Origin: an uncultured Klebsiella sp. | Lineage (GTDB): Bacteria; Verrucomicrobiota; Verrucomicrobiia; Limisphaerales; SXTU01 | Length of the DNA stretch: 62,833 nucleotides | Assembly: GCA_964591495.1 (NCBI GenBank) | Contig: CAZQEW010000007.1 | Coordinates: forward strand, 5,681 to 68,513 | Direction: 5' to 3' | Part shown: piece by piece, positions 1-62,833 of the stretch | Layout: each line of letters starts with the position of its first letter | Numbering within the stretch: position 1 is the first letter of the stretch | Translations under genes and position numbers: made by a program | The notes under the pieces: generated by a model | What the model saw: only the letters and a program-made list of their open reading frames with translations | Told to the model about the DNA's origin: nothing | Databases searched by the model: none

Positions 1-1408
1 GCAGGCGCACTTCATTCGTGCCCCCATCGGGCAAGGGTCTCCATTTCAGCCCGCGCGCGGCGGCCGGGTTCTCGGGCGCACTCGCTTCTTCCGCGGCCGG
101 GGAAGCGCTGCGCCAGTCACGGAGCCGCGCCGGCGAGAGTTTGGTCTCACGCATCCGCTGCTCCCAAAGCGGCTGCACCTTGTCCCACGCCGCGTGGGGT
201 TCGTAATAGAGTTTCCGCAGCGCGGCCTGTGCGGATCTCATCTCCGCCTCAGCCGCAAGCAGCCGCGCTTCCCCGCCCGGGGGAATGAGCCGGAGAATGG
301 GCTGCGCCTCCGGGCCGTTCGCGAGAGGGTTGCCTGGCACCTGGTTGAAGAAGGCGAACATCCGGTAGTAATCGCGCGTGGTCAGCGGGTCGTATTTGTG
401 GTCGTGGCACTCGGCGCATGCGAGCGAGAGGCCGAGCCAGACGGTCGCCGTCGTGTTCACCCGCTCGGCGGCGTAACGCGCGCGATATTCCTCCGCGTCC
501 GCACCGTTCTCGGAGGTCGTCGGCCCGTTGCGGTTGAAGGCCGTCGCAATCAGCTGCTCGCGCGTCCCGCCGGGTAACAGGTCGCCCGCGAGTTGCTCGA
601 GAGTGAACCGGTCGAAAGGCAGATTCCGGTTGAACGCCGCGATGACGTAATCCCGGTAGCCATGCATCTCGCGCGTGAAGTCATCGTGGTAGCCGTCGGA
701 ATCAGCGTAGCGGGCGAGATCAAGCCAGTGCTGCGCCATGCGCTCGCCGAAATGCTTGGACGCCAGCAGGCGATCCACCACGCGTTCGTAGGCTTGCGCC
801 GACTCATCAGCAAGGAAGGCATCCACCTCCACCGGCGTAGGTGGAAGCCCGATGAGATCATAGCTCAAGCGACGTAACAGCGTGACCCGGTCAGCCTCGG
901 GGGCCGGCCGCCATCCGCGGGCTTCGAGTGCAGCGAGGACGAAGCGGTCAATTTCCCCGCGCGGCCAGTTGGCCTGACGGACGGACGGCAGCGCCGGCAA
1001 TTGCGGCGCGGTCCAGGCCCAACCTGGCGACCACGGCGCACCCTGTTCCACCCAGCGGCGCAGCAAGGCCCGTTGCGCGGTGGTCAGTCCCTTGCCGGTC
1101 GCCGGCGGCGGCATCACCTCATCGGCGTTGGCGGAATCGACCCGATGAAGCAACGCGCTCCCGTCCGGCTTGCCCGGTGAGACCAGCGGCCCGCCGCTGC
1201 TCGTCTGGCTGAACACCCCTTCGCGGGTGTCGAGCCGCAGGTTCGCCTTGCGCTTGCCGCCGTCCGGCCCATGGCAGGCGAAACAGTGCTGGGAAAGAAT
1301 GGGGCGGATGTCTCGGTCGAAGTGCACCGAGGCCTCAGCGCCGCGGGCCGTCGCAGCGAGAAGACAGGCTGCCGCCCACCAGACCAGAAGTGAGACGGTG
1401 CAGTTCAC
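1..1408 (-). CDS. PSCyt1 / PSCyt2(DUF1549) / PSD1(DUF1553)-type protein; the C-terminal part runs off the left edge of the window
   Basis: Absent from the ORF track because it is open at the window edge. Manual minus-strand translation from GTG at 1408-1406 gives MNCTVSLLVWWAAACLLAATARG (signal-like), then VHFDRDIRPILSQHCFACHGP (CxxCH, PSCyt1 type), MAQHWLDLARYADSDG (DUF1549 type) and LACAECHDHKYD. Confidence 0.85.
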   Translation of the reverse strand, partial: MNCTVSLLVWWAAACLLAATARGAEASVHFDRDIRPILSQHCFACHGPDGGKRKANLRLDTREGVFSQTSSGGPLVSPGKPDGSALLHRVDSANADEVMPPPATGKGLTTAQRALLRRWVEQGAPWSPGWAWTAPQLPALPSVRQANWPRGEIDRFVLAALEARGWRPAPEADRVTLLRRLSYDLIGLPPTPVEVDAFLADESAQAYERVVDRLLASKHFGERMAQHWLDLARYADSDGYHDDFTREMHGYRDYVIAAFNRNLPFDRFTLEQLAGDLLPGGTREQLIATAFNRNGPTTSENGADAEEYRARYAAERVNTTATVWLGLSLACAECHDHKYDPLTTRDYYRMFAFFNQVPGNPLANGPEAQPILRLIPPGGEARLLAAEAEMRSAQAALRKLYYEPHAAWDKVQPLWEQRMRETKLSPARLRDWRSASPAAEEASAPENPAAARGLKWRPLPDGGTNEVRL

Positions 1409-1539
1409 GATAGGGAGCAGACAACGCGCGGAGTGTAGGGGCGAAGACTGGGCGTCGCAAGCGGGCACCACCCCAAACACGGCGCACACGGCGTAAAAAA
1501 TGTTCGCCCGCCCTGACCACGCTGCCATAGTGGGGACAC

Positions 1540-2418
1540 ATGAAGTCGATGACGGGCTACGGTCGCGGCGAGTGCGCGCGGGACGGCGTCAAGGTCACGG
1601 TGGAACTCAGCTCGGTGAACCGGAAATCCGGAGAAATCACGCTGAACCTGCCCCGCGACCTCGAACCCCTTGAAGCGCAAGTCCGCGACGAAATCAACAA
1701 ACGCATCGCACGCGGACGGCTCAACGTGCGCGTGGCCGTCCATGCCGGAGCGGATGCGGGAACGGCGGCGCAGATCAACACGGCCTTGGCCCGGGCCTAC
1801 GCGGTGGAGCTGGCCAAGCTGACTACGGAGCTGAACCTGAGCGGCGGCGTGCGCTTGTCCGATGTGCTGCGCGCGCCCGGCGTTTTGGAAGCGGAAGCGG
1901 ATCCGGTGGACGCGGAAAGTTTTTGGCCGGCCGTGCAAAACGCATTGCAGCAGGCGCTCGACGCGCTGGTGAAAATGCGCGAGCGCGAAGGCGAGCATCT
2001 GGCGGCGGACTTGGCGGCGCGCATTGAGCTGATCCGCGCGGCGGCGGGACGCATCGCGGCACAGGCCCCGCAGGTGCAGGTGCAGTTCCGCGCCCGCCTC
2101 CTGGAGCGCATCAAGACGGCGGGCTTGGAGGGCATCGCGCCGGACGACGAGCGGATGCTGAAGGAGGTCGTGCTCTTCGCCGACCGCTCGGACATCACGG
2201 AGGAGCTGACACGGCTGCAAAGCCACTTCAAACAGTTTGCCGACTGCCTGAAGGCCAAAGAACCAGTCGGCCGCACCCTGGATTTCCTCTCCCAGGAGAT
2301 GAACCGCGAGATCAACACCATCGGCTCGAAGGCCCAGGACGCCGTCATCTCGCGTGAAGTCGTGCAGGTGAAGGCGGAGCTGGAGCGCTTCCGCGAGCAG
2401 GTGCAGAACGTGGAGTGA
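1540..2418 (+). CDS. yicC: YicC-family stress-induced protein (endoribonuclease YicC-like)
   Basis: 292 aa with the N-terminus MKSMTGYGRGE typical of YicC/TIGR00255. The C-terminus has EEL.RL..H...F and LDFL.QEMNREINTIGSK. It lies directly upstream of gmk, the classical yicC-gmk synteny. Confidence 0.85.
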   Translation: MKSMTGYGRGECARDGVKVTVELSSVNRKSGEITLNLPRDLEPLEAQVRDEINKRIARGRLNVRVAVHAGADAGTAAQINTALARAYAVELAKLTTELNLSGGVRLSDVLRAPGVLEAEADPVDAESFWPAVQNALQQALDALVKMREREGEHLAADLAARIELIRAAAGRIAAQAPQVQVQFRARLLERIKTAGLEGIAPDDERMLKEVVLFADRSDITEELTRLQSHFKQFADCLKAKEPVGRTLDFLSQEMNREINTIGSKAQDAVISREVVQVKAELERFREQVQNVE

Positions 2419-2421
2419 CCG

Positions 2422-3042
2422 ATGAGCCAGAGAAACAACTCCCTCCTGATTGTCCTCTCCGCCCCCTCGGGCGGAGGCAAAACGACCTTGTGCGAGCAGA
2501 TGCTCAGGGACAACCCGAACATCAGCCGGGCGGTGACCTGCACCACGCGGCAGCCCCGCGAGGGCGAGCGCGACGGCGTGGACTACTACTTCCTCACGGC
2601 GGAGGATTTCCTCCGGCGCGTGCAGGCGGGGAACTTCCTCGAACACGCGACCGTTTACGGGAACAGCTACGGGACATTGAAGGCCGAGGTGCTGGGCAAA
2701 CTGCGCGCAGGCAAGGACGTGCTGCTGGCCGTGGATGTGCAGGGCGCGGCCGCCATCCGCACCCAGGCGGCGAGCGACCCCGAACTGGCACGCGCCCTGG
2801 TGCAGGTGTTCCTCACGCCCGAATCCCTCACCGTGCTGGAGCAGCGGCTCAAAAAGCGCGGCAAGGACGCTCCCGAAGCCATCAAGAAACGGCTGGCCGT
2901 GGCGCGGCAGGAAATCGCCCAGTGGAAGCATTTCGATTACCTGCTGATCAGCACCAGCGTCCGCGAGGACGTGCGCCGGATGCAGGCCATCTACAACGCA
3001 GAGCAGATGCGGCAGGCACGCTCAACCGCTCCCGAGGTGTGA
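2422..3042 (+). CDS. gmk: guanylate kinase
   Basis: 206 aa with P-loop SAPSGGGKTTL, TTRQPREGERDGVDYYF and the length typical of Gmk. Confidence 0.95.
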   Translation: MSQRNNSLLIVLSAPSGGGKTTLCEQMLRDNPNISRAVTCTTRQPREGERDGVDYYFLTAEDFLRRVQAGNFLEHATVYGNSYGTLKAEVLGKLRAGKDVLLAVDVQGAAAIRTQAASDPELARALVQVFLTPESLTVLEQRLKKRGKDAPEAIKKRLAVARQEIAQWKHFDYLLISTSVREDVRRMQAIYNAEQMRQARSTAPEV

Positions 3043-3137
3043 GCACTGTTTACAACGCGAACGCCAAGGCAGGCGAGCCCCTGTCTTCGCAGCCGCTGTC
3101 TCCCGCGTTTCCAGCCATCCGGGGATAAGTTGCCGCC

Positions 3138-3779
3138 ATGCAGCCGCCCAAGATCCGCATTCTGCTCGCCGACGACCACCGCGTTGTGCGGCACGGCTTC
3201 CGCCGCATCCTTGAGGAACAAGCGGACATGGAAGTCGTGGGGGAAGCATCCGACGGACGGCAGGCGATGGAGCTCGCCGAGCAGCTCGCGCCTGATGTGC
3301 TGGTGATGGACGTGACCATGCCTCGGCTCAACGGCATCGAAGCCGCCCGCCAGCTCGCGAAATCCTGTCCCCGGCTCCGGGTGCTGGCGCTCTCGATGCA
3401 GAAGGACGGGGTGTATGTCCGTGAGATGCTCCGCGCCGGCGCGCGCGGCTACCTGCTCAAGGAATCCACCGAAGCCGACCTGCTCGCCGCCGTCCGCGCC
3501 GTGGCCGCCGGCAAGGCCTGGCTGAGCTCCGAAGTCAGCGACGCCGTGCTTGAAGACTATCGGAAGCACGTCACCAACCCGATGGACCTGCTTTCCGCCC
3601 GCGAGCGCGAGGTTTTGCAACTCATCGCGGAAGGACGCACCAACAAGGAGATTGCCACGCAGCTCGGACTGAGCGTTTACACCGTGGAAGCGCACCGCGG
3701 AAAGCTGATGGAGAAGCTCAACCTGCACTCCGGGAACGAGCTGGTCCGCTTCGCCCTGCGCCACGGTTTGGTGGGGTGA
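3138..3779 (+). CDS. two-component response regulator, NarL/FixJ (REC + LuxR-type HTH)
   Basis: 213 aa. RILLADDH....DVLVMDVTMPRLNG receiver motifs, and a C-terminal LSAREREVLQLIAEGRTNKEIATQLGLSVYTVEAHR LuxR-type HTH. Confidence 0.9.
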   Translation: MQPPKIRILLADDHRVVRHGFRRILEEQADMEVVGEASDGRQAMELAEQLAPDVLVMDVTMPRLNGIEAARQLAKSCPRLRVLALSMQKDGVYVREMLRAGARGYLLKESTEADLLAAVRAVAAGKAWLSSEVSDAVLEDYRKHVTNPMDLLSAREREVLQLIAEGRTNKEIATQLGLSVYTVEAHRGKLMEKLNLHSGNELVRFALRHGLVG

Positions 3780-3791
3780 CCGCCGTCGGCC

Positions 3792-5105
3792 ATGCGCTTC
3801 ACCTTTCTGAGCATCAGCGGCCGCAATGTCCTACGGGCGCTGACGCTGGGATTCCTGCTCGTGCTCCTGCTGCTGGGTGCGGCGGGCTGGGTGGCCGTGC
3901 GGCAAAGCCGGCTCATCCGCGAAGGTGTGGCCGAACTGGCGCGCGACCAGCTGCTCATCGCGCGGCTGGTGCATGACGTGCAGATGGAGGAGAACGCGAT
4001 GACCGAGGTGCTGCATCGCGTCGCCCAGCTGACCTCCCAGCCCGCCAGCCCCGCCGTGCTGCTCCGGGAGCTGGACGAGAGCGACCGGCAGCTGACACGT
4101 CTGTCCACCGAAGGCCGCGCGGTGGCGGGCACCCGCCAATGGGCCGCGCTGCAGGCGAGTGTCAAGGCGTTCACCGCCGAAGCCCACCGTGCGCTGGAGG
4201 GGCCGCAGCCGGTGCCGCGGGAGAAGTTGGAGGAGCTTTTCACCCATCATGACCGCGTCGTTGAGCTGGTAAACGAGCTCGTCCGCGCGAGTTCTTACCG
4301 CCTTGCATCGGCTGAACGGGACATCGAGCGACAGTCCGACCAACTGGGCGGGGACGCCGCGCGGCTGCTGGGGGCAAGCCTCGCGCTCGCGCTAGTCTGC
4401 GCGCTCATCACCATTGGCTTCGTGCGGCAGAGCATACAGCAACTTCATTGGCAGTCCGGCGAGCTGGACCGGGTGTCATGGCACATGCTGCAAACCCAGG
4501 AACAGGCGGCCCGCCGGTTTTCCCACGAACTGCACGATGAGCTGGGGCAGTCGCTCGCCGCCGTGCGGTCCAATCTGACCAAGAGTGGCACGGCAAGCCT
4601 CGAGGCCATCCGGCACGACTGTCTGCAGCTCGTGGATGAATCCATCGCCAACGTGCGCGAGCTCTCACAACTGCTCCGGCCGGTGATCCTCGACGATTTC
4701 GGCCTCGACGCGGGTTTGCGCTGGCTGGTCGAGAAGTTCGCTCAGCGCACCCAACTGGAAGCCGATTTCACCGCGACCGGCGTAGGGCGTTACGCGGATG
4801 AAACGGAGACCCACCTGTTTCGTATCGCTCAGGAGGCTCTGACCAACGTGGCGCGACACTCAGGCGCGAGGCGTGTGCAGGTGAAGCTTGAGGCGGATGC
4901 GGACGAAATCCGGCTCGTCATCGAAGACGACGGCCGCGGCTTGCCGCATCCGGATGCAACGAACATGAATCGCGCCTCGCTGGGAATGGTGGGAATGCGA
5001 GCAAGAGCCCGGCAATCAGGGGGAGAGCTGCGCACAGAGAGCGTGGCGCCACACGGGCTGAGGATCGCGGTGAAAGTGCCGGCCAGGAAACGGTCAGAGG
5101 AGTAG
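3792..5105 (+). CDS. sensor histidine kinase, HisKA_3 (NarX/DegS-like) type
   Basis: 437 aa with an N-terminal TM segment, H-box FSHELHDELGQSLAAV, and HATPase_c motifs EALTNVARHS and IEDDGRGL. It follows its NarL-type regulator. Confidence 0.85.
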   Translation: MRFTFLSISGRNVLRALTLGFLLVLLLLGAAGWVAVRQSRLIREGVAELARDQLLIARLVHDVQMEENAMTEVLHRVAQLTSQPASPAVLLRELDESDRQLTRLSTEGRAVAGTRQWAALQASVKAFTAEAHRALEGPQPVPREKLEELFTHHDRVVELVNELVRASSYRLASAERDIERQSDQLGGDAARLLGASLALALVCALITIGFVRQSIQQLHWQSGELDRVSWHMLQTQEQAARRFSHELHDELGQSLAAVRSNLTKSGTASLEAIRHDCLQLVDESIANVRELSQLLRPVILDDFGLDAGLRWLVEKFAQRTQLEADFTATGVGRYADETETHLFRIAQEALTNVARHSGARRVQVKLEADADEIRLVIEDDGRGLPHPDATNMNRASLGMVGMRARARQSGGELRTESVAPHGLRIAVKVPARKRSEE

Positions 5106-5568
5106 GTGCGGCCCGCAGCAAGGCCGCAGAGGTCAATCTGTTCGACGGCAAAGTGACCATTAGCCTGATGCGTGGAGGCAACCAGCTACTGCTGGGGTTC
5201 AACACATGCGAACAGGCCGGATGAATCGTTTTTGTGTTCGCAGAGAAATTTCAGCCCCCGCACGCGTCTCGCTACCAACCGGACCCTGCGAGCGGTGAGT
5301 CGTTTGCCTTGGTGTAACGCCGTGCACATGGACCACCTGGAAGTGCAGTGGAATTCCGCTGCGCTATCTGGCGCCTGTTAATCGCCGGTAAAAAGCTCGG
5401 CCAGCAGGGCAGCTGACCCAAGCCACCGCCGCGGACTTGACCGTTAGGTCGAAGGGAATTCCGGGGCAGGATCTCTGGGGAGAGTTCGTTTAGTCGGGGA
5501 AAGGGCCGTGACACACTGCCGGCACCTTGCTAATGAACTGGCTAAGTCGTTTGCCGATCCGCCTGACC

Positions 5569-6141
5569 ATGAGCAAATCCTCCTCAACCGCCGCAGGCCG
5601 CCCGCCGGTCGTGATCCTCGGCGTCACGGGTTCCATCGCGGCTTACAAGGCGGCGGACTTGTGCAGCCAGCTCGTGAAGGCCGGCTGCGCCGTGCGCGTG
5701 GTCATGACCGCTGACGCGCAAAAGTTCATCACCCCCCTGCCCTTCAAGACCCTCTCGCGGCACGCCGTGGTGACGGACCTGTATGACGAGGAGGAAGGCT
5801 GGCAGCCCACGCACATACGCCTGGCGGATGAGGCGGACTTGCTGCTCATTGCCCCCGCCACGGCGAACTGCCTCGCGAAGCTGGCGCACGGGTTGGCGGA
5901 TGACGCTTTGACATGCATCGCGCTGGCGCTGAATCCCAAGGCGAAGCTGCTGATCGCGCCGGCAATGAACGGGAAGATGTGGGGACACCCAGCAACGCAG
6001 GCCAACGTCCGCACACTCACGGGGCGCGGCGCGAAGTTTATCGGGCCAGAGGAGGGCTTGTTGTCCTGCGGTTACGAGGGCCTTGGGCGGCTGTGGAATG
6101 TGACTGAGATAGTGGCAGAGGGGTTGCGGCTGTTACGGTGA
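5569..6141 (+). CDS. coaC: phosphopantothenoylcysteine decarboxylase-type flavoprotein (stand-alone CoaC domain)
   Basis: VVILGVTGSIAAYKAADLCSQLVKAGCAVRVVMTADAQKFITP, LIAPATANCLAKLAHGLADD and PAMNGKMW are flavoprotein/CoaC motifs. There is no CoaB half. In-frame upstream starts also exist (TTG 5527, ATG 5533), so the start is uncertain. Confidence 0.8.
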   Translation: MSKSSSTAAGRPPVVILGVTGSIAAYKAADLCSQLVKAGCAVRVVMTADAQKFITPLPFKTLSRHAVVTDLYDEEEGWQPTHIRLADEADLLLIAPATANCLAKLAHGLADDALTCIALALNPKAKLLIAPAMNGKMWGHPATQANVRTLTGRGAKFIGPEEGLLSCGYEGLGRLWNVTEIVAEGLRLLR

Positions 6142-6145
6142 TCGT

Positions 6146-7738
6146 ATGGCAAGCCCGCGTTCCTCCCGAGCCAAGCTGCTGACGAGCCTGTTCAAGGCGC
6201 CGGCTGTCTCGCCCGAGCAGCAGGCTGACCGCATCAGGTTCGTCGAGCGGGATGTCTGCCTGACCATCAAAATTGTCGTCCTCGCCGCACTCGCTTATTT
6301 CTTCCTTTCCAATTGGTTCGAGGGCGTCTCCACCATCGGTGAGCTGGGCACCGAGACCGTGCGCGGTGCGTTTCGCGCCTACCTGGTGGCCAACATCCTC
6401 ATCGGCCTGATGCTGCTGGCCATGGACTACCTGCCGGTGGCATGGGTGCAGTGGGGGGTGTTCGTGCTGAACATCGTGGACGGGACGTTTGTGGCGTTGA
6501 TGGTTCTCATCACCGGCGGTCTGGAGAGCACGACCTACTGGGTCTTCCTGGTGCTGGTCATCCGCAACGCGGTGAGCATCACGCAGGTGCGGCTTCAGAT
6601 CGCGGTGAACCTCTTCATCATCCTGTGCTATCTGTTCGCCGGCCTGCTCGATTTGACGATGGTGGAACTGAAGCAGGCCCAGGATAACGTGGAGAGCGAA
6701 ATTACCGCGGTCACCTTGCAGCCGATGCCGGCTGTCCCGCCCCCCAAACTCGCCAATCTTCCGACCAATGGGGCAATGGTATCCACGAATCTGACGGCCG
6801 CGGCCACTGTAAAGCCCGGGGGCAACCTCTCACGGAAACGCGCCGCCCAGCCGGACACCGGAGACGACACGGGTGACCTTGGGCGGGCCGTCTCGCTCGC
6901 GATCGCCAACATGACCGAGGGCAAGGCCATGCAATCGCTCTCCCAGCGCGTGCTGCTCCTGCTGTTGCTGGCGTTCTCGTGCTACGGCATCAACGTGCTG
7001 GCGGACCTGCAACTTCAGGCCCAGGAGGAGGCACGGGAATTTGCCGTGCGGCAGGAACAGCTGCGCTCCACGGGACGGCTTGCCGCGGAGATCGCGCACC
7101 AGCTGAAGAACCCGCTCGCCATCATCAACAATGCCGCGTTCAGCCTTCAAAAATCCCTCGCAGACAGCCGGCCCGCTGCGCTGCAGCAGATTGAGATGAT
7201 CCGCGAAGAGGTGGTGCGGTCCGACCGCATCATCACCGAACTGATGGGTTACGCCCAACTCGCGGAAGGCCGGGTGGAGCGGTTGGATGTGGCCGAAGAA
7301 CTGGAGCAGGCGCTCAAACGTGCCTTCCCGCCCGCGCTCCAGCATGAGATAAAAATCAAGGTCACCTGCCCACCTTCACTCCCCCCTCTGCTGATGCAGC
7401 GCGCCCACCTCCGCGAGGCGCTGGTGAACCTGCTCACCAACGCCCGCGATGCGCTGAATGGGACCGGACAGATCGACATCTCGGTGCGGCTCGACGCCCG
7501 GAGCGCGATCCACATTGCCATTGCCGACAATGGTCCGGGCATCCCCGACTATCAGCGGGAGCAAATCTTCGAGCCTTACTTTTCCACCAAGGAAAAGGGC
7601 ACCGGACTGGGGTTGGCCATCGTCCGGCACAATGCCGAGATTTATGGCGGCAAGGTGGCCGTGGAATCCGCACTTGGAAAGGGCAGCACCTTCACCCTAA
7701 CCTTTCCGGCCAAAGCAACCATGAACGCCGCCGCATGA
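6146..7738 (+). CDS. membrane sensor histidine kinase (multi-TM N-terminus, HisKA + HATPase_c)
   Basis: 530 aa. Several hydrophobic helices lie in the first 180 aa. H-box AAEIAHQLKNPLAII, N-box LVNLLTNARDA, G-boxes DNGPGI and GTGLGLAIV. It overlaps the downstream NtrC-type regulator (ATGA). Confidence 0.85.
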   Translation: MASPRSSRAKLLTSLFKAPAVSPEQQADRIRFVERDVCLTIKIVVLAALAYFFLSNWFEGVSTIGELGTETVRGAFRAYLVANILIGLMLLAMDYLPVAWVQWGVFVLNIVDGTFVALMVLITGGLESTTYWVFLVLVIRNAVSITQVRLQIAVNLFIILCYLFAGLLDLTMVELKQAQDNVESEITAVTLQPMPAVPPPKLANLPTNGAMVSTNLTAAATVKPGGNLSRKRAAQPDTGDDTGDLGRAVSLAIANMTEGKAMQSLSQRVLLLLLLAFSCYGINVLADLQLQAQEEAREFAVRQEQLRSTGRLAAEIAHQLKNPLAIINNAAFSLQKSLADSRPAALQQIEMIREEVVRSDRIITELMGYAQLAEGRVERLDVAEELEQALKRAFPPALQHEIKIKVTCPPSLPPLLMQRAHLREALVNLLTNARDALNGTGQIDISVRLDARSAIHIAIADNGPGIPDYQREQIFEPYFSTKEKGTGLGLAIVRHNAEIYGGKVAVESALGKGSTFTLTFPAKATMNAAA

Positions 7739-9153
7739 CCCGTCCACTGCCGCCCATCCTTCTCGTGGACGACGAGAAAAACATGCGCCTGTCCCTCTCC
7801 GCCCTGCTGGCGGACGACGGCTATGCGGTGGAAACGGTCGAAAGCGCCGAGCAGGGGGAACAACTCGTCGATAAGCGCGAGTTCCTGATGCTCATCACGG
7901 ACGCCCATCTTGGCGGCATCAGCGGCTACGAACTGCTCGCACGCGTCCGGAAGCGTCGGCCTGACCTGCCCATGCTGATGATCACGGCCTACGCCACCCC
8001 GAAGCTGGCGGCGGAAGCCATCAAGGCCGGGGCCAGCGACTATCTGCCCAAACCCTTTGCCCCGGAGGAGCTCCTCCTGCACGTCAGCCGGTGCGCCGAA
8101 CGCTATCGCCTGCTCCAGGAAAACGCCGCCCTGCGCGAAAAGGTGACCAGCGGATACTCCCTGGAAAGCATCATCGGCGAGTCACCCAAGATGCGCGAGC
8201 AGCGCGAGCTCATCAAAACCGTCGCCCCCACCAACGCCACGGTGCTCATCCTTGGCGAAAGCGGCACGGGCAAGGAACTCATTGCCGGTGCGCTCCACAG
8301 CCTAAGCACCCGCGCCCGCAAGCCCTACATCCGGATCAACTGCGCGGCCATTCCCGAAACCCTGCTCGAGAGCGAGCTGTTCGGCCACGAGAAGGGGGCA
8401 TTCACCGGCGCACTCCGGCTCAAGCTGGGACGAGTTGAGGAAGCCGATGGCGGGACCATCTTTCTGGACGAAATCGGCGACATGAGCCGGTCACTCCAGG
8501 CCAAGCTGCTGCGTTTCTTGGAGGATGGCTCCTTCACGCGCGTGGGTGGCAATGAGGAGCTAAGGGTGAACGTCCGGCTGCTGGCCGCCACGAACCGGGA
8601 CATTATCCACGCGATCCAGGAAAATCACTTCCGCGAGGATCTTTACCATCGCCTCAACGTGGTGCAGTTCCGGCCGCCGCCCCTGCGCGAACGCGTTCAG
8701 GACGTATGTCTGCTGGCCGAGCACTTCCTCAACCAGTTCTGCGGCGGTCTTGGCAAGCCGGTGATGACCCTCGCCAAACCGGCCGCCACCAAGCTGATGG
8801 CACACCACTGGCCCGGTAACGTCCGCGAGCTGCGCAACGTCATCGAGCGCGCCGTCATTTTATCCCCGGGCCCGCAAATCCATCCGCTGCACCTCCCGGA
8901 TTTCGAACTCGAGACGAAGCTGCGCAAGAGCGATCCCGGCGCCGCCGTCCCCGTCCCCGATTCGCTGGATGAAGCGCTGGCCGGCTTCGAGAAACAGCTC
9001 ATTCAGGCCGCTTTGGAACGGAACCACTTCAGCATCAACAAGACTGCCGAACGGCTCAAAGTCACGCGTCACTCGCTCCGCTACCGGATGCAGCGGCTCA
9101 ACATCAGCACTGAATCCAGTCCTGACGGTGACACCGACGTGCTGGAGAAATGA
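7735..9153 (+). CDS. sigma-54-dependent response regulator (NtrC family: REC + AAA+ + Fis-type HTH)
   Basis: 472 aa. Receiver domain ILLVDDE...D..LGG. AAA+ Walker A GESGTGKE, the sigma-54 contact loop GAFTGA, Walker [10 protein letters not shown], and a C-terminal [21 protein letters not shown]. Confidence 0.92.
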
Positions 9154-9413
9154 CCCTTATGCCCAGCGGTCTCCCCATCATCCTGGCGGCAGAAGCGCTG
9201 CCAGTGGAGCTTCCTCAGGCCGGGCTTCCCCGTGCGGGCACCGGGTTGGACAGTCAACTGGTCACCATCAGCGGTGCCGTCCTGCTGGTGGTTGTGCCCT
9301 TGCTCCTTTTCCTGACCCTCTCCCGCCGCAAGAAGCGCAAGCGGAAGGTGCGCCTGCCGCGCAACCCCACCCTTGCGGAAACCGGTGGCCTGCCCCCCCG
9401 CCGCGCTCCATGA
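9150..9413 (+). CDS. small hypothetical membrane protein (one TM helix followed by a polybasic stretch)
   Basis: 87 aa. ATG overlaps the ntrC-like stop (ATGA). TM-like VTISGAVLLVVVPLLLFLTL is followed by SRRKKRKRKVR. No family recognised, and in GC-rich DNA this could be spurious. Confidence 0.3.
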   Translation: MTLMPSGLPIILAAEALPVELPQAGLPRAGTGLDSQLVTISGAVLLVVVPLLLFLTLSRRKKRKRKVRLPRNPTLAETGGLPPRRAP

Positions 9414-9467
9414 ACCTGCCATTTTCGTCGTTGATCGACCCGCGCCGCCACCCGGCCCGAGGTTGCC

Positions 9468-10355
9468 ATGCCCCTTGATTTCATGACCCCTCCTGTCAGC
9501 GAGCAGATCACGCAACGCAGCGCCTCGAATCTGGCGCTTGCGTTCATCATGCTGCCGAAGGAAAAGCGGGCCGGCATGAGCGCGCTCTACGCGTTTTGCC
9601 GCGAAGTCGACGACGTGGCCGACGAGGAGACCGTGCCCGTCGAACAACGCCGCGCTCGGCTCGCCCAGTGGCGCGAAGACATCCGGGCCGCTTGCTCCGG
9701 CGGGGAACCCAAAATACCGATCAACTGCGAGCTGAAGCCCTACATCGCCGCGCATGGCATGTCGTTTGCGCTGTTTGATGAGCTGATCCGGGGCGTGGAG
9801 ATGGACCTCGATGTGACCCGCTACGAGACCTGGGCCGAACTCGAGCAATACTGCTACCGCGTTGCTTCCGTCGTGGGCCTGTTGAGCATTGAAATCTTCG
9901 GCTACTCCCAGCCGGCGTGCCGCGAATACGCCATTCACCTGGGACAGGCGCTTCAGCTTACGAACATCCTCAGGGACGTGGGCAACGACGCCGCGCGCGG
10001 CCGCATTTACCTGCCCTTGGCCGAACTTCGCCGCCACGAGGTTACCGAGGCGGAGATCCTGGCCGGCCAGTTCAGCCCGCGCTTCCGTCGTTTGGCGCAG
10101 ACCACCGCCAACCGCGCCCGTCATCACTTCGCCCGGGCCCGGGCCACCCTCCCGCCGGAGGACCGACGGGCGATGGTCGCCGCCGAACTGATGGGGGCGG
10201 TCTATTGGCGTCTGCTGCGCAAGCTCGAGCAACGCGATTTCCCCGTGCTCGCCCCCCAGCCCACCAAGCTCCACAAGCTCCAGAAGCTCGCCCTCATCCT
10301 CCGCACATGGTATCGCTCCGCCACCGGTGCATTGGTGCCGAACTATGGCGTCTGA
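9468..10355 (+). CDS. squalene/phytoene synthase family protein (HpnD/CrtB-like)
   Basis: 295 aa. The first Asp-rich motif context is ALYAFCREVDDVADEE. Also YCYRVASVVGLL and TNILRDVGNDAARGRIYLP, typical SQS_PSY motifs. Confidence 0.85.
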   Translation: MPLDFMTPPVSEQITQRSASNLALAFIMLPKEKRAGMSALYAFCREVDDVADEETVPVEQRRARLAQWREDIRAACSGGEPKIPINCELKPYIAAHGMSFALFDELIRGVEMDLDVTRYETWAELEQYCYRVASVVGLLSIEIFGYSQPACREYAIHLGQALQLTNILRDVGNDAARGRIYLPLAELRRHEVTEAEILAGQFSPRFRRLAQTTANRARHHFARARATLPPEDRRAMVAAELMGAVYWRLLRKLEQRDFPVLAPQPTKLHKLQKLALILRTWYRSATGALVPNYGV

Positions 10356-11457
10356 GCAAACTTCCAGCCCGGTCCGTTCTGCCGGCCGTGCGCCACGCGG
10401 CGTGGACGATTTGCCTTTGCGCCTCACGCCGCCCGCAGGCATGACGCCACCGCCGGACGATCTCGCCGGGTTCAAGCCCAAGCGCCGGGGAGCGGTTGAC
10501 CCGCGTGACAATGTCCCAGCCCCCAACGGTCCCCTGCCGCCCCCGGAGCCTCCCGCCACGCCCAAGAGCCTGAAGACCGGGCCGCTCCAAAATCACGCGC
10601 AGCACCTTGGCAAATCAGGCCGAGCGCCGATCCTCGCCACCCGCCGCCGGCTCATCGTCAATGCCGACGACTTTGGCCGCTCTCACTCCATCAACCAAGC
10701 CGTCATCCGTGCCCACCGCGAAGGCATACTGACTACGGCCAGCCTCATGGTGAACGGCGAGGCCTTTGAAGAGGCCGTCGAGTTGGCCCGACAAAATCCC
10801 ACCCTCGGCGTCGGTCTGCACCTCACGCTGGTCTGCGGTCGGTCGGCCTGCGACCGCCTCGAGATCCCCGACCTCGTCACTCCGCAGGGCGAGTTCACCA
10901 ACTCCCCCGTCGCCGCCGGCCTGCGCTACTTTTTCCAGAGCCGTCTTCGCCTGCAGCTGGCCCGGGAGATCGGAGCGCAGTTCAAGAAGTTTAAGGCAAC
11001 CGGACTGGTGCTCGATCACGTCAACGGCCACCTGAACCTCCACCTCCACCCCACCATTTTCGGGCTGTTGGCCGCCCGGCATCTGGAATGGGGCATCCGT
11101 CACCTGCGCATCACCGACGACCCATTCTCCCTGGACCTCCGCCTCGCTCGCGGTCAGTGGCTTTACCGGACCAGCCACGCACTCATCTTCCGCTGCCTGT
11201 CCGCCCGCGCGCGTCGCCACCTCGCCCACACGGAAATCCGCTCCACCGACCGCGTCTTCGGCCTGCTGCAAAACGCCCGCGTGGACGAGCGCTACCTCAC
11301 CCGCCTCCTGCCCGTGCTGCCGCGCGGCGACTCGGAGCTTTACTCGCACCCCTCGCTCGACGAATTTCGCCACGAATTCGACGCCCTCGTGAGCCCGCGC
11401 GTGAAATCGCTGGTGGCGGAGGGAAACATCGAGCTCATCCGCTATCAGGACTTGTAG
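10345..11457 (+). CDS. YdjC/ChbG-family deacetylase-like protein (HpnK-like) with a Pro-rich N-terminal extension
   Basis: The core LIVNADDFGRSHSINQAVIRAHREGILTTASLMVNG .. GLHL .. VNGHLNLH matches YdjC-type motifs. About 95 N-terminal residues are Pro-rich and low complexity. The track start is GTG 10327, and ATG starts exist at 10345 and 10441, so the start is uncertain. Confidence 0.8.
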   Translation: MASEQTSSPVRSAGRAPRGVDDLPLRLTPPAGMTPPPDDLAGFKPKRRGAVDPRDNVPAPNGPLPPPEPPATPKSLKTGPLQNHAQHLGKSGRAPILATRRRLIVNADDFGRSHSINQAVIRAHREGILTTASLMVNGEAFEEAVELARQNPTLGVGLHLTLVCGRSACDRLEIPDLVTPQGEFTNSPVAAGLRYFFQSRLRLQLAREIGAQFKKFKATGLVLDHVNGHLNLHLHPTIFGLLAARHLEWGIRHLRITDDPFSLDLRLARGQWLYRTSHALIFRCLSARARRHLAHTEIRSTDRVFGLLQNARVDERYLTRLLPVLPRGDSELYSHPSLDEFRHEFDALVSPRVKSLVAEGNIELIRYQDL

Positions 11458-11558
11458 CGGAGGGAATGGGTTTGAGACCTGGATTCAATGCAGACACCTG
11501 ACGCGGCCGCCACTCCCTTCAATTTGAGTTTTAATCCCGCTCCTCGCCGCCCTCCAGC

Positions 11559-11981
11559 ATGACCAAAATCCTCGCCATCCTCATCGCCGGTCTCGTCTGT
11601 GAGGCCATCGGCGTCGTCTTCCTCAGCAAGGGACTCAAGCAGATCGGCGAGGTCAAACAGGTCAACGCCGCGGAAATCTGGCGGGCCGTCAAAGCCGGCG
11701 TCACCAATGCCAACATCCTCGTGGGCGTGGCCTTGGAAGCCACCTTCTTCGTCGCCCTGCTCGTCCTGCTCTCGCGCAGCGACGTGAGCTTCATCTGGCC
11801 CCTGACCGCGATGGGTTTTGTGCTGACCACCCTCACCGCCAAATTTCTCCTACAGGAGGAAATCCCGCCCCTGCGCTGGGCTGGCGTGCTGCTGATCATG
11901 CTGGGAGCCGGTCTCATTACCTGGACTGAGAAAGCCAAGGAACGCCGCCAGGCTGCCCCGCCCGTCGCCCGGTCCAATTAG
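11559..11981 (+). CDS. small EamA/DMT-like membrane protein (4 predicted TM helices)
   Basis: 140 aa made of four hydrophobic helices (ILAILIAGLVCEAIGVVFL, VGVALEATFFVALLVLL, IWPLTAMGFVLTTLTAKFLL, WAGVLLIMLGAGLI). This is the single-EamA-domain pattern of ArnE/ArnF-like half transporters. Confidence 0.7.
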   Translation: MTKILAILIAGLVCEAIGVVFLSKGLKQIGEVKQVNAAEIWRAVKAGVTNANILVGVALEATFFVALLVLLSRSDVSFIWPLTAMGFVLTTLTAKFLLQEEIPPLRWAGVLLIMLGAGLITWTEKAKERRQAAPPVARSN

Positions 11982-12187
11982 GAAGCAACGCCACCCGTGA
12001 ACGCCCGCGGATGCGGTGATGCAGAGCAGAACGAAATACGAGGGTCATAGTGCTGGCCCGAGCCGATTTGTAACAATTCCGGACTGGCCGCAGATCAGAA
12101 AAAGTGGTTAAACGTGCGTAGTTTCCCGCTGAGCTTGCATCATGCGCGGGACCCGGGCACAACTCGGTAAACCAATCCCATACACTC

Positions 12188-13177
12188 ATGGCCGAAGCAT
12201 CTGGCAAACGCGAACACTTCGTCGGCGTGGACCTCGGCGGCACCAAGATTCTCGCCGGCGTCTTCACCCCGCAGCTCAAGTGCCTCGGCAAAGTCAAGAT
12301 GAGCACCAAGCCCGAGCGCGGCCCCGAGGGCGTGCTGGAGCGCGTGGCCCGCTGCGTGCACGAGGTGATTGACGAGTGCGACCTCCACACGGACAACATT
12401 CGCGCCGTGGGCATCGGTGCGCCGGGGGCGATTGACCCGGTGGAGGGCCGGATGATCTTCGCGCCGAACCTCAAGTGGGAGGACGTGCCGCTGAAGAAGG
12501 CGTTGGAGAAGCAGCTTGATCTGCCGGTCTTCGCCGAGAACGACTGCAATGCCTGCGCGCTCGGCGTGTATGAGACGGAGCTGGACCCTAAGCCGCGCTC
12601 GATGGTGGGCATCTTCCTTGGCACGGGCATCGGCGGCGGCATCATGCTGGACGGCAAGCCTTACTCGGGTTTCAACCGCACCGCCGGCGAGATCGGCCAC
12701 ATGGTGCTCGAAGTGAACGGCCCCAAGTGCGGCTGCGGCAACAAGGGCTGCTTCGAGGCGCTCGCCAGCCGCACCGCGCTCTTCCGCCGCATCCAGAGTG
12801 CCGTCAAAGACGGTCAGAAGACCGTGCTTACCGACATGCTCGGCCCGGAGCTGACGGACATGCGCAGCGGCGACCTCCGCAAAGCGCTCCGGCGCGGCGA
12901 CAAGTTCGTCGAGCAGGTCGTCGAAGAGGCCGCCGAATACACCGGCATTGCCGTCGCCAACGTCATCAATTTCCTGAACCCGGAAGTCATCGTCTTGGGC
13001 GGCGGCGTGATGGATCAGCTCGCGGACGACATGCTGTCCATCATTGTGGAGACGGCTAAGGATTACGCGCTGCCCGGCACGGCCAAGGGGGTTGAAATCC
13101 TCGCCAGCAAGCTCGGCGACGACGCGGGCATCACGGGCGCGGCGGTGCTGGCCAAGCGCGAGTCGAAGGAGAAGTGA
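12188..13177 (+). CDS. ROK-family glucokinase
   Basis: 329 aa. VGVDLGGTKI ATP-binding motif, ENDCNACALGV, and the ROK zinc motif GHMVLEVNGPKCGCGNKGCFE. Confidence 0.9.
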   Translation: MAEASGKREHFVGVDLGGTKILAGVFTPQLKCLGKVKMSTKPERGPEGVLERVARCVHEVIDECDLHTDNIRAVGIGAPGAIDPVEGRMIFAPNLKWEDVPLKKALEKQLDLPVFAENDCNACALGVYETELDPKPRSMVGIFLGTGIGGGIMLDGKPYSGFNRTAGEIGHMVLEVNGPKCGCGNKGCFEALASRTALFRRIQSAVKDGQKTVLTDMLGPELTDMRSGDLRKALRRGDKFVEQVVEEAAEYTGIAVANVINFLNPEVIVLGGGVMDQLADDMLSIIVETAKDYALPGTAKGVEILASKLGDDAGITGAAVLAKRESKEK

Positions 13178-13187
13178 TCAGCTATAG

Positions 13188-14192
13188 GTGCCTTGTCCCG
13201 TGAGCCACGACCCTGAGCACTTCGCCGCCTCCCTTCCGCCTTCCGCCTTCCGCCTTGCGGCTTCGACCCGTCGCGCCGTCATCGACATCGGCACCAACTC
13301 GGTGAAGCTGCTGGTCGCGGACGTTTCCGTCGCCGCCGTCAATCCAGTCTGGGAAGGCAGCGAGCAAACGCGCCTGGGCCGAGGCTTCTACGATGACCAC
13401 CGGCTCCGCCCCGAGGCCATCGCTGATACAGCGAAAGCTGTCGCCCATTTCGTCAGCACCGCCCGCGAACAGGGCGCAGCGCATCTCCGGGTCATCGCCA
13501 CCAGCGCCGCCCGCGACGCGGTGAACGCCGATGAACTCCTTGCCGCCGTGCGCGCGGCCTGCGGCGTGGCGGTAGAAGTCATCAGCGGCGAGCAGGAGGC
13601 GGACTGGGCTTTTCAAGGCGTGCTGACGGACGATTCGCTCGGGGCCCAGCCAATTCTGCTTCTGGACGTGGGCGGCGGCAGCACGGAGTTCATCCTCGGC
13701 CACGCCGGCCAAGCGCTGTTCCGCGACAGCTTCAAGCTCGGCACCGTGCGACTGCTGGAAGCCACACGCCTCACCGATCCGCCTGCGCCCGCCGAACTGG
13801 CCGCCCTCCGCGCGCAGGTCCGCACCTTTCTCGACCACGAAGTGCGCCCGCAACTCACCCCACATCTGGCGCAGCTCACCCCCGCCCTGCCCTGCCTTGT
13901 GGGCACCGGCGGCACCACGAGCATCCTCGCGCGGCTGGAGCTTCAACTATCCGACTACGATCGCGACCGCATCGAAGCCACGCGCTTTACTGCCGAGCGT
14001 TTGCGCTGGCACGTAGAACGGCTCTGGAAGTTGCCCTTGGCGGAACGCCGGGAACTGCCCGGCCTGCCGCCCAAGCGCGCCGACGTGATTCTCTTCGGTG
14101 CGGCCATCTACGAAGCGGTGATGGAAGGCTTCGGCCTCGCCGAGCTGCGCGTAAGCACGCGCGGCCTGCGCTTCGCCGCCGTCCGCCCGTGA
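13188..14192 (+). CDS. Ppx/GppA-family phosphatase (exopolyphosphatase-like)
   Basis: 334 aa with a GTG start. AVIDIGTNSVKLLVADV, ATSAARDAVN and LLDVGGGSTEF are ASKHA-fold Ppx/GppA motifs. Confidence 0.85.
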   Translation: MPCPVSHDPEHFAASLPPSAFRLAASTRRAVIDIGTNSVKLLVADVSVAAVNPVWEGSEQTRLGRGFYDDHRLRPEAIADTAKAVAHFVSTAREQGAAHLRVIATSAARDAVNADELLAAVRAACGVAVEVISGEQEADWAFQGVLTDDSLGAQPILLLDVGGGSTEFILGHAGQALFRDSFKLGTVRLLEATRLTDPPAPAELAALRAQVRTFLDHEVRPQLTPHLAQLTPALPCLVGTGGTTSILARLELQLSDYDRDRIEATRFTAERLRWHVERLWKLPLAERRELPGLPPKRADVILFGAAIYEAVMEGFGLAELRVSTRGLRFAAVRP

Positions 14193-14241
14193 GCGGAAGG
14201 CGCGCTTGCGCTTGCCGCCGCGAGCCGCCATAAACGCGCCC

Positions 14242-15609
14242 ATGTTCGCCGCCAAACTGCTGCCTGCGTTCTTCACCCTGCTGTTGGCCTGCGTGCTGCC
14301 AACCGGCGCGCAGGTTGGGAAGTCCATCGGCAGCAAGTCCCAGCTCGCGCCGTGGAGTCCCGAAGAACTGGTGCTGTATGCGAACGCAACCGTCCACACC
14401 GTCGCCGGCGAGACGCTCGCGCCCGGTTTCGTCCTGACACGCGGAACCAAGATCCTTTCCGTCACGAAGTCTTCGCCCAACGCGAAGCCCGACCGCACCG
14501 TTGACTTGAAGGGCCTGCACTTGTTCCCCGGCCTCATCCTGCCGACCAGCTCGCTCGGCCTCACCGAGATTTCCGCCGTGCGCGCCACACAGGACACGAC
14601 CGAAGCCGGCACGCACACGCCCGACGTGCGCGCCTGGCTGGCCGTGAACCCGGATTCGGAGCTGATCCCGGTCGCGCGCGCCAACGGCATCACGCATGCA
14701 CTGGTGCTGCCACTTGGCGGCACGGTCAGCGGCCAATCCGGGGTGATCTCGCTCGCCGGCTGGACGATGGAGGAAATGACCGTCAAGGCCCCGGTCGCAA
14801 TGCACGTCTTCTGGCCCGCGATGCACCTGAACGTCACGCCCAAGGAACTCGCGCGCGGCACGAAGGCCAAGTCGCCCGAGGATCAGGCCAAGGAACGCAA
14901 CCAGCGGCTCAAGGAACTCGATGAATTCTTCGACCAGGCCCACGCCTACGCAAAGGCCTGGGGCGTCCCGAGCAAGAATGGCCAACCCCCGGCGAAGGTG
15001 CCCGCTTGGGAGGCGCTGCTCCCCGTGGTGCGGGGCGAATTGCCGCTGATCGTTCACGCGGACGACGCGCGTCAGATCAAGGCGGCCCTCGCGTGGGCCG
15101 CGCAGCGCAAATACCGGATCGCGATTGCCGGCGGGCGCGACGCATGGCGCGTGGCCGAGGAATTGGCCGCAGCGAAAGTGCCGGTCATCTTCGAGTCCAC
15201 CTTCGACCAGCCGTTCCGCGACACCGACGCCTACGACGCGCACTTCAAGGGCGCAGCCAAGCTGCACCAGGCCGGCGTGAAGGTGCTGTTCAGCGAAGGT
15301 TCGGGCGCGAGCAACGCCACTTCCGCCCGCAACACACCGTATGCCGCCGCACAAGCCGTAGCCTTTGGCCTGCCGGAAGGCGAGGCGCTCAAGGGCCTCA
15401 CGCTGTATCCCGCGCAGGTGCTCGGCCTCGCCGACCGTCTCGGCTCGCTGGAGGCGAATAAGGACGCGACGTTCTTCGCCAGCGACGGAAACATCCTCGA
15501 CCTCCGCGCGAACGTGAAGCGGATGTGGATTGCCGGCCGCGAGGTGCCCTTGGACAGCCGCCACACGCGGCTCTACGAGAAATACAAGGACCGGCCCGCC
15601 GCGAAGTGA
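14242..15609 (+). CDS. secreted amidohydrolase-family-like protein (HxH metal motif apparently absent)
   Basis: From ATG 14242 the N-terminus is a signal peptide, MFAAKLLPAFFTLLLACVLPTGAQ. VDLKGLHLFPGLILPTSSLG aligns with the amidohydrolase D.kG..v.PGlID.H.H block. The C-terminus LTLYPAQVLGLADRLGSLEANKDATFFASDG is typical of the family. The track start is TTG 14206. Confidence 0.7.
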   Translation: MFAAKLLPAFFTLLLACVLPTGAQVGKSIGSKSQLAPWSPEELVLYANATVHTVAGETLAPGFVLTRGTKILSVTKSSPNAKPDRTVDLKGLHLFPGLILPTSSLGLTEISAVRATQDTTEAGTHTPDVRAWLAVNPDSELIPVARANGITHALVLPLGGTVSGQSGVISLAGWTMEEMTVKAPVAMHVFWPAMHLNVTPKELARGTKAKSPEDQAKERNQRLKELDEFFDQAHAYAKAWGVPSKNGQPPAKVPAWEALLPVVRGELPLIVHADDARQIKAALAWAAQRKYRIAIAGGRDAWRVAEELAAAKVPVIFESTFDQPFRDTDAYDAHFKGAAKLHQAGVKVLFSEGSGASNATSARNTPYAAAQAVAFGLPEGEALKGLTLYPAQVLGLADRLGSLEANKDATFFASDGNILDLRANVKRMWIAGREVPLDSRHTRLYEKYKDRPAAK

Positions 15610-15616
15610 CGGTGGC

Positions 15617-15823
15617 CTACGCGGGTTTCGGCCCCGCCACCAGCAGCAGGTGCGTCTGCTCCGGGCGCGCTGGCTGAGCGGGCTGCCACTCGATGGCGTC
15701 GTCCACCGCTTTGCGCATCTGCTCGAACCACCAGCCCGCGCTGGGCAGCCGACGCTGACGGCGCGGCGCGCGGCGGCAGGCGGGGGTGGCGTTGGCAAGG
15801 GTGAGTTCCATTTGGGGTTTCAT
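15617..15823 (-). CDS. small hypothetical protein (68 aa) with an R-rich / WWFEQMR motif
   Basis: ATG start, convergent with the amidohydrolase-like gene at an 8-nt gap. The sequence RRAPRRQRRLPSAGWWFEQMRKAVDDAIEWQP resembles small ORFs I believe recur in Verrucomicrobia, but I cannot verify this. Confidence 0.35.
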   Translation of the reverse strand: MKPQMELTLANATPACRRAPRRQRRLPSAGWWFEQMRKAVDDAIEWQPAQPARPEQTHLLLVAGPKPA

Positions 15824-15955
15824 AGGTCGTCTTTCTTTTGCCCCAACCTACGCGCGCCGCTCGGACATCCGCTGTCCGGGTGAACATGTTTCGTTCACAT
15901 TCTCGCCCCAATTTTCTCTTCCCGAACACCTGACGGAATCGTCACATTTCCACGC

Positions 15956-18202
15956 ATGCAACCGCCGCCACTCCCCAGCCCTGTCCGTCGTGGCGCGCGC
16001 TGGTTGCTGGCGCTACTGGTGGCCGCGTCAGCCGCTGCTCCCGCGCAGGCGGCCGTCTCACGCGAAGAGGCGCTGGCCGCCAAGCTCGACCTGTGGGGCG
16101 AGGCCGCGCTGAAACAAACCAACGGCCCCAGCTACGAGTTCTTTGCCCCGCTGTTGCCACCGCTGCGTTACGTCAATGCGGACTTCCGCCATTACCCCAT
16201 CGTCCTCAGTGCGCCGGGCGCGCCAGTGAAGGCCCGACTCATCTCCAACGGCAGCGGTCTGAACCTTCGCGGCGGCACGCGCAGTTGGAACGACATCGGC
16301 ACGCCAGTCATTTTCCGCGTCGGCTCGGATGAGCTGCGCTTCGGCGAATTCATCGAGCGCGTCAATGGCCCACACTACGTGGACGGCTGGCTGCCCATCG
16401 TGCAGCTCGACTACGCTCACGCCGGCGTCCGTGTGGGACAAGAAGCCTTCGCGAGCACGGAGCCGGCACTCGCCGAACATGGCGTGGTGCTTGTGCAGTT
16501 TAAACTCACGGCCGGCGAGAAGGGCGCAGTCGCGCTCCAATGGGACACGCCCGCGCCGCCAACGGTCCAAGGCCAGACACTGCGCGACGAGCAGGGCCGC
16601 GTGCTCGCGTGGTTCGGCACCGCCTGGAAATGGCAGCGTCAGCGGCTCACGGCACCGCTGACGGAAACGGGCGTGGCCACCATCGCGCTCGCCACCAAGC
16701 CGATGGATGCGGCAACCCCTTCACCGCTGGTGAACGGCGGTTTCGGACGCCAGCGCGAGGCGTGCGTGAAGACATGGAAGGAACTGGTCGGGCGCGGAAT
16801 GCAGCTTTCCGTTCCAGAGCCGGTGGTGATGGCCGCGTGGCGCTCGCTGCTCGTGGGCACGCATGCGCTTGTCCGGAGCAACCGGATGCACTACAGCGCC
16901 GGCAATCAATACGACCGCCTTTATCAGGCCGAGGGCTGCGACGCGCTTCACGCGCTGCTCTGGTGGGGCCACGAAGTCCGGCCGCTCGCCATCTCCCAGC
17001 TCGATTTCACGCGCAAGGGGCTAGAGTTCCATCAGGCCGGCCACAAGCTCCAGCTTATGGCGCACCTCCGCGAGTTCACGCGGGATGACGCCTTCATACG
17101 CGAGATGCGCCCGCGTTGGGAGAAGGAGGTCCATCTCATTTTGAACAGCCGCACCAATGCCGAGGGCCTTTTCCCGCGCGAGCAATACTGCGGCGACATC
17201 GCCACGCCGGTCTATTCGCTGAACTCGAACGCCAAGTCCTGGCGCGCCCTCCGCGACTTCGCCGCGACGCTCGATTCAATGGGCGAGCGTGACGAAGCAA
17301 AGCGGCTGACCGTCGTCGCCGCCGAGTTCAAGCAGCGCATCCTTGCGGCCATCGAGAAAAGCACGCGCCCCGCGATGCCAGGCTTCGTGCCCATTGCGCT
17401 GTCCGGCGAGGAGGAACCTTACGACACCATCACCGCCACGAAGATGGGCAGCTACTGGAACCTCATGGCGAACTACGTCCTCGGCACCGGCATTCTTCCC
17501 GAGCCGCGCGAGCGCGGCCTGCTTGATTATCTCCAGCAGCGCGGCGGCCTCGTGATGGGCATGACTCGCTCGCGTCCCGGAGTATCTTTTTGGACCGGAC
17601 CACACAGCGCGAACCCGCTCTATGGCACACGCTACGTGCTGACGCTCCTGCGCCGCGACGAGCCGGACCGGGCGTTGGTGAGTTTCTACGGAATGCTGGC
17701 GCAGGGCTTCACACGCGACACATTTATCGCCGGCGAAGGCGGCTCGCTCACGCCGCTGGACGCGCACGGGCGGCTTTTCTACTGCCCGCCCAACAGCGCC
17801 GGCGACACCCACTTTCTCACCATGCTCCGGCATGTGCTCGTGCAGGACTGGGATGCCGACGATGACGGCAAGCCCGACACGCTTTGCCTGGCCTTCGCCA
17901 CGCCAAAACGCTGGCTGGAGGACGGGAAGGAGATAAAGGCAGAACACGCGCCGACCGCTTTTGGCGAAACCAGCCTGACCTTGCGCTCGCGCCTGAAGGC
18001 CGGTGAGGTGCTCGTCGAGTTCAGTCCGCCGCCGCGAGCGCCGAATCAAACCCTGCTCCGCGTCCGCGTGCCGGATGGCTGGCGCTCCGTCTCGGCACAC
18101 GCGGGCCAGCGCGAATTGAAGCTGGACGCGCAGGGCACGGTGGACGTCACCAGCGTGCGGGAGAGCGCAACATTAAGGTTCGCCGTGCGCCGCGTGAACT
18201 AG
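15956..18202 (+). CDS. hypothetical secreted protein, 748 aa, family not recognised
   Basis: Long ORF with protein-like composition. N-terminal signal-like RRGARWLLALLVAASAAAPAQA. No motif I can name. Confidence 0.7.
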   Translation: MQPPPLPSPVRRGARWLLALLVAASAAAPAQAAVSREEALAAKLDLWGEAALKQTNGPSYEFFAPLLPPLRYVNADFRHYPIVLSAPGAPVKARLISNGSGLNLRGGTRSWNDIGTPVIFRVGSDELRFGEFIERVNGPHYVDGWLPIVQLDYAHAGVRVGQEAFASTEPALAEHGVVLVQFKLTAGEKGAVALQWDTPAPPTVQGQTLRDEQGRVLAWFGTAWKWQRQRLTAPLTETGVATIALATKPMDAATPSPLVNGGFGRQREACVKTWKELVGRGMQLSVPEPVVMAAWRSLLVGTHALVRSNRMHYSAGNQYDRLYQAEGCDALHALLWWGHEVRPLAISQLDFTRKGLEFHQAGHKLQLMAHLREFTRDDAFIREMRPRWEKEVHLILNSRTNAEGLFPREQYCGDIATPVYSLNSNAKSWRALRDFAATLDSMGERDEAKRLTVVAAEFKQRILAAIEKSTRPAMPGFVPIALSGEEEPYDTITATKMGSYWNLMANYVLGTGILPEPRERGLLDYLQQRGGLVMGMTRSRPGVSFWTGPHSANPLYGTRYVLTLLRRDEPDRALVSFYGMLAQGFTRDTFIAGEGGSLTPLDAHGRLFYCPPNSAGDTHFLTMLRHVLVQDWDADDDGKPDTLCLAFATPKRWLEDGKEIKAEHAPTAFGETSLTLRSRLKAGEVLVEFSPPPRAPNQTLLRVRVPDGWRSVSAHAGQRELKLDAQGTVDVTSVRESATLRFAVRRVN

Positions 18203-18208
18203 CCGCCG

Positions 18209-18775
18209 ATGCTCCTCGCCTTCCACAAACCTTACGGCGTGCTGTCACAATTCACGCCCGAGCCGGGATCAAAGTTCCGCCCCCTCGCCGAGTTTGGCTT
18301 TCCGCCCCACGTGTATCCCATCGGCCGGCTGGATGCGGACTCCGAGGGCTTGCTGCTGCTGAGCGATGAGCCGGGATTGAACCAGCGCCTCCTGCATCCG
18401 CGCCACGCGCACGAGCGCGAGTATTGGGTGCAGGTGGAACGGATTCCCACTGCCGAAGCCTTGCGCCCGCTCGTGGCCGGCCTCGTCATCCAAGGTCACC
18501 GCACCCTGCCCTGCCGCGCGCGCCTGCTCGACCCGCAGCCGCAGATGCCCCCGCGCGATCCGCCCATCCGCGCGCGCAAGAGCGTCCCGGACTGCTGGCT
18601 CGCGCTCGAACTGGTCGAGGGCAAGAACCGTCAGGTGCGGCGCATGACCGCCGCCATCGGCCACCCGACCTTGCGGCTGGTCCGGGTGCGCATCGGCAAT
18701 TTCTGGCTGGGCAGCTTGCCGGCCGGAGTTTGGAAGCAACTTGACCCAGCGGAGCGGGTGCTCGTGCTTGGTTAA
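18209..18775 (+). CDS. rluE: 23S rRNA pseudouridine synthase, RluE-like (RsuA family)
   Basis: 188 aa. FHKPYGVLSQF, the catalytic GRLDADSEGLLLLSD, and EGKNRQVRRMTAAIGHPTLRLVRVRIG. It is collinear with E. coli RluE as I remember it. Confidence 0.9.
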   Translation: MLLAFHKPYGVLSQFTPEPGSKFRPLAEFGFPPHVYPIGRLDADSEGLLLLSDEPGLNQRLLHPRHAHEREYWVQVERIPTAEALRPLVAGLVIQGHRTLPCRARLLDPQPQMPPRDPPIRARKSVPDCWLALELVEGKNRQVRRMTAAIGHPTLRLVRVRIGNFWLGSLPAGVWKQLDPAERVLVLG

Positions 18776-18836
18776 GTTGCCCTACCGGACTGAACCCTGA
18801 ATACTGAACACCGCTCCCCTCGTCCGCCCTTCACTC

Positions 18837-20246
18837 ATGCGCCCCACGCTTCTCCTCGCCGCCTCGCTCTTCGCCATCGCCTTGCACGCCGCGAACTGGC
18901 CGCAGTTCCGCGGGCCCGACGCCGTCGCCTCTGCCGTCGGCACGGGCAAGGCCCCCGTTCACTTTGGGCCGAAGACCAATCTCGTCTGGAGCACCGAACT
19001 GCCGGCCGGCATTTCTTCCCCGGTGCTGTGGGGGAACCGCATCTTCCTCACGGGCGTGGACAACGGGAAACTCGTCACCCTCTCGCTCGACCGCGCCACG
19101 GGCAAAGTCCTCTGGACCCAGCCCGCGCCCGCGGAAAAGCTGGAAGCCGCCCACCGCATCGGCAGTCCTGCCGCGCCCACGGCCTGCACGGATGGCGAGC
19201 GCGTCATCAGCTACTTCGGCTCGTTCGGCCTGCTGGCGTATGACTTTGCGGGCAAGGAGCTATGGCGGCATCCGTTGCCCGTGCCCGTGGTTGAGTTCGG
19301 CTCCAGCAGCTCGCCCATCCTCGTCGGCGACCTCGTCATCCAGCTCTGCGACTCGGACATGGACTCCTTCCTCGTGGCCGTGGACAAGCGCACCGGCAAG
19401 CAGGTCTGGAAAACATCACGTCCCGACCATCGGCGCGGTTTCGCCACGCCCTTCGTCTGGCGGCACGACGGCATTGAGGAGCTCATCGTGAACGGCTCGC
19501 TCAAGCTTTCCGCCTACGACCCCAAGACTGGCGCGTTGCGCTGGACTTCCCGCGGCATGGCGCGCGTAGCGAACGCCTCGCCCACCGCCGGCGACGGCCT
19601 GCTGTTCATCGCGAGCTGGAACATCGGCAGTGACGCCGGCGACCGCCTCGCCTTGCCGCCGCACGCCGAGTTCCTCGCGCAGCACGACAAGAACAAGGAC
19701 GGCAAGCTGGCGAAGGAAGAGTTCCCCACCGGCCCGTTCAAGGACCGCTTCAGCCAGTTCGACCTCGACAAGGACGGTCTTGTGACCAAGGCCGAATACG
19801 AGGGCATGGCCGACCAATTTGTCCAGGCCGAGAATGCCATCTTCGCCGTGAAGCCCGGCGGGCGCGGCGAGATCTCCGGGACGCACATCGCATGGAAACA
19901 CAACCGCAGTCTGCCCTACGTGGCCTCGCCACTTTATCATCTGGGCCGGGTCTACACCGTGCGCAGCGGCGGCATGGCAACCTGTTACGACGCCAAGACC
20001 GGCGAGGTGATCTACCGTGACGAACGCTTGGGTGCATTGGGCGACTACTACTCCAGCCTCACGGCGGCGGACGGCAACGTTTATGCCATATCGCAGAAAG
20101 GGACCGTGACCGTTTTCAGCGGCAGCAACGCGCTCGAAGTGGTCGCCCGAAACGAAATGGGTGAAACGGTCATGTCCACGCCCGCCATCGTGGATGGCCG
20201 CATCTACCTCCGCACTGAGAAGCGCCTGATGTGCTTCGGCAAGTAA
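18837..20246 (+). CDS. secreted PQQ-like/BamB-like beta-propeller repeat protein with an inserted EF-hand pair
   Basis: 469 aa. Signal peptide MRPTLLLAASLFAIALHA. ANWPQFRG plus repeated W..-type blade motifs. Two canonical 12-residue Ca-binding loops, DKNKDGKLAKEE (19686-19721) and DLDKDGLVTKAE (19761-19796). Confidence 0.85.
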   Translation: MRPTLLLAASLFAIALHAANWPQFRGPDAVASAVGTGKAPVHFGPKTNLVWSTELPAGISSPVLWGNRIFLTGVDNGKLVTLSLDRATGKVLWTQPAPAEKLEAAHRIGSPAAPTACTDGERVISYFGSFGLLAYDFAGKELWRHPLPVPVVEFGSSSSPILVGDLVIQLCDSDMDSFLVAVDKRTGKQVWKTSRPDHRRGFATPFVWRHDGIEELIVNGSLKLSAYDPKTGALRWTSRGMARVANASPTAGDGLLFIASWNIGSDAGDRLALPPHAEFLAQHDKNKDGKLAKEEFPTGPFKDRFSQFDLDKDGLVTKAEYEGMADQFVQAENAIFAVKPGGRGEISGTHIAWKHNRSLPYVASPLYHLGRVYTVRSGGMATCYDAKTGEVIYRDERLGALGDYYSSLTAADGNVYAISQKGTVTVFSGSNALEVVARNEMGETVMSTPAIVDGRIYLRTEKRLMCFGK

Positions 20247-20290
20247 GCCGGTGCCGCAGCGCACGCGGACTTTCCCGTAGGCAAAGACAG

Positions 20291-20319
20291 TTGGCCGTGC
20301 CGCGCGTCTTTGGTAGCTT
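20291..20319 (+). promoter_or_regulatory. candidate sigma-70-type promoter for the WXG100-like/FtsK-like operon
   Basis: TTGGCC (20291-20296), a 17-nt spacer, then TAGCTT (20314-20319), about 45 nt upstream of ATG 20364. This is a weak consensus match by eye only. Confidence 0.2.
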
Positions 20320-20363
20320 TTCTCCGCCGCCCGCAGAACGCCGACGGCCATAAAACGCTCACC

Positions 20364-20636
20364 ATGTCCCAAGCCATCATTGACCCCGCCGAGGTGCGGC
20401 GCTTTGCGGAGGAGCTGCGCCGCTTCAACACCGATGTGTCCGAGCGCACCGCGCAGCTCTCGGCGCGTTTCGCCGCGCTGGGCGACTCCTGGCAGGACCA
20501 GGAGCACGCGAAGTTCGCCGAGGAATTCAAGCAGACCATGAAGGTGCTGCGGAAGTTCGTCGACGTCTCGAACCAGCACGCGCCCTTCCTCCTGCGCAAG
20601 GCTCAGAAAATCGAGGAATACCTCCACCAGCGCTGA
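20364..20636 (+). CDS. WXG100-like small helical protein (ESAT-6/EsxA-like), 90 aa, central W-Q-D in place of W-x-G
   Basis: MSQAIIDPAEVRRFAEELRRF...LSARFAALGDSWQDQEHAKFAEEFKQ... parallels YukE/EsxA-type I.V.PEEL..A... / ..W.G....AF...F. The W-Q-D lies at 20490-20498, which is aa 43-45 of 90. It is first in an operon with an EssC-like ATPase. The track start at 20310 is a TTG, and ATG 20364 is preferred. Confidence 0.7.
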   Translation: MSQAIIDPAEVRRFAEELRRFNTDVSERTAQLSARFAALGDSWQDQEHAKFAEEFKQTMKVLRKFVDVSNQHAPFLLRKAQKIEEYLHQR

Positions 20637-21166
20637 TGCCCGAAGCCGCCCGCATCACGTCCGTCGAGGCCATCGAGGCCTTCCGCGCCGACCTGCTCGT
20701 GTATCTGGAGAAGGCCCGCAACGTGGTGGACGAGGTGGGCGAGGAGGTAAAGCGGACGCACGGCTGGCTGCAGGATGACCGCGGGCCGCACTGGGCCCAG
20801 CAGGTCAAGCGCCGCACCGTCGCGTTGCAGGAGCGGCAGCAGGAGCTGTTCAGCGCGCAACTCGGCAACTTCAAGCACAACATCCAGGCCGAGCTGGTCG
20901 CCGTCCGCCGCGCCAAGCAGGCGCTGGAGGAGGCCGAGGAGAAGGTGAAGCTCGTGAAGCGCTGGCTGCGCGATTACCCCATCGAGGTCGAGCCGCTCGC
21001 CCGCCACGCGGACCTGCTCCGCCATGTGCTCGTGAGCGACATGGGCAAGGCCGTCGTGCTCCTCTCGCAGACCATCGAGGCGCTGCACGCCTACGCCGCC
21101 GTGAAGCCGCCAAGTGCGGAAACGGCCCCGCCAGCTCCAGCCCCGGACAGTCCGCCCGCCGCATGA
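20636..21166 (+). CDS. helical hypothetical protein (176 aa), possibly two WXG-like hairpins plus a Pro/Ala-rich tail
   Basis: Its start overlaps the upstream stop (TGATG). The composition favours helix formation. It has two W-L-[QR]-D turns, HGWLQDD at 20765-20776 and RWLRDY at 20963-20974, and a C-terminal tail PPSAETAPPAPAPDSPPAA. Confidence 0.65.
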   Translation: MPEAARITSVEAIEAFRADLLVYLEKARNVVDEVGEEVKRTHGWLQDDRGPHWAQQVKRRTVALQERQQELFSAQLGNFKHNIQAELVAVRRAKQALEEAEEKVKLVKRWLRDYPIEVEPLARHADLLRHVLVSDMGKAVVLLSQTIEALHAYAAVKPPSAETAPPAPAPDSPPAA

Positions 21167-21375
21167 GCCTCAACTCCACCCGCACGCGCCTGACCACGCT
21201 GACCAAGCAGCTCTCCATCCGTTGGCAGGAGACCCGCGAGCACTGGCAGGACGCGAAGGCCGGCGAGTTCGAAAAGCGCCACCTGGACGAACTGTTCAAC
21301 CGCGTGAACACCGCCGCCGCCAGCATCGAAGACCTGGAACGCGTGCTCGCCAAAATCCACCGCGACTGTGAGTAA
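21163..21375 (+). CDS. WXG100-like small helical protein, 70 aa, central W-Q-D
   Basis: ATGA overlap with the upstream gene. The motif REHWQDAKAGEFEKRHLDELF (W-Q-D at 21244-21252) has the W-x-[G/D]-x-x-A-x-x-F spacing of WXG100 proteins. An 8-nt overlap links it to the downstream ATPase gene. Confidence 0.6.
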   Translation: MSLNSTRTRLTTLTKQLSIRWQETREHWQDAKAGEFEKRHLDELFNRVNTAAASIEDLERVLAKIHRDCE

Positions 21376-24300
21376 TCTGCTTTCCGCCGCCGAAACACTT
21401 GATCTGTTGCACCGCCTGCGCGACGCGGTGCGGACCTTCAGCGCGCGAGAGGAGCAGCTCCAGCGTGAACAGCAGGCACAGGAGACGCGGCTCAAGCAAC
21501 GCTGTGAAGCCGTCTACGCCCAGCGCTCCGAGCAGCTTCAGGGCGAAATCACCGCGCTGGAAAACTCTCTGGCCGATGCCCGTGCCCAACTCGCCGTCCG
21601 CTGGGACAACCGCCGAGCCAGGCTTGATCGCGCGCACAAGAACGCCCTCCGCCAGCGCCTTGCCCGGGCTGAGGAGCGGGAAAACCAACGTAAATTCGAG
21701 CTGCAACGCGAGCTGCTCGCCGCGCAACGCGAGCGCGAAGCCGGCCTGAAAGCGGCCAGCAGCGCCCACGCTGAGTTCATGGCGCAGCTCAAGGTTGAGC
21801 GGGAATCGCTGTCCCAACTCACTGAGCGCGCCCGCGTCGCCCTGCGCGGCTACGGCAATTGGTCACGCCGGCTCCGCGCCGACACACGTGCCGGCGACAG
21901 GCAGTCGCCACCTGGCCTCCCGACCGACGGCGATCCAGATCATTCCCTCGCGCTGCTCTCCCAAAAGCTCTCCGCTGCGACCGCCGACTTGGAGCGCGTG
22001 CGTGCCACCGGCCTGCCTCTGGTGTTCAGCTATGTGCCGGTCTGGCTCGGCTGGGGCATCGTCATCCTGCTCGCGTGCCTGTTGAGCTTCACCGGAGCAT
22101 TGGGAACCGGCCTAGCGCGATTCGCCCCCCATTTTGCCGCTGCGGGACTGTCACTTGTTACGTTGCTGTATCTCATCGGGCGGGTCAGCGCCGAAAAACC
22201 CGCAGTATCGCTTGCGCTCGCCCTCAGTGAGGCGGCGCAGCTCTCCACCGACTGCGAGCAGCTGGCCAAAGCCCGCCGCCAAGCCGAGGAACAGCGCGTT
22301 GAGCAGGTGGCTGCCGCCGTCGGCCAACGGCACGAGGATGCATGGAGCAAGGCACTGGGCGAAACCGATGCGACCAAAACGCAATGCAAACAGGAGATGG
22401 AGGCCAAGCTGCAGCGAGTAACGCAGCGCTACGAACGGCTGCGCGCGATGACGACGAATGCCTTCGAGCAGGCCAACGCAGCACGACTCGCGGCAGCGAA
22501 AACCAATGCGGACGATGAATTGCACGGCCTAGCCATCGCCAACGAGACCTCGCAGATGACTGTCGCGAACCAGCGTGAGTCCGCGTGGCTGGCTTTGGCT
22601 GCAGAGTGGCGGGCGGCCACGGAGCCAGTCTTCACGGCGCTCGGCGCGTTACAGCGCTCGGCTGCGGGGCAGTTTCCCATGTGGTCGCCCGAGTTGGCAC
22701 GACAGTGGAACGCGCCAGCCCAGTTCGGTCACGCCGCGCAGTTTGCCCGGCTCGACGTGGACGTGGCGAAGCTCGCCGGCGCGCTCCCACGCAATCCGCG
22801 CCTCGCGCTGCCCGGCCCGGCGAGCTTTTCCGTGCCGCTGCTGCTCACATTGCCCCAGCTCGCCTCGCTGGTCGTCGAGACGAAGGGCGACGGACGTGAG
22901 CAAGCCATCGCCACGCTGAACGACACCGTTCTCCGCCTGCTCGCCAGCGCGCCGCCGGGCCGCCTGAGCTTCACGCTGGTGGACCCGGTCGAGCTGGGCC
23001 GCAGTTTCTCCGGGCTGATGCACCTCGGCGATTACGACGACCGGCTCATCAACAGCCGCATCTGGACGCAACCCGCGCATGTCGAGCAGCAGCTAGCGCT
23101 GCTCAACGACCACATCGAGAAGGTCTCGCAGATGTATCTCCGCAACGAGTTTACAACTGTCGCGGACTACAACGCGCAGGCCGGGCGCATTGCGGAGCGC
23201 TACCACTTTCTCGTCGTGGCGGACTTTCCGGCGAACTTCTCGGACACGGCGCTGCGGCGGCTCGCAAGCATCATCGCGGGTGGCGCGCGCTGCGGCGTTC
23301 ACGTGCTGCTGCACTGGGATCAACGCAAGCCAGCGGCGGCGGAATTGCCGGGAGAAGAATTGCGCGCGGCCAGCGTGAACCTGCGGCGTGAGGGAAACGT
23401 CTTTGCCGTCGGCGGGGAAATCCTTCCCGGTGTCACGCTCGTGCTGGAACCGCCGCCGTCGCCGGAGATTGCGACGGAATTGCTCCACCAGGTCGGCCGG
23501 GCCAGCGTAAACGCGAACCGCGTGCAAGTGCCGTTCACAGATATCGCGCCGGCGGCAGACGCGACGTGGTCGCTGGACACGGCGGAGGAGTTGCGCGTGC
23601 CCATCGGGCGCACGGGCGCGACGAAGCTGCAATACCTCAGCCTGGGCAAGGGCACGCGCCAGCACGCGCTCGTGGCGGGCAAGACCGGCTCCGGCAAGTC
23701 CACGCTCTTTCACGTCATCATCACGGACCTCGCGCTGTGGTGCAGCCCGGAACAGGTGGAGTTTTACCTCGTGGACTTCAAGAAGGGCGTCGAGTTCCGC
23801 TGCTACGCGGCGCACCGGCTGCCGCACGCGCGCGTGGTGGCCATCGAAAGCGACCGCGAGTTTGGCCTGAGCGTGCTGGCGCGGTTCGACGAGGAGCTGA
23901 AGCGCCGCGGCGAGCTGTTCCGGAAGGCCGGCGCACAGGATTTGCCCGGCTACCGGCGGCTGAGCGGCGCAACACTGCCGCGCACGCTGCTGCTGATTGA
24001 CGAGTTTCAGGAATTCTTTGTCGCGGACGACAAGGTGGCACAGGGCGCGGCGCTGTTGCTGGACCGCATCGTGCGGCAGGGCCGGGCGTTCGGGATCCAC
24101 GTCATCCTCGTTTCACAAACGCTGGGCGGTGCCTACTCGCTCGCGCGTGCGACGTTGGGGCAAATGGTGGTGCGCATCGCGCTCCAGTGCAACGAAGCCG
24201 ACGCCGCGCTCATCATGGAGGACAACAACCCCGCGCCGCGCCTGCTCTCGCGGCCGGGCGAGGCGATTTACAACGACGAGGCCGGCGGGGTCACGGGCAA

Positions 24301-25261
24301 CAGTCCGTTCCAAACCGTGTGGGTGTCGGACACCGAGCGCGAGGAATGGCTGGCGAAGGTCAGCGCACGGGCGCAGGCCGACGGCGTGAAGCGACCGGCG
24401 CCCGTGGTCTTCGAGGGCAATGCGCCGGCGGACGTGCGGGACAACGAATTGCTGGGCGCGGCGCTTGCGTCTCCCAATCAGGCAGAAATTCCCCGCGTAT
24501 GGCTGGGCGCGCCGAACTCAATCAAAGGCCCGACGGAGGCGGTGTTCAACCGGCAGAGTGGCAACAACCTGCTCATCGTCGGCCAGCGCGACGAGGCGGC
24601 GCTCGCGATGCTTGGCGTGTCGCTCGTTGCGCTCGCGGCGCAAGGCGCAGCACGGCTCGTTGTGCTCGAAGCCAGCCCGCCGGAGTCGCCACAGAAGCGG
24701 TTCTTCGAGTCCGTGACGCGGGCGATTCCGCGCGGCTGCACGCTGGCGAAGGCCGGCGACTTGGAAACGCTGATGGCGGAGCTGGACTCAGAGTTGAAGC
24801 GACGGCTGGCCGTAGACCACGGCGCGGGTGCGCCGCCGTGTTTCCTGTTCGTCCACGAGTTGCAGAAGTTCAAGAAGCTGCGGCACGAGGATGATTTCAG
24901 CTTCGCGTCGGACGAATCGAGGCCGCCGGCCCCCGGAGCGGTCTTTGAGCGGCTCATCACCGAAGGCCCGGGCGTGGGCATGCACGTCATCGTCACGTGT
25001 GACAGCTATAACAGCCTGGCGCGCGCGATGAGCCGGAAGTGCATCAGCGAGTTCGAGCTGCGCGGGCTGTTCCAGATGAGCGCGAACGACTCGGCCACGC
25101 TGTGCGACTCGCCCGCCGCCTCCGATCTCGGCCTGCACCGTGCGCTGCTGCACAACGGGCAGATGGGATTCCTGGAGACGTTCAGACCATATGCAATGCC
25201 TGAGGCGGAATGGCTCGAGGAGGCCGGGCGGTCGTTGGCGCAGGCAGCAACCGGACGGTGA
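21368..25261 (+). CDS. membrane FtsK/SpoIIIE-family ATPase, EssC/EccC-like (coiled coil, 2 TM, coiled coil, 3 P-loop-like domains)
   Basis: 1297 aa with a GTG start. The TM hairpin LPLVFSYVPVWLGWGIVILLACLL / FAAAGLSLVTLLYLIGRV lies at about 22012-22185. There is one canonical Walker A, LVAGKTGSGKST (23678-23704), and Walker B LLLIDEFQEF (23987-24004), with FGIHVILVSQ following. The flanking FtsK-like domains have degenerate P-loops (VETKGDGREQA and LIVGQRDEAAL). Confidence 0.9.
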   Translation: MSNLLSAAETLDLLHRLRDAVRTFSAREEQLQREQQAQETRLKQRCEAVYAQRSEQLQGEITALENSLADARAQLAVRWDNRRARLDRAHKNALRQRLARAEERENQRKFELQRELLAAQREREAGLKAASSAHAEFMAQLKVERESLSQLTERARVALRGYGNWSRRLRADTRAGDRQSPPGLPTDGDPDHSLALLSQKLSAATADLERVRATGLPLVFSYVPVWLGWGIVILLACLLSFTGALGTGLARFAPHFAAAGLSLVTLLYLIGRVSAEKPAVSLALALSEAAQLSTDCEQLAKARRQAEEQRVEQVAAAVGQRHEDAWSKALGETDATKTQCKQEMEAKLQRVTQRYERLRAMTTNAFEQANAARLAAAKTNADDELHGLAIANETSQMTVANQRESAWLALAAEWRAATEPVFTALGALQRSAAGQFPMWSPELARQWNAPAQFGHAAQFARLDVDVAKLAGALPRNPRLALPGPASFSVPLLLTLPQLASLVVETKGDGREQAIATLNDTVLRLLASAPPGRLSFTLVDPVELGRSFSGLMHLGDYDDRLINSRIWTQPAHVEQQLALLNDHIEKVSQMYLRNEFTTVADYNAQAGRIAERYHFLVVADFPANFSDTALRRLASIIAGGARCGVHVLLHWDQRKPAAAELPGEELRAASVNLRREGNVFAVGGEILPGVTLVLEPPPSPEIATELLHQVGRASVNANRVQVPFTDIAPAADATWSLDTAEELRVPIGRTGATKLQYLSLGKGTRQHALVAGKTGSGKSTLFHVIITDLALWCSPEQVEFYLVDFKKGVEFRCYAAHRLPHARVVAIESDREFGLSVLARFDEELKRRGELFRKAGAQDLPGYRRLSGATLPRTLLLIDEFQEFFVADDKVAQGAALLLDRIVRQGRAFGIHVILVSQTLGGAYSLARATLGQMVVRIALQCNEADAALIMEDNNPAPRLLSRPGEAIYNDEAGGVTGNSPFQTVWVSDTEREEWLAKVSARAQADGVKRPAPVVFEGNAPADVRDNELLGAALASPNQAEIPRVWLGAPNSIKGPTEAVFNRQSGNNLLIVGQRDEAALAMLGVSLVALAAQGAARLVVLEASPPESPQKRFFESVTRAIPRGCTLAKAGDLETLMAELDSELKRRLAVDHGAGAPPCFLFVHELQKFKKLRHEDDFSFASDESRPPAPGAVFERLITEGPGVGMHVIVTCDSYNSLARAMSRKCISEFELRGLFQMSANDSATLCDSPAASDLGLHRALLHNGQMGFLETFRPYAMPEAEWLEEAGRSLAQAATGR

Positions 25262-25342
25262 GCCGCTCGCGGCCAAATCGGTGCAATTTTCGTCAGTTCT
25301 TGGCTTGCACACCGGCACACCCGCACTAAACTACGCACACGT

Positions 25343-26602
25343 ATGAATTCTGAGAACACCTACGACGCCATTGTCATCGGCGGCGGTCCTTCCGGTTCCT
25401 CCTCCTCCTACATTCTCTCCGAGCATGGCCACCGCGTGCTGCTGCTCGAGCGGGAGAAGTTTCCGCGCTATCACATCGGTGAGTCCATGATTCCCTTCAC
25501 CTACGGGCCGATGGAGCGGCTGGGCCTCATCCCCCGGATGAAGCAGTCGCATTTTGTGAAAAAATACAGCGTGGTCTTCATCTCCCCCAACGGGAAGGTC
25601 AGCACGCCGTTTTACTTCTTCAACCGCTACGACCGCGAGACCGTCGCGCAGACGTGGCAGGTGCTCCGCAGCGAACTCGATCAGATGCTCCTCGACCATA
25701 CGCGCAGCAAGGGCACCACGGTGAAGGAGGAGACCACCGTCAAGGAACTGCTCCGCGAGAACGGGCGCGTCGTCGGTGTGCGCGCTCAACATAAGGACGG
25801 CTCCGTGGCGGAGTATCGCGCCCCCATCACGCTGGACTGCACGGGCAAGGAAGCCTTTGCCGCCGTGCGCAATGGCTGGCGCACGCGCGATCCTTATCTG
25901 AACAAGGTCGCCGTCTGGACCTACTACAAGGGCTCGAAACGCGAGCCGGGCATTGACGAGGGCCAGACCGCCGTGGCCTATGTGCCGGACAAGGGCTGGT
26001 TCTGGCACATCCCGCAGCACGACGACATGCTAAGCGTGGGAGTCGTGGCCGAAGGCAAGTATCTGACGCGCGGTGGGGTGCGCGATCCCAAGGACATCTT
26101 CAACCGTGAGGTCGAGCAGAACGTATGGATCAAGGAACACCTGTCCGTCGGCCAGCAGGTTGGCCCTTACTACGTGACCAGTGAATACACCCAGCATGCG
26201 CGCCACTGTGGCAGCGCGGGCCTGTTGCTGGTGGGCGATGCCTTCGCGTTTCTCGACCCTGTGTTTAGCAGCGGCCTGATGCTGGCGCTCAAGAGCGGCG
26301 TGCTGGCCGGCGACGAGGTCCACAAGGCGATCGAGGCAAACGACTTTTCCCCGGCCCGCTTCACCCATTACGCCACGACGATGCGTCTGGGCGTGGAGAA
26401 CATGCGGAAGCTGGTATATGCCTTTTACGATCCGAACTTCTCTTTCAAGGACGTGATCATGAAGTATCCCGAGGCCGGCGGCGAGATCACCGACTGCCTC
26501 AGCGGGGATGTGAACAAGGACTTCGAGCCGCTCTGGCGCAAGATCCGCGAGTTCGTCCCGCTGCCAGATGACTTGCCGCTCGGGCAGCCAATGGCAAATT
26601 AG
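25343..26602 (+). CDS. FAD-dependent oxidoreductase (geranylgeranyl-reductase / flavin-halogenase-like family)
   Basis: 419 aa. Rossmann dinucleotide motif YDAIVIGGGPSGSS, LLLEREKFPRYHIGES, and LLLVGDAFAFLDPVFSSG (GD motif). Confidence 0.85.
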   Translation: MNSENTYDAIVIGGGPSGSSSSYILSEHGHRVLLLEREKFPRYHIGESMIPFTYGPMERLGLIPRMKQSHFVKKYSVVFISPNGKVSTPFYFFNRYDRETVAQTWQVLRSELDQMLLDHTRSKGTTVKEETTVKELLRENGRVVGVRAQHKDGSVAEYRAPITLDCTGKEAFAAVRNGWRTRDPYLNKVAVWTYYKGSKREPGIDEGQTAVAYVPDKGWFWHIPQHDDMLSVGVVAEGKYLTRGGVRDPKDIFNREVEQNVWIKEHLSVGQQVGPYYVTSEYTQHARHCGSAGLLLVGDAFAFLDPVFSSGLMLALKSGVLAGDEVHKAIEANDFSPARFTHYATTMRLGVENMRKLVYAFYDPNFSFKDVIMKYPEAGGEITDCLSGDVNKDFEPLWRKIREFVPLPDDLPLGQPMAN

Positions 26603-26608
26603 GCGGCG

Positions 26609-27907
26609 ATGAACCTCGTCCAGATCACCCCCGGTGCGGGTGGGATGTATTGCGGGAACTGCTTCCGCGACAACGCTCTGGTCGAGGCGTTGCGGCGGCG
26701 GGGGCACGAGGTGCTCATGGTGCCGCTCTACCTGCCCATGACGCTGGATGAAGAGAGCCAGGCCGCCGGCGTGCCAACCTTCTTCGGCGGCATCAACGTC
26801 TATCTCCAGCAGCAGTCCGCTTTCTTCCGCCGCGCGCCCAAATGGCTGCACTCGCTGCTCGACTCCCCCGCCCTGCTCAAACTCGCCGCCGGCCGCGCCG
26901 CAAAGACCCGCGCTGCTGATGTCGGTGAACTCTCCCTGTCCATGTTGCGCGGCGAAGCAGGCAATCAAGCCCGCGAACTCGACGAGTTAATCGCTTGGCT
27001 CAAGACCCAGCCGCGCACCGATGTGGTCATGCTTTCCAACGCGATGCTCATGGGCTTCACGCGCAAGCTGAAGACGGAACTTGGCTGCAAGGTGGTCTGC
27101 AATCTTCAGGGTGAGGATGCCTACCTTGACTCCATGCCGAGCCCGTTGCGCGAGCAGGTCTGGACGCTGCTGGCCGAGCGCTGCCGCGATTGTGATCTGT
27201 TCATTGCCCCCAGTCGCTACTTCGGCGACACGATGACGAAGCGGCTAAATCTTCCGGCGGACAGGGTCAAAGTAGTTTTCAACGGCATCAGCCTGGAGGG
27301 CTATGGCGCAACTCCGAACTCCGGGCTTCGAACTCCAAACTCCCCCATCCTGGGCTACTTCGCGCGCATGTGCCGCGACAAGGGCCTCGACCTTCTGGTC
27401 GAGACTTTCATCGAGTTGAAGCGGCGTAACGCCGTCCCCGGGCTGAAACTCAAGGTTGGGGGAGGCTGCGGTCCCAGCGACGAGCCATTCGTCGCGCAGC
27501 TCAAGGAGCATCTCCGCCGCGCGGGCTGCCTCGACGACGTATCATTTCACCCCAACCTGACACGCGAGGAAAAGGTCGCGTTCCTCCAATCGCTCAGCGT
27601 CTTCTCTGTCCCGGCGCTCTACGGCGAGGGCTTCGGGCTGTATCTCATTGAGGCGCTGGCGGCGGGCGTGCCCGTGGTGCAACCGCGCCACGCGGCGTTT
27701 CCCGAACTCATCGAGGCCACCGGCGGCGGCATTCTCGCCGAGCCAAACGCGGCTTCCCTCGCGGCGGCGATTGAGACGCTGCTGCGTGACCCCGCGCGGC
27801 TCAACGCGCTCCGTCAATCCGGCCAACGTGCGGTGATGGAGCGGTTCACCGTCGATCGGATGGCGAAGGGTGTGGAGGAGGCTTTGGCGGCGCTCACCGT
27901 CCGGTAA
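26609..27907 (+). CDS. glycosyltransferase, GT4 (GT-B fold) family
   Basis: 432 aa. The C-terminal half has GYFARMCRDKGLDLL, LKVGGG and PALYGEGFGLYLIEALAAGVPVV (E-x7-E type motif). Confidence 0.85.
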   Translation: MNLVQITPGAGGMYCGNCFRDNALVEALRRRGHEVLMVPLYLPMTLDEESQAAGVPTFFGGINVYLQQQSAFFRRAPKWLHSLLDSPALLKLAAGRAAKTRAADVGELSLSMLRGEAGNQARELDELIAWLKTQPRTDVVMLSNAMLMGFTRKLKTELGCKVVCNLQGEDAYLDSMPSPLREQVWTLLAERCRDCDLFIAPSRYFGDTMTKRLNLPADRVKVVFNGISLEGYGATPNSGLRTPNSPILGYFARMCRDKGLDLLVETFIELKRRNAVPGLKLKVGGGCGPSDEPFVAQLKEHLRRAGCLDDVSFHPNLTREEKVAFLQSLSVFSVPALYGEGFGLYLIEALAAGVPVVQPRHAAFPELIEATGGGILAEPNAASLAAAIETLLRDPARLNALRQSGQRAVMERFTVDRMAKGVEEALAALTVR

Positions 27908-27954
27908 AGCGGCGAGAACAAGGATCGGCGTTGCCGCGTCCAACCGGGACCATT

Positions 27955-29391
27955 ATGTTCACTCCAGTGAACACCCCGTTCGTTCGGCCTCAGGTTACTG
28001 GCTCCAGCCGCCGCGACTTCCTCGCGCACTGTGGCATGGGCATGGGCACGGTGGGGCTCGCGGGCTTGCTGCCAACGGCGGGCGCGGCGGAATCGGTCAG
28101 CCCGCTCGCGCCGAAGGCCCCGCACTTCCGCGGGCGGGCTAAGCGCGTCATCCACTTCTTCCTCAATGGCGGGCCGTCGCACGTGGACACGTTCGACCCC
28201 AAGCCCGCGCTCGCCAAATACGCCGGCCAGCAGTTGCCCAGCGAAAACCTCCGCACCGAACGCAAGACCGGCGCAGCCTTCCCCTCCCCCTTCAAGTTCC
28301 AGCCCTACGGCCAGAGCGGCCTCGAAATCAGCGAGGTCTTTTCCCGCACCGCGCAGTTCGCCGACGACATCGCGGTGGTGCGCTCGATGTATGCCCAGGT
28401 GCCGAACCACGAGCCTTCGCTCATGCTGATGAACTGCGGCGACTCCGTGCAGGCGCGGCCCAGCTTCGGCTCGTGGCTGCTCTACGGCCTCGGCTCGGAG
28501 AACCAAAATCTGCCCGGCTTCATCGCGATGAGCCCTGGCGGCTATCCCATCAAGGACACGCAGAACTGGCAGAATGGCTTCCTGCCGGGCGTGTATCAGG
28601 GGACGTTCATTGACCCGCAGCACACGCAGTTGGAGAAGCTCATCGAAAACATCCGCAGCCCGCACGCGACCGCCGATATGCAGCAGCGGCAACTCGCTTT
28701 GCTCCGCCAGTTGAACGCCGAGCATCAGGCCGCGCGCGCCAATGACTCGCGGCTCGATGCGCGCATCCAGTCCTTTGAACTCGCCTTCCGCATGCAGATG
28801 GAGGCGAGCGACGCGTTTGACCTGAGCAAGGAACCGGAGCATCTCCGGTCGCTCTACGGCGAGCACGTCCACGGGCGGCAGACGCTCATCGCGCGGCGGC
28901 TGCTGGAGCGCGGCGTGCGCTTCGTGCAGCTCTGGCACGGCGCAGGCCAGCCGTGGGACAACCACGACAACATCGAGGGCAACGTCCGCAAGCTTGCCGC
29001 CCAGATTGACCAGCCCATCGCCGCGCTCATCGCGGACCTCAAGCAGCGCGGGATGTTCGAGGACACGCTCATCCTCTGGGGCGGCGAGTTTGGCCGCACG
29101 CCCACGGTGGAGCTGACCGACGCCGGGAAGTCCAAGCTGGGCCGCGACCACAATCACTACGGCTTCAGCGTGTGGATGGCCGGCGGCGGCATCAAGGGCG
29201 GCACCGTCCACGGCGCGACGGACGAATTCGGTTTCGCCGCGGTGCAAGACCGCGCCTCCGTCCACGACCTGCACGCTACGATGCTCGACCGCCTCGGCTT
29301 CGATCACGAGCGGCTCACCTACCGCTACGCGGGCCGGGACTTCCGGCTGACGGATGTGCATGGGCGGGTGATGCGGGACATGTTGGCTTAA
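27955..29391 (+). CDS. DUF1501 domain protein (sulfatase-like fold) with a Tat-type signal
   Basis: SRRDFLAHCGMGMGTVGLAGLL twin-arginine-like leader, GGPSHVDTFDPKP, GEFGRTP and GRDHNHYGFSVWMAGGG are DUF1501 hallmarks. The track start is TTG 27931. Confidence 0.9.
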   Translation: MFTPVNTPFVRPQVTGSSRRDFLAHCGMGMGTVGLAGLLPTAGAAESVSPLAPKAPHFRGRAKRVIHFFLNGGPSHVDTFDPKPALAKYAGQQLPSENLRTERKTGAAFPSPFKFQPYGQSGLEISEVFSRTAQFADDIAVVRSMYAQVPNHEPSLMLMNCGDSVQARPSFGSWLLYGLGSENQNLPGFIAMSPGGYPIKDTQNWQNGFLPGVYQGTFIDPQHTQLEKLIENIRSPHATADMQQRQLALLRQLNAEHQAARANDSRLDARIQSFELAFRMQMEASDAFDLSKEPEHLRSLYGEHVHGRQTLIARRLLERGVRFVQLWHGAGQPWDNHDNIEGNVRKLAAQIDQPIAALIADLKQRGMFEDTLILWGGEFGRTPTVELTDAGKSKLGRDHNHYGFSVWMAGGGIKGGTVHGATDEFGFAAVQDRASVHDLHATMLDRLGFDHERLTYRYAGRDFRLTDVHGRVMRDMLA

Positions 29392-29418
29392 ACCGCTGTG
29401 GCAGTTTCCCGTTGCGCA

Positions 29419-32400
29419 ATGACCTCTCTCTGCCCTGGGTTTCTCGCTGCCTGGTTGTTTGTCTTGGCGTGGGGCAATTCCCCCGCACTGGCTGCGACGC
29501 CCACATTGGCACACCTTGAATTCTTCGAGAAAAATATCCGCCCGGTGCTGGTAGCTGAATGCTACGAGTGTCATTCCTCCGCAAAGAAGAAAGGTGGTCT
29601 CGCGCTCGACACGCGCGATGGCGTGCTCAAGGGCGGCGAGTCAGGCCCGGCCATTTTCCCCGGCCAGCCGGATTCAAGCCTGCTCATGCAGGCGCTCCGA
29701 CACACGCATCCCGCGCTCAAGATGCCCAGGAACGGTGCCAAACTGGACACCCGGAACATCGCGAACTTCGCCGAGTGGATTAGTCAGGGCGCACCTGACC
29801 CGCGCACTGGCCTGACCACTGCGGGCACGCCGGCGGCGTCAGCCACTTGGGCCGACACCCTCGCCTTCCGCCGTCAGTGGTGGAGCTTCCAGCCCATCAC
29901 GCGGCCCGCCGTGCCCACGCCGAGGAACACCGCATGGAGCACCAACTCAATTGACCGCTTCCTCCTCGCGAAGATGGAGCCGGAGGGGCTTGCACCTACC
30001 GTGGACGCCGACCCGCGCACCTTCATCCGCCGGCTCACCTTCGCGCTAACCGGGCTGCCGCCCAAGGCTGAGGAGGTCGAGGCGTTTGTGCAGACAGTGC
30101 AGACCGCGGGGCGTCAATCCGCGGTTGGCCAGGTCGCAGACCGGCTCCTCGCCTCTCCACAGTTCGCCGAACGCTGGGCCCGCCACTGGCTCGACCTCGT
30201 GCGTTACGCCGAGACGCACGGCTCCGAGGGCGACCCCGAGATTCCGCAGGCGTGGCGCTATCGCGACTACGTCATCCGCGCCTTCGCCTCCGACGTTCCC
30301 GCTGACCAACTCATCCGCGAACACCTCGCAGGCGATCTGCTCCCGCCCGCGCAGACGCGCTGGAATCGAACCGAATCGCTCAACGAATCCCGCCTTGGGA
30401 TCGCCCACTTCCGGCTCGTCGAGCATGGCTTCCAGCCGGTGGACACGCTTGACGACCAGGTGAAGGCGATTGACAGCCAGATTGACGTGCTGTCGAAGGC
30501 ATTTCAGGGCCTGACCACCTCCTGCGCCCGCTGCCACGACCACAAATTCGATCCCATCAGCCAGCGCGACTACTATGCGCTTTACGGCGTGCTCGCCTCG
30601 ACCCGGCCCGCACAGGTCCAGTTCGATTCGCCGGAAGTCCTCAACCAAAGCCGCGCCGAACTCCTCGCCCTCAAAGCCCAGATTAAATCCTCCCTGGCCG
30701 ACAGTTGGCACGACGCCATCCCGCAACTGGTTGCCCAGCTTACCCGCGGATCGAGTGCTGACCCGGAATTGATCGCGCTCAACCGCCGCCGGACCCAGCT
30801 TGAGGCCGAGCGCGCCGCCCTCGAAGCATCCGCCCGCGCGAAGGCGCTCGCCGTCCGTGCCAGCGGCTTCCAGCCACCGCCCTCCGCCCCCGGCCCACCC
30901 GAACGGCAACTGCAAGTCGTCGGCACGTTGCCCCAACCCTTCGCCCGATGGTCATTCGACACCGACGCCCGCGACCAGCTCGGCTCCCTCCACGGCGAGT
31001 TGCTCGGTGGCGCGACTGTCCGCAACGGCCGCCTGGTCCTTGACGGCAAGGAAGCCCACCTGCGCACCGCGCCATTGGGCCGCGAACTGCGGGAGAAAAC
31101 CCTCGAGGCATGGGTCTCCCTCGCCACTCTGGATCAGGGCGGCGGCGGCGTGGTCACGGTTGAATCGCGTGATGGGGCTGTCTTTGATGCGATTGTGTTT
31201 GCGGAGAAGGAGCGGCGGAAGTGGGTCAACGGCAGCGATTTTTTCCGGCGCTCACGTAATCTCGACGGCACGTTGGAAACTGCCGCGCCCAACGAGCTGG
31301 TGCATGTCGCGGTCAGCTACGGAGCGGATGGGATGATCGCCTTCTTTCGCAACGGTCAGCCTTACGCCGTGCCGCATCGGCCCGGCGCGCCGCTCGTGGC
31401 ATTCCCCGCGGACGCCCGCGTGCTCCTGGGCCGCCGGCACTCGGGCGGTGGGCGCGCGCTTCTGGCCGGCGAGATCGAGGAGGCCAGGCTGTATGACCGC
31501 GCGCTGTCGGCCGGCGAAATTGCCGCCTCATTCCGCGCCGGCCCGGCTGGTGTCAGCGCGGAGGAGATCGCGCAGTCCATGTCGCCAGCGCAGCAGTCCC
31601 GGCTGGCCGTGCTGACGGCCGAGCTCAAGCAGGTCCAGGTGGAACTCGCCGCCAAATCTCCGGTTACCGGCGACACCCTCGCCGCCGCACTGAAGGAAGC
31701 GCAGAGCAACGTGGCCAGTCCGCTGCATGCCTGGGCGAGGCTCGGGCCGCTCACGGGCCCCGCGTTTGCCAACGGCTGGGCGGAGGTGGCGCGGTCGTGG
31801 CGCGATGCGCTGGCCGCCGCACAGCAGCATAATGCCCGGTTCAAGCCGGAGTGGGATCTGGCGGGCCCGGACGCCGCGAAGTGGTTTGCGGAGGGAGTTG
31901 CCTTCCCAAGCGCACCGGATCCCGGCACGCCGCGCCCGGTTGACTTCTCCCTCGAACCCGACGGTGAGCGAGTGCTCAAAGGCCTCCTGCCCGCTGGCGT
32001 CTCCTCGCACCTGCTCAGCGAGAAGCATGGCGGCCTGCTCACCTCTCCGCGCTTCCGCATCACGACCGACAACATCAGCGTGCGCGCCGCCGGCGGCAAA
32101 GGCGCAATGGTCCGGCTCATCGTGGACAACTATCCGCTGGGCGTGAACGCCGTCTTCCCGAAGGCCGAACTGACCCGCGATGAACCCGGCTGGCTGCGCC
32201 TCGACACGGCGTATCGCAAAGGCAACTGGGCTTACCTCGAATTCGGGACGGCCGACGACCTGACGCGTAAAATCGGCAAGGGCAGCGATGCCAGCGGGCG
32301 GAGCTGGTTCAGCGCCGAGCGCGTCGTCTTTCACGAGAAGGAATTGCTGCGCGAGGAACCGGTCGCGCCCGCGCCGCTGATGGAACTTGCCGGCGACTTG

Positions 32401-33585
32401 CAGCCGGCGGCGCCTGTGAATGCCGCCGCCCTTGCACAGCGCTATGCCGACACGCTCACCGCCTGCGTGCAGGCCTGGCGCGAAGACAAGTTATCCGAAC
32501 CGCAACGCGCCTTCCTCGACTACTTCGTCCGCCGTGGTTTACTCCCGAATTCGCTGAATGCCTTGCCCAAAACTGCCCTGCTGATCGCCGCATATCGTCG
32601 GCTTGAGGGTGGGCTTCCCGTGCCTCGCCGGGCACCGGGCGTGATTGAGGGCACGGCTTTCGACGCGCCATTTCTTCCCCGCGGCGATCACCTGCGCCCT
32701 GCGGAACCGGTGCCCCGTGGCTATCTCGAGGCACTCGTCATGCCCGCTGCCGAGCCGCAATCCCGGACCTCCGGCCGGCTGGACCTCGCCAACGCCATCG
32801 CGTCGTCCCAAAACCCGCTGACCGCGCGCGTCATGGTTAACCGCGTCTGGCATCATCTCTTCGGTCGCGGCCTCGTGCCGACCGTGGACAACTTCGGCCG
32901 CCTGGGCGACCAGCCCACGCACCCCGAACTGCTCGACCACCTCGCCGCGCAGTTCATCGCCGATGGATGGTCGTTCAAGAAACTCATTCGCCACCTCGTC
33001 ACCACGCGCGCCTTCCAGCTCGCCAGTGAACCCACCGCTGCCGCCCGCGAGCGCGATGCGGCCAACGTATTCCTCTCCCATTTCCGGGTCCGCCGGCTCG
33101 AAGCGGAAGCCATTCGGGACACGCTGCTGGCCGTCAGCGGCCGGCTCGACCCCGTGCAGTTCGGTCCGCCCGTCGGCATCGGCGACCGCGCACGCCGCAG
33201 CATTTACCTCAACGTGCGCCGCAACAACCTCAGCCCCTTCCTCGAGATCTTCGACGCGCCGAAACCCTTCACCACCCTCGGCCGCCGCGACACCACCAAC
33301 GTTCCCGCCCAATCACTGGCGTTGCTGAACGACCCGTTCGTCATCGAGTCCGCGAAGAACTGGGCTGAACAGCTCCTTCGCCAGACGCCGCAGGCCGACG
33401 TGACCGCGCGTCTTCAACTGCTCTTCCAAGCCGCCTTTGCGCGCTCTCCGAACGCCGACGAGCTCGCCAAGTCCCGCGCCTATCTGGCATCGCTCGGCAC
33501 GGACGTAAACCCGCACGACCCGCGCGCGTGGCAGGACTTCATCCAGTCGCTGTTGAACTTGAAGGAGTTCATCTATGTGCGGTGA
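29419..33585 (+). CDS. PSCyt1 / PSCyt2(DUF1549) / LamG-like / PSD1(DUF1553) multidomain protein
   Basis: CxxCH as CYECH at 29560-29574. DRFLLAKMEPEGLAP..RRLTFALTGLPP (DUF1549). CARCHDHKFDP. A LamG-like block ARWSFD...GGATVRNGRLVLDG...EIEEARLYDRALSAGEI. A C-terminal DUF1553 block NRVWHHLFGRGLV..DNFG. The track start is GTG 29398. Confidence 0.9.
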   Translation: MTSLCPGFLAAWLFVLAWGNSPALAATPTLAHLEFFEKNIRPVLVAECYECHSSAKKKGGLALDTRDGVLKGGESGPAIFPGQPDSSLLMQALRHTHPALKMPRNGAKLDTRNIANFAEWISQGAPDPRTGLTTAGTPAASATWADTLAFRRQWWSFQPITRPAVPTPRNTAWSTNSIDRFLLAKMEPEGLAPTVDADPRTFIRRLTFALTGLPPKAEEVEAFVQTVQTAGRQSAVGQVADRLLASPQFAERWARHWLDLVRYAETHGSEGDPEIPQAWRYRDYVIRAFASDVPADQLIREHLAGDLLPPAQTRWNRTESLNESRLGIAHFRLVEHGFQPVDTLDDQVKAIDSQIDVLSKAFQGLTTSCARCHDHKFDPISQRDYYALYGVLASTRPAQVQFDSPEVLNQSRAELLALKAQIKSSLADSWHDAIPQLVAQLTRGSSADPELIALNRRRTQLEAERAALEASARAKALAVRASGFQPPPSAPGPPERQLQVVGTLPQPFARWSFDTDARDQLGSLHGELLGGATVRNGRLVLDGKEAHLRTAPLGRELREKTLEAWVSLATLDQGGGGVVTVESRDGAVFDAIVFAEKERRKWVNGSDFFRRSRNLDGTLETAAPNELVHVAVSYGADGMIAFFRNGQPYAVPHRPGAPLVAFPADARVLLGRRHSGGGRALLAGEIEEARLYDRALSAGEIAASFRAGPAGVSAEEIAQSMSPAQQSRLAVLTAELKQVQVELAAKSPVTGDTLAAALKEAQSNVASPLHAWARLGPLTGPAFANGWAEVARSWRDALAAAQQHNARFKPEWDLAGPDAAKWFAEGVAFPSAPDPGTPRPVDFSLEPDGERVLKGLLPAGVSSHLLSEKHGGLLTSPRFRITTDNISVRAAGGKGAMVRLIVDNYPLGVNAVFPKAELTRDEPGWLRLDTAYRKGNWAYLEFGTADDLTRKIGKGSDASGRSWFSAERVVFHEKELLREEPVAPAPLMELAGDLQPAAPVNAAALAQRYADTLTACVQAWREDKLSEPQRAFLDYFVRRGLLPNSLNALPKTALLIAAYRRLEGGLPVPRRAPGVIEGTAFDAPFLPRGDHLRPAEPVPRGYLEALVMPAAEPQSRTSGRLDLANAIASSQNPLTARVMVNRVWHHLFGRGLVPTVDNFGRLGDQPTHPELLDHLAAQFIADGWSFKKLIRHLVTTRAFQLASEPTAAARERDAANVFLSHFRVRRLEAEAIRDTLLAVSGRLDPVQFGPPVGIGDRARRSIYLNVRRNNLSPFLEIFDAPKPFTTLGRRDTTNVPAQSLALLNDPFVIESAKNWAEQLLRQTPQADVTARLQLLFQAAFARSPNADELAKSRAYLASLGTDVNPHDPRAWQDFIQSLLNLKEFIYVR

Positions 33586-33634
33586 GCTGCAGGAGCGCGG
33601 CATTCATGCCGCAACTACAGGCAAAAGAAGGAAG

Positions 33635-35920
33635 ATGGTCGAAGGCCCCCGTTGGTGGCTGCGTTTCTGCGGCCTGATGGCCGCGCTCCTCGCTCTGCAG
33701 CTGGCACTGACCAATGCGGCCTTAGCTGAACTCACCGTCCTCCACGTCCAAGTCGCCCCGCCCGCCGGGCAATCACGCGTCCCAGCCGCCACCACACAGG
33801 GCCGCTCGCTCGCGCCGCAGGCCATCTCCGCCGTTCACGTCAGCGCGGACGGAAAATTCATCACCGTCGGCACGATGGCGCATAGTCACGACGCGAACGT
33901 GTGGCAGTTCGCACCCGACGGCGCGGTGCTGGCGAAGCGCCACCTGCCGCCGTGGGCGCCGATGCACGTCGCGACGCTCGATGGCGGCAAGGCCTTGGCC
34001 GTCGGGCTGGCTTACTCGCACTTTACGTCCCCGGAGCCGACGGTGTGGCTCGGCGGTTCGGACGCGCTGCTGCGTGAGCCGCTGAAGGACACGTTTGCCG
34101 AGGCCGACACGCGCGACAGCGAACTGGCCCGGCTGCGTCCGGGCGCGGGCGACTGGCGCACGGGCTGGCTCGTGAGTCATCTCGGTGAGTTGTTCGTGCA
34201 TGGGCCGGACTGGGCTTTCAAGCCGCCGGGCTTGCTTCTTCATGCCGATGGCACGCGCACTCGCCTGCGTTACGAGGACAAAAACCAGTTGCCCACGAGC
34301 CGCGCCACGCGCATGTCCGCGAGCCGCGATGGCAAGCGCGTCGCGTTCGGCTGGCTTACGCTGAACCAGCCCGCTGACCCGCGCAAGCCGCGTCACGCCG
34401 CGAGCGTTTGGGGCGTGAACCCAAACCGCCCGCTGTGGACTGCGCCGGCGTCGGATGACTTGTCCGCCCCCGCGCTGCCCAACCCAGCCGCGGATTTTCC
34501 CGAGCTCACGAAGGATGGCTTCCGCCTCGCCGCCGATGCGGTTGCACCCGGCACAGTGACCGCTGCCGTGGCGTTGAGTGCGGACGGCTCGCGCGTGGCG
34601 CTGGTGGAATACGCCGTGCAAGTCTGGACGCGCACCGGCCCGGCCATCGGCAAGTGGGACCCGCCGATTCACGCGCTGAGTTTTGTGCCGAAGCAGCGAG
34701 GTCGCCTGCGCGTGTTCGATGCCAACGGCAAGGAGCTGCTGCGCGAGTGGCTGCCGGAAGCGGGGCTGTTCGAAGTCGGCTTCGGCGGGGACGCGGTGTG
34801 GTGCTGGCCAGCGTCGTGGTTCGCGCGCGGCATGGCGGGCGAACCGTGGCTGCCGGTGCAGGTGGACGCGCACAACGTGTATCGCGTGGATGTCACGGCC
34901 CGCACGGCGACCGCGTTCGGCTTCGCCGATGCCATCGCCGACTGTGCGCCGAATCCCGCTGCTGACCGCGTGCTGGTGTCGGGTTGGGATGGGCAAGTGA
35001 CGCTGCTGGCTGGCGGCGGGAAGGTTTCTGCGAAGCAGGAGCTCAACGGGCCAGTGCGGCTTGCGTGGAGCGGAGATGGTTCCTTCGCCGTCCTCGGCTC
35101 AGCCGGCGGCCAGCTCGCACGGCTGGAGCGCGACGGGAAATTGAGTTGGAGGCAAAGCTTGCTCACGACGGGACCACCCATCGTCACAACACTGCCTGCC
35201 GCAGTCGTCGCTGGCCTGCCCGTGCATCAAGGCGGACGCATCCCCGGCGGCGAGCACGCCTACGTTGGTGACATCTGGGTGCTCAAGCTCGGGCGCGAGG
35301 CGGTGCTGGTAGATGCGGGCGGGACTTCGGGCTTCGCACTGTCGCAGGCGCGGCTGAAGGCGCTCGGCATCGAACGCGTGACGCATGTCCTGCACACGCA
35401 TTCGCACGGCGACCATTGCGGCGGCGCGTATCTCTGGCGCGCGGCGGGCGCGAAGATTGTCGGGCCGAAGTCCGCCGCGCTCACGCTGACGTGGCTCATG
35501 CCGATGCTCACGGACTACGGCATCTTCCCGCCGCGTCCGCTGGACGTGCCGCTGCCGCTTACGCGCGTGGGTGACGAGACGGAGTTCACCGTCTCCGGCC
35601 AGAAGTTCCGCGCGCTGTTCGTGCCCGGGCACAGCTTCGACCTGACGGTTTACATGACGGATTTGGGCGGCAAGCGCGTGGCCTTCACCGGCGACCTCGG
35701 CTTCGAGCGCGAGAGCGACATCGTCCACCGCTGCTGGGGCGACGCGGCGAAGGCCCGACCGGTCATCCAAGCCATCCGGGACAAGCTGCTCGCGTGGAAG
35801 CCCGCCGTCGTGTTCACCGGCCACGGCGTGCGCCCGAATGGAACGGAGTGGGTCGAGGATTTGCTGCGCCGGTCGGAAGAATCGCTTGCGAAAGCCGCCG
35901 TCAAAGGAGATAGCAAATGA
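33635..35920 (+). CDS. secreted beta-propeller-like region fused to a C-terminal metallo-beta-lactamase-fold domain
   Basis: From ATG 33635 the signal peptide is [31 protein letters not shown]. The C-terminus has the MBL motif [14 protein letters not shown] and later FVPGHS, FTGD. An alternative ATG at 33575 overlaps the PSD1 gene stop. Confidence 0.8.
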
Positions 35921-37347
35921 ACTTGCAGCCGCTGAACCAACGTCAGCTCTCCCGCCGCGCGATGCTCCAACGCACGTCGCTCGGCTTCGGCTCGCTCGCG
36001 CTGGCGGGTCTGATGCACGGCCGCGCGTTTGGCGCGGGCCTGCCGCCGGGACAACCGCACTTCGCACCGCGGGCCAAGCGCGTCATCTTTGCCTACATGA
36101 GCGGCGGGGTGTCGCACGTGGATTCGTTCGACCCGAAACCCGAACTGACCAAGCGCCACGGCCAGCCGATGCCCGTGCCGGTGCGCCCGACGGTGTTCAA
36201 CAACAACGGCAACCTCATGGCCAGTCCGTGGGAGGCGAAGCCACGCGGCCAGAGCGGCCTCGTGATGACCGATCTGTTTCCCCGACTCGCCGCGCTCGCC
36301 GACGACCTCGCGGTCATCCGTAGCATGACCAGCAAGGTCAACGAGCACGCGCAGGGCAATTACTTCTTCCACACCGGCTTTCCCTTCATGGGTCATCCCA
36401 GCGCGGGGGCCTGGATGAGCTACGGCCTCGGCGTAGAAAACGAGAATCTGCCCGGCTTCGTCGTGCTCCAGAGCGGCGGCGCGGTGGCCCCGCACGGCGG
36501 CGTGGGCCTCTTCAGCAACGGCTACCTGCCCGCACAGCATCAGGCCAGCATCATCCGCGTGGACGAGCAGCCAGCGCTCCCGAACATCCAGCCGCGCGAG
36601 AGCGACGCCACGCAGCGCCAGCGACTGAACTTCATCCGCGCGCTGGACACGCCCTTTGCCCAGGCGACCGGCGAGGCGGCGATTGAAGGCGCGATCCGCA
36701 ACTACGAGACGGCTTACCGGATGCAGTCTGCCGTGCCGGAGCTGTGCGACATCAGCGGCGAAAGCGAAGCCACGAAGAAGCTTTACGGCCTCGACTCCCC
36801 TCACAGGCAATGCGCCAGCTACGGGCGGCAATGCCTCGTCGCGCGGCGGCTCATCGAGCGCGGCGTGCGCTTCGTGGAACTGAGCTGCCTCAACGAAGGC
36901 ATCGGGGCAGGCAACGCGCCGAACCCGTGGGACCAGCACGGCAAGATCAAGGAAGGCCACGGCGCGATGGCGCATCAGGTGGACACCGGCCTCGCGGGAT
37001 TGCTCACCGACCTCAAGGCCCGCGGCCTGCTCGACGACACGCTTGTGCTCTTCAGCGGCGAGTTTGGGCGCACGCCCTTCTCGCAGGGCAGCGACGGGCG
37101 CGATCACAACCCCTTCGGCTTCAGTCTTTGGCTGGCGGGCGGCGGCGTGCGGGGTGGCACGGCCTTCGGCGCGACGGACGAGCTGGGCTACTTTGCCGTC
37201 GAGGACAAGTGCGAGATTTACGACCTCTACGCGACCATGCTGCACCTGCTGGGAATGGACCATGAGCGCCTCACCCACCGCTTTGGCGGGCGCGATTTCC
37301 GGCTGACGGACGTGCATGGGCACGTCATCCGGGAAGTGCTGGCGTAG
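35917..37347 (+). CDS. DUF1501 domain protein with a Tat-type signal (second copy)
   Basis: ATGA overlap with the upstream gene. [22 protein letters not shown] leader, [21 protein letters not shown] and [17 protein letters not shown]. Confidence 0.9.
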
Positions 37348-37389
37348 CGAGGCCGTTCAGATTCTGACAGCCAATCGGCCAAGCAAGCC

Positions 37390-38340
37390 TCACTTCGCTG
37401 ATTGATACAGCTTCGCCAGGTCGAGCAGCAGCGGCTCTAGCTTCGCGTAATACTCCGGCTCCGGCATTTCCGTCTTCCGGTCTCGCAGTTTTCCGATGGC
37501 CAGTTCCAACTCATCCCGCTTGGCGCGCACGGCAGGCGGAAGCCGCTTCTCCTGTTCGCTCCGCACGAGGACGAACTGGTGCGCGCGCAGGCCGTCCACG
37601 GTTGCGCCGTCCTTGGCTTTCTTCACCGCGCGCACGCCCCGGAACCAATCCGGTGGCGTGCCGAGACCGTCGCCGTTGTCGTCGAGCAACGGATGCTCCG
37701 TCGCGAGCCGGCCCTCGGTCTCGTAAAACTCCATGACCCGGCTGGCGGCGAAGAGATACGCCTCCAACAGCGAGGTCTGCCCGTCCTTGTCGAGGTCCGC
37801 TTCCAGACTGCCGATGGCGGTGGCGAAGTGTCCGCCGAACCGGGCGAAGTTCACCTCCTGCCCACTGCGCGTGGCCGTGACGATGACGCGGCCCGGCACG
37901 GAAAGTTTGTTGATGAACGGCCCGCTGGCGGACGCACCATTCACTACGGCAATGGGCCGCTGAAACGCCTTCAGCCGTGCCCCGAAATCATCCGCTGCGA
38001 GGTCGGGGCCGCGCAGGTTGAACTTGGCTTCCTTGTTGTCGAAGGTGCCGTGGCCGAGCAGGACGAACCAGACTTCACCCGGGCCGGATTTGGGCTCCGC
38101 CTCGAGCGCTGCGTGGAATTGCGCGAGGTCGTTGGTCTGCGCCGGCTTTGTGCCGATGGCCACGAGCTTCGCCTGTGCGGCGGACACGACCTTTTCCCAC
38201 TTGCCCGCCGCCTCGGCGAAGTGCTTCCCAAATTCTTCTTCGCCCGCTGCCCCAACGAGGAGGAAGACAGTGGGTTTGTCGGCCACTTCCGCCTGGATGA
38301 GCATGGCCCCGGTCATTAAAGCGCACAGCCAATGTTTCAC
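37390..38340 (-). CDS. secreted protein with a caspase/legumain-like H-G ... A-S-x-S-G pattern and an EF-hand-like loop; last gene of the MoxR/Bat-like array
   Basis: The GTG start at 38340 overlaps the stop of the upstream gene (GTGA). Signal-like KHWLCALMTGAMLIQA. WFVLLGHGTF ... PIAVVNGASASGPF resembles the His and nucleophile strands of clan-CD peptidases. DLDKDGQTSLLE is a Ca-loop. The 601-aa track ORF (to 39195) is an out-of-frame overlap with the upstream gene and was trimmed. Confidence 0.65.
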   Translation of the reverse strand: MKHWLCALMTGAMLIQAEVADKPTVFLLVGAAGEEEFGKHFAEAAGKWEKVVSAAQAKLVAIGTKPAQTNDLAQFHAALEAEPKSGPGEVWFVLLGHGTFDNKEAKFNLRGPDLAADDFGARLKAFQRPIAVVNGASASGPFINKLSVPGRVIVTATRSGQEVNFARFGGHFATAIGSLEADLDKDGQTSLLEAYLFAASRVMEFYETEGRLATEHPLLDDNGDGLGTPPDWFRGVRAVKKAKDGATVDGLRAHQFVLVRSEQEKRLPPAVRAKRDELELAIGKLRDRKTEMPEPEYYAKLEPLLLDLAKLYQSAK

Positions 38341-40706
38341 GGCAACCCCCTCATTCTCCGCAGCCCCCACTCCGCAATGAAGCACAGCAGCGCGAAGCCA
38401 AACACCAGCGGCTGGTGCCACAGCGGCATGGTCCACGCCTCGGTCACGGGCGCTTTCAAGGTCGGCAAGCGGCTCGCGAAAGCGCCGAGCGCACCCATGT
38501 CCACGACTTCGCCACCAGTCCGCTTCGCGATGGTTTCGAGCAAGGCGCGGTTCGGCTTCAGCGAACGGAATTCCTCCGCCGCCAGGTCTGTCGTCCAGCC
38601 CGCCACGGCGCGGCCGGCCTCGGCCCCGACGTTGTTCGTCGCCGTCGCCTCGACGTGGTAGCCGCCGGTCTCGCGCGGGATGAAGGTCGCGGTGTAAAGG
38701 CCCGGCTCGGTCGTAGAGGGCTCGGCGGGCAGGCGGATGGCGGGCGCGTTGCTCACTCCGACGAGCACGGGCTGCACGTGGAGCATCACCGTCGCGTTGT
38801 CGAGCGGCAGGAATTTCGCATCCCGCACGCGCACACGCAGCTCGACGGCTTGGTTCGGGTCGGCCTTCTTCGGCTGCGCCTGCAAATCCACTTTGTTCGG
38901 CACGTCGGCGACGAGCCAGCGCGTGAGCTGCCGCCATGACTTGGCCATGTCCTCGAACAACTCGGGGTCGCGGAAGCCCCAGCGCCACACGTCGCCGATG
39001 GTCACGACCGCCGACCGCCCGTGGCCATAGCGCTGCACCGCCACCGCCGGCAGCGCTCGCCCGTTGGCGTCGGTCACGGTGGCGATGCCGCTCGCGCCGG
39101 GCTTGAGGTCGCGCACTTCGTTGAGCAAGTCGAAGCCCGGCATCGCAGCGAGGCGGGCCTTCTCCTCGTTCTCCGTCGGCCGCAAGCGCGCCCACGATTG
39201 CAGCCAGCCTTCGCGCGTGAGGCCGAGCCGGAGATTTTCGCGCGGCGATTCTTCCGGCGTGCGGTCGAGATAGACCGGCAGCATCCCGCCGATGGGGGTG
39301 CGGAGGTAGCCGCCCTCGTGAAAACTCTCGGCGCCGCCCAGCATCAGAAAGCCGCCGCCCCGTTCCGCCACGAACTTCTGCACGAGCGACTGTTGGTCAG
39401 CCGAGAAAAACTCCGCCTCCAAGTCATCCACGATGAGCGCGTGGTAGCTGAACAACTCCTCCGCCGTAGTCGGGAACCCCTTCGCCAGCTCCTCCGGGTC
39501 CTTCGTGTTCAGGCGGATGAGCACCGGTTGGTCGTAGCGTTGAATTTCTTCCTTCGACTGGTTGCCGAAGCCCCGGAAGAGCGGGTTGCTCGACTCGCCG
39601 GCGCGCCCGCGAAAGTCGAACTTCGGCTCGCGCTTTGCGATGCGGATGAGGCCAAGCAACTCGACTTGGTCGTCTTCCGTCAGCGCACGGCTGAGGAACT
39701 TGAACTCCCAGTTCGGCCGGCCGCTGACGTAGAGGATACGGAACGGCCCACGTCCCCGGTCCACCGCAACTACGCGCGTGTTGTTCGCCAGCGTGGCCTC
39801 AGCGGAAGTCTTTGCGTCGGCAAATTGCCCGCCTTCGCCCTGCGCACCGACGCGCACGCGGTAGAAGGACACGCCGCGCTTCTCGGGCTTGAGCTGGAAG
39901 CGGAACGCCAGCGTCTCGCCGTCGCGCTTCACGCGCACGGTCTGCTGGCCGACGACTTTGCCGGCGGGGTCGAGCAGCTCGGCCTTCACATCCGCGTCCA
40001 CGTAACCGCTGGCGACGGCGTCCGCCTGAATCGTCACGGGCGCGTCCTCGAAGCTGGTCTGCGTGACCGCGACGTTTGCGAGCGCGATGTCGCGGTCCGC
40101 GTCCTCGCGTCCGATGACAACGGGATAAACGGGCGGCAAGCCCTTCAAGTCCGGCAGCTCGCCTGCGATGTCCGTGGCGTTGCCGTCGGTAAGCAGCACA
40201 ACACCAGCGGCAGGACGATTGCCGAACCGTTCCTTCAACGTGGTAAGTGCGCTGCCGATGGCGGAAGCGCGCCCGTCGAAGTTGAGTTCCGCAAAATCCG
40301 TGCTGGGCTGGAGCCGCGAGTCAAAGACATAGCCACGCACCTCGAAGTTTTCGCGCAGCTTGGTGAGCCAGTCCGCGCCCTTGCCCGCGAGTGCGTCGCG
40401 CAGGAACTCGCCGCGGCTCTGCGCGTTGCCCCTGTCGTGGATTTGCAGGCCCTGGCTGTTATCCGCGACGACGGCGAGCAAGTTTGCGCCCGGCTTGGCG
40501 CGTTGGCCCGTCCACAGCGGCTCCAACAGGCACAGCGCCAGCGCGGTGAAGCCGAGCACCTTGAGCAGCGCGCATGCGGCGCGAAGCCCCCGGTCTGCCT
40601 CTGCCCGCGCGTAACCCCACGCCAACGCCAACGCGCCGACGCCCGCCAGCACCAGCACCGGCACCAGCCAGTCGCGGCCGGAAAAGATGAGGAAAGCGAG
40701 GGTCAT
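38337..40706 (-). CDS. large membrane protein, vWA-like + glutamine-amidotransferase-like region (Bat-operon type), paralogue of 60390-62582
   Basis: 789 aa. N-terminal TM helices WLVPVLVLAGVGALALAWGY and VLGFTALALCLLEPL. PNWEFKFLSRALTEDDQVE and GGGFLMLGGAESF parallel the 60390 gene's PRWEYRYLRNALERDPGVE and GSGLIFLPG. A C-terminal TM helix is present. Confidence 0.8.
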   Translation of the reverse strand: MTLAFLIFSGRDWLVPVLVLAGVGALALAWGYARAEADRGLRAACALLKVLGFTALALCLLEPLWTGQRAKPGANLLAVVADNSQGLQIHDRGNAQSRGEFLRDALAGKGADWLTKLRENFEVRGYVFDSRLQPSTDFAELNFDGRASAIGSALTTLKERFGNRPAAGVVLLTDGNATDIAGELPDLKGLPPVYPVVIGREDADRDIALANVAVTQTSFEDAPVTIQADAVASGYVDADVKAELLDPAGKVVGQQTVRVKRDGETLAFRFQLKPEKRGVSFYRVRVGAQGEGGQFADAKTSAEATLANNTRVVAVDRGRGPFRILYVSGRPNWEFKFLSRALTEDDQVELLGLIRIAKREPKFDFRGRAGESSNPLFRGFGNQSKEEIQRYDQPVLIRLNTKDPEELAKGFPTTAEELFSYHALIVDDLEAEFFSADQQSLVQKFVAERGGGFLMLGGAESFHEGGYLRTPIGGMLPVYLDRTPEESPRENLRLGLTREGWLQSWARLRPTENEEKARLAAMPGFDLLNEVRDLKPGASGIATVTDANGRALPAVAVQRYGHGRSAVVTIGDVWRWGFRDPELFEDMAKSWRQLTRWLVADVPNKVDLQAQPKKADPNQAVELRVRVRDAKFLPLDNATVMLHVQPVLVGVSNAPAIRLPAEPSTTEPGLYTATFIPRETGGYHVEATATNNVGAEAGRAVAGWTTDLAAEEFRSLKPNRALLETIAKRTGGEVVDMGALGAFASRLPTLKAPVTEAWTMPLWHQPLVFGFALLCFIAEWGLRRMRGLP

Positions 40707-40999
40707 ACGCCAAACAATGCGGGAAAATTGCGTCGCCCGTGAAGCACGCGCATGACCTCGATGCCGTTGGGTTTGGAACGGTAGAATATCACGTAGTTGC
40801 CCACGACCCAGCTTCGGAGACGGGGAGAAATGTCCTCACGCAAGCGCCCGAGTTCCGGCGTTCGGGCGAGGAATTTGCACTGGGCGTCAATCTCATCCAA
40901 CATACGGTCAGCCGCCGTGACATTGTCCTCCGCGATGTATCCCCAGATGTCACAGAGGTCCAGTCGGGCTGCGGGCGTGCGTAAAACCTCGCCATGCAT
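40703..40999 (-). CDS. ParE/RelE-superfamily toxin
   Basis: 98 aa. A.LDL.DIWGYIAEDNV.AADRMLDEI......LA..PELGR.RED... ..YVIFYR......IEVMRVLHG is the ParE pattern. Its stop overlaps the ATG of the downstream 789-aa gene (ATGA). Confidence 0.85.
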   Translation of the reverse strand: MHGEVLRTPAARLDLCDIWGYIAEDNVTAADRMLDEIDAQCKFLARTPELGRLREDISPRLRSWVVGNYVIFYRSKPNGIEVMRVLHGRRNFPALFGV

Positions 41000-41229
41000 C
41001 AGGCCTTGATTCCTAGCCGGCGCCGGCCTTCGGCCTTGATTTCCCCGATGTCCAGCGGAGCCAGCTCGCTCCGGTCTGCCTGCTGGACGCCGATGGCGAT
41101 CGCCTGGCGTAACTCTTCCAATTCCCGCCGCCGCATCTCCTCGGAGCCGGCCAGCCAGTGCAGCAGTTCGTAGCGGTCTTCAGCAGACACTTGTTCGGCT
41201 GCCGCCTTGATTTCCGTGAGTGTGCTCAT
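40999..41229 (-). CDS. antitoxin partner of the ParE-like toxin (addiction-module-component-like)
   Basis: 76 aa, acidic and helical. LTEIKAAAEQVSAEDRYELLHWLAGS resembles the TIGR02574-like 'L..eeR.eL...L..S' motif. It has a 1-nt overlap (TGATG) with the toxin gene. Confidence 0.75.
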   Translation of the reverse strand: MSTLTEIKAAAEQVSAEDRYELLHWLAGSEEMRRRELEELRQAIAIGVQQADRSELAPLDIGEIKAEGRRRLGIKA

Positions 41230-41238
41230 AAATCGAAA

Positions 41239-43782
41239 CTACTTGGGTGAAACCTTCGGCGCAACGCCCGCCTCCGCGCCGTCCTTGCCGAGGTTCTCGT
41301 AATACTTCCGCACCAGCTCCGAGAAGCGGCCGGGCACCGGGTCACGGTCAATCGGCACCATCGCCTCGCGGTTGTCGCGCTTGGCCAATTCCTCCTCCAA
41401 TCGCTGCCGCACCTCCACCAGCGGCTTCATCACCTGCATCCGCACCAGATTCCACTCCGTCGGCTTGAGGCCATCGCGCTTGAACTCCAGCCGCTCGTTG
41501 CGCAGGCGCTCGCGCGCGGTCTGCAACTGGTTCCGCAACTCCGCCGAGTCCACCATCTCCTCCACGTCGCGCAGCCGGTCGCTAAACTCCGCGAAGCCCC
41601 GCTCGCTCGTGATGGGCCCGGCCTGCTCGCCGCCGCGCTCGGCAATGACGCCCGCCGGAAGGATGCCTTCGAAGCCGCCGCGGTCGCCGCCGCGTTGGTT
41701 CGTGCCGCCGCGCTGATTGCCATTCGGTGAACCGTCCTTGGCCCCGCGCTGGCCGGCGTTGGCTTGCTTGCCGTCGGGCTGGCTGGGCGATTCACCGCCG
41801 GGCTGCTGGCCGGAACCGCCGCCCTTGCCCTGACCTTCACCGGGTTGCTCGCCTTGCTTCTGGCCCGGCTGGCCACCTTTGCCGCCCTTGCCATCTTTGC
41901 CTTCCTTGTCGCCGGGCTGCTGGCCGCCCTGACCGGACTTGCCAGCCTCTTTGCCGTCGCCTTGTTTGCCGCCTTGGCCGGATTTGGAACCCTCCTTCCC
42001 GTCGCCTTGCTTTCCATCCTGACTGGACTTGGAGCCTTGCTTGCCGCCCTTCTCGCCAGGTTCGTTCCCATCGCCCGGCTCCGCGCCGGCTTGAGCTTCG
42101 CCTTGTTTGGCGCCCTTGGAATTCTGCCCGGACTTCCCGTCGCCCTGTTTGCCCGGCTGCTTGGCCTGCTGACCTTGCTTGCCCTTCTGTCCGCCGGGCT
42201 GGTTGCCGTCCTGCGGCTCGCCTTGTTTGCCGTCCTTGCCCTCGCCGCGCGTGATTTCGTTTTCGAGCTGACGTGTGAGCTGGGCGAGCGTCTTGGCGGC
42301 CTGCTTGAGCGACTCCGTCTCGTCGCCCAGCACGCTCTCGGCAGCACGCTCCACGCCCTTCCGCAATTCCTCGATGCCCTGCCGCGCGCGCTGCTCCACG
42401 CCCGCCGCCGGCACGTTCATCCCGTTCTTCGCCAGCTCCGAGGCCACATCGAGCGACTTCGTGCCGCCCTGCTCCGACGCCTTCTCCAGCATCTCGTAAA
42501 GCCCGCGCGTCATCATGCCGCGCCGCGTCAGTTCGTTCTTCGTCTCCTTCAAGTTCTGCGCCTCGCTCTGAGCCTGCTTGCGGATGGCGTCGTAAAGCTG
42601 CCGATGCAGCAACGGCTCCGCGTTCTCCGACTGCTCGGCGATTTGCGTCGCGCGGTCCAAGAGATTCGCCAGCCGCTGGTTCTGTGCGGCCAAATCCTGC
42701 GGCAGCTCCGACTTCGCATCCGGCTCCGACAGCGACTTTTTCTTGTTCTGCGCCGGCGCGGCGGTCAACTGCTTGCCCAGCTCCTCCTGCTTCTGCGCCA
42801 GCTCGCGCGCTTCCTGGCGGAGCTGCTGCATGTCCTCGGCGAACTGGTTCGCGTTCTTCTTCCGCAAGTCCTCGCGCATCGCCTTCATGTCGCGCTCGGC
42901 CCGCGTGCCGCTCGCCAACGCCTGCGAGACGTTGCCTTTCTCCATCTGCTCGCCGGCCTTCTGCGCGGCCTCGCGCGTCTGCTCCAGCTTGTCCTTCAGC
43001 TCGGCCATGCGCTGCTGGTTCTCGGGCTTCTCAGCGCGCTGTTTCAGCTCGTCCAACTCGGCGAGCATCTGCTGCTGCTCCTCGCGCAGGCGTTTCAGCT
43101 GCCGGCGAATCTCCTCTTTCTCCGGCTCGGTCTTGGCCTCCTGCAAGGCGGTCTGCAACTCCTTCAACCGCTCGTTCAAGTCGCCCTGGCGCTGCGCCAG
43201 CTCGCGCAACCGGCTCATGAATTGCAAATTCTCCTTCTGCTCCGGCGACTGCTGCGGCTCGGCCTTGGCTTGCTTCTGCTCCTCGTAACGGTTCTTCGTC
43301 ATCTTGAGTTCGAGCTGGTCGAGCTGCCCCTGCCGCCCCTGCTCGCCGCCCTTGCCCTGCTTGCTGCTCTTCTTCTCGTTCACCTTGAACTCGCGCTCCG
43401 CCAGCTTCAGCAGCGCCTGATACGACGACTGCTGCGCGGCGACCGCGGCCTCGAGCTTTTTCGGGTCGGCCTTCGCCTCGTTGAGCATCGTGAGCGCGCG
43501 CTCCATCTGCTTGAGCACTTCGGTCATCGCAGCCTGTGCGCGGGGGCTGTCAGCCTTCTCGGCGAGTTCCTTCGCCATTTCGATCGCCCTTTCTTGCGAC
43601 TGGACGAGCACGCCGGTGTCGCTGGCGAAGTTGCCGGAGAGCTTCGGCGCGGCCTTGGCGGACGCGGCAGCCGGCCGCTGCTGCGCGAGGATGAACGGCG
43701 GCGCGAGCAACACGCCGCCCACGACCGCGAGGCAGGCGGCGGACAACACAGCGGAACCGGGCTTGGCGCGTGAAGTTTTCAT
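41239..43782 (-). CDS. secreted coiled-coil protein with a long Gly/Lys/Gln/Glu low-complexity region
   Basis: From ATG 43782: MKTSRAKPGSAVLSAACLAVVGGVLLAPPFILAQQ (signal or anchor). About 450 aa follow of E/K/Q/R/L-rich heptad-like sequence. Then comes GKQGDGKEGSKSGQG / GKQGDGKEAGKSGQG-type repeats at about 41690-42250. Confidence 0.75.
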   Translation of the reverse strand: MKTSRAKPGSAVLSAACLAVVGGVLLAPPFILAQQRPAAASAKAAPKLSGNFASDTGVLVQSQERAIEMAKELAEKADSPRAQAAMTEVLKQMERALTMLNEAKADPKKLEAAVAAQQSSYQALLKLAEREFKVNEKKSSKQGKGGEQGRQGQLDQLELKMTKNRYEEQKQAKAEPQQSPEQKENLQFMSRLRELAQRQGDLNERLKELQTALQEAKTEPEKEEIRRQLKRLREEQQQMLAELDELKQRAEKPENQQRMAELKDKLEQTREAAQKAGEQMEKGNVSQALASGTRAERDMKAMREDLRKKNANQFAEDMQQLRQEARELAQKQEELGKQLTAAPAQNKKKSLSEPDAKSELPQDLAAQNQRLANLLDRATQIAEQSENAEPLLHRQLYDAIRKQAQSEAQNLKETKNELTRRGMMTRGLYEMLEKASEQGGTKSLDVASELAKNGMNVPAAGVEQRARQGIEELRKGVERAAESVLGDETESLKQAAKTLAQLTRQLENEITRGEGKDGKQGEPQDGNQPGGQKGKQGQQAKQPGKQGDGKSGQNSKGAKQGEAQAGAEPGDGNEPGEKGGKQGSKSSQDGKQGDGKEGSKSGQGGKQGDGKEAGKSGQGGQQPGDKEGKDGKGGKGGQPGQKQGEQPGEGQGKGGGSGQQPGGESPSQPDGKQANAGQRGAKDGSPNGNQRGGTNQRGGDRGGFEGILPAGVIAERGGEQAGPITSERGFAEFSDRLRDVEEMVDSAELRNQLQTARERLRNERLEFKRDGLKPTEWNLVRMQVMKPLVEVRQRLEEELAKRDNREAMVPIDRDPVPGRFSELVRKYYENLGKDGAEAGVAPKVSPK

Positions 43783-44053
43783 GGCGTGCAGGTGCGGGCG
43801 GTGGGCGGATGCGGGAGGGAAATTAGGTTCAGTGAAGAAGACGCGGAAGGTCCGGCGCAACGGGTGCGGTGCGCCGTTCGGATTTCCGCGAGGTTTTGGA
43901 GTGCGCCACTCCTCTGGCGCTTTTCGGACGCGCTCAAAAGCGGCGGGGGACCGCCGCAGTCCAAGACGCTGTCGCGCAAAACCAGCGCCCCGTCCCCCCC
44001 AATCGGCGCTTGGAACTTCTCTGGAGCTTGGAGCTTGGGATTTGGGGCTTTCA
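43783..44053. repeat. intergenic composite REP-like element with several GC-rich hairpins and a short tandem repeat
   Basis: A 271-nt non-coding gap inside an otherwise overlapping operon. Hairpins GGAGTG-CGC-CACTCC (43898-43912) and GCGGCGG-GGGA-CCGCCGC (43940-43957). Tandem GGAGCTT GGAGCTT (44023-44036). The minus-strand pseudo-translation (VLDCGGPPPLL..KRQRSGALQNLAE) resembles a repeat family I recall from Verrucomicrobia genomes. Confidence 0.45.
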
Positions 44054-45772
44054 CTAAAAGAGGGTTTTCCGAGGCACCGCGTTTGTCCCCGTTGATTTTA
44101 ATGTTGGTCGATTCGGACCCGGAAACAAACTCTTCAAATCCCCCAGTCCCGCCACCGGCGACTGCCGCCGCAGCTTCCACGTCGCGTTGATGATTTCCTT
44201 CTGCAACTCCGCGAGCTTGCCCATCTGCTGCGCAGCGTTTTGCTGGGCACCGGGCGGCGGGTCGCCTTCGCTTTCGCCACCGTCGCCCTGACGGAAGATT
44301 TCCTCGAAGGGCCGCACTTCGGCGAAAAAAATGTCGCTCGCGGTGCGACGTGGCTCGCCATCCGGCCCGATGTCATCTGCCCACACAAACCACGCCACGA
44401 GCTGGTCGGGCGCCGCGCCAAGTTCCTCCAGCCGCAGCAGATGACTGAACGACCGCTTCTCCTTCGCAGGCACGCCCTCGCCGAGCTGGAGCAGCGTCGG
44501 CTCCGCGCCCCCGAGCGAATATGCGATGCCGTATCCGCGCAGGCCGAAGTCATCCCAAGCCTCCGCCTCGAAGCGAATCTCCTGCAACGCCGACACCCGT
44601 TGGTCGCCGCGCGGCGAGAGCAGCTTGAGGTCCGGCGCGCGGTTCCGCAGCGCGTCGAAGACAAACTGCGCCGACACCTTGTTCGAGCGACCGTCGGCGT
44701 CCACGAGTTCGAGGTTGTAAGTCGCGCTGGCCACGAGCGGGAAGTTCGCAAGCGTGACGAATGGCTTAGTGTCGTCCGCCGCAAGCGTGATCGGCTCGCC
44801 GCCGTCCTTCTTGCGCGGCACGAGGCGCGCGGACTTCACCGGCTTGTTGAGCTGGAGCGTGTAGTTGAGCTGCGAGCCTTCCACCGCGCTGACGCGGCGC
44901 GTGTCCTCGATGGTCTTCTCCGGCAACTGCGTGTAGGCGGGGAACTGAATCTTCGCGTCCGCACGCTCCAGCTTCGGATGCTCGAAGACCTTCACCGAAA
45001 ACTCCTTCGTGCGCTGCCCGGCGAACTCGACGCGATAACTGAAATCCTCGTTCACCTCCGGCACCGTGCCGCCGAAGACCGGGTCGTCGAGCGCCTTGGT
45101 GAGCGCGATGGAACGCGTCACGTTCGTGCCCGCGCCGAGGACGAGCGTCGCGCCGGGCGGGAGCTTGCCTTCGAACTTCGCCAGCACCACGAGGCTGTTG
45201 CCGCGCTCGACCTGCGTGTCGCCGGGCGTGACGGAGACGCTGTCCAAAACCGCCTTCGCCGCAGCGCGCTGCTCCACGGCCGCAATGCTGTTGGTTCGCA
45301 ACCCAATCAGCGCCGCGACGAAAAACGCGAACGCCCCGAGATGCGCGACGTGCGCGAGCGCGAGCTTGCGTGCGGGAAAGGCATCGGCCCAACCGAGGTT
45401 CCGCCCATGCACAACCGCCTCCGCGATGACGCGCTGCTGGAGAAAGCTGAACTGGCCATCCGCACCGGGCTTCTGCTCCAAGGCGGCGAGCAGGGCGGTT
45501 TTCAACTCAGGATGTTGCAGCTCGATTTGCTGCGCGAGCCAATGCGGGTCGGGCTTCGCCGCGAGGCAGGCGAACCCAAGCCACATTGCCGAACCAAAAG
45601 CAATCAGCCCGACGAGCGGCACCGCGACGCGATAATCCACGCCAAACGCCCCGAGCGTCACGCCGAGCAACCCCGCGAGCGCCCAGCAAACCGCGAGCCC
45701 GCGCCAAAGCTGCAACCGGCGGTAGCGACGCGCGACCGGCTCCAAGTGCTCATTGAGGAGGGGGGCAATCAT
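44054..45772 (-). CDS. membrane protein of the MoxR/Bat-like array, family not recognised
   Basis: 572 aa. Three N-terminal TM helices (LAVCWALAGLLGVTLGAF, VPLVGLIAFGSAMWLGFACL, HLGAFAFFVAALIGL) and then a large beta-rich region. Its ATG overlaps the stop of the upstream small gene (ATGA). Confidence 0.75.
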   Translation of the reverse strand: MIAPLLNEHLEPVARRYRRLQLWRGLAVCWALAGLLGVTLGAFGVDYRVAVPLVGLIAFGSAMWLGFACLAAKPDPHWLAQQIELQHPELKTALLAALEQKPGADGQFSFLQQRVIAEAVVHGRNLGWADAFPARKLALAHVAHLGAFAFFVAALIGLRTNSIAAVEQRAAAKAVLDSVSVTPGDTQVERGNSLVVLAKFEGKLPPGATLVLGAGTNVTRSIALTKALDDPVFGGTVPEVNEDFSYRVEFAGQRTKEFSVKVFEHPKLERADAKIQFPAYTQLPEKTIEDTRRVSAVEGSQLNYTLQLNKPVKSARLVPRKKDGGEPITLAADDTKPFVTLANFPLVASATYNLELVDADGRSNKVSAQFVFDALRNRAPDLKLLSPRGDQRVSALQEIRFEAEAWDDFGLRGYGIAYSLGGAEPTLLQLGEGVPAKEKRSFSHLLRLEELGAAPDQLVAWFVWADDIGPDGEPRRTASDIFFAEVRPFEEIFRQGDGGESEGDPPPGAQQNAAQQMGKLAELQKEIINATWKLRRQSPVAGLGDLKSLFPGPNRPTLKSTGTNAVPRKTLF

Positions 45773-46035
45773 GCCGTGACCACTTCGACGCGCGCCGCAT
45801 AGCCAAGCTGGTGCAAAATCTCCTCACAGTCTTCCCACGTGAGCCCGAACGCACGAACATCAGCCAACCCGATGCGAGCCACGACTTGGCGCACCACGGG
45901 CAGGTCGCGTTCGTCGAGGTCGCCATCCAGCATGACGGACTCCGCCCAGTCCACAAGGTCCGCCAGCGAGAGCCGGTGATGAAGATAGTCGGCTAGCTTG
46001 TCGGCTACGTCTTGTCTGCGGATGGTCATGGTCAT
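45769..46035 (-). CDS. small acidic hypothetical protein (88 aa), distal gene of an embedded two-gene cassette
   Basis: ATG start. MTMTIRRQDVADKLADYLHHRLSLADLVDWAESVMLDGDLDERD...GLADVRAFGLTWEDCEEILHQLGY. Protein-like composition, no named family. Confidence 0.6.
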   Translation of the reverse strand: MTMTIRRQDVADKLADYLHHRLSLADLVDWAESVMLDGDLDERDLPVVRQVVARIGLADVRAFGLTWEDCEEILHQLGYAARVEVVTA

Positions 46036-46037
46036 TT

Positions 46038-46298
46038 CTACGCTTTCTGATGGCCCTTATCCACCGGATATTTCTCGTGCACTTCGACGAGCCGGCCCTG
46101 CTCGTCGTAGATTTCCTGCCAGAACCGCACCGTCGCTTCCGCAGCGTCCACTTCCTTCAAGTAACGCGCGCTCCAGCCCTGCCGCCCCGCGACTTTGAAG
46201 GTGTAGCGCCGCCCGCCTCCGGGAAGCTCCACCCACTGACCGAAACGCTTCTCGTTACGTGCGCGCGTGCTCACAAACTCAAGTCGCCGGTTCGGCAA
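46038..46298 (-). CDS. small basic hypothetical protein (78-86 aa), proximal gene of an embedded two-gene cassette
   Basis: There is no ATG. The possible starts are TTG 46298, which overlaps the upstream gene by 20 nt, or GTG 46274. C-terminus FWQEIYDEQGRLVEVHEKYPVDKGHQ. A 2-nt gap separates it from the next small gene. Confidence 0.5.
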   Translation of the reverse strand: MPNRRLEFVSTRARNEKRFGQWVELPGGGRRYTFKVAGRQGWSARYLKEVDAAEATVRFWQEIYDEQGRLVEVHEKYPVDKGHQKA

Positions 46299-48381
46299 CC
46301 GGCCGCTTCGCCAGCCAACCGGCCAGCAGCGTTTCCATCGTCACGAACACTAGCGCACCCGCAATCAACCAGCGCCACAGCTTCTGCCGGCCTTCCAGCT
46401 CCGCGTTCGCGAGCTGGCGTTTGGCTTCGGTGACTTGCGCCAGTGACTTGCCATCCGCGCGCGTCACGGGCAGGCCGAGGTGTTCCAGTTCTTCGACTGG
46501 CAGCGGCGCGGTCTTGCTCTCCACGGGGTCGAGGTTCACGGCGAAGCGTTGGGTCAACGCGCCGCTGACGGCGGTGTAGATGCCGGGCTGGTCGGTCTGG
46601 ATGTTGGCGGCGGTGCCCGCGCCGAGCGTGAGGCTCGTGCCGTCGGGCCGGGTCACGCGCACGGCGGCGTTCGTGGCGGCGAGCGGGACGGTGTCGCCTA
46701 CGGTGTGCTGGGTAGTTTGCGGACGGAGACCGCCGGCCTGCTCCAGCAGCGAGAACAGCAGCGGCAGAAACTTCGACGAGAGCGCGAGCTGGCTGTCGCC
46801 GGGCTGCCAGCCGGTCGCGAGGACGTAGAGCGTGCCTTTGACAACGGGCACTTGCAGCAGCGCGGGGTCGCCCGTGTCGAACTTCGCGACGACGCGCGCT
46901 CCGGGGAACTGCGTCGCGTCGAGCCGGCGATACTTCCAGAAGTGAATCTTGGTGAAGTCGCTGAAGCGCGGGTCGGCGAACGGCGCGAAGAGCGGGTGCT
47001 GGAAATCAATCTCCGCCAGCAGCGCGTAGGACGGCACCTTCGCCTCGTCGGCGGAGACAGTTTCCTTGCCGAGCAAGCCCGCCAGCGTGCGCGCGACGTT
47101 ACGGTTCTTGAGCGAGAGGAGAACGGTCTTGCCCTCGGTCAGCAGGCGGCGGACGGCGGCGGTGCGCTCATCGGGCAAGGCGTCGGTGACGATGACCAGC
47201 GGAGCTTCGGTGTCCGTCGGGAAAAGCTGCGCGGCCGGTGTGCGCGGGAGGACTTGCACAACCTGGCGACGCGTGGGCGGGAAGGCGCGTTCGAGGAAGT
47301 AAAGCGGCTCGGCGGTGTCGGTGGCCGACTCGCTGCCGAGGTAAAGCACGCCTACGCGCGCGGCCTCGGGCAGGATGAGCGCGAGCGAGTTGTCGAATGT
47401 CTCGTCGTCGCCGCGCAACAACACGCGCTCGGCGATGGCACCCATTGGCGGCGCGGTGAGCGCGACGACTCGGCTCTGGCCCGGCGGCACGTAGATGTCC
47501 TGCGGCTTGCCGACGAACTCCTTGCCGTCCGACCAGCCGACTTGGAACTGCTCGCGCTTGGCGTCGGACGAGTTACTCACGCGGACGCGGGCGAGCGCTT
47601 CGCCGGGCTTCTTCCCGTTCTCGTCGGTGTCGGCGATGAGCTGGAGGCCAGCATTGGTGGGCTTCTTGGCCTTCAGCGGCTCGACTATGAGTTCGGTGCC
47701 TTTGGGCCACTCGTAGGCTTGGAGCGCATCCAGCCGGCTGCCTTCCGCAAGGTCGCTGATGAGCACGACCTGCCGCGGGCCGCGCGCGGGCTGTTGGGCG
47801 TTGCCGCTGCGGGCGTCCTCCAACGCGGTCGCAGCGGCGACGAGCGCGTGGCCCAACTGCGTGCCGTTCCAGCCGGGAGAAATTTTCTTGAGGCCTTCCA
47901 CGGCGAGTTCCGCGCGCTGGCCACCGGCGGCGGCCGTCCATTGCTCGAAGGTTACGAGCCGGCGCACCTCGCGGTCGAAGGTGAATAGCGCGACGGTGTC
48001 TTCCGGCGCAGCAGCGCGGAGCACGGCGTCGGCCTTCGCACGGGCGTCCGCCCAAAGGCCATCGCGCCTCATGCTGGCGCTGGTGTCCACGAGGACGACG
48101 ATGCGCTTGCCCGGGCCAACGGGCAGGTCGGTGGTGTCCGCCTTGGGGAGGAATGGCCGCGCGAAGGCGAGTGCGAGCAGGCACAGCACGGCGGCGCGCA
48201 GCAGGAGGAGAAGAATGTGCTCCAGCCGGCTGCGCTTGGTCACACGCGGCGGCACCGGCAGCAGGAACATCAGAGAACTGAACTCGGTCTGCTCCTTCGA
48301 GGTCTGCCGGATGAGGTGGAAAATGACCGGCAGCGCGACCGAGAGCGCGCCGATGAGGAAGAGAGGCGTGAGGAAGCTCAT
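46279..48381 (-). CDS. BatA-type N-terminal double-TM domain + vWA domain protein
   Basis: 700 aa. MSFLTPLFLIGALSVALPVIFHLIRQ is the Aerotolerance-regulator/TIGR02226-type N-terminus. The vWA MIDAS context is RIVVLVDTSASM. A C-terminal TM helix is present, and there is an ATGA overlap with the DUF58 gene. Confidence 0.85.
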   Translation of the reverse strand: MSFLTPLFLIGALSVALPVIFHLIRQTSKEQTEFSSLMFLLPVPPRVTKRSRLEHILLLLLRAAVLCLLALAFARPFLPKADTTDLPVGPGKRIVVLVDTSASMRRDGLWADARAKADAVLRAAAPEDTVALFTFDREVRRLVTFEQWTAAAGGQRAELAVEGLKKISPGWNGTQLGHALVAAATALEDARSGNAQQPARGPRQVVLISDLAEGSRLDALQAYEWPKGTELIVEPLKAKKPTNAGLQLIADTDENGKKPGEALARVRVSNSSDAKREQFQVGWSDGKEFVGKPQDIYVPPGQSRVVALTAPPMGAIAERVLLRGDDETFDNSLALILPEAARVGVLYLGSESATDTAEPLYFLERAFPPTRRQVVQVLPRTPAAQLFPTDTEAPLVIVTDALPDERTAAVRRLLTEGKTVLLSLKNRNVARTLAGLLGKETVSADEAKVPSYALLAEIDFQHPLFAPFADPRFSDFTKIHFWKYRRLDATQFPGARVVAKFDTGDPALLQVPVVKGTLYVLATGWQPGDSQLALSSKFLPLLFSLLEQAGGLRPQTTQHTVGDTVPLAATNAAVRVTRPDGTSLTLGAGTAANIQTDQPGIYTAVSGALTQRFAVNLDPVESKTAPLPVEELEHLGLPVTRADGKSLAQVTEAKRQLANAELEGRQKLWRWLIAGALVFVTMETLLAGWLAKRPVAEPAT

Positions 48382-49315
48382 GCGGCGTTGCGTTTCACGA
48401 GCTTGCCCTTGTTCATCCGCTCGCGGAGGAAGTCGAAGAGCGCGAGTTCCAGCGGTTGGTCGGTAGTGAGGCGGCGGAGAGCGATGCCGAGCTTGGCGCA
48501 GATGACTTCTACGGCAGCGCAGTGGGCATCGAAGCGGCGCTTGTATTCGGCGCGGACGGCGTCGGGGTCAATGTAGAGCTGGCGGCCGGATTCGAGGTCG
48601 CGGAAGAGCGCGGCCTTGGTGAAGTCGAAGGCGAGCTCCGCCGGGTCGAGAATCTGGAAGACGACGACTTCGTGGCCGCTGGCGGTGAGCGTGGCGAGAT
48701 TTTTCTCCAAAGTCTCGATGGGCGCGAGCAGGTCGGTAAGCAGCACCATGAGGCCGCGTTTGCGGACGATTTCCACGATGCGCCTGAGCGGGGCGGCGAG
48801 GTCGGTGGCGGCGCCGCCGGGGGGCTTCTCCAGCGCAAGCATGAGGTGGCGCAAGTGGCCGGGGCGGTGGCGGGCGGGGAGATACTCGCGGATTTGGTCG
48901 TCGAAGGTCAGCAGGCCGATGGCGTCGCCCTGCTGGTGGAGGAAGAAGGCGAGCGTGGCGGCGAGGGTATTCGCGTAGGCGGCCTTTGTGATGCCGCGCG
49001 AGCCGAAGTTCATCGAGCGACTGTTGTCAGCGAGGAGGTGGCAGCGGAGGTTGGTTTCGTCCTCGAACTTCTTGATGAAGTAGCGGTCGCTCCGGGCGAA
49101 GAGTTTCCAATCGAGATAGCGCGGGTCGTCGCCGGGCGTGTATTGGCGATACTCGGTGAACTCGACGCTAAAGCCGTGATACGGGCTGCGATGAATGCCG
49201 CTCCAAAAGCCCTCGACCACAACGCGCGCCCGCATCTCCAGACTGCGGATGGCCATGAGCGCCTGCGGGTCAATCAACTCGCCCTGCGCGCGGCTGGCTT
49301 GGTCGGCGGGAGAAA

Positions 49316-49319
<4 letters not shown>
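48378..49319 (-). CDS. DUF58 domain protein (MoxR-associated, vWA-like)
   Basis: From ATG 49319: GIHRSPYHGFSVEFTEYRQYTPGDDPRYLDWK is the DUF58 hallmark. ATGA overlap with the moxR stop. The longer track ORF (to 49550) overlaps moxR out of frame and was trimmed. Confidence 0.88.
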
Positions 49320-50401
<1,082 letters not shown>

Positions 50402-50413
50402 TGATGTCCCTTG

Positions 50414-51289
50414 TCAGTGAGTCATTGCGTAAAAAATCACGTTGATGCCGAGCGGGTAGGCGCGCTTCTCGGAGAACTCCTTGAAGTAATACTCGTTCTC
50501 GCCTTCACGTTCCCAGCCGTCGCCGTTGTCGGTGTTGTGGGCGATGAAGACCATCATGCGGCCCTTGTCGTCGAAGATGCCCTTGAAATGGACGTCGCGT
50601 GCGTCCTCACGTTCCCAGGTGATGCCCGTCTGCTGACTCCAGGTGCCGGTGCCGACGTTGGGGCATTGCATTTCGTTTTTCGTGCGCGTGATGGGGAAAA
50701 CCGTGTGGAAAATGGGATGGTCCATCTCCAGCTCGATGGCGTCGCGCTCGGGGAAGACGCGCTTGATCTCGCGGATAAAGTTCGCCAGCTCGGCCTCGCC
50801 CCAGAAATCGTCCACCATGAGAAAGCCGCCGTTGAGCAGATACTTCCGCAGGATGGGCACCTCCTCGTCTTTGAACCGCAGCGCGCCCACCTCCACCATG
50901 TAGATCCAGGGGTAGTTGAAGAGGTCCGGGTCCTCGATTTCCAGCAGGCGCCCGAGCGGGTCCACCTTCAGCGAGGTCATCTGCTGGAGCCGGTAGGAAA
51001 GGTTAAGGTCGGCGTCGGGGAAATCCGTGCTCCAGCCGCCGCGACTGCGCCCGCCGCTCCAACTGCTGTAGCGGATGCGGCAGAAGGTGAACGTGTCCTT
51101 CTTGAACGCCGGGGCGTTGGTCCACATCGGCGTCTCGTTGGAATGCTGCTCGGCCTCGCGCGCGGTCTTGGGATAACCGCTGCCGGAGAAATTGCCTTCG
51201 CCCCGGAAGCGCCCGCGAAACTGGGCGAAGACAGCAGCGCTCACCAACGCGAGCGCGAGGACGGCGAGAAGCTTGGCGCGGGAGGTCAT
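50414..51289 (-). CDS. DUF4159 domain protein (secreted)
   Basis: From ATG 51289 the signal peptide is MTSRAKLLAVLALALVSAAVFA. FTFCRIRY, WSTDFPDADLN, LFNYPWIYMVEVG, LRKYLLNGGFLMVDDFWG and GINVIFYAMTH are DUF4159-type motifs. The track N-terminal extension reads through a palindromic repeat. Confidence 0.85.
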   Translation of the reverse strand: MTSRAKLLAVLALALVSAAVFAQFRGRFRGEGNFSGSGYPKTAREAEQHSNETPMWTNAPAFKKDTFTFCRIRYSSWSGGRSRGGWSTDFPDADLNLSYRLQQMTSLKVDPLGRLLEIEDPDLFNYPWIYMVEVGALRFKDEEVPILRKYLLNGGFLMVDDFWGEAELANFIREIKRVFPERDAIELEMDHPIFHTVFPITRTKNEMQCPNVGTGTWSQQTGITWEREDARDVHFKGIFDDKGRMMVFIAHNTDNGDGWEREGENEYYFKEFSEKRAYPLGINVIFYAMTH

Positions 51290-51314
51290 GAGAGTTGGGA
51301 AACAGGATTTGGCT

Positions 51315-51404
51315 GCCCGCGAATCACGCGAATGGACGCGAATGAAGCCCGCCCTGCCGCTGAAACTGCTTTCCCATTCGCGCTGATTCGCGTGATTCGC
51401 GGGC
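51315..51404. repeat. REP-like palindromic element (perfect 19-bp inverted repeat arms, CGCGAAT sub-repeats)
   Basis: The left arm GCCCGCGAATCACGCGAAT (51315-51333) is the exact reverse complement of ATTCGCGTGATTCGCGGGC (51386-51404). Inner CGCGAATG (51337-51344) pairs with CATTCGCG (51375-51382). CGCGAAT occurs three times in direct orientation within the left arm and its inner extension (51318-51343). Confidence 0.7.
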
Positions 51405-51443
51405 AACCAATCGTTTGGAGAATTTGCTTCATGGCTGACGCGC

Positions 51444-54113
51444 TCACGGCTTTTGGGTTGGCGCGGGTTTCTCTCCTGGAGGCAATTTAAGCAGCAGGTC
51501 GTGCGCCTCGCGGAAGCGGGGGGCTTCTTCCAAGGCCATCAGGATGTGCTGCTTCGCGGATTTTGCGTCGGTCGGGTGAAAGAGTTTTGCGAGGCGGAAG
51601 TGGACTTCGGCCGGATCGGCGGGGTCGAGGAGCAGCACGGTCTGGTAGGCGGCGATGGCTTCGTTCGGCTGCTTCAGCTCCTCGCTCGCCCGCGCGAGCC
51701 AACGGTGCGGTTGCGGCACGAGCGGGTTCACGGCGAGGTAACGCCGCGCGTTCTCGGCCACCACCGGCCAGTCCTTCGTCGCGGCGGCCAGTTCCATCAA
51801 GCGGAGGTAGGCGTCCACCGCGTCCGGGTCGAGCGCGGCGAGCTTCGTGAGCGTGGCGCGCTCCTGCGAAGTCTCCTTCAACTCCCGCTGCACTTGAGCA
51901 AGCAGCCACAGCGCGGAGTCGCCGCCGGTGTGCGTCGGGTAATTCTCTATGAGCTTCAGCAATGGTGCCTTGGCCTCCGCAAACTTCTTCTCTGCGATGA
52001 GCTTCTTCGCAGACTGCGTGAGCACGTAAAAGTTCTTCGGGTGCACCTTGAGCGGGTCAAGCAGCGGCTTGCCATCAGGAGTGACCACCGGGGCCTCAGA
52101 GGGACGCGCGCCGCCCGAAGCCATCCCGGGCAAGCCCGCCATCCCCTTCGGTTTCTCGAAATCCAGCCCGGGCGCGAGCTTCTCAGCCAAATCCTTCGCG
52201 TAGGCTGCGAAATCCTTCTCCACCTTCTCCAGCGGCGCGGTGTGCGCGACGATGGCCTGGTTGATGGGCTTGCCCGTCGCGAGGTCGGCGAGGATTTTCC
52301 GCAGCTTCTCCACGCCAAATTTCTCGATGAGGAACTGCACCACCAGCGAGGACTCGTAATAGGCGAATTGCAGGTGCAGGTCGCTCTTCGCCGTGAGGAA
52401 CGCACTACTCAAGTCGCCCACCGGCGTCAGTTCGTCGCCGAGAATCATCTCGCGGTAGCGCGGGTTCATCACCTGACCCCACGCCGGGCTGGCCTGCCGC
52501 TCCTCGTAAACCGAAATTCCCTCGCTCAACCAGCGCGGCATCTTGTTTTTTGTCAGCGTGAGCGTGATGACGTGACAGAACTCGTGCCAGAGCGTCGCTT
52601 CCCAGTTCGAGGCGTGGCCGCGTGAGCTCGCAGGGCTGTTCGCCGTGATGAGGCAGCCGAAGCACACGCCGAGGAAGCCCGGATTGTCAGGCATCCCGAA
52701 GGTGCGGACGCCGAAGTCCTTCTGCTCCGGATAAATCTCCACGATGGTCCGCTTCTCCAGCGCGAGCCCATATTTCTTCGTCAGCGTGTCGTGCGCGCGC
52801 TGAAGCAACGCCAGCACGCGCGGCCCGTAAATCTTCGCCTCGCGCGCGTCCATGCGGACGACGAAGTGCGCGTTGGTCAGCGCGACGAACTTGTCGGTCG
52901 TGTCCTTCAGCGTGACGAGGTTGAACGCGTTGACGTCGTAACCGTCGGCCTCGTGCACATCGGCGACGAGTTTCCAACCTTCCTCCTCCTCGCCGAGCCG
53001 CAGCAAATCCTGCGCGAGCTGGAACTTCGCGGGGAGATGGTTGCGGTCGAACTTCAGCGCGAGCCGCTGATACGCCGCGCCCTCGGCAAAGCGATACTTC
53101 TGCGAGAGCTTGCGCCCGATGAGCTGGTCGACCGCCGGGTTGTTCGTGTAGTGCCGCAGCGCGTCAGCGCGGAACTGCTTCTCCTTCGCCGGGTCGTTCC
53201 GCAGGTGCGCCATAACCGCGCGATACGCGCACGCCTCCGGCTGGTTCACGTTCACTTCGAGGACTTCCTTGAGGAGCTTCTCCGCCTCCTCGTATTCCTC
53301 GGCGTCCACGAGATGGTCCACCAGCAGCAGCCGCGAGGGGACGTGCTTCTCGTTGAACTCCATCGCGCGCTCGAGCGCGCGCAGCGCCTGCGGACGCGAC
53401 CCGCTCATCAGCGACCGCGCGAGGCCGAACTGCATGTCTGCGTCCTCCTTGAAGCGCTTGAGCGCCTCCTGAAAAATCTTCGCCGCGAGCGGAAAGTCGC
53501 CCTTTTCGAGCGCGAGCTGGCCGGTGGCGAGGTAGATGTCCCGCAAGTCCGGGGCGGACTTTTTCACCGGCTCGAACAGACGATCCAGAACCATCTTTGG
53601 GTCGGCACCGAGCAGCAGCGCGGCGCGACCGAGTGCGGTGACATTCGCCGGGTCGCGATAAGCCCAGGTGCGGGAACCGGCGAGGCGGTTGATTTCATCG
53701 AGCAGTTCCTTCGCCTCGTCGGGCAGGCCGTTGAACAGCTTCACGTCGCGGCCCACAAGCCGGAGCCGAATGCTGGACGAATGCGGGTAGCGGGAAAGCG
53801 CGTTGGTCAACGCGGTGTGCGCCTGTTGAAACTGGCCGACGGCCATATGCGCCTGCACGAGCAGGAGGCGCCAGTCCTCGCTGCTTTCCTCCTCTTTCGC
53901 GCCCTTCTCGGCGGCGGCGATGGCCTCGGAATACTTGCCGGTTTGGAGCAGCTTCCGCGCGTCAGACAGCTCGTCAGCGCAGGCCGGCCGCACGAGCCAG
54001 ACGACGAGCAGCACGAGAAGGATTGCGGGCACGCGCTCTCTGACGGAGCGGGTGGCGCGGCGCTTCAGGATTTGGCCGGCGGGCGACACGGAGTTGCCTA
54101 ACGTCGTCAGCAT
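51444..54113 (-). CDS. TPR-repeat protein with a gluzincin-type HExxH peptidase-like domain
   Basis: 889 aa. N-terminal anchor PAILLVLLVVWLVRPACA. TPR-like repeats occur at both ends. HEFCH lies at 52572-52586 (WHEFCHVITL) and is followed about 20 aa later by WLSEGISVYEE, a candidate third-ligand Glu as in MA-clan peptidases. Confidence 0.8.
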   Translation of the reverse strand: MLTTLGNSVSPAGQILKRRATRSVRERVPAILLVLLVVWLVRPACADELSDARKLLQTGKYSEAIAAAEKGAKEEESSEDWRLLLVQAHMAVGQFQQAHTALTNALSRYPHSSSIRLRLVGRDVKLFNGLPDEAKELLDEINRLAGSRTWAYRDPANVTALGRAALLLGADPKMVLDRLFEPVKKSAPDLRDIYLATGQLALEKGDFPLAAKIFQEALKRFKEDADMQFGLARSLMSGSRPQALRALERAMEFNEKHVPSRLLLVDHLVDAEEYEEAEKLLKEVLEVNVNQPEACAYRAVMAHLRNDPAKEKQFRADALRHYTNNPAVDQLIGRKLSQKYRFAEGAAYQRLALKFDRNHLPAKFQLAQDLLRLGEEEEGWKLVADVHEADGYDVNAFNLVTLKDTTDKFVALTNAHFVVRMDAREAKIYGPRVLALLQRAHDTLTKKYGLALEKRTIVEIYPEQKDFGVRTFGMPDNPGFLGVCFGCLITANSPASSRGHASNWEATLWHEFCHVITLTLTKNKMPRWLSEGISVYEERQASPAWGQVMNPRYREMILGDELTPVGDLSSAFLTAKSDLHLQFAYYESSLVVQFLIEKFGVEKLRKILADLATGKPINQAIVAHTAPLEKVEKDFAAYAKDLAEKLAPGLDFEKPKGMAGLPGMASGGARPSEAPVVTPDGKPLLDPLKVHPKNFYVLTQSAKKLIAEKKFAEAKAPLLKLIENYPTHTGGDSALWLLAQVQRELKETSQERATLTKLAALDPDAVDAYLRLMELAAATKDWPVVAENARRYLAVNPLVPQPHRWLARASEELKQPNEAIAAYQTVLLLDPADPAEVHFRLAKLFHPTDAKSAKQHILMALEEAPRFREAHDLLLKLPPGEKPAPTQKP

Positions 54114-54170
54114 AGGAAGTGACCGGACGATTGCAACGCGCCAGCCGAGAAAGTTTCGCGCAAAGATTAC

Positions 54171-55163
54171 TCAGCCGGTCGGGGACGAAACTTCCCGCCA
54201 CGGCAGCGGGTGGAACCGGAATCTCGCCGGGTGCCGAGCATGAGCATCCAGTTCCGCCGTGAGCCAGCCGCCGTCCTTCAACAGTTGGATGCCCGTGAGC
54301 GAGGGACACAACTTCACGTTGAACGGACGCCACAACCGGCCTTCGTTCAACGCCTTGCTCATGCGACGCACGCTCACGCCGAGGAAGTTCAGCGTCGGCA
54401 TGCCGGACAGCACGCGGCTGGTGCGGAGGATCAGTTCGGAGTGCAGGTGGCCAATCACCGTGGCCTCCACCTGCGGGAGCCGGTCGGCGACTTCAGGGAT
54501 GCGCGCGAGGAACGGCAGCGCCGTCGGGTCATGGCAGAAGAGCAGCACGCGCTGCTGGGGATGCAGGCCGGCAAACGCCGCGCGGATTTCCTCCAGATGG
54601 GCCGCGCGCAACGCCTCCCACTCGGCGCGTTCGGCGGCGATCATTTCGCGCTCGAAGATGGGCAGCGCAACCAACGTGGAAGTCACGCCGAGGAAAACAT
54701 ACCTCTCCCACTCGAACCGCCAAAACGGTCGTAGCCCCAGCCCGGCCGTTGCGCGCGGCCAGCTCGCAAGCCGAAGCCCGCCATGCCCGCCCACCAAGCT
54801 TTGCTTGCCCAGCTCGTGATCGCCGATGGTGGCATGCAGTCGGCTGCCAAACTTTGCGCGCAGCTTGCCGAGGCATTCCTCCGCGCTGGCATAAGCCGCC
54901 TCATCGCTCACGCCCACGAAGGCGGAATCGGCGCTGAAATCACCGTTGGCGATGACCAAGTCGGCAGCGGGTGCCCGCCGGAGAAAAGCATCCAGGAACG
55001 GCCCGTTGCCCAGCGGGTCGCGCAGCCAGACGTAGCCCCGATATGCACTGACGAGTTGGCGCACGGCCCAGTTGGGCGCACAGGCCAGTTCGTAGCCGAC
55101 GCGTTGCCGCTCGGCGGCTCCCGCATGGTGCGGATCACTGACGATGGCAATCGTAGCCGTCAT
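54171..55163 (-). CDS. metallophosphoesterase (calcineurin-like)
   Basis: From ATG 55163: IAIVSDPHH, VIANGDFSAD, ATIGDHELG, LFCHDP and VIGHLH give the full ordered set of metallophosphatase motifs. The track extension to 55259 crosses a terminator hairpin. Confidence 0.8.
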   Translation of the reverse strand: MTATIAIVSDPHHAGAAERQRVGYELACAPNWAVRQLVSAYRGYVWLRDPLGNGPFLDAFLRRAPAADLVIANGDFSADSAFVGVSDEAAYASAEECLGKLRAKFGSRLHATIGDHELGKQSLVGGHGGLRLASWPRATAGLGLRPFWRFEWERYVFLGVTSTLVALPIFEREMIAAERAEWEALRAAHLEEIRAAFAGLHPQQRVLLFCHDPTALPFLARIPEVADRLPQVEATVIGHLHSELILRTSRVLSGMPTLNFLGVSVRRMSKALNEGRLWRPFNVKLCPSLTGIQLLKDGGWLTAELDAHARHPARFRFHPLPWREVSSPTG

Positions 55164-55174
55164 TCCGTGCGGGC

Positions 55175-55203
55175 AAAAAAAAGCCCCGCCGTTAAGGCGG
55201 GGC
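55175..55203 (-). terminator. intrinsic terminator of the FecR-domain gene
   Basis: On the minus strand, GCCCCGCC-TTAAC-GGCGGGGC is followed by TTTTTTTT (plus-strand A-run 55175-55182, stem 55183-55190 / 55196-55203). It lies 19 nt downstream of the stop at 55222. Confidence 0.7.
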
Positions 55204-55221
55204 TTGCTGGGAAACGAGCTT

Positions 55222-56406
55222 TTAGTTGGAGGTGGAAACGTTGAGCGGGTTGGCAACAACCGTCACCCCGCCGCCGCCGCCCGTGCCCGTGCTGGTGGTC
55301 ACGGTCTGGGTGGTAGTGGCAGCCGAGGTTGTCACCGTCGAAGTAATCGCAGCCAACGCATTTCCGCCACCGGCGACAGCCGCAGCTGTGGTGGTAGCGG
55401 CCGTGGTGGCAACCGTCAGAATTGCGGTTTGGGTTTGCGTGCTGACCGTGGTGCCAGTCGCCTGAGCGGCGGTGTTCAGAGCGGTTTGGGCCGCGGCGGC
55501 CGCGGCGGCCGCAGTGCCACCGCCGGCGGCGACGCCTGTAGCCGCGCCCACGGCGGCGGCGGCAACAATGGTTTGGTTGGCTGCCGCCGCTATGCTGATA
55601 GCGGTAGCGTCATTGGGGAAGACGACCATGATCGCGGCGACGACTTGTTTGACCGCTTGTTGGGCGGCGCTGGCGGCGGCTGCAGCAGCTTGAGCGTCCG
55701 TGCCGCCGGCCTGCTTGACCGCGTAGGCCGCCTGAGTGGCAATGGATTGAGCGATGGTGTTCAGCGTGTTGGCAGCCTGCGTCGGAATGGTGGCGGTTGT
55801 GGACGCTGAAACTGAAGTGGCGATCGTGGAGGAAAAAGCCAGTGCGAGGGCGACGGGAGCAGGTGCTCCGGGAAGAATGCCCTGCCCCGTATAAAGATTG
55901 ACCGAAGCGCCGCCGGTCGGAGTCCAGCTCACGGCGCCATGGATGACGCTCGTGCCGCTGCCCACGGAGGCGCGGTAAATGGTGCCGCGGATGCCTGCGA
56001 CGCCGCCCGGCGTGCGGACCTCATATTTGGAGGCCTTGGAGAGTTTGTTGATGACGTTGGCAGTGACGTCGCCCTTGGTGACGTTGAGCTTGGTATTGAC
56101 GACCACATTGCCCGTGCTGACCACTTCCAACTGGTCCAGCAGCAGAGTCGAATCCGGCTCCACGCGCAGCACGTCGCCGTTCAGGCCGAGGTTCAGATCC
56201 ACGGTCGAGTTGGCCCCGGTGGCAATGGTGTCGCCGGTGCCCAGCACCATGCCTTCCGCGAGGGTGATGGCGGCTCCGCCACCCTTGGCGACGGTGGCCT
56301 TGCCGGTCACTTTTTTGACCTCTGCGCGCCCGGGCAGCGCCGCAGCCTGGCTCGCACTCCACAAGAAGGCGAAGACGGCGATGATTAATGCGGGGGAAAA
56401 TTTCAT
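55222..56406 (-). CDS. secreted FecR-domain protein with an Ala/Thr-rich low-complexity C-terminal half
   Basis: 394 aa. Signal peptide MKFSPALIIAVFAFLWSASQAAA. FecR-like G.A.V......A.....L.EG.VL..GD.I.TG.NS.V.L.L...G..L.V.P.S.L. The last 200 aa or so are dominated by A/T/G/V/Q. Confidence 0.8.
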   Translation of the reverse strand: MKFSPALIIAVFAFLWSASQAAALPGRAEVKKVTGKATVAKGGGAAITLAEGMVLGTGDTIATGANSTVDLNLGLNGDVLRVEPDSTLLLDQLEVVSTGNVVVNTKLNVTKGDVTANVINKLSKASKYEVRTPGGVAGIRGTIYRASVGSGTSVIHGAVSWTPTGGASVNLYTGQGILPGAPAPVALALAFSSTIATSVSASTTATIPTQAANTLNTIAQSIATQAAYAVKQAGGTDAQAAAAAASAAQQAVKQVVAAIMVVFPNDATAISIAAAANQTIVAAAAVGAATGVAAGGGTAAAAAAAAQTALNTAAQATGTTVSTQTQTAILTVATTAATTTAAAVAGGGNALAAITSTVTTSAATTTQTVTTSTGTGGGGGVTVVANPLNVSTSN

Positions 56407-56713
56407 GGCTTGGTGTGTTTGTATCTCAGCGAATGCACGATACCGAGTTTAGACCGAATGTGAAGTCGAAAAGTTTACTCCGGCATTTCGGCGGAAATCA
56501 TGTCCTCGTTTCAGACCGGCCGGGAAAGCAACTTCGTGAGCAGGAAGCCAATCGTTGATGCCTTGCAGCGCCGCTCAGGTAACGCCCAAGCCCAAGACCG
56601 CTTCCAATGGCAATCCTCACCCGATGGATGGAAAAGGCTGGCGGACCATCTGCGGGCGACCGGTAAGGCAGGCAACCTTCAGCAGGAGGCCTGAAGGGAG
56701 GAGGGAGAAAAAA

Positions 56714-56788
<75 letters not shown>

Positions 56789-56861
56789 ACCCAAAAGCGG
56801 GGCGCAAAATACAAACCACCCACCCGCGAGTCAATAGGCGTGGTGAAATAGTGTGCGGGAC

Positions 56862-56889
56862 TTGCCAGTTTCGTCGCGGACCCTATTGT
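56862..56889 (+). promoter_or_regulatory. candidate sigma-70-type promoter close to the first pilin-like gene
   Basis: TTGCCA (56862-56867), a 16-nt spacer, then TATTGT (56884-56889). The ATG at 56900 is only 10 nt downstream of the -10 element, implying a nearly leaderless mRNA if the promoter is real. Match by eye only. Confidence 0.2.
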
Positions 56890-56899
56890 TGCGTCGTTT

Positions 56900-57763
56900 A
56901 TGAACAAGAGGCTTCCCCACCCACGAACGGTGGCAGTCGGTTTTACCCTGATTGAACTACTGGTCGTGATTGCGATCATCGCCATTTTGGCGGGCATGCT
57001 CCTGCCCGCCTTAAGCAAGGCAAAGATGAAGGCCCAGAACACCAACTGCCTCAACAACCTAAAGCAGCTTGGGCTGGCGTGGAACATGTATGCGCCGGAT
57101 TTTGATGACCGCCTCGTGCTGGGCCACTACCAGCAACTCAATGCGGCCGGCACGGCAACACTGGCCAACACGATCAATCGCAGCGCTTGGTGCATGGGAG
57201 ACCAAAAGGACACTGGCGCCAATCCTTACACCCCTTACCTCCCGGGACTCAGCTCGACAAACGATCAGGCCATCCGAGACGGCCAGCTCTACGTTTACGT
57301 CAACTCCCCGAAAGTTTATCGCGACCCCGCGGACAAGCGCTCCACCAACGGCGTGGCCAAGAATCGCAGCTATTCGATGAACAGTTGGGTGTCCGAACTG
57401 CGCGTGGGCGGTGCGGCCGGGCCGTTGGGAAACAACGCCAGTTTCACGCTTTTCCGGCGGATGGGTGACTTCTCAGTGGCTTCACCTTCGGATATCTGGG
57501 TGATGATCGACGAGCACGAGAGTGGCATCAATGACTCCTGGTTCGCCGTGGATATGGGTGGAGGTCGGACCTGGTTGGACCTGCCTACTGGAAGGCACGG
57601 GGGAGCCTACGCCTTAAATTTCGCGGATGGACATTCCGAGGCATACAAGTTACAGGAGGTAGGAAGGTTTGGGGCTGTTCCAAACGTCCCGCTGAACGTC
57701 GCCATGGCAACTCAGCCCGCAGTGAACGACTGGCGCAAACTGAGAGATGTGTCCTCTAGGTAA
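56900..57763 (+). CDS. prepilin-type N-terminal cleavage/methylation domain protein (DUF1559/H-X9-DG-like)
   Basis: 287 aa. [30 protein letters not shown] leader. C-terminal [15 protein letters not shown] (H-x9-DG-like). Confidence 0.85.
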
Positions 57764-57776
57764 CTACTGCAAAAAC

Positions 57777-58526
57777 ATGCACAGCAAACCACCGAAAAAC
57801 ACGCACGCGGGTTTCACGCTCATCGAACTGTTGGTCGTCATCGCCATCATCGCCATTTTGGCGGGCATGTTGCTGCCTGCCTTGGGCAAGGCGAAAGCCA
57901 AAGCCAGCGACCTCGCTTGCAAAAACAATCTCAAGACCCTGGCGCTGGCCTCGATGCTTTATGGCCAAGATTACGATGACCTCACTCCGATCACTTATGG
58001 TGTTTCCGCAGTCATCGGCAACTCCAACATCTGGTATCGGTCGCTGGGTTTTTACGCCGGCAAGGCGGGCGATCTCGCAGCGGGCCGGGCTGGCAAGGTG
58101 TTTGAATGCCCGGGCTTCAAGCCGATTGCCTCGCAAAACAGTGCCGGTTTCATTGCCAGCCTGGGTATTTGCTACGGGCAGAACCGCTACCTAACCCAGG
58201 AACCAGGAACCAAGGTCCGCTTCGCCCAAGTGGACGACCCTGTGGAAACACAAATCCACGCGGACACCGATGGCTACAATGCGGTGAATTACCAAGACAA
58301 CCTCGCTACCTTCCCGGTCGGCATTAACACGACGCTCTACCGGCACAATGGGGGAACTGAGACCAGCAGCATGGGTAACCAATACACCCGGCCGGTTCCG
58401 ACCGGGCTGGGTCTGGCACAGGGCCCCCGCTCGGGTTCCGCGAACCTCAACTGGGTGGACGGCCACGTGTCTCAGCTCAAGTGGACCAACAACATCACCC
58501 GGCTGTTCACGATCCAACGCGACTGA
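57777..58526 (+). CDS. prepilin-type N-terminal cleavage/methylation domain protein (second copy)
   Basis: From ATG 57777: [41 protein letters not shown]-terminal [10 protein letters not shown]. The track start at 57747 overlaps the upstream gene. Confidence 0.85.
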
Positions 58527-58541
58527 ACGCCGGATGCGCCG

Positions 58542-59723
58542 TCAGAGGTCCCGCCAGATCATCTCCAGCGAGATCAGCGCGTAGCTGGTGGTCAGGGCGG
58601 TTTCCTTTTCCCACCACCGGGCATTCTCGTTTTCCCAGCAGCCGTCGCGCTTCTGGAGGTTCATCAGGCGCAACGCTACCTCCCGCCGCCAGTCGGCTTT
58701 CCGGCCGTCCTTCAACTCCAATTCCCGCACCTGCGCGGCGCTCAAACCCTTGGTGAGCAGGTGCAGGTAGTAGTAAAGGCCTTGCGGCCCCATGCCGGGG
58801 TTTTCCTCCAGCGTGTAGTTCGCCCGCAGCCAATCCAGCACGGCGGTCACGCGGGTGTCGTCCCGCTTAAGGTCAGCGTAGATGTAGCTAAGCAGGCCCG
58901 CATAGCTGGCGCTGCCGTAGGAACGCAGCGCGACCCGGCCGGTCTGGGAGTTGGTCACGCCGCCGGCCATGCTGTGGCCCGGATAGTAGATGAAACCGCC
59001 CTTGTGCGCCGGATCGGCGGAGGCCCATGGCTCCGGATTCGAACCGGGCAGGTTTTGGCAGTGCTGGAGAAAGCGGATCGCGGCCTGCCAATCCAGGTCC
59101 TTCGTATCGGTCGCCTTCGAATCGGCCACGAGGCGGCGGCTGTGGTGGAGCGCCTCCAAGGCCATGAGCGTGTTGTTCAGGTCGGAGTGCGAATACTTGT
59201 TCCCGTAGCCGACCCCGCCATCGAAGGGCGTGTCCAAGCGGCCCTTCTCCCCGAAGTCCACCTGCGTGCCGACGATGAACGCGCGGGCCTTGCGCGCGAC
59301 GGCGTCGTATTCGGGGCGGTTCGCGGAGACGAGCGCGAGCAGGGCGAGCGAGGTGTTGTAGTTCGCCATGTTGGTGGCGTAGATGCCGCCGTCGGGCTTG
59401 GCGCTGGCGAGCAGGTGCGCGTAGCCGCGCCGGACCTGCGGGGTGGGCTGCTGGAGGAACCGGCCGGACGGCTCGCCGTTGAGCGCGATCAGCGGCAGTG
59501 CGGTGACGGCAGGGTGGTCAGGCGTGGTCCACCAGCCGTTGGAGTTTTGATTCGCCAGCAACCAAGCGATGCCCCGGTCAATGGCGCGCTGCACCTCGTG
59601 TCGCAGCGATTCGTCGTGGCCGAGGGCAACGGGCACGGGCACGCGCTTCGGCGCATCGGCGGCGAAGGCCGGCACCGCGAGCAGCGCGGCGAGGGCAAGT
59701 TGAGGAAGAGGATTCAGGCTCAT
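58542..59723 (-). CDS. secreted prenyltransferase/squalene-oxidase-repeat (terpenoid-cyclase-fold) protein
   Basis: 393 aa. Signal peptide MSLNPLPQLALAALLAVPAFA. Repeated alpha/alpha-toroid motifs: AIDRGIAWLLANQNSNGWW, GGIYATN..NYNTSLALLAL, GGVGYG and LMNLQKRDGCWEN. Confidence 0.8.
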   Translation of the reverse strand: MSLNPLPQLALAALLAVPAFAADAPKRVPVPVALGHDESLRHEVQRAIDRGIAWLLANQNSNGWWTTPDHPAVTALPLIALNGEPSGRFLQQPTPQVRRGYAHLLASAKPDGGIYATNMANYNTSLALLALVSANRPEYDAVARKARAFIVGTQVDFGEKGRLDTPFDGGVGYGNKYSHSDLNNTLMALEALHHSRRLVADSKATDTKDLDWQAAIRFLQHCQNLPGSNPEPWASADPAHKGGFIYYPGHSMAGGVTNSQTGRVALRSYGSASYAGLLSYIYADLKRDDTRVTAVLDWLRANYTLEENPGMGPQGLYYYLHLLTKGLSAAQVRELELKDGRKADWRREVALRLMNLQKRDGCWENENARWWEKETALTTSYALISLEMIWRDL

Positions 59724-59843
59724 GGCGAACGAGTTCAGTAGTCGAGACTGGTTAGCATGGCCGGGTGTTCAACGCGAGCGGGAAGGCACGGACGGTTCGA
59801 TGGGTGAATTGACTTCGCGTCCGGCTTCGCGGACAAATCTGTC

Positions 59844-60083
59844 ATGACAACCACAGTCCAGCAGGTCTTTGAGGAAGCCCTGACTCTTTCGGACGACAAC
59901 CGCGTGGCACTGGCGGAGCGGCTGATTGAGAGTGTTGCGCCCGCGCCTCAAATCGTGGCCGAGCAGATGGAGGTTGTGCGGCAGCGCATCGCTGACTTGG
60001 AGGCGGGGCGCGTGCAACCCGTGCCCGGTCCGGAGGGGCTGAACCGGGTCCGTGAAACGCTGCTCAGACGCGCGGCGGCATGA
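59844..60083 (+). CDS. addiction-module antitoxin component (TIGR02574-like)
   Basis: 79 aa. QQVFEEALTLSDDNRVALAERLIESV is the typical motif. ATGA overlap with the toxin gene. Confidence 0.75.
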   Translation: MTTTVQQVFEEALTLSDDNRVALAERLIESVAPAPQIVAEQMEVVRQRIADLEAGRVQPVPGPEGLNRVRETLLRRAAA

Positions 60084-60379
60084 CGTTCGACTGGCATCCC
60101 GGCGCGCTTGAGGAGTTTGAGGAAGCCGGCCTGTGGTATGAGGAGCAGCGACGGCGACTCGGCGTCGAGTTCAGCGACGCCGTCGTGCTTGCCATCGAGA
60201 CTGTCCTGCGCGAGCCAGCTCGCTTTCAGCCCGTGGGTGATGGAGTGCGGCTGTTCCGGCTGAAGCGCTTCCCGTATCACCTCTATTACTTGCTCGACGA
60301 CGCCCGGCTCCATGTCCGCATCATAGCCGTGATGCACAACCGACGGCGGCCCGGCTATTGGCGAGAGCGGCTTTCCTGA
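60080..60379 (+). CDS. RelE/ParE-superfamily toxin
   Basis: 99 aa. A..E..EA..WYEE.......F.......I..P..F......VR...LKRFPYHLYY......L.IIAV.H..R.P is the plasmid-stabilisation-toxin pattern. Confidence 0.8.
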   Translation: MTFDWHPGALEEFEEAGLWYEEQRRRLGVEFSDAVVLAIETVLREPARFQPVGDGVRLFRLKRFPYHLYYLLDDARLHVRIIAVMHNRRRPGYWRERLS

Positions 60380-60389
60380 TGTCTCTCAC

Positions 60390-62582
60390 ATGACCACCTG
60401 GTCCTTCGCCTCATCTCCCTGGCTCATCCTGCTCGGCGTCGCCGTGTGGGGCGGCGCGGCTTGGCTGTGCTGGCAGAACGCCACGCGGCGCGGGGGCAAG
60501 GCGGCGGTGTTCATGGAGTCCCTGCGGCTGGTCATCATGACACTGCTGGTCTTCACGCTGTTCCGGCCCGAGCTGGTGCGGCGCATCGAGCGCAAGGAGT
60601 CGCCGCAAATCGCCGTGCTGCTCGACGCCTCCGGCAGCATGGCCACGCGCGATGTGCGCGGCGGCTCGAACGTCCTCACGCGCGCCGAGTGGCTCGCAGC
60701 GCGACGCGCGACGAACTTTTGGAAGCCGCTGGAAAAGTCAGGCAAGGTCATCGTCGAGGACTTCTCCGCGCCGCCGGCGGACACGAATTTCAACGTGCAG
60801 GCCGAGGCCGGAACGGATCTGAGCGCCGTGCTGGAGGCGTCGCTCCAACGGCACAAAAACCTCCGCGCCGTGCTTGTGCTGACGGACGGTGACTGGAACG
60901 CCGGCAAGCCGCCGTTGCTCGCCGCCGCGCGGTTCCGCGAGACGGACACGCCCATCTTTGCCGTCGGCGTGGGCGCGGAGCAGCCGTTGCCGGACTTGGT
61001 TTTGGAGCGCGCCACGGTGCCGAGCTACGGCCTCATCGGTGAACAGATTTCCATCCCGTTCCGCATCGCGAGCCATCTGCCGCGCGAGGTGAACACGCAG
61101 CTCATCATTGACGCGGGCGACGGCGAGGAAGTGAAGAAGGACATCACCATCCCGGCCGGCGGGCAGTTGCAGGACGCCATCGTGTGGTCGCCGCGCAACG
61201 TCGGCGAGCAGACCGTCGCGCTGCGCCTGCCGCCGGAGGCCGACGAGGCGCTCACGGACAACAACGCGCAGCAGTTCCGCATCGCCGTGCGCGCGGAGAC
61301 ACTCAAGGTGCTCGTGGTGGATTCGCTGCCGCGCTGGGAATACCGCTACCTCCGCAACGCCCTCGAACGCGACCCCGGCGTGGAATCGCATTGCGTGCTC
61401 TTCCATCCGTCGCTCGGCCCCGGCGGCGGGCGCAACTACCTCTCGTCTTTCCCCGGCACTAAGGAACAGCTCCAGCGCTACGACGTGATTTTCCTCGGCG
61501 ACGTGGGCGTGGGCGAAGGCGAGTTGAAGGAGTCGGATGTCGCGCTGATTCGCGGCCTCGTCGAGCAACAGGGCAGCGGCCTCATCTTCCTGCCGGGCCG
61601 GCGCGGTCGCCAGATGTCCTTCCTCAACGGCCCGCTCGCCGACCTCATGCCCGTGCAGCTCGATGACAAACGCCCCGACGGCGTCGCGTTGCAGAACGAG
61701 GTGCCGCTGCTGCTGTCGAGCGTCGGCAGAGGCCACTTGCTCACGCGCTTCGACGGCGACGAAAACCGCAACGACGACATCTGGAAAAACCTGCCCGGCT
61801 TCTACTGGAGCGCCGCCGTGGAGAAGAGCCGCCCCGGCAGCGAGGTGCTCGCCGTCCACGCCTCGATGCGCAACGCGTGGGGCCGCGTGCCGTTGCTGGT
61901 CACGCGCCCGGCGGGCAGCGGCAAGGTGCTTTTCATGGGCACGGACAGCGCGTGGCGCTGGCGGCGCGGCGTCGAGGACAAGTGGCATTACCGCTTCTGG
62001 AGCCAGGTCGTGCGCTGGATGTCGCACCAGCGGCACCTCGCCGAGCGCGCGGGCGTGCGGCTCACCTTCAGCCCCGAGACGCCGAACGCCGGCGACACCG
62101 TCTTCCTCCAGGCCACCGTGCTCGACGCGAGCGGCTTCCCGCTGGAGAAGGGCAAGGTGGACGGCAAAATCACTTCGCCCGGCGGCCGCACGGAGAAGCT
62201 CGACTTCGCCGCGCTCGACGGCGGCTGGGGCGTGTTCAAGTCCAGCTTCGTGCCCAAGCAAGGCGGCCCGCACAAAATCCTCCTCACCGCCGACACCGCC
62301 GGTCGCAAGCTCGAAACCGAAATCACCGTGACCCAACCCGTGCGCGAAAAAGTCGGCCAGCCCGCGAACTTCACCGTGCTGCGCGAACTCGCCTCCCTCA
62401 CCGGCGGCGCCATCGGCCCGACCGCCGACCTCGCGAAGGTCATCGAGCAAATCAGCCTGCTGCCCGAGCCGAAGCCCTTGGAGCACCGCATCCGCCTCTG
62501 GGCCGACCCGTGGTGGGCCGGGAGCATCCTGTTCCTGCTGACGGTCTATTGGGTCAGCCGCAAGCTGGCAGGGATGATTTGA
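60390..62582 (+). CDS. membrane vWA-domain + glutamine-amidotransferase-like protein (BatA/B-like), paralogue of 38337-40706
   Basis: 730 aa. Two N-terminal TM helices. MIDAS motif IAVLLDASGSMATRD. PRWEYRYLRNALERDPGVE. YDVIFLGDV...GSGLIFLPG. C-terminal TM helix WWAGSILFLLTVYWV. Confidence 0.85.
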   Translation: MTTWSFASSPWLILLGVAVWGGAAWLCWQNATRRGGKAAVFMESLRLVIMTLLVFTLFRPELVRRIERKESPQIAVLLDASGSMATRDVRGGSNVLTRAEWLAARRATNFWKPLEKSGKVIVEDFSAPPADTNFNVQAEAGTDLSAVLEASLQRHKNLRAVLVLTDGDWNAGKPPLLAAARFRETDTPIFAVGVGAEQPLPDLVLERATVPSYGLIGEQISIPFRIASHLPREVNTQLIIDAGDGEEVKKDITIPAGGQLQDAIVWSPRNVGEQTVALRLPPEADEALTDNNAQQFRIAVRAETLKVLVVDSLPRWEYRYLRNALERDPGVESHCVLFHPSLGPGGGRNYLSSFPGTKEQLQRYDVIFLGDVGVGEGELKESDVALIRGLVEQQGSGLIFLPGRRGRQMSFLNGPLADLMPVQLDDKRPDGVALQNEVPLLLSSVGRGHLLTRFDGDENRNDDIWKNLPGFYWSAAVEKSRPGSEVLAVHASMRNAWGRVPLLVTRPAGSGKVLFMGTDSAWRWRRGVEDKWHYRFWSQVVRWMSHQRHLAERAGVRLTFSPETPNAGDTVFLQATVLDASGFPLEKGKVDGKITSPGGRTEKLDFAALDGGWGVFKSSFVPKQGGPHKILLTADTAGRKLETEITVTQPVREKVGQPANFTVLRELASLTGGAIGPTADLAKVIEQISLLPEPKPLEHRIRLWADPWWAGSILFLLTVYWVSRKLAGMI

Positions 62583-62606
62583 AGTCGCCGCCGAGGTAAG
62601 GCGGAC

Positions 62607-62833
62607 TCAATAAATCTCCAGCCACCCAGCCGTGGTGCTTTTCCCCAAGGCCACAATATCCGCCAGGCTGTCACGCAATCGCTTCTCGATGGCTGGAGTC
62701 GGCTGGTTCCCGCAGCGAGGCCAGATGACCTTGGGCGGCGGGCCGAGCAGAAGCGACAGGTCGGCGAAGTCCGCGTCCTGAGTCACGATGGTGAAGTCAT
62801 TTGCTTTCGCATATGCCCAGACTTCGCGGTCAT
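62607..62833 (-). CDS. DUF5615-like (PIN-like, Mut7-C-related) protein; the N-terminal part lies outside the window
   Basis: Manual minus-strand translation gives ..DREVWAYAKANDFTIVTQDADFADLSLLLGPPPKVIWPRCGNQPTPAIEKRL...WLEIY*, with stop TGA at 62609-62607. The pattern matches the DUF5615 C-terminal half as I remember it. Confidence 0.65.
   Translation of the reverse strand, partial: DREVWAYAKANDFTIVTQDADFADLSLLLGPPPKVIWPRCGNQPTPAIEKRLRDSLADIVALGKSTTAGWLEIY

What the first reader, a model, noticed from the sequence alone, without database searches (positions are those of the whole stretch)
21368..25261. Unusual domain plan of the EssC-like ATPase: coiled coil instead of FHA, and a degenerate / canonical / degenerate P-loop series
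The first 215 aa or so are heptad-like E/R/Q/A/L coiled coil with no FHA-type sequence. A TM hairpin follows at about 22012-22185, and then a second coiled-coil stretch of about 150 aa.

Three FtsK-like domains come next:
- Domain 1 (about 22860-23400) has VETKGDGREQA where Walker A should be, and LVVADF as its Walker-B remnant.
- Domain 2 has perfect GKTGSGKST (23678-23704) and LLLIDEFQEF (23987-24004).
- Domain 3 (about 24500-25250) has LIVGQRDEAAL and FLFVHELQ.

This resembles a shortened EccC (DUF-like domain + D1 + one substrate-binding domain) more than EssC. I do not recognise the N-terminal coiled-coil module from described T7SS ATPases. Degenerate C-terminal domains in EccC/EssC are the substrate-recognition sites.
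Basis: seen in the sequence. Interest (0 to 1): 0.7.

Follow-up and report, generated by a model that had tools for sequence, protein, structure and literature searches.

The report
Membrane-anchored coiled-coil EssC-like ATPase
This gene encodes a real, widely conserved motor protein of Verrucomicrobia that resembles the type VII secretion ATPase but has one working engine between two dead ones and hangs from the membrane on a fixed-length helical stalk; soluble relatives with this layout were already described by computer analysis, and none has been tested at the bench.

Summary
ORF 21368-25261 (1297 aa) carries every quoted motif. Its order is:
- a 150-residue helix
- a TM hairpin
- a 160-residue helix
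- three RecA/FtsK-like domains, of which only the middle one keeps Walker A and B (invariant in 121 homologues)

There is no FHA domain and no C-terminal DNA-binding domain.

The interpretation needs correcting. The nearest relatives are neither EccC nor EssC. They belong to a third clade, the coiled-coil EssC-like ATPases of WXG100/FtsK modules found in TerY-P triad and Type III-A CoCoNuT loci. Bell et al. 2024 (eLife) already described that clade as having [quoted passage not shown].

This protein is the stand-alone, membrane-anchored variant: the tip of the coiled-coil hairpin is a TM hairpin. It is the last gene of a four-gene cassette (WXG100, 176 aa, 70 aa, ATPase). The cassette is complete in 55 of 57 species genomes examined, and at least 593 species genomes carry the family-specific first domain. 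The two long helices are almost free of indels: 142 residues in 172 of 195 sequences, and 118 residues in 184 of 195.

The most likely role is an ATP-driven, minimal type-VII-like handler or exporter of WXG100-type hairpins at the inner membrane. This is untested. I rate it a new variant of a known kind, of moderate interest.

The parts
20364..20636 (+). WXG100 protein (90 aa from the ATG; the turn reads W-Q-D rather than W-x-G)
   Evidence: Pfam WXG100, E 5.5e-9. It is the only WXG100 hit in the genome. It is 36% identical (E 8e-22) to the WXG100 of the Caballeronia TerY-P locus. It is conserved at 60-90% across 66 species genomes, including the C-terminal tail.
20636..21166 (+). 176-aa helical protein (p176), second gene of the cassette
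   Evidence: No Pfam family. Present in 56 of 57 loci with a full-length ATPase and enough upstream DNA. No significant similarity to WXG100 or to the coiled-coil nuclease of TerY-P loci.
21163..21375 (+). 70-aa helical protein (p70), third gene; its stop overlaps the ATPase start by 8 nt
   Evidence: Present in 55 of 57 loci. The C-terminal D-C-E is nearly invariant. Similarity to WXG100 is limited to the W-x-D turn and is not significant (E 0.028, probability 1.7%).
21368..25261 (+). Membrane-anchored coiled-coil EssC-like ATPase, 1297 aa
   Evidence: Full-length homologues of about 1295 aa at 50-98% identity, with source names such as Limisphaerales, Pedosphaera and Verrucomicrobiota.
21386..21841 (+). 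N-terminal long helix, aa 7-158 (first arm of the coiled coil)
   Evidence: AlphaFold2 helix with pLDDT above 95. Heptad score above the 99th percentile of shuffles. Residues 17-158 number exactly 142 in 172 of 195 homologues.
22034..22192 (+). TM hairpin: TM1 at aa 223-242, loop of about 7 residues, TM2 at aa 250-275
   Evidence: Kyte-Doolittle above 1.5. AlphaFold2 helices. Present in 215 of 218 family members. Charge distribution follows the positive-inside rule.
22193..22672 (+). Second long helix, aa 276-435, continuous with TM2 (second arm, the stalk)
   Evidence: AlphaFold2 single helix 250-435. Residues 290-407 number exactly 118 in 184 of 195 homologues. The distance from TM2 to Walker A is 497.5 +/- 6.8 aa in 215 sequences.
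22733..23524 (+). Domain 1, aa 456-719: degenerate RecA/FtsK-like domain. It has E-T-x-x-x-G-R-[ED] at the P-loop position and VVADFP at the Walker B position.
   Evidence: 93% probability vs domain 3. The domain 1 stretch aa 484-648 (VETKGDGREQ at 503-512) aligns with the P-loop-bearing stretch of the Caballeronia central domain (GKTGAGKS), at a non-significant E of 0.098. The profile matches only the first domain of the Rhodococcus, Caballeronia and Deinococcus relatives (66-116 bits).
23552..24379 (+). Domain 2, aa 729-1004: the only canonical FtsK/SpoIIIE motor domain. Walker A is at 23678-23704 and Walker B at 23987-24016. The GRAFG motif aligns with the GRS/GRA motif of EccC D1.
   Evidence: Pfam FtsK_SpoIIIE, E 9e-28. 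Best PDB matches are EccC D1, EccC5 and YukB. Walker A and B are invariant in 121 sequences.
24404..25258 (+). Domain 3, aa 1013-1297: degenerate RecA/FtsK-like domain. It has G-Q-R-[DE]-E at the P-loop position and F-L-F-[IV]-H-[GE]-L-Q at the Walker B position. There is no gamma or winged-helix domain after it.
   Evidence: hhalign vs domain 2: 97.8% probability, E 1e-12. Weak EccC5/EccC profile hits at E 0.003-0.007. The model ends with one helix at aa 1280-1294.

Best explanation
**What it is (shown).** The protein is a membrane-anchored member of the coiled-coil EssC-like branch of the FtsK/HerA superfamily.
- Two indel-free helices of about 150 residues flank a TM hairpin. In the model they resemble an intramolecular antiparallel coiled coil of roughly 20 nm.
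- The hairpin tip sits in the cytoplasmic membrane, and both termini are in the cytoplasm.
- At the cytoplasmic end of the stalk sit three RecA-like domains. Only the middle one can bind and hydrolyse ATP.
- The gene is translationally coupled to three small helical proteins, one of which is a bona fide WXG100. Together they form a four-gene cassette that moves as a unit between genomic sites.

**How it most likely works (inferred).**
- Like EccC, EssC and FtsK, it assembles into a ring, most likely a hexamer.
- Domain 2 supplies the power stroke.
- The two dead domains serve as docking or regulatory surfaces. Domain 3 may bind the conserved C-terminal tails of the WXG100 and 70-aa proteins, by analogy with EsxB binding to D3 of EccC.
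- The machine delivers WXG100-type hairpin proteins to or across the inner membrane at the bundle of 12 TM helices.

It is therefore a stand-alone, minimal type-VII-like module. It is not an orthologue of the T7SSa or T7SSb ATPases.
For: **Anatomy.**

**Clade membership.**
- tblastn of domain 2.
- Collinear three-domain alignments with the Rhodococcus and Caballeronia proteins.
- HMM score matrix and tree.
- The Caballeronia locus reads VWA, WXG100, 436 aa, 113 aa, 76 aa, FtsK-like, CARF, VWA, PP2C, kinase. This matches the published description in PMC11090510.

**Link to WXG100.**
-.
- Same gene order in L001 and L003 and in 10 genomes of the phylum, with unrelated flanks.
- Cassette complete in 55 of 57 loci.
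- WXG100 homologous to that of the TerY-P locus.

**T7SS-type rather than DNA-pump type.**
- EccCa profile 110 bits vs FtsK profile 25 bits.
- PDB: EccC 6e-33 vs FtsK 4e-9.
- The genome has a separate true FtsK (231 bits).
- There is no C-terminal DNA-binding domain.

**Membrane anchoring.** Conserved in 215 of 218 members.

**Expression.** Lake and river metatranscriptome contigs at 99% identity or more touch all four genes.

**Literature.** The WxG + FtsK pair is called a minimal type VII set and a stand-alone secretion system (PMC4978471; PMC11090510).
Against: - No experiment exists for any member of this clade.
- Close relatives in the same phylum (L026, L027) and on plasmids have no TM segment at all, yet keep WXG100. 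The ancestral job of this ATPase/WXG100 pair therefore need not be export.
- If the second helix is straight, the ATPase ring sits about 20 nm from the membrane. This is unlike EccC and makes direct hand-over to a membrane pore awkward.
- The periplasmic loop is only about 7 residues. No outer-membrane or periplasmic component is conserved next to the cassette.
- YukD, EccB and YukC families are absent from the genome.
- The WXG100 is unusually conserved for a secreted effector.
- The antiparallel pairing of the two helices rests on one monomer AlphaFold2 model and non-significant fold matches. I could not inspect its contacts.
Confidence: 0.5

Rival explanations
1. It is a conflict or stress module rather than a secretion system. 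The ring works on the cytoplasmic side as an unfoldase or remodeller of the WXG100-type hairpins, or of nucleic acid. The membrane anchor only localises it. One possibility is that it releases membrane-active WXG100 proteins into the cell's own membrane as an abortive-infection or stress response.
For: - The nearest relatives sit in TerY-P triad / CoCoNuT-type loci with VWA, PP2C, kinase, CARF and AAA genes, or are fused to TerD among TerD genes. They lack TM segments.
- Bell et al. state that a mechanism other than classical secretion is likely for the soluble forms.
- Distribution is patchy (14 of 401 genomes in the phylum sample) and the insertion site changes between genomes, as for mobile conflict systems.
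- The WXG100 is highly conserved.
Against: - The PVC cassette has lost every sensor and nuclease partner. In the three contexts read, it lies among housekeeping genes, not in defence islands.
- PADLOC gives only generic FtsK-domain hits such as SspH and mad8.
- Strict conservation of a TM hairpin and of stalk length suggests the membrane is part of the mechanism and not merely an address.
Confidence: 0.27
2. It is a DNA translocase of the FtsK/SpoIIIE/TraB kind, for example the motor of a DNA-transfer apparatus, as the 2012 comparative-genomics paper is recalled to have predicted for the Esx-like module of Ter loci.
For: - Domain 2 belongs to the FtsK/SpoIIIE family.
- The FtsK motor and the conjugation coupling protein TcpA are significant fold matches.
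- From memory, the abstract of Anantharaman et al. 2012 calls the module the centre of a predicted DNA-transfer apparatus. I could not open that paper.
Against: - There is no gamma or winged-helix domain at the C-terminus.
- T7SS ATPase profiles and structures score far higher than FtsK.
- The tandem three-domain plan with dead flanking domains is typical of EccC/EssC, not of DNA pumps.
- The genome has its own FtsK.
- No relaxase, integrase or conjugation genes flank the cassette.
Confidence: 0.07
3. It is an ordinary T7SS ATPase (an EccC/EssC orthologue) whose partner membrane components are encoded elsewhere in the genome.
For: - Best PDB sequence and fold hits are EccC and EssC.
- It is linked to WXG100.
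- It has two TM helices ahead of tandem P-loop domains.
Against: - NCBIfam equivalog scores are far below the cut-offs: 110 vs 509, 93 vs 347, and 84.5 vs 778.
- There are three domains, not four, and only one Walker A.
- No YukD/EsaB, EccB or YukC/EssB was found in a 94%-complete genome, while the positive controls rang.
- It groups apart from EssC/EccC D1 and D2 in the tree.
- Published T7SS subtypes a to j are confined to Actinomycetota and Bacillota (PMC11217815).
Confidence: 0.05

Closest known systems
EssC-like FtsK ATPases of WXG100/FtsK modules in TerY-P triad and Type III-A CoCoNuT loci (Bell et al., eLife 2024, PMC11090510; Anantharaman et al. 2012 as cited there). Examples read here: Caballeronia sp. 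SBC2 pSBC2-5 (L109) and the same-phylum loci L026 and L027.
   Same: - Three tandem ATPase domains with only the central one active.
- A long N-terminal coiled coil instead of FHA.
- An adjacent homologous WXG100 with a W-Q-D turn (36% identity, E 8e-22).
- The three-domain unit is collinear (30-32% identity; E 9e-80 to 5e-109).
- Domain 2 is 43% identical.
   Different: - The window's protein has a conserved TM hairpin in the middle of the coiled coil, and so is membrane-anchored.
- Its cassette stands alone. It has no VWA, PP2C, kinase, CARF, coiled-coil nuclease or McrBC-type genes.
- Its second and third genes (176 aa and 70 aa) show no detectable similarity to the corresponding genes of those loci.
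H. pylori stand-alone WXG100 + FtsK/SpoIIIE pair (HP0062 / HP0066), called a 'WXG100 secretion system' and a minimal type VII set in PMC4978471
   Same: - A Gram-negative, diderm host.
- WXG100 plus an FtsK-like ATPase, without other known T7SS components.
- Functionally untested.
   Different: I did not compare the sequences or the architecture of HP0066. Whether it has the coiled-coil / TM-hairpin module is unknown to me.
EccC (T7SSa) and EssC (T7SSb) secretion ATPases
   Same: - Two TM helices followed by tandem FtsK-like domains.
- The catalytic domain is most similar to their D1 (77-96 bits).
- A degenerate domain precedes the catalytic one, as the DUF/D0 domain does.
- The last domain is degenerate, as is D3 of EssC.
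- Linked to WXG100.
   Different: - One fewer ATPase domain, and only one Walker A site.
- A 215-aa coiled-coil arm precedes the TM hairpin, instead of nothing (EccC) or FHA domains (EssC).
- A 160-residue helix separates TM2 from the first domain.
- No EccB/D/E, MycP, EssA/B, EsaA or EsaB partners.
- Curated family cut-offs are not reached.
FtsK / SpoIIIE DNA translocases
   Same: The P-loop motor fold of domain 2, and a membrane anchor.
   Different: - No gamma domain.
- Two extra dead RecA-like domains.
- Far lower profile scores (25 bits).
- A separate FtsK exists in the genome.

Membership tests
Coiled-coil EssC-like ATPases of WXG100/FtsK modules (Bell 2024 / Anantharaman 2012) | Three tandem ATPase domains, with only the central one keeping Walker A and B | tested here: met
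   The published definition was read.
Coiled-coil EssC-like ATPases of WXG100/FtsK modules (Bell 2024 / Anantharaman 2012) | N-terminal coiled coil of about 200 residues or more, in place of FHA domains | tested here: met
   No FHA domain. Helix 7-158 with pLDDT above 95. Heptad score.
Coiled-coil EssC-like ATPases of WXG100/FtsK modules (Bell 2024 / Anantharaman 2012) | Collinear sequence homology of the whole three-domain unit with members in TerY-P / Ter loci | tested here: met
   E 5e-109 with Rhodococcus and 9e-80 with Caballeronia. Domain 1 and domain 3 profiles hit only this clade strongly.
Coiled-coil EssC-like ATPases of WXG100/FtsK modules (Bell 2024 / Anantharaman 2012) | Operonic WXG100 protein, plus a second WXG100-like protein without W-x-G | tested here: inconclusive
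   The first WXG100 is met. Whether p70 is a WXG100-fold protein is not shown (hhalign E 0.028, probability 1.7%).
Coiled-coil EssC-like ATPases of WXG100/FtsK modules (Bell 2024 / Anantharaman 2012) | No transmembrane helices (soluble protein), as described for the CoCoNuT-associated forms | tested here: not met
   A TM hairpin is conserved in 215 of 218 members of the PVC family. I therefore file it as a variant of this kind.
Coiled-coil EssC-like ATPases of WXG100/FtsK modules (Bell 2024 / Anantharaman 2012) | Embedded between VWA genes next to a TerY-P triad or a CoCoNuT core | tested here: not met
   The neighbours in the window, L001 and L003 are unrelated housekeeping-type genes. The literature also mentions a stand-alone form.
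T7SS ATPase EccC / EssC | Reaches the curated equivalog cut-offs (TIGR03924, TIGR03925, TIGR03928) | tested here: not met
   110 vs 509, 93 vs 347, and 84.5 vs 778 bits.
T7SS ATPase EccC / EssC | Two TM helices followed by four nucleotide-binding-type domains (DUF/D0, D1, D2, D3) | tested here: not met
   Two TM helices are present, but only three domains follow. The four-domain definition is from PMC11217815.
T7SS ATPase EccC / EssC | [quoted passage not shown] | tested here: not met
T7SS ATPase EccC / EssC | Genomic linkage to a WXG100 gene | tested here: met
T7SS ATPase EccC / EssC | Co-occurrence with subtype-specific core components (EccB/D/E or EssA/EssB/EsaA/EsaB) | tested here: not met
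   The YukD, EccB and YukC Pfam families are absent from the own genome, while the control genomes rang. EccE, EssA and EsaA were not searched.
FtsK / SpoIIIE DNA translocase | C-terminal gamma (winged-helix) DNA-recognition domain after a single motor | tested here: not met
   The model ends in domain 3 plus one helix. The FtsK equivalog scores 25 vs 1566 bits.
Any of the above | Ring (hexamer) assembly and ATP-driven substrate translocation | not testable with these tools
   This needs biochemistry or multimer modelling.

The most novel reading that the evidence does not exclude
The four-gene cassette is a complete, self-sufficient type-VII-like exporter of diderm PVC bacteria. Six ATPase protomers would contribute 12 TM helices that form the only membrane channel. 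The indel-free 142- and 118-residue helix pairs would form a rigid stalk or cage of about 20 nm that fixes the distance between the motor ring and the membrane, acting as a molecular ruler. The WXG100 and 70-aa hairpins would be threaded along it. This would be a new architectural class of protein-translocation machine, derived from a soluble conflict-system motor by turning the coiled-coil tip into a TM hairpin.
Probability: 0.22. Interest if true: 0.75.

Novelty: new variant of a known kind. Interest (0 to 1): 0.45.

Why it matters
- **Where type VII-like machinery occurs.** Type VII secretion is regarded as a Gram-positive and mycobacterial system. The ten published subtypes (T7SSa to T7SSj) are all in Actinomycetota or Bacillota. 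This family places an EssC-like motor with WXG100 partners in at least 593 species-level genomes, almost all Verrucomicrobiota, with a conserved membrane anchor.
- **A minimal system to study.** If it exports protein, it would be the smallest T7-like apparatus known. That would make it a simple system for asking how an EssC-type ring moves folded helical hairpins.
- **A clue to evolution.** The same motor occurs in soluble form in antiviral or stress loci and in membrane-anchored form here. This gives a natural comparison for how a cytoplasmic conflict-system ATPase might become a membrane machine, or the reverse.
- **An unexplained constraint.** The strict conservation of helix length at only about 30% sequence identity calls for a structural explanation.

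Tried and rejected
- **Domain 1 vs solved structures.** A profile search of domain 1 against PDB sequences found nothing. Homology of domain 1 to the EccC DUF/D0 domain therefore remains a positional guess.
- **Domain 1 vs domain 2.** Direct hhalign was not significant (E 0.065). The link holds only through domain 3 and through a weak BLAST segment.
- **Small proteins against each other.** hhalign of WXG100 vs p70, WXG100 vs p176, and p70 vs p176 was not significant in any pair.
- **Small proteins against TerY-P-locus genes.** p176 and p70 against the 436-aa, 110-aa and 80-aa genes of TerY-P-type loci gave no significant match.
- **N-arm vs stalk.** The profile match (95.8% probability) cannot be separated from coiled-coil composition bias. 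I do not treat it as evidence of duplication.
- **N-terminal model vs PDB.** Foldseek returned only generic antiparallel coiled coils (MukB elbow, Rad50, SMC, chemoreceptor), all above E 1e-3.
- **Length covariation of the two arms.** This could not be tested, because neither arm varies in length.
- **TM hairpin vs the tip of soluble relatives.** The alignment to the short hydrophobic tip of L026 and L027 has only 42% probability. It is suggestive only.
- **Promoter and terminator scan.** Nothing was found.
- **Literature.** Searches for T7SS or WXG100 in Verrucomicrobiota gave only a passing citation of Sutcliffe 2011. Anantharaman et al. 2012 is not held.
- **Upstream PQQ propeller.** The PQQ/EF-hand propeller upstream is not part of the system, because it is absent next to the cassette in L001 and L003.

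Full report

Yes. The window is 65.5% G+C. Its neighbours carry DUF1501, PSCyt and PSD1 families typical of the PVC superphylum. ORF 21368-25261 on the + strand is open for 1297 codons from a GTG. That GTG overlaps the stop codon of the preceding 70-aa gene by 8 nt.

The only slip is the end coordinate of the Walker B motif, which is 24016 and not 24004.

**2. N-terminal module**

- Pfam finds no FHA domain. It finds only a single FtsK_SpoIIIE match at aa 744-919 (E 9e-28).
- AlphaFold2 on aa 1-470, with an alignment of 57 family members, gives a confident model (mean pLDDT 87; above 95 along the long helices). It shows one helix at 7-158, short helices in 163-220, TM1 at 223-242, a low-confidence loop of 7 residues, and then one uninterrupted helix at 250-435.
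- Hydrophobicity puts the hairpin at aa 216-275.
- A crude heptad score is above the 99th percentile of shuffles in parts of 1-150 and of 326-375.
- Foldseek of this model finds only long intramolecular antiparallel coiled coils (MukB elbow, Rad50, SMC, chemoreceptor). None is below E 1e-3. The fold is therefore generic coiled coil and nothing else.
- Across 205 homologues, the hairpin flanks carry 3.0-3.4 Lys+Arg per 20 residues. The roughly 7-residue loop carries 0.6. There is no signal peptide and the ATPase domains need cytoplasmic ATP. Both termini are therefore cytoplasmic, by inference.

**3. The three domains**

- AlphaFold2 on aa 430-1297 (mean pLDDT 76.5) gives three alpha/beta domains. 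Their strands and helices come in the same order. The quoted motifs sit exactly at the strand-loop-helix (P-loop) position and at the Walker B strand position of each domain.
- The best PDB fold match is the three-ATPase cytoplasmic fragment of Thermomonospora curvata EccC (4nh0; E 4e-29; 979 aligned columns against 861 residues). Next come EccC D2-D3, EssC D2-D3, the FtsK motor and TcpA. TM-scores are low, 0.33-0.6, as expected when inter-domain angles differ.
- On family alignments, hhalign relates domain 3 to domain 2 (97.8% probability, E 1e-12) and domain 1 to domain 3 (93%, E 3e-7). Domain 1 vs domain 2 is not significant.
- A BLAST segment pairs the domain 1 stretch aa 484-648 with the stretch of a relative's central domain that carries the live P-loop GKTGAGKS. 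Its E of 0.098 is not significant.
- After domain 3 there is one helix and the stop codon, so there is no gamma or winged-helix domain.
- In 121 homologues, the Walker A and B motifs of domain 2 are invariant. The substitutes are themselves conserved: E-T-x-x-x-G-R-[ED] and VVADFP in domain 1, and G-Q-R-[DE]-E and F-L-F-[IV]-H-[GE]-L-Q in domain 3. These are fixed non-catalytic domains, not decaying copies.

**4. How large is the family, and what travels with it?**

- More than 7000 database proteins match. Full-length members are about 1295 aa, and the source names are Limisphaerales, Pedosphaera or Verrucomicrobiota.
- An exhaustive HMMER search with aa 1-720 finds 803 clusters (at 50% identity) with E below 1e-30. 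Most intact members listed are about 1300 aa.
- The family-specific first domain is encoded in at least 593 species-level genomes. The best 80 are nearly all Verrucomicrobiota, and include the cultured Verrucomicrobium sp. BvORR106.
- In an even sample of the phylum it occurs in 14 of 401 genomes and 12 of 184 genera, so the distribution is patchy.
- The gene is always last in the order WXG100 (90 aa), about 176 aa, 70 aa, ATPase.
  - This holds in L001 and L003, where the flanks are unrelated.
  - It holds in ten more genomes of the phylum, down to 36-40% ATPase identity.
  - In 55 of 57 species genomes with enough flanking DNA the cassette is complete. In 50 of them it is in the same order within 1.5 kb.
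- The PQQ/EF-hand propeller upstream in the window is not part of the cassette.
- The genome has its own FtsK elsewhere (231 bits) and a single WXG100 gene. It has no YukD/EsaB, EccB or YukC/EssB, while the positive controls rang.
- Metatranscriptome contigs from lakes and rivers at 99% identity or more touch all four genes. This is weak support for expression, because such libraries can contain DNA.

**5. What it is really related to**

- Searching domain 2 against plasmids shows that EccC and EssC are not the closest relatives. The best hits are 'FtsK/SpoIIIE domain' proteins of a Rhodococcus plasmid (43%, 6e-67), Caballeronia pSBC2-5 (43%, 7e-57), Deinococcus and Helicobacter. EccCa reaches only 32% (1e-14).
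- The Caballeronia locus reads VWA, WXG100, 436 aa, 113 aa, 76 aa, FtsK-like (927 aa), CARF, VWA, PP2C, Ser/Thr kinase, AAA.
- The Rhodococcus protein (1322 aa) starts with what reads by eye as a TerD-like N-terminus. It has no TM hairpin and lies among TerD genes.
- Two genomes of the window's own phylum carry a 1060-aa version without TM segments, in the same VWA ... PP2C - kinase setting (L026, L027).
- The whole three-domain unit of the window's protein is collinear with these proteins: aa 485-1279 vs Rhodococcus (32% identity, E 5e-109) and aa 526-1275 vs Caballeronia (30%, E 9e-80). The WXG100 proteins are homologous (36%, E 8e-22).
- Family HMMs of domains 1 and 3 hit only this clade strongly (66-116 and 33-105 bits).
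- The domain 2 HMM scores, in bits (E-values there refer to a six-sequence set):

| Target | Score (bits) |
|---|---|
| This clade | 168-291 |
| EssC D1 | 96 |
| EccC D1 | 77 |
| EssC D2 | 62 |
| EccC D2 | 52 |
| E. coli FtsK | 36 |

- In a small maximum-likelihood tree, EssC and EccC D1 and D2 group together (96/97). They lie apart from a cluster in which the PVC proteins and all soluble Ter-associated proteins except the Deinococcus one intermingle. The branches are long and each reference group has a single sequence, so only this coarse split should be trusted.

**6. Comparison with the literature**

- Garrett et al. 2024 define T7SSa to T7SSj, all in Actinomycetota or Bacillota. They describe EccC as two TM helices plus four nucleotide-binding domains (PMC11217815).
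- Bell et al. [quoted passage not shown] These have three ATPase domains of which only the central one is predicted active. [quoted passage not shown] They are accompanied by two WXG100 proteins, one without W-x-G. Citing Anantharaman et al. [quoted passage not shown] - A citation of Sutcliffe 2011 records WXG100 proteins in Verrucomicrobiae and Lentisphaerae.
- The P-loop plan and the coiled-coil head are therefore already described. I found no description of the membrane-anchored form in which a TM hairpin interrupts the coiled coil. I could not open the 2012 paper.

- **The anchor is the rule in this family.** 215 of 218 members have the hairpin.
- **The two arms almost never gain or lose a residue.**
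  - The segment aligned to aa 17-158 has exactly 142 residues in 172 of 195 sequences.
  - The segment aligned to aa 290-407 has exactly 118 residues in 184 of 195 sequences.
  - Sequence identity there is only about 27-33%.
  - Length variation is confined to the linker 159-220.
  - The distance from TM2 to Walker A is 497.5 +/- 6.8 residues.
  - Such length conservation fits two helices that pair in register along their whole length, and a fixed distance between membrane and motor. At about 0.15 nm per residue that distance is roughly 20 nm (inference).
- **A possible origin of the anchor.** A low-confidence profile alignment (42% probability) places the TM hairpin opposite a short hydrophobic turn in the middle of the coiled coil of the soluble relatives. 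This hints that the anchor arose at the tip of a pre-existing hairpin.

**8. Mechanism**

Shown:
- one catalytic site per chain
- two fixed dead RecA-like domains
- a membrane anchor with minimal periplasmic exposure
- a rigid-length helical stalk
- translational coupling to, and co-inheritance with, a WXG100 and two small helical proteins whose C-terminal tails are highly conserved

Inferred by analogy with EccC, EssC and FtsK (established knowledge of these families):
- assembly into a ring
- domain 2 acts as the motor
- domain 3, and perhaps domain 1, acts as a docking or regulatory surface for the hairpin proteins
- those proteins are delivered to or across the inner membrane

The main doubts:
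- Soluble relatives keep the same WXG100 partner, so the pair's basic activity may be cytoplasmic remodelling in a conflict or stress system.
- The motor appears to sit far from the membrane.
- Nothing is seen that would take a substrate across the outer membrane.

I put about 0.5 on the minimal T7-like export or insertion reading, 0.27 on a non-secretory conflict or stress role, 0.07 on DNA translocation, and 0.05 on an ordinary T7SS with hidden partners.

**9. Verdict**

The finding is a correct piece of sequence reading. The family is large and experimentally untouched. Its defining domain plan is already in the literature for soluble homologues, and earlier reports of this scan reached the same family in other genomes. 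It is a new variant, membrane-anchored and stand-alone, of a known kind. Interest is moderate.

Noticed in passing
L026 2713-11999 and L027 3273-10017 (genomes G160 and G260, same phylum): Here a soluble 1060-aa relative of the ATPase (no TM segment) sits in a different cassette. The order is VWA, WXG100, a coiled-coil protein of about 440 aa, 110 aa, 82 aa, then the ATPase. In L026 this is followed by VWA-like, PP2C-like and Ser/Thr-kinase-like ORFs. This is the TerY-P / CoCoNuT-type context, and it is almost identical in order to the Caballeronia plasmid pSBC2-5 (L109).
   Followed up: partly
L110 6706-10674 (Rhodococcus sp. AH-ZY2 plasmid): A 1322-aa relative carries what reads by eye as a TerD-like N-terminus, instead of the coiled-coil/TM module. 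It lies next to two TerD-family genes and a DUF475 gene. In the domain 2 tree its nearest neighbour is the WXG-less Verrucomicrobial protein of L024.
   Followed up: partly
L024 5818-9666 and L025 5859-9725 (genomes G169 and G289): These are full-length, TM-bearing ATPases at 36-40% identity. No WXG100, p176 or p70 gene was detectable upstream by BLAST. Either the small genes are too diverged or this clade is an orphan.
   Followed up: no
window 20364-20636 and 21163-21375: The WXG100 protein is far more conserved across 66 species (most columns 90% or more, including the tail LLRKAQRIEEYL) than the ATPase's own coiled coil. The 70-aa protein ends in a nearly invariant D-C-E. Both tails are candidates for docking signals.
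   Followed up: partly
window 18837-20246: A PQQ/BamB-like propeller with an EF-hand lies directly upstream on the same strand. It is not found next to the cassette in L001 or L003, so the adjacency looks coincidental.
   Followed up: partly
L029, L032, L065, L072, L075, L088, L101 (genome contigs records): Contigs that encode this Verrucomicrobia-type ATPase at 55-86% identity are titled 'uncultured Klebsiella sp.', 'uncultured Bifidobacterium sp.' or 'Bifidobacteriaceae'. Others are titled Limnocylindrales, Acidoferrum, Methylomirabilota or Bacteroidetes at the same identity level. These organism labels are probably wrong or the contigs mis-binned. They should not be read as a wide phylogenetic spread.
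   Followed up: no
window 15956-18202: A 748-aa ORF on the + strand has no Pfam match at E of 0.01 or below.
   Followed up: no
window 19800-25400: The organism, or very close strains, is present in many river, lake, estuary and aquaculture metagenomes (word shares 0.73-0.98). One run of unknown type (X44) holds a 95-99% identical strain variant across the operon.
   Followed up: partly
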